A DNA stretch of 17,884 bases. Origin: an uncultured Clostridiaceae bacterium. GTDB lineage: Bacteria; Bacillota; Clostridia; TANB77; CAG-508. The notes beneath the pieces are model-generated. The model did no database searches. It was not told where the DNA came from and saw nothing but the letters and a program-made list of their open reading frames with translations. The DNA is taken from contig CAJKDR010000013.1 in the NCBI GenBank assembly GCA_905198755.1, positions 1 to 17,884 of the forward strand, written 5' to 3'. The translations under genes were made by a program, and so were the position numbers. Shown piece after piece: positions 1 through 17,884 of the stretch (the first letter of the stretch is position 1; every line of letters starts with the position of its first letter).

Positions 1-377
1 GATGTTGTACTCTTTAGACTATCATTTAAGTAGTATTTATACGTATTCGTGTCTGCTAATCCACTCTCTCCATCACTTGCTGATACACTTACTGTTATGC
101 TTTCTGCTGTCACTTCATCAACCACTAATTCTACTGTTGGTGCTTTCTTATCTAGTATTGTTATGCTTGCACTATTTCCCACATTCGTTCCATCTGTTAA
201 TCTTGCATATACTGTATCTCCATGATTTAAGTTGCCTACTGTTACTGGGCTATTTCCTTTTGTCCAACTTCCTGATATACCTCCTACTTGATACTCTATT
301 TGGAAACTTGTTGTCGTTGTTAATGTTATACTTGCTTTTCCACTACTCCATACTGCTGGGCTTGCTGTTATATTTCC
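1..377 (-). repeat. Super-repeat unit 3, partial: module A followed directly by an FN3-like module (KKAPTVELVVDEVTAESITVSVSASDGESGL...)
   Basis: Begins GNITASPAVWSSGKASITL...HGDTVYARLTDG like units 1 and 2, but skips modules B and A'. It is truncated by the window edge. Confidence 0.6.
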
Positions 378-3300
378 TGTTTCTAGCCCTTCTCCTGCTC
401 CTGGTACTGTTGCTGTTGTTTGATTTGTTAATGTTCCTATTCCTGTATTTCCTGCTTTATCTCCATTTACCTCTACTTTTATATCATATTTTGTTCCTTG
501 TGTTAGTCCTGTAAATGTGTATTGCGCATTTGATATATTTTCTGCTCCACTTGGCGCTTTGTAACTTTCGTCTCCTTCTGCACTCTTTTTAATGTAGTAT
601 GTGTATTTTGGACTTGTTACCATTCCAGTTTCATTATCTACTGCTTGGGCTGTTACTGTTATACTATTTGTTGTAGGAGACCCTTGTGCTGTTACTGTCA
701 CTACTGGTGCTATTGTGTCTTCTATTGTGATGTTTACTTCTGGTCCATATGTTGTTTGTCCTTCATTTGTTAAACATGCTTTTACTTTATCTCCATGATT
801 TAATCCTGTTATACTTGTTCCATTATATTCTTGCCAACTTCCTTCTCCATTTACCTTATATACAATTTTGTATTGGCTTTCTGTTGTTGCTAGCTTTAAT
901 GTTGCTGTTCCTCCACTCCATGTTATTTCTCCTTCTTGTGTTACTGTTCCTGTTATTCTGCTTATTGTTATTCCATTTGATACTGTCTCTGTTTTATTTC
1001 CTGCTACGTCTGTTGTTAGAACATGCAAATAGTATGTTCCTTCTGCATTACTATTTAAGGTTATTGTCTCTGGATTGGTTGTAAACTTTCCCGTATAGGC
1101 TGCTGTGTCCTCTGTTCCCATTGCTGATGAACTTGTATTCATTATCCATCCACTTTTTCCTATATCTACTCCACTTTTTATATCTTTGTGTGTTACTTTT
1201 GCTGTTATATTCTCTCCTATTAATATATTTGTTGTATTTAACTCTATTGTTGCCTTTTCTGGCACTTCATTGTCAATTATATTTATACTTGCATATTCTC
1301 CATAGTTTGTTCCGTCTGTTAGTCTTGCATATATTGTATCTCCATGTTTTAGGTTCGCTACTGTTCCGTTATTCTCTATATTTGTCCAACTGTTTGTTTC
1401 AGTTGCATTCTTTTGGTACTGTATCTGCAAACCTGTATTTGTAGCAATTGTTACACTTGCTTTTCCGTCTTGCCATGTTGCAGTTCCAAATGTTATTGCT
1501 CCTTGCTCTATTCCTCCTTCTCCTCCTGGTACTGTTCCTGTATTTTGATTTGCTAGAGTTCCTATTCCTGTATTTCCTGCAACATCTCCATTTACCTCTA
1601 CTTTTACATCATAACTTGTTCCTTGTGTTAAGTTTTTAAATGTATAGCTATTACTTGTTATATTGTTTGCATCACTTGGTGTTTGGTACTTTTCTTCTCC
1701 TTGGTTACTTTGCTTTATTTGGTATGTGTATGTTGAGTTTCCTTTCATTCCACTTTCCTTATCCTCTGCTGTTACTCTTACTGTTATACTATTTGTTGTA
1801 CTTCCTCCTGCTGTTACTGTTACTACTGGCGCCTTTTTATCTTCTATTGTGAATGTATTCTCTGGACCTGTTGTTGTTTCATTGGTTAGCCTTGCCGTTA
1901 TTTTATCTCCATGGTTTAATCCTGTGATTGCTCCATCATATTTTGTCCAACCGCCCTCATTTACTTTGTATTCTATTTCAAATTGGTCGTCTGCTGTCTC
2001 TAGTTCTATGCTTGCTTTTCCATCTCTCCATGTTGTGCTACCTTTTTGGCTTACTGTTCCTGATATTGCACTTATTGTTATTGCACTTGATACTGTTTCT
2101 GTTTTGTTTCCTGCATTATCCACAGTTAATGCATGTAGATAGTATGTTCCTGTTGCACTGCTGTTTAGTGTTATTGTTTCTGGGTTTGTAGTAAAGCTTC
2201 CTGTATATTGTGAAATTACATCTAAACCTGTTCCTACTTCTTCTGCGCTTTGTGTTAGTAACCATTTACTTTGACTGATATTTACTCCACTTTCTCTATC
2301 TATATGTGTTACTTTTGCTGTTATACTTTCTCCTATTAATACACTTTCTGGTGTTACTTCTATATTTGCTTTTTCTGGGGCTGTTGTGTCTTCTATTTTC
2401 TTGTTTTGTATCTCACTGTATTGCTCTCCATCTGTTAGCCTTGCATATACTGTGTCTCCATGGTTCACTCCTGTTACTACTCCACCTGTCACAGTTTTCC
2501 AGTTTCCTTCATCTGTTCCATTTATTTGATATTGTATTATATATTTACTTTCACTTGAAGTTATTGAAACATTTGCTGTTCCATCTTCTTGCCATTGTGC
2601 CTCTCCTATTGTTATTGTTCCTTCTGGTATTGGCTCTGGTTCTGGCTCTATTGTATTGGTTTCTACTGTATTTGTGTCTTCTACTGAGTTAGTTTCAACC
2701 GAATTTGTTTCCTCTCCTCCTGTTGAGTTTGTTTCTCCTGTACCTATTCCTGCAATTATGTCATTTATTTGGTCTGCTACATCATCTAGTTGCTCCTGCT
2801 CTGACTTTGTTGAATTTGCTGTTTGCTCTGCTGCCCATTTTGCTTGGTCTACTAAGCCTCCTTCTCCTAGTGCTACATTTATTGTTACTGCTGCTAATAT
2901 TATCATTATTACTACTGTTAGTATTAGCGCTAATAATGTTATTCCTTTCTCATTTGCACACAAAAAGGATAGATTATTTTGAAAAAAACCTTTGCCTTTT
3001 TTACATCGTTTTTTTCCATAATCCATCCTTTTATTTATATTTCTTACTATATTTTCTATGTTATTTTTATTTTTTTCTATAGATACATATGATACTGCTC
3101 CACCTGATGTTAATTCTTGAAATTCTCCTTCTAATTTTAATCTTTCAATTGTATCAATTTTATCTGGTTCATTCATATAATAAGATTTTTTATAATATCC
3201 TTTATCTGTAACATTTTTTATTGTACCAAATTTTTCTTTATCAGTTTCAGCAAATTTACTTAAAACATGTTTAGATTCTGTAGCATATACATTAAAGCCT

Positions 3301-4832
3301 ATTCCAGTATCCTTCTGCCATTCTTTAGTCTTTGCTTCTAATTTTTTTAATACTTTTATTGCAAAAGTATAACCTTCTTCTTCATCTATTCCTTTTTCTT
3401 TTACAACTCTTGATAGTTCATCTAACCCTACATATCCTAATGATAATGTTGAGTATTTTTTCATTAACAAATCATCGATTTTGTCATTCTTATTTATTCT
3501 TGATATTGCACCATGTTGCCAATGAATTGGGCTAATATTAGAATTTATTCCAAGTAAAGCATAATGTCTGCACATTAGTGCCTCTTTACACAATTCCAAT
3601 TTTTCATCAAGCATTTCCCAGAATTTTTCCTCATCACCATCTGCAATTAGTCCTATTTGTACAAGATTAATTGTAACAACTCCCTGATTAAATTGACCTT
3701 CATTTAAAAATTTTGCTTTTTCCCCAGAAGCATAGCTTGGAGAAGATCTTTTCAAAGTACATTTTATAGCTAATTTTGTTAAGTAATCATATTCTCCTCC
3801 AGATAAATTATTTAATTCATCAAGCACATAAATAAGCTCTGGAAAATGAGGTACTACGAATTCATCATCTTCATTTTTCATACCATTATATGTTTGATTA
3901 AGTACTTCTTCTATTATTATTGAATTTTCTTTTAAATATTCATCATCCTTATTTAACTTTAATATTAATGCAACTTTTGGTGGTTTTCCTGTTGTAGTCA
4001 TTAAAGTATTTATTTGATACAATAATGTTTGAACTCCCGCTTTTATTTCTTTTTTTAAAATATTATTTGAAATTTCAGTTATTGAATTTTCATTCAAGTC
4101 TGATTCATATATCTCTTTTAATTGTTCTTCTATTTTTTTATAACTTTTTTCTATATATTTTCCCAAATGAGATAAATCTACATATTGTTTTCCATATTGA
4201 TTACTAGCTACAGTTGCAATAATTTGTGTTGTTAAAATACATGCAACTTGAAAATTTTTTGGTGGATCTATTCTCATTCCATTTATTACAGTACCATTAT
4301 CTAGCATATCTCCTATATTAATAAAAGACGTATTAAATATCGGTTGTACAAAATAGTCTGCATTATGAAAATATAAAACGCCATCTTCATAAGCCTTAGT
4401 TATTTTTTCTGGAAGCAATAATCTTTTTGTTAAATCTCTAGAAACTTCTCCTGCAATATAATTTCTTTGTGTTGATGCAAGTACTGATGTGCTTTCTTCT
4501 TGTTCTTTATTATTTTTTCTAATTAAGCCTAATATTGATTCGTCTGTAGTATTAGATTTTCTAACTAAAGCTCTCGTATATCTATATACTATATATTTTT
4601 TAGCTAATTCATATTTATCTAATTCCATTAATTTCTGTTCTATTACATCTTGAATATCTTCAACAAGCATTCTTTTTTTCCCCAATGCCTCAATGTAATT
4701 AGTTATATCTTTAATCTCATCTTTTGATGCTCTTTTTTCTGGAATAACCTCATTATTTGCTTTATTTATTGCAATTGCTATTTTTTGTTTGTCATAATCT
4801 ACAGCTCTTCCATCTCTTTTTATTACTTTCAT
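1..4832 (-). CDS. Chimeric ORF, 3' end outside window: ATP-cone + catalytically degenerate NrdD-like domain fused in frame to a basic segment, a pilin-like hydrophobic anchor and a repeat-rich Ig/FN3-like surface region
   Basis: Hand translation of the minus strand. ATG at 4832-4830 is preceded by an in-frame TGA (4835-4833) and by GGAG about 10 nt upstream. The frame (plus-strand triplets starting at coordinates divisible by 3) was checked codon by codon at 4832-4741, 4261-4382, 3661-3780, 2820-3240, 2619-2651 and 3-59, with no stop or frame change. A looser full-length pass also found no stop. The ORF track reports no minus-strand ORF here, as expected for a frame with no stop in the window. 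The N-terminus MKVIKRDGRAVDYDKQKIAIAINKANNEV... is clearly homologous to the adjacent NrdD. Confidence 0.8.
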   Translation of the reverse strand, partial: MKVIKRDGRAVDYDKQKIAIAINKANNEVIPEKRASKDEIKDITNYIEALGKKRMLVEDIQDVIEQKLMELDKYELAKKYIVYRYTRALVRKSNTTDESILGLIRKNNKEQEESTSVLASTQRNYIAGEVSRDLTKRLLLPEKITKAYEDGVLYFHNADYFVQPIFNTSFINIGDMLDNGTVINGMRIDPPKNFQVACILTTQIIATVASNQYGKQYVDLSHLGKYIEKSYKKIEEQLKEIYESDLNENSITEISNNILKKEIKAGVQTLLYQINTLMTTTGKPPKVALILKLNKDDEYLKENSIIIEEVLNQTYNGMKNEDDEFVVPHFPELIYVLDELNNLSGGEYDYLTKLAIKCTLKRSSPSYASGEKAKFLNEGQFNQGVVTINLVQIGLIADGDEEKFWEMLDEKLELCKEALMCRHYALLGINSNISPIHWQHGAISRINKNDKIDDLLMKKYSTLSLGYVGLDELSRVVKEKGIDEEEGYTFAIKVLKKLEAKTKEWQKDTGIGFNVYATESKHVLSKFAETDKEKFGTIKNVTDKGYYKKSYYMNEPDKIDTIERLKLEGEFQELTSGGAVSYVSIEKNKNNIENIVRNINKRMDYGKKRCKKGKGFFQNNLSFLCANEKGITLLALILTVVIMIILAAVTINVALGEGGLVDQAKWAAEQTANSTKSEQEQLDDVADQINDIIAGIGTGETNSTGGEETNSVETNSVEDTNTVETNTIEPEPEPIPEGTITIGEAQWQEDGTANVSITSSESKYIIQYQINGTDEGNWKTVTGGVVTGVNHGDTVYARLTDGEQYSEIQNKKIEDTTAPEKANIEVTPESVLIGESITAKVTHIDRESGVNISQSKWLLTQSAEEVGTGLDVISQYTGSFTTNPETITLNSSATGTYYLHALTVDNAGNKTETVSSAITISAISGTVSQKGSTTWRDGKASIELETADDQFEIEYKVNEGGWTKYDGAITGLNHGDKITARLTNETTTGPENTFTIEDKKAPVVTVTAGGSTTNSITVRVTAEDKESGMKGNSTYTYQIKQSNQGEEKYQTPSDANNITSNSYTFKNLTQGTSYDVKVEVNGDVAGNTGIGTLANQNTGTVPGGEGGIEQGAITFGTATWQDGKASVTIATNTGLQIQYQKNATETNSWTNIENNGTVANLKHGDTIYARLTDGTNYGEYASINIIDNEVPEKATIELNTTNILIGENITAKVTHKDIKSGVDIGKSGWIMNTSSSAMGTEDTAAYTGKFTTNPETITLNSNAEGTYYLHVLTTDVAGNKTETVSNGITISRITGTVTQEGEITWSGGTATLKLATTESQYKIVYKVNGEGSWQEYNGTSITGLNHGDKVKACLTNEGQTTYGPEVNITIEDTIAPVVTVTAQGSPTTNSITVTAQAVDNETGMVTSPKYTYYIKKSAEGDESYKAPSGAENISNAQYTFTGLTQGTKYDIKVEVNGDKAGNTGIGTLTNQTTATVPGAGEGLETGNITASPAVWSSGKASITLTTTTSFQIEYQVGGISGSWTKGNSPVTVGNLNHGDTVYARLTDGTNVGNSASITILDKKAPTVELVVDEVTAESITVSVSASDGESGLADTNTYKYYLNDSLKSTT
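378..1502 (-). repeat. Super-repeat unit 2 (375 aa), same A-B-A'-C module order as unit 1
   Basis: Colinear with unit 1 in the hand translation, roughly 55-65% identical by eye. The DNA differs at many synonymous sites, so the duplication is old. Confidence 0.7.
1503..2621 (-). repeat. Super-repeat unit 1 (373 aa): beta-sandwich module A, Ig-like module B, module A', FN3-like module C
   Basis: Units are anchored on a conserved Trp codon (cca at 2592-2594, 1473-1475 and 348-350; offsets 1119 and 1125 nt). Shared motifs are HGD(T/K)(V/I)xARLT, ITAKVTHxDxxSGV, FTTNPETITLNS, GTYYLHxLTxDxAGNKTETVS, APVVTVTA and LTQGTxYDxKVEVNGDxAGNTGIGTL. Confidence 0.7.
2628..2738 (-). repeat. Low-complexity acidic linker with short tandem peptide repeats (GETNSTGGE-ETNSV-ETNSV-EDTNTV-ETNTI-EPEPEPIP)
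   Basis: Direct translation shows a repeated ETN(S/T)V motif followed by an (EP)3 run. The plus strand shows reiterated gtttc/gagtt motifs. Confidence 0.55.
2868..2942 (-). other. Hydrophobic signal-anchor or pilin-like N-terminal helix (ITLLALILTVVIMIILAAVTINVAL) preceded by a basic stretch (KKRCKKGKG...EKG)
   Basis: Translated codon by codon. A 25-residue hydrophobic run follows Lys/Arg-rich residues. The K-G-I-T-L-L-A-L pattern resembles a prepilin-type leader junction, but Ala replaces the canonical Glu at +5. Confidence 0.6.
3027..4832 (-). other. NrdD-like pseudoenzyme portion (aa 1-602): ATP-cone (about aa 1-95) plus truncated class III RNR core lacking active-site cysteines, Zn ribbon and glycyl-radical motif
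   Basis: Hand alignment to the NrdD at 5428..7614. 69 of the first 100 residues are identical, and colinear similarity continues to ...ELTSGGAVSYVSIEKNKNNIENIVRNINKR. NrdD HNCELVNL corresponds to FNTSFINI (Cys to Thr). NrdD KRMVPDY...PCMGCRSFLTPW...RFNQGVVTINL corresponds to KRSSPSYASGEKAKFLNEGQFNQGVVTINL, a deletion of about 40 aa that removes the Cys loop. There is no counterpart of CQEC...CPNC or RRTCGYIG. Confidence 0.8.
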
Positions 4833-4857
4833 TCACATTCTCCAAAAATAAATTTTA

Positions 4858-5349
4858 CTATTCAAATAAAACTACATTATTTGATTTTAAGCTTTTTTGT
4901 ACATCTATTACTCTTTGATTAGAAGACCCTTTCCATTTTAGAGTTGGATTATGTAGTTCATCTATATATTGTCCATCAACTAATACATCAACATATTTTA
5001 CTACTTCTTTATCTTTTAAATTTTTATCAAATAAGAAGCCTGACCAAATCCATAAATCTTTATTTGGATATTTTTTCTTAAATGCTTTGGCTAATTTAGT
5101 AGTCCCTTCAATATTTTTTGGATGCATTGGCTCGCCTCCCAAAATAGAAAGTCCTCTAATAGTTTCATTATCACATAATTCTAATACTCTATTTATTGTA
5201 TCATCTGTGAATTCTTTTCCTCCATTAAAATCATGTGTTTCAGAATTAAAACAATTTTTACAATTGAATGTGCACCCTTGCATAAAAATTGAAACTCTTA
5301 CTCCTGGTCCATTAGATATATCCATTTTTCTAATTTTATTATATCTCAT
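4858..5349 (-). CDS. nrdG: Anaerobic ribonucleoside-triphosphate reductase activating protein (radical SAM)
   Basis: 163-aa ORF with the CxxxCxxC cluster motif (QGCTFNCKNCFN) near the N-terminus. AAGGAGAG RBS upstream. It lies directly downstream of nrdD. Confidence 0.9.
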   Translation of the reverse strand: MRYNKIRKMDISNGPGVRVSIFMQGCTFNCKNCFNSETHDFNGGKEFTDDTINRVLELCDNETIRGLSILGGEPMHPKNIEGTTKLAKAFKKKYPNKDLWIWSGFLFDKNLKDKEVVKYVDVLVDGQYIDELHNPTLKWKGSSNQRVIDVQKSLKSNNVVLFE

Positions 5350-5386
5350 AAAATATTCTCTCCTTTGAAACTATATTCTATTTTTT

Positions 5387-5417
5387 AAGCGACGCTTGAC
5401 ACTGCAATACGTCGCTT
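5387..5417 (-). other. GC-rich stem-loop in the nrdD-nrdG intergenic spacer (8-bp stem AAGCGACG/CGTCGCTT, 15-nt loop)
   Basis: Perfect inverted repeat at 5387-5394 / 5410-5417. On the transcribed (minus) strand it is followed by an A-run, not a T-run, so it is not a canonical intrinsic terminator. Confidence 0.4.
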
Positions 5418-5427
5418 ATTTAGAAAA

Positions 5428-7614
5428 TTATTCGTCATCTTTATTATCTAAATGTAATACTCTTTCTTTTATTTCTTGTGTTCTACCTTTATTCCAGAAT
5501 TGGCTTCCAATATATCCACAAGTTCTTCTTGCAACATTTAGAGTGTCATGATTTCTATTACCACAATTTGGGCAATACCATTCTAAATTATCATCTATTA
5601 ATATTTCACCATCAAATCCACATTCTTGACAATAGTCAGATTTTGTATTTAATTCTGCATACATGATATTATCATAAATAAATTTTATAACTTCTATAAC
5701 AGCATCTACATTATCTTGTAAATTTGATGTTTCAATATATGATATAGCACCACCTGGTGATAATCTTTGAAATTCACTTTCTAATTTTAATTTTTTAAAT
5801 GCATCTATTTCTTCAAATACAGGTACATGATATGAATTAGTAATATAATCTCTATCTGTTATTCCTTTTATTGTACCAAATCTTTGTCTTAAGCATTTAG
5901 AAAACTTATATGTTGTGCTTTCGATTGGTGTACCATAAACACTATAATCAATTTTTTCTTCTTCTTTCCATTTATTACATTTATCATTTAATTTTTGCAT
6001 TACTTCTAAAGCAAATTCTTTTCCATCACCATTATCTGTATGGCTATGTCCTGTCATATATTTTACGCATTCATATAATCCTGCATATCCTAATGATAAT
6101 GTAGAGTATCCATCATGTAATAATTTGTGAATACTTTCACCTTTTTTCAATCTAGCTAATGCTCCATTTTGCCATAATATTGGTGCAACATCACTAGTAG
6201 CCTTAGCTAATCTTTCATGTCTAGCTTTTAAAGCTTTATGACATAATTCTAATCTTTGTTCATAGATTTCCCAAAATTTATCTTTATCTTGTGATGAAGA
6301 TAAAGCAACATCAACTAAGTTTATAGTTACAACACCTTGATTAAATCTACCATAATATTTTCCTTTTCCTTCAACATAATCTAATGCATTTGAAGGATTG
6401 CCTTTTGTTGTCCATGGAGTTAAGAAACTTCTACATCCCATACAAGGATAAGCATCTCCTTGTCCCCATTGATTTATTTTAGTTTCTTTCATTATTTTCT
6501 CTGAAATATAATCAGGAACCATTCTTTTAGCAGTACATTTTGCTGCAAGTTGTGTTAAATACCAATATTTTGAACCTTCCTTAATGTTGTCTTCTTCCAA
6601 AACATATAAAAGTTTTGGAAATGCTGGTGTAATATAAACACCTTTTGAATTTTTAAATCCTAGTATTCTTTGATTTAAAAATTCTTCTATAATCATTGCA
6701 AGTTCATCTTTATATTCATCTGTTTCTCCTAAGTACATACAAACAGATAAGAATGGTGCTTGTCCATTAGTATTTGTCATAGAATTTACTTGGTAATTGA
6801 ATGTTTGAACACCATCAGCAACTTCTTTCTTAGTATCTTCCATGGCAAATTTTTTGCATTGTTCATCAGATAAATTTCTATTCTTATATTTTGCGTAAAA
6901 TTTATTATAACTATCTCTTACAAAAGGAGCTAAGTGTGATAATGTAACTGTACATCCACCATAACTTGATGAAGTAACAGCTAAAATTATTTGTGTTGCT
7001 ATTGTCATAGCAGTTAAAAATCTATGAGGTTTTTCTATCATTACTCCATTTATTAGGGTACCATTTTGTAGCATGTCTTCTAAGTTTACTAATTCACAGT
7101 TGTGTAAAGCATTTTGGCTAAAATAATCCATATCATGGAAATGAATTATGCCTTCATCGTGTGCTTTTACAACATCTTCTGGTAATAAGAATCTTCTAGC
7201 AATATCTGTACTTGTTATTCCAGCTAAATAATCTCTTTGTGTTGTTACAACTTTTGCATTTTTATTTGAATTTTCAGTATTCCAATATTCACTTTCTCCA
7301 TCAATTAATTCTTTTATTGATTGATCTGTTGTATTTGCTTTTCTTACTAATTCTCTTGTATAACGATATGTAATATATTTTTTAGCAAGATTATACTTTT
7401 CAAATTCCATTAATTTTTTTTCGATTATATCTTGTATATCTTCTACTAATAATCTAGGTTTTCTTAAATCTTCAATATAATTAATAATCTCTTTAATTTG
7501 TTCTTTTGAAGCCTTATCTCTTTTTGAAACTTCTTCGTTAGCTTTACTTATTGCTACTCTAATTTTTTCTGGATCATAGTCTACAATTGTTCCGTCTCTT
7601 TTAATGATTTTCAT
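5428..7614 (-). CDS. nrdD: Anaerobic (class III) ribonucleoside-triphosphate reductase
   Basis: 728-aa ORF with an N-terminal ATP-cone, Cys loop PCMGCRSF, C-terminal Zn ribbon CQEC...CPNC and glycyl-radical motif RRTCGYIG. AGGGGG RBS. Confidence 0.95.
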   Translation of the reverse strand: MKIIKRDGTIVDYDPEKIRVAISKANEEVSKRDKASKEQIKEIINYIEDLRKPRLLVEDIQDIIEKKLMEFEKYNLAKKYITYRYTRELVRKANTTDQSIKELIDGESEYWNTENSNKNAKVVTTQRDYLAGITSTDIARRFLLPEDVVKAHDEGIIHFHDMDYFSQNALHNCELVNLEDMLQNGTLINGVMIEKPHRFLTAMTIATQIILAVTSSSYGGCTVTLSHLAPFVRDSYNKFYAKYKNRNLSDEQCKKFAMEDTKKEVADGVQTFNYQVNSMTNTNGQAPFLSVCMYLGETDEYKDELAMIIEEFLNQRILGFKNSKGVYITPAFPKLLYVLEEDNIKEGSKYWYLTQLAAKCTAKRMVPDYISEKIMKETKINQWGQGDAYPCMGCRSFLTPWTTKGNPSNALDYVEGKGKYYGRFNQGVVTINLVDVALSSSQDKDKFWEIYEQRLELCHKALKARHERLAKATSDVAPILWQNGALARLKKGESIHKLLHDGYSTLSLGYAGLYECVKYMTGHSHTDNGDGKEFALEVMQKLNDKCNKWKEEEKIDYSVYGTPIESTTYKFSKCLRQRFGTIKGITDRDYITNSYHVPVFEEIDAFKKLKLESEFQRLSPGGAISYIETSNLQDNVDAVIEVIKFIYDNIMYAELNTKSDYCQECGFDGEILIDDNLEWYCPNCGNRNHDTLNVARRTCGYIGSQFWNKGRTQEIKERVLHLDNKDDE

Positions 7615-7644
7615 TTTACGTACCCCCTAATTGATTATGTCATA

Positions 7645-7692
7645 ATTATATCTCAAAAAATAATATAAAAAAGTTGCAATTGCAACTTTTTT
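7645..7692 (-). promoter_or_regulatory. Putative nrdD promoter: -10 TATAAT (7650-7645) with a perfect 26-bp palindrome AAAAAAGTTGCAATTGCAACTTTTTT (7667-7692) centred about 41.5 bp upstream of the predicted start
   Basis: The palindrome was verified base by base and is centred between 7679 and 7680. No acceptable -35 lies at 16-18 bp from the -10. This geometry is typical of class II activator-dependent promoters. Confidence 0.5.
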
Positions 7693-7879
7693 GCTTTTTT
7701 TATTTTTTTGACTTTTAAACTAGCAAAAAAGCTTTATTTTAGTGAGTTATCTCAAATATTACATTTATATTACAAAATCAAAGTTTTTTTTACATTTTAT
7801 TACTAATAATAAAAGTATTGAAAAATCAATATTTTTATGCTCTTTGAAATAAATGTAATTTTAGCTTTTATGTATTCTT

Positions 7880-7909
7880 GTTGCAATTGCAACTTTTTAG
7901 TGATATAAT
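7880..7909 (+). promoter_or_regulatory. Promoter of the Crp/Fnr-family gene: -35 TTGCAA (7881-7886), 17-bp spacer, extended -10 TGaTATAAT (7901-7909), with the -35 embedded in the palindrome GTTGCAATTGCAAC (7880-7893)
   Basis: Near-consensus hexamers with exact 17-bp spacing. AAGGAG RBS at 7926-7931 and ATG at 7939. The 14-bp palindrome is identical to the core of the 7667-7692 element. Confidence 0.65.
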
Positions 7910-7938
7910 TACAATATAATTATTTAAGGAGATACTAT

Positions 7939-8571
7939 ATGAGAACAAATTTTAATATAGAAGATTTTTCAAATAAATTATTAAATTCTTGTGATAAAGT
8001 ACAATTAAAAACTTTTGAAAAAAATGAAATTGTAACAACATATATTATAAATAGAAATCAAGTTTGTATTGTTTTAAATGGATCAGCAGACTTAATGAGA
8101 TATGACTTTAATGGTAATCAAACAATTGTTGAAAAGTTCAATAAATTTGATGTATTTGGTGAAATTTTTTATCAAATAAATACTAATAACGAATTATTTG
8201 TAATTGCTAAAGAAAAATCTAAAATATTAATTTTTAATTATGATATATTTGAAAAAAAATGTAAAAAAAATTGTAAGATGCATGAAGAATTATTAATAGG
8301 ATTACCAAACTTAGTTCTAACAAAAGTATCAGACTTAAACTTAAGAATAGAATTGCTATCTAAGAAAACAATAAGAGATAAACTAATCTCTTATTTTAGA
8401 ATATTATCAGAAAAAAATTTTAGTAAAACCTTTACTCTTCCCCTTAGTTTAACAGATTTAGCTGATTATCTAAGTGTTGATAGAAGTGCTATGATGAGAG
8501 AAATAAAAAGCTTAAAAAATGAGGGTTTTATAAAAAAATCAGATAAAAATAAAATAACATTATTAAGTTAA
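7939..8571 (+). CDS. Crp/Fnr-family transcriptional regulator
   Basis: 210-aa ORF with an N-terminal cNMP-binding-like beta-roll region (…FDVFGEIF…) and a C-terminal HTH (LTDLADYLSVDRSAMMREIKSLKNEGFI). It is divergent from nrdD. Confidence 0.8.
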   Translation: MRTNFNIEDFSNKLLNSCDKVQLKTFEKNEIVTTYIINRNQVCIVLNGSADLMRYDFNGNQTIVEKFNKFDVFGEIFYQINTNNELFVIAKEKSKILIFNYDIFEKKCKKNCKMHEELLIGLPNLVLTKVSDLNLRIELLSKKTIRDKLISYFRILSEKNFSKTFTLPLSLTDLADYLSVDRSAMMREIKSLKNEGFIKKSDKNKITLLS

Positions 8572-8662
8572 ATTATAATTTATGAAACATTATTTATCTT
8601 GCAAATTAAAATTATTGTTCTAAACAAAGAATTGTATAATATACTCCAATTAGGTGATATAT

Positions 8663-9464
8663 ATGCAATTCTTATTTAATTTTGTTAAAGGAATTTTTAT
8701 TGGTGCAGGTGCTATTTTACCTGGTATTAGTAGTGGTGTACTTTGTATTATATTTGGTATATATGAAAAATTAATAGATAGTATTCTAGGATTTTTTAAA
8801 GATATTAAAAAGAACCTAAAATTTCTCATTCCAATTGCTTTAGGTGGTTTTTTCGGTTGTATTATTTTTAGCAACATTCTTGTTTATTTTTTTGATGCAA
8901 TTCCAGTTCAAACAAAATCTTTATTTATAGGATTACTGTTAGGTAGTATTTATATTTTATACAAGCAAGAATTGAATAAAAGTAAAACTTCTTCGTTTTC
9001 TAGTTATCTATCTTTTATAGTTTGTTTTGTTATAGGTTTAGGCTTAATTTTATTTGAAAATAGTGTTGTATATAAAAGTGGATATTATCCTAATGAATTT
9101 AGCTTCTTATTTTTAGTTTTAAGCGGCTTTTTTATGAGCTTTGGAATTGTTATACCCCGGAGTTAGTAGCACCGTTATTTTAATGATTTTAGGCGTATAT
9201 AATACATATCTTAGTGCAGTTTCTATTGTAAATATGAATGTAATTTTTCCAATGATTATTGGAGTAACTGTCGGTTCACTAATTTTAATGAAATTAATAA
9301 AAAAATTATTAACATATTTTCATTCTCAAACTATGTTCGGAATAATTGGATTTAGCCTTGGCAGTTTATTAATCCTCTATCCTACATATTCTTTAAACAT
9401 AGAAAGTTTAATTTCAGTAATTATATTGATTTTAGGATTTCTTGTCGGAAAAAATATAGCTTAG
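8663..9464 (+). pseudogene. DUF368-family integral membrane protein (family implicated in polyprenyl-phosphate transport), interrupted by a +1 frameshift in a C4 run at 9155-9158
   Basis: The two track ORFs (8654..9166 and 9141..9464) overlap. Each carries one copy of the family's duplicated PG(I/V)S(S/G) motif: ILPGISSGVLCIIFGIY and, after the shift, IPGVSSTVILMILGVY. Deleting one C restores ...FGIVIPGVSSTVIL.... The likely start is ATG 8663, preceded by a GGTGA RBS. Confidence 0.75.
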
Positions 9465-9533
9465 GTATTTTATAGAATAACAAAAATTTGCAGAGTAAAT
9501 TTCTGTTCAAAGTATTTATATATTAATATAAAA

Positions 9534-9558
9534 ATAGTGCCACTAAAAGTAGCACCAT
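9534..9558. terminator. Possible bidirectional stem-loop between the convergent DUF368 gene and the 113-aa gene
   Basis: ATAGTGCCAC-TAAAA-GTAGCACCAT forms a 10-bp stem with 2 mismatches. It is flanked by an A-run upstream and TTTT downstream on the plus strand. The hairpin is weak. Confidence 0.35.
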
Positions 9559-9567
9559 TTTCGAATG

Positions 9568-9909
9568 TTAGTTTTTATCAGGTTCTTCATATTCGAACAA
9601 ATAGAAGATTTCAACTGTGTCAGTATCTTTGTCTACTGTAGTTGCTTTGTCGCAATTTGAAATTCTAGGAAAATCATATAAATTGCTAAACAATCCGATA
9701 ATTACTTTCATTCCGTCTATATCACATGAAAAACTTTCTTTTATCAATTCAAAAGATTTATCATCTTTATTGTACATGCGAATTGATACTTGTGATGGGG
9801 CTTCGTTATCCACATTGGACATCTTTAATGATATTCCAATCATACTAGTTTCGGAGCTTACCGTTTCTCTTATCCGTTCCAACATGTGAGATATGCTATT
9901 TTCGATCAT
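9568..9909 (-). CDS. Hypothetical acidic protein (113 aa), apparently its own transcription unit
   Basis: The ORF has a strong RBS (AAGGAGGT, 7 nt spacer), its own near-consensus promoter and flanking hairpins. I recognise no family motif. Confidence 0.6.
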   Translation of the reverse strand: MIENSISHMLERIRETVSSETSMIGISLKMSNVDNEAPSQVSIRMYNKDDKSFELIKESFSCDIDGMKVIIGLFSNLYDFPRISNCDKATTVDKDTDTVEIFYLFEYEEPDKN

Positions 9910-9966
9910 AAAAATATGACCTCCTTAAAAATATTTTTGATATGGTAATTGCCATTATCAATATTA

Positions 9967-9995
9967 ATTATATCATGTTTTACATAAAATTGCAA
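9967..9995 (-). promoter_or_regulatory. Promoter for the 113-aa gene: -35 TTGCAA (9995-9990), 17-bp spacer, extended -10 TGaTATAAT (9975-9967)
   Basis: Read on the minus strand as TTGCAATTTTATGTAAAACATGATATAAT, with exact 17-bp spacing. Confidence 0.6.
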
Positions 9996-10020
9996 AAAGA
10001 TGTGTTTTACACATCTTTTT
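9994..10020 (-). terminator. Rho-independent terminator after the U32 gene, overlapping its stop codon: 11-bp perfect stem AAAAAGATGTG/CACATCTTTTT with a 5-nt loop
   Basis: Perfect inverted repeat at 9994-10004 / 10010-20. On the minus strand the stem runs into a T-tract (CACATCTTTTTGCAATTTT). Confidence 0.65.
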
Positions 10021-11245
10021 TTCTTCTAATTATCCAATTTTCCTCACATTTTATTGGTAAGTGCATTTTTACTGTTTGTCCTTGTTTTCCTGGGTTAACG
10101 CATTCTATTTCTTCATTTGTTTCAGAGTCCCATAATTTTTCTATGTTAAACACATAATTATTAATAGTTCCTGGAATTAATATCTCCAATGTATCCCCTA
10201 CTTTTAATTTGTTTCTTATTTCTATTATTGATTTGTCTTCATCATATTTTAATATTTTACCACCAAATTCATATTGTAAATTATATTGCTTTCCTTCATA
10301 TTCTTGAAAGTCTTTATTATTTCTATCATTAAAATAAAATGTTGTTAATCCTCTAGTTTTTGTTTTTTCTAATTCTTTTAGATATTTAGTATAATCATAG
10401 TTTTCTGTGTTCTTTATACATTCATCTATTGCAGTTCTATAAGTATTTATAACAGATGCTAAATAATATTCTGTTTTTAGTCTACCTTCTATTTTTAAAC
10501 TATCTACTCCCATTTCAATAATTTCTGGTAATTCCTTTATTAAGCATAAATCTTTTGATGAAAATATATATGTTCCATGTTCATCATCTTCTACAGGCAT
10601 TAGATTACCTGGATTATTTTTTTCTTCAACATATACATTATAAGCCCATCTGCAACTCTGTGCACAGTCTCCAAGATTAGCACTTCTACATGCTAAAAAA
10701 TCACTTAAGAAGCATCTTCCTGAATATCCAAAGCAAATTGCTCCATGAACAAATATTTCTGTTTCTAAATCATCTGGAGTTTTTTCAATTATTTCTCTTA
10801 TTTGTTCTTTATTTAATTCTCTTCCTAATATAACTCTTTTTGCTCCATTTTTCTCCCAAAAATTTGCATTATGATAGCTTACTATATTAGCTTGTGTGCT
10901 TATATGTATATCAACATTAGGAGCATATTTTTTAAATATTTCTACTATTCCTCCATCTGAAATAATAGCTCCATCTACTTTTATATCATTTAATATTTTT
11001 GCTTGTTTTATTACTTCTTCATATTTATCATCCCAAGCAAAAATATTGACTGCAGCATATACCTTTTTTCCTATACTATGTGCATATTCAATTGTTTTTT
11101 CTAATTCGTCATCATTTACAGAAACCCTACTTCTTAATGATAAAGAAGATGTTCCCATATATACAGCGTCTGCACCATATAAAAAAGCAATTTTTGCTTT
11201 TTCAAAAGATCCTGCTGGTGCTAATAATTCCGGTTTTTTGTTCAT
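10007..11245 (-). CDS. Peptidase U32 family protein, probable tRNA ho5U hydroxylation factor (TrhP/YrrO-like)
   Basis: 412-aa ORF with an N-terminus typical of U32 (KPELLAPAGSFEKAKIAFLYGADAVYMG) and a Cys-rich central segment. It is clustered with a TrmR-like O-methyltransferase, as in the B. subtilis yrrM-yrrN-yrrO locus. Confidence 0.8.
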   Translation of the reverse strand: MNKKPELLAPAGSFEKAKIAFLYGADAVYMGTSSLSLRSRVSVNDDELEKTIEYAHSIGKKVYAAVNIFAWDDKYEEVIKQAKILNDIKVDGAIISDGGIVEIFKKYAPNVDIHISTQANIVSYHNANFWEKNGAKRVILGRELNKEQIREIIEKTPDDLETEIFVHGAICFGYSGRCFLSDFLACRSANLGDCAQSCRWAYNVYVEEKNNPGNLMPVEDDEHGTYIFSSKDLCLIKELPEIIEMGVDSLKIEGRLKTEYYLASVINTYRTAIDECIKNTENYDYTKYLKELEKTKTRGLTTFYFNDRNNKDFQEYEGKQYNLQYEFGGKILKYDEDKSIIEIRNKLKVGDTLEILIPGTINNYVFNIEKLWDSETNEEIECVNPGKQGQTVKMHLPIKCEENWIIRRKKDV

Positions 11246-11254
11246 ATTTTTCTC

Positions 11255-11953
11255 CTATATTAATTTATTTTTTTCTTCTGGTTCTTTTATTGTTGTTATG
11301 TCTACAAATGGATAAAGTCTTCTTATTATTTCTTTATATTTTAATTCATAAAAGCCATTTTCTCTAGACACCCACATTCTAGGTATTTGTTTTCCAATTA
11401 TTAATGTTTCATTGTTTAGCTTGTTTTGAATTTCTTCTTTGTTTACTTTTTTGTAATCATGATGACTAGCTTCTGTATTTAATTCAACATCTATTGTTTT
11501 AAATTGGCATTCTACTGCTGGTACATTATGACTTGCTAATGTACTATTATTTCCTTTTTTTATTGAATAAGACTCATGCCATGCTTTATAGCCATTTTCT
11601 TTATTATGAAATTTTGATCTTGTACTTTTAAATGTTTTTTCTAGTTCTTCTTTAATTTCATGAATTTCATTTTCGTTGGCACATATTATTTCAATCCCAA
11701 ATACATCATCAAGCATTTTATTTTTTTGAAAATTTTTAACTGCGCTGTCAGTATCTTTTATTCTTGCTCTAATTTCTATAAATTGACTAATTTGAGCATG
11801 ATTTTTTAAGTTCTCTATTACATCATAAACGTAATTCATAAATTCAAAAAATCCATTTTCTTGAGAATTAACAAAGTCTGCATATAAATTTTCTTTGTTA
11901 ACTCTTTCTATTATTTCATTAGTAGATATTGTTTCTTTATATTGATCTAACAT
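11255..11953 (-). CDS. RelA/SpoT-domain (small alarmone synthetase-like) nucleotidyltransferase, divergent
   Basis: 232-aa ORF carrying the ordered synthetase motifs RIKDTDSAVK (RxKxxxSxxK), DDVFGIEI (DxxGxR with R to E), GYKAWH (GYxxxH), ECQFKT (ExQxRT with R to K) and HHDYKK (HxxYK). Confidence 0.7.
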   Translation of the reverse strand: MLDQYKETISTNEIIERVNKENLYADFVNSQENGFFEFMNYVYDVIENLKNHAQISQFIEIRARIKDTDSAVKNFQKNKMLDDVFGIEIICANENEIHEIKEELEKTFKSTRSKFHNKENGYKAWHESYSIKKGNNSTLASHNVPAVECQFKTIDVELNTEASHHDYKKVNKEEIQNKLNNETLIIGKQIPRMWVSRENGFYELKYKEIIRRLYPFVDITTIKEPEEKNKLI

Positions 11954-11954
11954 A

Positions 11955-12545
11955 CTAATTTCTCCTCTTGCTAATAGCTAAACCGTCTCCTATTTCTAAA
12001 ATTTCTGTTATTAAATTTGGATCTTCTGTTGTTTCTTTTATATATTCTCGTAAATTTCTTACAGCGGTTCTTTGTTTATGTTTATTATAATCGCTCATAA
12101 CATACCCCTTATATAATATGTTATCAGCTAATATTATACCATCATTTTTTAATAATCTTAAAGCATGTTCTAAAAAAATAGGATATTTCCCTTTTGCAGC
12201 ATCTATAAATACCATATCATATTTTTTATTAATAGTTGGTAATATTTCAACTGCATCTCCTGAAATTATATTAATTTGTTTTTCTACCTCTGCTTTTTTT
12301 ACATTTATTTTTGCTTCTTCTATTCTTTGTTCATCTCTCTCAATTGTATCAATAATTCCATCATCGCTTAAAAACTTAGTAAAACAGATAGCAGAATAGC
12401 CAACAGCAGTACCTATTTCTAGAATACTGCTTATTTTTTTGTCATTATATAATTCATAAATATATTCCAATGTGTCATCCATTATAATTGGTATATGATT
12501 TTCTAAAGCTTTTTCTTTTATTTCTAATAGTGCTATTTTATTCAC
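11955..12545 (-). CDS. SAM-dependent O-methyltransferase, TrmR/YrrM-like
   Basis: 196-aa ORF with a GTG start and a class I methyltransferase glycine-rich motif (ILEIGTAVGYSA) followed by ...MVFIDAAK.... It neighbours the U32 gene. Confidence 0.75.
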   Translation of the reverse strand: MNKIALLEIKEKALENHIPIIMDDTLEYIYELYNDKKISSILEIGTAVGYSAICFTKFLSDDGIIDTIERDEQRIEEAKINVKKAEVEKQINIISGDAVEILPTINKKYDMVFIDAAKGKYPIFLEHALRLLKNDGIILADNILYKGYVMSDYNKHKQRTAVRNLREYIKETTEDPNLITEILEIGDGLAISKRRN

Positions 12546-12550
12546 GATTT

Positions 12551-12832
12551 TTACCTTTCTTCTCTTTCAAAATGGTAATCAACATATGTTTCAAAAAAAC
12601 TTTTAACGGTTGAATTTGTATATGTTTTCAATAAATATGAGATAATTTCCTCTTTACTATGGTGCTTTCTTATCATTCTTTTTATATCTTCATGTATTCT
12701 TCTTCGTTCTATGCTGTCAGGACTTGTAGGAATTTTATGCGACTCAGAGATTCCAATTTCATTATATCTTCCACCTTTATAAGAAGAGGTCTTGTTTAAT
12801 CTTTCAACTCCTGATTTTAAATATGTTTTCAT
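12551..12832 (-). CDS. Hypothetical basic protein (93 aa)
   Basis: The ORF is tightly packed between typA (stop 12841; GGAG RBS overlaps the typA stop) and the methyltransferase (5-nt gap). I recognise no motif. Confidence 0.55.
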   Translation of the reverse strand: MKTYLKSGVERLNKTSSYKGGRYNEIGISESHKIPTSPDSIERRRIHEDIKRMIRKHHSKEEIISYLLKTYTNSTVKSFFETYVDYHFEREER

Positions 12833-12840
12833 TTTTTCTC

Positions 12841-14658
12841 CTACTTATTTCTTCTAGCTTCTCTTTCTCTTGTTTTTGTATCTAATATTTTCTTTCTTAA
12901 TCTAATGTTTTTAGGTGTTACTTCTACTAATTCATCATCTTGAATAAATTCAATTGCTTTTTCTAATGACATTTGAATTGGTGGAACTAATCTTAAAGCA
13001 TCATCTGAACCTGAAGCTCTAGTATTAGTTAAATGTTTTTCTTTACATACATTTATTGCTAAGTCTTCATTTCTAGAATTTAATCCAACTATCATTCCTT
13101 CATATACTTCTACACCAGGTCCTATAAATAATTCACCTTTATCTTGTGCATTGTATAATCCATATGTTATAGATGTTCCAGCTTCCCATGCAACAATTGT
13201 ACCTCTTGTTCTTGCTTGAATATCACCCTTATATTCTTCATATGAATCAAATATATGGTTCATTGTTCCTTCACCTTTAGTGTCTGTTAAGAATTCTGTT
13301 CTATAACCAATTAATCCTCTTGCTGGAATCTTGAATTCTACTTTTGTATGACCATCTTCTGCAGGTTCCATATTAAGCATTTCAGCTTTTCTTCTTCCTA
13401 ATTTTTCAATAACATTTCCTATACAATCATCTGGAACATTTACAACTAATCTTTCAATTGGTTCACATTTCTTTCCATCTATTTCTTTAAAAATAACTTT
13501 TGGACGAGATACTAATAATTCAAATCCTTCTCTTCTCATTGTTTCTATTAATACAGATAAGTGTAATTCACCACGTCCAGATACTTCAAATGCTTCTGCT
13601 CTATCTGTTTCTTTTACTCTTAAACTTACATTTCTTTCAAGTTCTTTAAATAATCTATCTCTTAAATGTCTTGATGTAACAAACTCACCTTCACGTCCTG
13701 CGAAAGGTCCATCGTTTACACTAAATGTCATAGAAACTGTTGGTTCATCTATATCAACAAAAGGTATCTTTTCTGGATTTGCTGGATCACAAATTGTATC
13801 ACCTATATTTATATCTGAAATTCCTGCTATTTCAATAATATCTCCTGCTTTTGCTTCTTCAACTTCTACTTTCTTTAATCCTTGATGTGTATAAACTTTG
13901 GCTATTTTTCCATTTACTGTTTTATCATCTTTTTTGCATATAACAACATTCATTCCTGTTTTTACTGTTCCACGCTCTAGTCTACCTACTGCGATTCTTC
14001 CAACATAATCATCATAATCTATGTTAGATACCAACATTTGCATTGTTCCATCTTCATCACATTCTGGTGGATTTATTGTATTTATTATTGTCTCAAATAA
14101 ACATGTTAAATCAGATGATTCATCTTCTAGATTCATTTTTCCTATTCCTAATTTTGCTGAAGCATATACAACAGGAAAATCTAATTGTTCATCTGTTGCA
14201 TTTAGTTCTATAAATAATTCAATTACTTCATCAACAACTTTTTCTGGATTTGCTCCAGGTCTATCTATTTTATTTATGACAACTATTGGTTTTAAGTCTA
14301 ATGCTAATGATTTCTTTAAAACCTCTCTTGTTTGAGGCATTGCTCCTTCAAAAGCATCTACTAGTAATAAAACACCATCAACTGTTTTTAAAACTCTTTC
14401 TACTTCTCCTCCAAAGTCTGCGTGTCCTGGAGTATCTACTATATTTATTTTTACATCTTTATATTGTACTGATGTATTTTTAGAAAGTATTGTTATTCCT
14501 CTTTCTTTTTCCAAATCATTAGAGTCCATTACTCTATCTTGTACTACTTCATTATCTCTAAAAACATGGCTTTGTTTTAGTAGTGCATCTACTAAAGTTG
14601 TTTTTCCATGATCAACGTGTGCTATAATTGCAATATTTCTTATATTTTTATTATTCAT
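12841..14658 (-). CDS. typA: Translational GTPase TypA/BipA
   Basis: 605-aa ORF with G1 AHVDHGKTT, G3 DTPGHADF, G4 NKID and EF-G-like downstream domains. Confidence 0.95.
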   Translation of the reverse strand: MNNKNIRNIAIIAHVDHGKTTLVDALLKQSHVFRDNEVVQDRVMDSNDLEKERGITILSKNTSVQYKDVKINIVDTPGHADFGGEVERVLKTVDGVLLLVDAFEGAMPQTREVLKKSLALDLKPIVVINKIDRPGANPEKVVDEVIELFIELNATDEQLDFPVVYASAKLGIGKMNLEDESSDLTCLFETIINTINPPECDEDGTMQMLVSNIDYDDYVGRIAVGRLERGTVKTGMNVVICKKDDKTVNGKIAKVYTHQGLKKVEVEEAKAGDIIEIAGISDINIGDTICDPANPEKIPFVDIDEPTVSMTFSVNDGPFAGREGEFVTSRHLRDRLFKELERNVSLRVKETDRAEAFEVSGRGELHLSVLIETMRREGFELLVSRPKVIFKEIDGKKCEPIERLVVNVPDDCIGNVIEKLGRRKAEMLNMEPAEDGHTKVEFKIPARGLIGYRTEFLTDTKGEGTMNHIFDSYEEYKGDIQARTRGTIVAWEAGTSITYGLYNAQDKGELFIGPGVEVYEGMIVGLNSRNEDLAINVCKEKHLTNTRASGSDDALRLVPPIQMSLEKAIEFIQDDELVEVTPKNIRLRKKILDTKTREREARRNK

Positions 14659-14671
14659 TTTCTTTCTCCTT

Positions 14672-15592
14672 TTATTTATTATTTATATAATCTTCATATC
14701 CATATTCTTTTGATGTTCCTTCAAGTTCTTTAATTGATAAACCTATTTTTCTACTTTCTTTATCAATATTTATTATTTTAGCATTTACCATTTGTCCTAT
14801 TTCTAATTCATCTTCTGGTTTTGCAACTCTATGTAATGTTGTTATTTCTGAATTATGTACTAATCCTTCTAAACCTTTTTCTATTTCTACAAAAGCTCCA
14901 AATGGTGCAAATTTAATTACCTTGCATGTTACAACATCATTAATATTATATTTACTTGCTAAAGCATACCAAGGATTTTCACCTTTTAGAGGATATGCAA
15001 GTGATATTTTGTTGTTTTCTTTATCAAAATCTTTTACTATTACTTCTATGACTTCTCCAACATTAAATTTGTCTTCTAATTTTTCGTCTTTATTCCAAAA
15101 TATCTCTGAAATATGTAGTAATCCTTTAGTTGGTCCTAAATTAATAAATAAACCATAGTCAGCAATTTTATCAATTGTTCCTGTATATCTCTTTCCTATT
15201 TTTATATTATCCCAAAACTCTTTTAAACTTTTAGCTCTTTCTTCTCTTTTTATTTCACGTTCTTTAGCTTCTTTAATTCTTTTTTCCTTTTCTTCTTTTA
15301 TCTTTCTTCTTTTTTCTACTCTTTTATAAGATAAAAGAACATTTCCTAATCCATCATTCCACTTTAAAACATCAGCAGTAATTGTATCTCCTGGATTAAA
15401 TTCATCTTTAGGATTTTTATTTTCATCTTCTGAATATTCCTTTAATGGTATAATTCCATCTGCTTTATATCCAAAGTCAACAAAAATTTCTCCTTTTGAA
15501 GATACTTCAATAACTTTTCCTGTTATTGTTTTATCAAATCTTTTTTCTTCTAAAGATTTATTGAACAATTCTTCAAAATTTTCTTCTTCCAT
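14672..15592 (-). CDS. S1 RNA-binding domain protein (short ribosomal protein S1-like, three S1 domains with a K/E-rich linker)
   Basis: 306-aa ORF with three S1-type OB motifs (ITGKVIEVSSKGEIFVDFG..., YTGTIDKIADYGLFINLG..., VTCKVIKFAPFGAFVEIE...). The cmk-proximal position is typical of rpsA in Firmicutes. Confidence 0.8.
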   Translation of the reverse strand: MEEENFEELFNKSLEEKRFDKTITGKVIEVSSKGEIFVDFGYKADGIIPLKEYSEDENKNPKDEFNPGDTITADVLKWNDGLGNVLLSYKRVEKRRKIKEEKEKRIKEAKEREIKREERAKSLKEFWDNIKIGKRYTGTIDKIADYGLFINLGPTKGLLHISEIFWNKDEKLEDKFNVGEVIEVIVKDFDKENNKISLAYPLKGENPWYALASKYNINDVVTCKVIKFAPFGAFVEIEKGLEGLVHNSEITTLHRVAKPEDELEIGQMVNAKIINIDKESRKIGLSIKELEGTSKEYGYEDYINNK

Positions 15593-15663
15593 ATTTTTAC
15601 CTTACTTTCTTGGATAATTATTTTTAGGACACGGCTTGCCATGTCCTAAAAATGCTATTTAAT

Positions 15664-15692
15664 ATTATACTCCAAAACATTTGATTTGTCAA
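15664..15692 (-). promoter_or_regulatory. Consensus sigma-70-type promoter for the S1-typA operon: TTGACA (15692-15687), 17 bp, TATAAT (15669-15664)
   Basis: Both hexamers match consensus exactly and the spacer is exactly 17 bp on the minus strand. Confidence 0.7.
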
Positions 15693-15693
15693 T

Positions 15694-15718
15694 AAAAACA
15701 GAGTATATTTCAACTCTG
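15694..15718 (-). terminator. Rho-independent terminator after plsC (stem CAGAGT/ACTCTG, 8-nt loop, TTTTT tail), overlapping the plsC stop codon
   Basis: Inverted repeat at 15699-15704 / 15713-15718. On the minus strand it is followed by TTTTTATTG. Confidence 0.55.
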
Positions 15719-16306
15719 CTTTTGTGGTATATTTATATTTGGCCATATTGCCTTTGTTATTTCTCCGCTTATTAAATCTAAAGTTTCCTTTTCTGGTTTT
15801 TTTGATTGATATTCTGAAAAATCTAATGGCTTTCCATAATATAGTTTTACTTTTCTAAATGGTTTAAAATTCCCTTCTATTCTTACTGGTATTACTTCTA
15901 CACCACTTCTTGCAGCTAAATATGCTGGGCCATTTTGAATCTTTCCTCTTTTTTTCATTCCATTTCTTGTACCTTCAGGGAATATAGCTAATATTTTATT
16001 CTCCTTTAATACTTTTAATGATTTCTTAATTGATTCTATATCTTGTTTACCTCTTTTAACTGGAAAAATATTTGTTTTATCTGCAAACCAATATAAGAAT
16101 TTATTTTTGAAAAGCTCTTGTTTTGCCATCATATACATTTCTCTTTTAGTGGCAGAGTATAAAACTGGTGGATCCCAATTGCTTGTATGGTTTGCGCACA
16201 TTATATATGCCTTTCCTTTTTCTATGTTTTCTTGACCATATGTTTGTACTCTAAATAAAATCAATGTGAATATTCTTACAAAGAATTTCACTATTACTCT
16301 TATCAT
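15710..16306 (-). CDS. plsC: 1-acyl-sn-glycerol-3-phosphate acyltransferase
   Basis: 198-aa ORF with the acyltransferase HX4D motif (NHTSNWD) and an FPEGTR motif. Confidence 0.85.
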   Translation of the reverse strand: MIRVIVKFFVRIFTLILFRVQTYGQENIEKGKAYIMCANHTSNWDPPVLYSATKREMYMMAKQELFKNKFLYWFADKTNIFPVKRGKQDIESIKKSLKVLKENKILAIFPEGTRNGMKKRGKIQNGPAYLAARSGVEVIPVRIEGNFKPFRKVKLYYGKPLDFSEYQSKKPEKETLDLISGEITKAIWPNINIPQKQS

Positions 16307-16339
16307 CTTTTTGCTCTCTCCTTTATACTTTTGATATAT

Positions 16340-17023
16340 TTATATTAATTTTTTGTTTTTTAGAGATTCATATACTACTTTATATACTTTTTCTCCACCT
16401 TCATTGTCTTTGCAACCATCTGTTGTAACTACTATTGCATCTTCTGCCTTTCTAAGTGGACTCACTTCTCTTGTTGAATCTATGTAATCACGATGTTTTA
16501 TACTTTCTAAAACTTCTTCATATGAAGTTTCTATTCCATTTTCTTTGTTTTGTTGTACTCTTCTTTTTGCTCTTTCTTCTGCACTACATTCTAAAAAGAT
16601 TTTCACATCGGCATCTGGAAATACTGTTGTTCCTATATCTCTTCCTTCCATTATTACATTTTTTCCTTTTGCTAATCTTCTTTGTATATGTACCATCTCT
16701 GCTCTTACTTCTTTTATTGCTGCTATTTCTGAAACGTTTGATGTTACTCTTGGAGTTCTAATTTCTACTGATACATCTTCACCATTTAAATAAACATATT
16801 GTTTGTTATTTTCTACTTTTAATTCTACATTCATATTTTTAGTTATATTTTCTATTGTTTCTACATCATCAAAAGATATATTTTTATTAAGTACTTCCAA
16901 AGTAACACATCTATATAATGCTCCTGTGTCTATTGTTACCAATCCTAATTTTTCTGCAACTATTCTTGTTACTGTTCCCTTTCCTGTACCTGATGCTCCA
17001 TCTACTGCTACTACATATCCCAT
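16340..17023 (-). CDS. cmk: Cytidylate kinase
   Basis: 227-aa ORF with P-loop VDGASGTGKGT followed by ...DTGALYR... and ...EGRDIGTTVFPDA..., typical of Cmk. Confidence 0.9.
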   Translation of the reverse strand: MGYVVAVDGASGTGKGTVTRIVAEKLGLVTIDTGALYRCVTLEVLNKNISFDDVETIENITKNMNVELKVENNKQYVYLNGEDVSVEIRTPRVTSNVSEIAAIKEVRAEMVHIQRRLAKGKNVIMEGRDIGTTVFPDADVKIFLECSAEERAKRRVQQNKENGIETSYEEVLESIKHRDYIDSTREVSPLRKAEDAIVVTTDGCKDNEGGEKVYKVVYESLKNKKLI

Positions 17024-17026
17024 TTT

Positions 17027-17884
17027 TTATTCCTCCTTATTATCTAATATTTTTATTCCTTTTGCTACTATATTTATTTTTTGAACATTCATTGTAGTTA
17101 ATTTTTCTATCTCTTTTTTAGCTTTTTGTTTAAAGCTTGACAATCCTGTTACTAAATCAAATCCAAATAATACAATCACTTCCATATATATAGATGGTCC
17201 TTCTGGCATATTGTCTACCCTTGTTTTTACTATTTTATATATAAAATCTGTTTTTGATGCCAAATATTCTATTATTTGCCTAAAGACTGTATCTGAAATT
17301 GTAAAATTACCAAGATAGCTAAATGTTGGTCTTATAATTGATTTTTCTGAAATATATGGTTCATTGCCTTTCCCTTTTGATTTAAATATTTGTAATGGAT
17401 CTAATATATATCCAGAAAAGTCTTTTTTTATTTCAAATGTAGGCACTGGAATTACATGCTTTCCTTCTGTTCTTCTTATTCTTTTTGCATCTTCCATTTC
17501 TTCTGGTGTAGCTATTTCTTCTATTCTTATTATCTTTTCCACTTCTGGTAATCCTAGATTTTCTGCTATCTTTTTAACCATATTATCAGAAGTTCCTAAA
17601 ATAAGTATTCCTTCTGGTTTATATTTTTTTATTGCTTTTCTTATTTCTTTTTTTTCCTCTTCTGTTAGGAACAATGCATGCTTTACAGTTTCTATTTTCG
17701 TTGGTGCTTTTTTCGCTGAATTTCCAGCTATAACTTCATTATCTTTTATAAATAAGCCATCATCTATAATGTAATGTATATCATATTCACCAGCAACCAT
17801 TTGTGCTCTATAACTTTTTCCTGTGCCAGATGGGCCAACAAAAGCATACACTTTTATTTTATTGTTGTTGTTTACTAATAACAT
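17027..17884 (-). CDS. P-loop NTPase domain fused to an Asp23/Gls24-like C-terminal domain; start coincides with the window edge and may extend upstream
   Basis: 285-aa ORF with Walker A GPSGTGKS at aa 17-24. The C-terminal ~100 aa (ISDTVFRQIIEYLASK...MEVIVLFGFDLVTGLSSFKQKAKKEIEKLTTMNVQKINIVAKGI) resemble alkaline-shock Asp23-family topology. The stop is 3 nt from the cmk ATG. Confidence 0.65.
   Translation of the reverse strand: MLLVNNNNKIKVYAFVGPSGTGKSYRAQMVAGEYDIHYIIDDGLFIKDNEVIAGNSAKKAPTKIETVKHALFLTEEEKKEIRKAIKKYKPEGILILGTSDNMVKKIAENLGLPEVEKIIRIEEIATPEEMEDAKRIRRTEGKHVIPVPTFEIKKDFSGYILDPLQIFKSKGKGNEPYISEKSIIRPTFSYLGNFTISDTVFRQIIEYLASKTDFIYKIVKTRVDNMPEGPSIYMEVIVLFGFDLVTGLSSFKQKAKKEIEKLTTMNVQKINIVAKGIKILDNKEE

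Follow-up and report, generated by a model that had tools for sequence, protein, structure and literature searches.

The question raised by this locus is what a second nrdD gene does directly behind a complete anaerobic ribonucleotide reductase (RNR) operon. The window, by which we mean the whole 17,884-nt stretch of DNA that was analysed, encodes a paralogue of NrdD (here nrdD') that could be an enzyme, a decaying remnant, part of a larger fusion protein or a protein kept for another role. A sequence-only reading had described it as a pseudoenzyme conserved for ATP/dATP binding. Our verdict from sequence comparison is that nrdD' is a real, conserved class III RNR pseudoenzyme, for which we infer a function below. 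With moderate confidence, we read the gene as a conserved dead NrdD paralogue that would serve as a nucleotide-binding pseudo-subunit acting on the co-expressed NrdD.

All features discussed here lie on the minus strand. The bona fide catalytic subunit gene, nrdD (5428..7614, 728 aa), has Pfam ATP-cone, NRDD, and Gly_radical matches and carries the Cys of HNCELVNL, the finger loop PCMGCRSF, a Zn-ribbon, and the glycyl-radical motif RRTCGYIG. It is followed by nrdG (4858..5349, 163 aa), the radical-SAM activase, identified by Pfam Fer4_12 and Radical_SAM matches and by a TIGR02491 (NrdG) score of 183 against a cut-off of 126. Only 25 nt separate the nrdG stop from the ATG of nrdD' at 4832, no terminator-like site was found between these two genes, and a GGAGAA ribosome-binding site (4838..4843) is read 5 nt 5' of the ATG. 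We conclude that nrdD' occupies third place in an operon, nrdD-nrdG-nrdD', that is carried by a small clade of spore-forming gut Clostridia with low GC. Its frame contains no stops over 4832..3027, where each of the five remaining frames contains 27-79. The intact 602-codon frame described earlier is thus real as far as its openness goes; position 3027, however, is not a gene end and has no stop. The ORF was absent from the program-made ORF list because the frame runs past the window edge. An alternative genetic code or a hidden stop was ruled out as the cause of this absence, as the ORF leaves the window open-ended.

The protein aligns with the adjacent NrdD at 43% identity over 646 columns (BLASTP, E=8e-177), and the alignments confirm each of the catalytic losses that had been read from the letters. 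Thr168 (ACG, 4329..4331), in FNTSFINI, aligns with the Cys of HNCELVNL; we take this site, the Cys of the N-C-(C/E) motif, to be that of T4 NrdD Cys79, the second active-site Cys. The PCMGCRSF finger loop is absent and leaves a 41-residue gap relative to the neighbour. Relative to the 708-aa NrdD lineage from which nrdD' descends, the gap is of about 26 residues, with a deletion scar at K374-F-L-N-E378 (codons 374-378, 3699..3713). The thiyl-radical Cys of (P/C)MGCRSF is lost with the loop; it is presumably T4 Cys290, its position here being set by alignment of the PMGCRSF motif. In the sequence alignments we found no Zn-ribbon CxxC...CxxC and no RRTCGY(I/L)G in nrdD', the Pfam search gave no Gly_radical (PF01228) match, and in all nrdD' sequences the alignment stops short of the glycyl-radical motif. 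The Pfam NRDD match (PF13597, E=2.6e-103) covers profile positions 7-495 of 562 only.

Two further lesions were found. A 4-residue deletion at codons 114/115 (4488..4493) removes the NxN flap (ENSNKN in functional NrdDs), whose active-site role has been described (PMC12662201). The substrate-phosphate loop is degenerate, reading Y-A-T-E-S-K for Y-G-T-P-A-E (3270..3287; GTPAES becomes ATESKH), and its E-to-K change is common to all nrdD' lineages. Scores against the NCBIfam equivalog models NF006732 and TIGR02487 fall below the cut-offs (539 < 657 and 287 < 326, respectively), which are passed by the adjacent NrdD (887; 464) and by a 708-aa NrdD, P0009 (944; 508). The alignments show that in the window clade nrdD' is unable to generate, hold, or use a radical or to bind substrate normally, and it does not qualify as a functional NrdD.

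It is barely conceivable that nrdD' is still an enzyme that works through other cysteines and receives a glycyl-radical domain in trans, as GrcA is supplied to pyruvate formate-lyase. The barrel fold does seem to be retained: the AF2 model (pLDDT 77) matches class III RNR structures with a Foldseek TM of about 0.7, so on the model the protein keeps an NrdD-like barrel. A gene for the activase, nrdG, also adjoins. However, no alternative cysteines or glycyl-radical motif, the findings that would have spoken against the pseudoenzyme reading, could be aligned in nrdD', and neither catalytic position has a Cys aligned to it or close by. Finger loop, NxN flap, and phosphate loop have likewise been lost. 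The nrdG next to it is the partner of the complete nrdD upstream, and the genes called beside nrdD' in the related loci examined are ArsP_2 or beta-CASP, none with a Gly_radical match.

Codons 1-599 (3036..4832) correspond by homology to a truncated NrdD paralogue of 610 aa that related strains carry, and homology to the orthologous loci stops at 3036 (codon 599). The frame nevertheless runs without a stop for at least 1610 codons, as far as window position 3, and reads through into MDYGKKRCKKGKGFFQNNLSFLCANEKGITLLALIL..., where a pilin-like N-terminus leads into FN3-type repeats. The segment 1..3026 (GC 0.36) is the 5' portion, incomplete, of a gene for a giant pilin-like/FN3-repeat surface protein, which is in frame with nrdD' only here. 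Its N-terminus, EKG-ITLLALILTVVIMIILAAV, may be that of a type IV pilin-like (class III signal peptide) protein, for which G/(F,I)TLxE ahead of a hydrophobic helix is expected, but it has Ala where Glu would stand at +5. No Pfam pilin domain was found in the 1..3026 ORF; one distant homologue of this part was named PilA by JGI.

A genuine fusion in this strain, placing an NrdD-like domain in the cytosol, a pilin-like helix across the membrane, and an FN3-repeat protein outside, would account for the continuous frame, and an N-in, TM, C-out topology is physically possible. We consider it very unlikely, given the junction itself and the state of the two parental loci. The homology partner switches in exactly 20 nt (3036..3055, AAAATATAGTAAGAAATATA) that occur both at the nrdD' 3' end and in the sequence natively upstream of the pilin-like gene, and 20 nt equals k-1 for assemblers run at k=21. 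In ten related contigs the ORF has 610 aa (613 aa in L008) and ends in ...NIYDNIGYVEFKL and a stop, followed by a terminator hairpin; the orthologues end in ...YVEFKL and a stop, right before the first Zn-ribbon Cys. One of these contigs, a JGI locus (L094), is 99.6% identical to the window over 5.8 kb spanning the nrdD' region and has the normal 610-aa end. Since this strain and nine further contigs have the 610-aa ORF, stop, and terminator, the read-through is a window-specific junction, produced by chimeric assembly or by illegitimate recombination in the very recent past, and the continuation past 3036 lies outside the conserved gene. L092 has this pilin-like gene, and the same sequence ahead of it, behind rplQ; homologues of the gene start independently, and the junction 34-mer is absent from JGI metagenome contigs. 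A natural family of NrdD-pilin fusions was likewise rejected, as an NRDD domain is absent from all 120 homologues listed for the pilin-like part and the pilin-like P0123 lies behind rplQ. The window is an example of how what looks like a giant fusion ORF can arise from 20 nt of shared sequence.

We then compared nrdD' with other NrdD families. The earlier reading had called the gene the second NrdD copy; that it duplicates its neighbour has to be rejected, since nrdD' is 61-66% identical to 708-aa Clostridial NrdDs and only 43-46% identical to the adjacent NrdD. The comparison shows that nrdD' descends from the 708-aa Clostridial lineage and not from the adjacent 728-aa NrdD. Recent gene conversion is excluded, in line with the earlier reading: identity to the neighbour is low, as just given, and with the functional NrdDs found it does not exceed 66%. 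In the ancestor the cut fell exactly where the alpha/beta barrel meets the C-terminal Zn-ribbon/glycyl-radical domain. All family members have the same truncation boundary and all lack the thiyl Cys: L009, L010, P0041, and L039 have R, E, K, or H in its place, and in the window clade it is deleted with its loop. Loss of the thiyl-radical cysteine and of the substrate-phosphate loop is common to all descendants; in the window clade the second cysteine, the NxN flap, and the finger loop in its entirety are gone as well.

The nrdD-nrdG-nrdD' synteny is found in at least four lineages. The full arrangement, with an nrdD of 719-728 aa and an nrdD' of 610-644 aa, was seen in L001, L003, L004, L007, L009, L010/L011, and L039, and the contigs of L002, L005, L006, and L093 show nrdG-nrdD' only. 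One locus (L022) has the same tandem with a full-length second copy that carries complete motifs. The paralogues are monophyletic in an NJ tree, in which long-branch grouping could be partly artefactual. Independent truncations at the same boundary were found in L089 and L090. A long palindrome lies 3' of the stop in L089. Insertion of a mobile element or intron was considered as the cause of the recurrent truncation point and rejected; the nrdD' 3' ends showed a terminator but no sign of an integrase, an intron, or repeats. The family is known from a handful of uncultured species only, and the window clade was not found among the 80 GTDB species-representative loci listed.

The proposal that nrdD' is under purifying selection was borne out when dN/dS was estimated between orthologues. 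Values were 0.09-0.16 among the window-clade orthologues (Fisher p 1e-11 to 1e-33 against neutrality) and 0.108 for L010 and L093, which represent a second lineage; all are far from 1 and resemble those of ordinary neighbouring genes. No in-frame stops or frameshifts were found in nrdD' in the window and 13 related contigs, which cover four lineages. In simulations, unconstrained mutation at a quarter of the observed divergence produced about 11 in-frame stops and left the frame open in none of 3000 runs. Taken together, these values show that both the reading frame and the amino-acid sequence are kept by purifying selection. Within the window clade the cone is constrained (omega 0.00-0.11), but so is the core (0.07-0.18), and every domain has an omega below 0.31, so the constraint spans the whole protein.

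Between lineages the picture is different, as omega rises to about 0.3, against 0.03-0.15 for the neighbouring genes, and dN is 0.24-0.27 against 0.02-0.14. Since nrdD' evolves 2-10 times faster than its neighbours at this distance, the constraint is real but relaxed. The lesions also differ from lineage to lineage and look progressive, as would be expected under relaxed constraint or slow decay, and the independent truncations in L089 and L090 indicate that such remnants arise easily. All of this would suit a slowly decaying relic, in which a redundant second nrdD lost its C-terminal domain and the open frame and low dN/dS reflect residual or indirect constraint, such as avoidance of toxic misfolded fragments or effects on operon expression. 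If the window junction is real, loss of the native C-terminus would moreover be tolerated in this strain. We nonetheless judge a relic unlikely. A decaying gene is not expected to show omega values like those of ordinary neighbours in two clades, nor an ORF that is intact in every contig examined in the face of the simulated stops, and the state of the ATP-cone is difficult to account for unless the cone itself is under selection. Six paralogue sequences were compared at near-invariant columns: none of the 40 in the ATP-cone is changed, compared with 15 of 24 in the surroundings of the finger loop.

The cone (codons 1-95, 4548..4832; Pfam PF03477, E=4e-19) is the best-preserved part of nrdD'. 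The earlier hand count of 69 identical residues in 100 between the cones of nrdD' and the adjacent NrdD was reproduced exactly, and the synonymous differences noted with it are also present, as codons differ at 25 of those 69 residues. Identity is higher to the cones of 708-type NrdDs (78-83%, versus 69% to the neighbour). Ten ATP/dATP ligand positions have been described for StNrdD (PMC12662201), and alignment to its structure (9D3X) shows that all ten equivalents are kept in nrdD' (K5, R6, K17, I18, K24, Q61, Y80, Y83, R87, and R91). The allosteric effector residue that was checked, Gln203, is retained as well. From these residues we infer that ATP/dATP binding would be the function that nrdD' has retained.

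Because nrdD' is kept intact by purifying selection with its ATP/dATP-sensing domain untouched, it is probably a nucleotide-binding partner or regulator and not an enzyme. The protein would fold like NrdD, bind ATP/dATP in the cone, and probably bind dNTP effectors at the dimer interface. It would then act on the co-expressed NrdD, most plausibly through dATP/ATP-dependent hetero-oligomerisation, cone to cone or at the dimer interface, that tunes NrdD activity; alternatively, it may act on the NrdD system by buffering dATP. A bolder form of this proposal, which we put forward as a tentative idea of low probability, is that nrdD' is the first dedicated glycyl-radical-enzyme pseudo-subunit, one that would use its intact ATP-cone and effector site to hetero-oligomerise in a dATP/ATP-dependent manner with the phylogenetically distinct, active NrdD of the same operon and so reset the threshold of that enzyme's overall-activity control by dATP inhibition. 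Co-operonic placement is the one observation here that points to a physical complex with the active paralogue. Should the hetero-oligomer reading be true, nrdD' would be an allosteric regulator built from a retired enzyme.

The same intact cone and effector-site residues could also serve a stand-alone sensor or sponge for ATP/dATP (and dNTPs) that makes no physical contact with NrdD and either buffers dATP or passes a signal of nucleotide status to a different partner. Constraint on the whole barrel suits a stable homodimer, and at 43-46% identity to the co-encoded NrdD the heterodimer interface may be incompatible. We find this account improbable, as nrdD' strictly follows nrdD-nrdG within the operon in every syntenic lineage, which suggests that its function is tied to the enzyme, and a stoichiometric sponge would be an expensive nucleotide buffer. 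The pseudo-subunit acting on NrdD stays our preferred reading.

Whichever role it has, the nrdD' family amounts to a natural dissection of NrdD in which barrel, ATP-cone, and effector site are kept and the parts for radical chemistry are removed. It would therefore be a clean tool for studies of class III ATP-cone signalling, which was structurally resolved only recently (PMC11226230, PMC12662201). The family also calls for caution in annotation: by domain content these genes are labelled 'anaerobic ribonucleoside-triphosphate reductase', which they cannot be. Our full-text literature search found no dead or truncated NrdD, class III pseudo-paralogue, or pseudo-paralogue of any glycyl-radical enzyme.

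Compared with NrdD itself (T4 NrdD 1H78, S. thermophilus NrdD 9D3X, P. copri NrdD 8P23), nrdD' has the same ATP-cone and 10-stranded barrel and keeps the cone ligands, the effector-site Gln, and an operon with nrdG, but it is without the Zn-ribbon, glycyl-radical domain, thiyl Cys and finger loop, second Cys, NxN flap, and phosphate loop. GrcA (YfiD), a stand-alone glycyl-radical domain for pyruvate formate-lyase, illustrates that barrel and radical pieces can be separate; nrdD' is the opposite piece, a barrel without the radical domain and without the catalytic cysteines. NrdR, the ATP-cone repressor of nrd operons, reads ATP/dATP and regulates RNR without catalysis. NrdR, however, is small and has a Zn-ribbon domain for DNA binding at its N-terminus, whereas nrdD' keeps the entire barrel and lacks any DNA-binding domain. 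Functional dead RNR paralogues are known for class Ia, in the herpesvirus R1 homologues and in yeast Rnr4. The betaherpesvirus proteins M45 (MCMV) and UL45 (HCMV), homologues of the large RNR subunit, are derived from viral class Ia subunits, have lost catalytic residues, and kept a non-catalytic role, having been repurposed for control of host cell death; unlike nrdD', they show no ATP-cone-centred conservation and no operon with an active RNR. Rnr4 (Y4), from a eukaryote and another RNR class, is a beta, di-iron-type subunit and the dead paralogue of Rnr2, the small subunit of class Ia; it has lost its cofactor along with catalytic residues, yet is conserved and works only as a partner of the active paralogue. 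As in Rnr4, catalytic residues of nrdD' are lost while the fold is retained and the sequence is under purifying selection; heterodimerisation is proven for Rnr4 and hypothesised for nrdD'. Rnr4 is the best conceptual precedent for nrdD' as a pseudo-subunit.

The genes of interest here are all on the minus strand. First comes a complete nrdD (7614..5428), whose 728-aa product has ATP-cone, NRDD and Gly_radical domains; next are nrdG (5349..4858) and, after a 25-nt gap holding a GGAGAA ribosome-binding site, the ATG at 4832 of a truncated NrdD-like ORF, nrdD'. This gene position suggests that nrdD' is co-transcribed with the active nrdDG pair. A Crp/Fnr-type regulator gene (7939..8571) lies divergently upstream of nrdD, and the intergenic region between them contains two copies (7880-7893 and 7673-7686) of a perfect 14-bp palindrome, GTTGCAATTGCAAC. 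Both were scored as terminator-like hairpins in a terminator scan; we consider them candidate operator sites for the regulator.

The product of nrdD' is a class III RNR paralogue that has lost its C-terminus and is catalytically dead. As the sequence-only reading had proposed, the HNCELVNL motif of NrdD aligns with FNTSFINI (Thr168 at the Cys position), the finger loop PCMGCRSF falls within a 41-residue gap relative to the neighbouring NrdD, and the radical domain is missing: the Pfam NRDD match ends at profile position 495/562 and there is no Gly_radical match. The protein scores under both curated NCBIfam NrdD cut-offs. It is 43% identical to its neighbour over 646 columns (BLASTP), and the hand count of 69 identities in the first 100 residues, the ATP-cone, was correct, with 25 of the identical cone residues coded by different codons.

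We evaluated these losses against 273 alignment columns with conservation of 97% or more across 79 functional-looking NrdDs from both lineages, the 728-aa type and a separate Clostridial 708-aa type. Eighty of these columns are changed in the window protein, 77 in L039, 36 in L009 and 31 in L010 (nrdD' loci of other lineages). Of three changes common to all nrdD', one affects the finger-loop Cys; the other two, G547 and E551K, lie in the GTPAES loop, which we take, from knowledge of RNR structures, to be the substrate-phosphate loop. The window clade has additionally lost the N-C cysteine, the NxN flap and the whole finger loop. Sorted by region, changes in the window protein affect 15/24 conserved columns of the finger-loop region, 10/22 of the GTPAES-TNSYH region, 2/22 of the effector/dimer helices and 0/40 of the ATP-cone, which is likewise unchanged in each of the other five nrdD' sequences. 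The ATP/dATP-binding residues of S. thermophilus NrdD (StNrdD, structure 9D3X) are K19, R20, K31, I32, K38, Q79, Y98, Y101, R105 and R109 (PMC12662201). They align with identical or equivalent nrdD' residues K5, R6, K17, I18, K24, Q61, Y80, Y83, R87 and R91, and the effector-site Q225 corresponds to Q203. An AlphaFold2 model (pLDDT 77, pTM 0.69; TM ~0.7 to class III RNR structures) has low confidence only in the cone-barrel connector, residues 85-138.

The gene end at 3027 given in the sequence-only reading has no stop codon; the frame continues uninterrupted over 1610 codons or more, to position 3. After ...NIVRNINKR it runs on as MDYGKKRCKKGKGFFQNNLSFLCANEKGITLLALILTVVIMIILAAV..., then into three FN3-type repeat modules of ~1.1 kb each. 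In related contigs nrdD' is a 610-aa ORF (94-99% identity) terminating ...NIVRNIYDNIGYVEFKL; a GGCGGAGTTTACTCCGCTTTTT terminator comes next, then an ArsP_2 permease gene. Window homology to these loci stops at 3036. In another contig, L092, the pilin-like gene lies behind rplQ, unconnected with nrdD; its MDY(R/G)KKR... start and the 29 nt upstream of it are as in the window. L094, 99.6% identical to the window over 5.8 kb, has a normal 610-aa end, and the junction 34-mer was not found in JGI metagenome contigs. From these comparisons we conclude that the read-through is window-specific and that the 610-aa ORF is the conserved gene; its codons 1-599 are present in the window. The two homologies overlap by exactly 20 nt, AAAATATAGTAAGAAATATA (3055..3036), which is k-1 for k=21 in de Bruijn assembly; the junction arose either in assembly, as a de Bruijn-graph chimera, or through very recent recombination at microhomology.

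The joined sequence (1-3026, minus strand), with a GC content of 0.36 vs 0.27 in the remaining window, covers the 5' portion of a giant gene for a surface protein. It encodes a pilin-like N-terminus (EKG/ITLLALILTVVIMIILAAV, with Ala rather than Glu at +5), then a linker rich in T/E/N and three or more tandem modules of ~1.1 kb (~372 aa; 72-75% nucleotide identity) with FN3-type matches. In other contigs (P0190-P0204) the same N-terminal 70 residues precede C-terminal domains of quite other kinds, suggesting a modular family with one common anchor.

The arrangement nrdD(719-728)-nrdG-truncated nrdD' was found in four lineages: the window clade (L001-L007, L094; 610 aa), L009 (641 aa), L010/L011/L093 (642-644 aa) and L039, a GTDB representative MAG (630 aa). 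All nrdD' end a few residues past a conserved Y(A/V/I)E(F/L), where the barrel meets the Zn-ribbon-glycyl-radical domain. In one contig (L008, 1-760; P0005) nrdD' lies directly 3' of a different Crp-like gene, with no nrdD-nrdG between; its ATP-cone matches neither nrdD' nor the 728-aa NrdD and the remainder is 97.7% identical to L001. L008 represents a recombinant strain or else a chimeric contig whose parts meet within the conserved cone region.

The gene nrdD' is not a duplicate of its neighbour. Its identity is 43-46% with the adjacent NrdD and orthologues of that protein vs 61-66% with 708-aa NrdDs, a very large protein family from gut Clostridia with every catalytic motif present, usually arranged as nrdD708-nrdG708 with an nrdG just 41-51% identical to that of the window. 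This pattern identifies nrdD' as a remnant of the second NrdD lineage. A neighbour-joining tree groups all nrdD' in a single clade next to the 708-aa family; the branches leading to the window clade and to L039 are long. One MAG (L022, 3027-8127) carries a 729-aa nrdD, nrdG and a full-length 708-aa nrdD in tandem, both nrdD genes complete and motif-intact, from different lineages and sharing one nrdG; this is likely the ancestral state of the operon. The 708-aa family also includes a frameshifted gene (L047) and two independent truncations at the same boundary without upstream nrdD-nrdG. The first (L089, 7900-8050) keeps both catalytic cysteines and has a long perfect palindrome after its stop, and the tail of the second (L090, 7500-7580), AEFKIKFSDM, resembles the L010 tail, AELKISDL.

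The suggestion of purifying selection held when dN/dS (omega, Nei-Gojobori) was estimated among orthologues: in several species both the open frame and the amino-acid sequence of nrdD' are conserved, its ATP-cone strictly preserved. In the window clade omega is 0.09-0.16 at dS 0.10-0.29 (Fisher p 1e-11 to 1e-33 vs neutrality), the deepest pairs (dS 0.23-0.26) having ~70-78 synonymous and 30-33 non-synonymous differences. Values are 0.01-0.08 for the adjacent nrdD, ~0.02 for nrdG, 0.00-0.19 for four flanking genes and 0.12-0.47 for the methyltransferase gene. Constraint extends beyond the cone (cone alone 0.00-0.11, barrel alone 0.07-0.30). In a second lineage (L010 vs L093, dS 0.43) omega is 0.108, inside the range of its neighbours. 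Between lineages, nrdD' has dN 0.24-0.27 and omega ~0.3, vs 0.02-0.14 and 0.03-0.15 for nrdD, nrdG, crp, U32 peptidase and typA; nrdD' has thus evolved 2-10 times faster than its neighbours overall, yet is constrained at present. This rapid divergence, together with lesions specific to each lineage, would fit the main rival, a slow decay under residual constraint, but omega is low in two lineages, frames are intact everywhere and the cone is untouched. In neutral simulations from the L022 full-length copy, 167 substitutions (a quarter of the observed JC distance) introduced a mean of 11 in-frame stops and left 0/3000 replicates open.

The active nrdD (5428-7614) has dS 0.40 to the L001 allele (L001 7225-9405), vs 0.02-0.10 for flanking genes and 0.026 for nrdD' in the same contig pair, and the L001 allele more closely resembles the one in L009 (97% aa), which is more distant. 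This suggests that nrdD alleles have been exchanged between species by recombination. At 11955-12832, the O-methyltransferase gene (omega 0.39-0.47 vs L001 and L003) has the N-terminus VNKIALLEIKEK vs MNINNLKIIKEK in orthologues, and an additional 93-aa ORF (12551..12832) occupies the place of a spacer of just ~26 nt in L001; a short segment has been inserted or replaced in this strain.

The preserved cone and effector-site Gln lead us to propose that nrdD' would bind ATP/dATP and probably dNTP effectors. It may partner or regulate the active enzyme without catalysing anything itself, or may buffer nucleotides. A putative nrdD'-NrdD heteromer is attractive because, in recent structures, class III regulation operates via cone-cone contacts and oligomerisation (PMC11226230, PMC12662201). 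The taxonomic range of nrdD' is narrow (uncultured low-GC gut Clostridia), and full-text literature searches turned up no account of an NrdD that is truncated or dead. Class Ia has known dead RNR paralogues, namely Rnr4 and herpesvirus M45/UL45.
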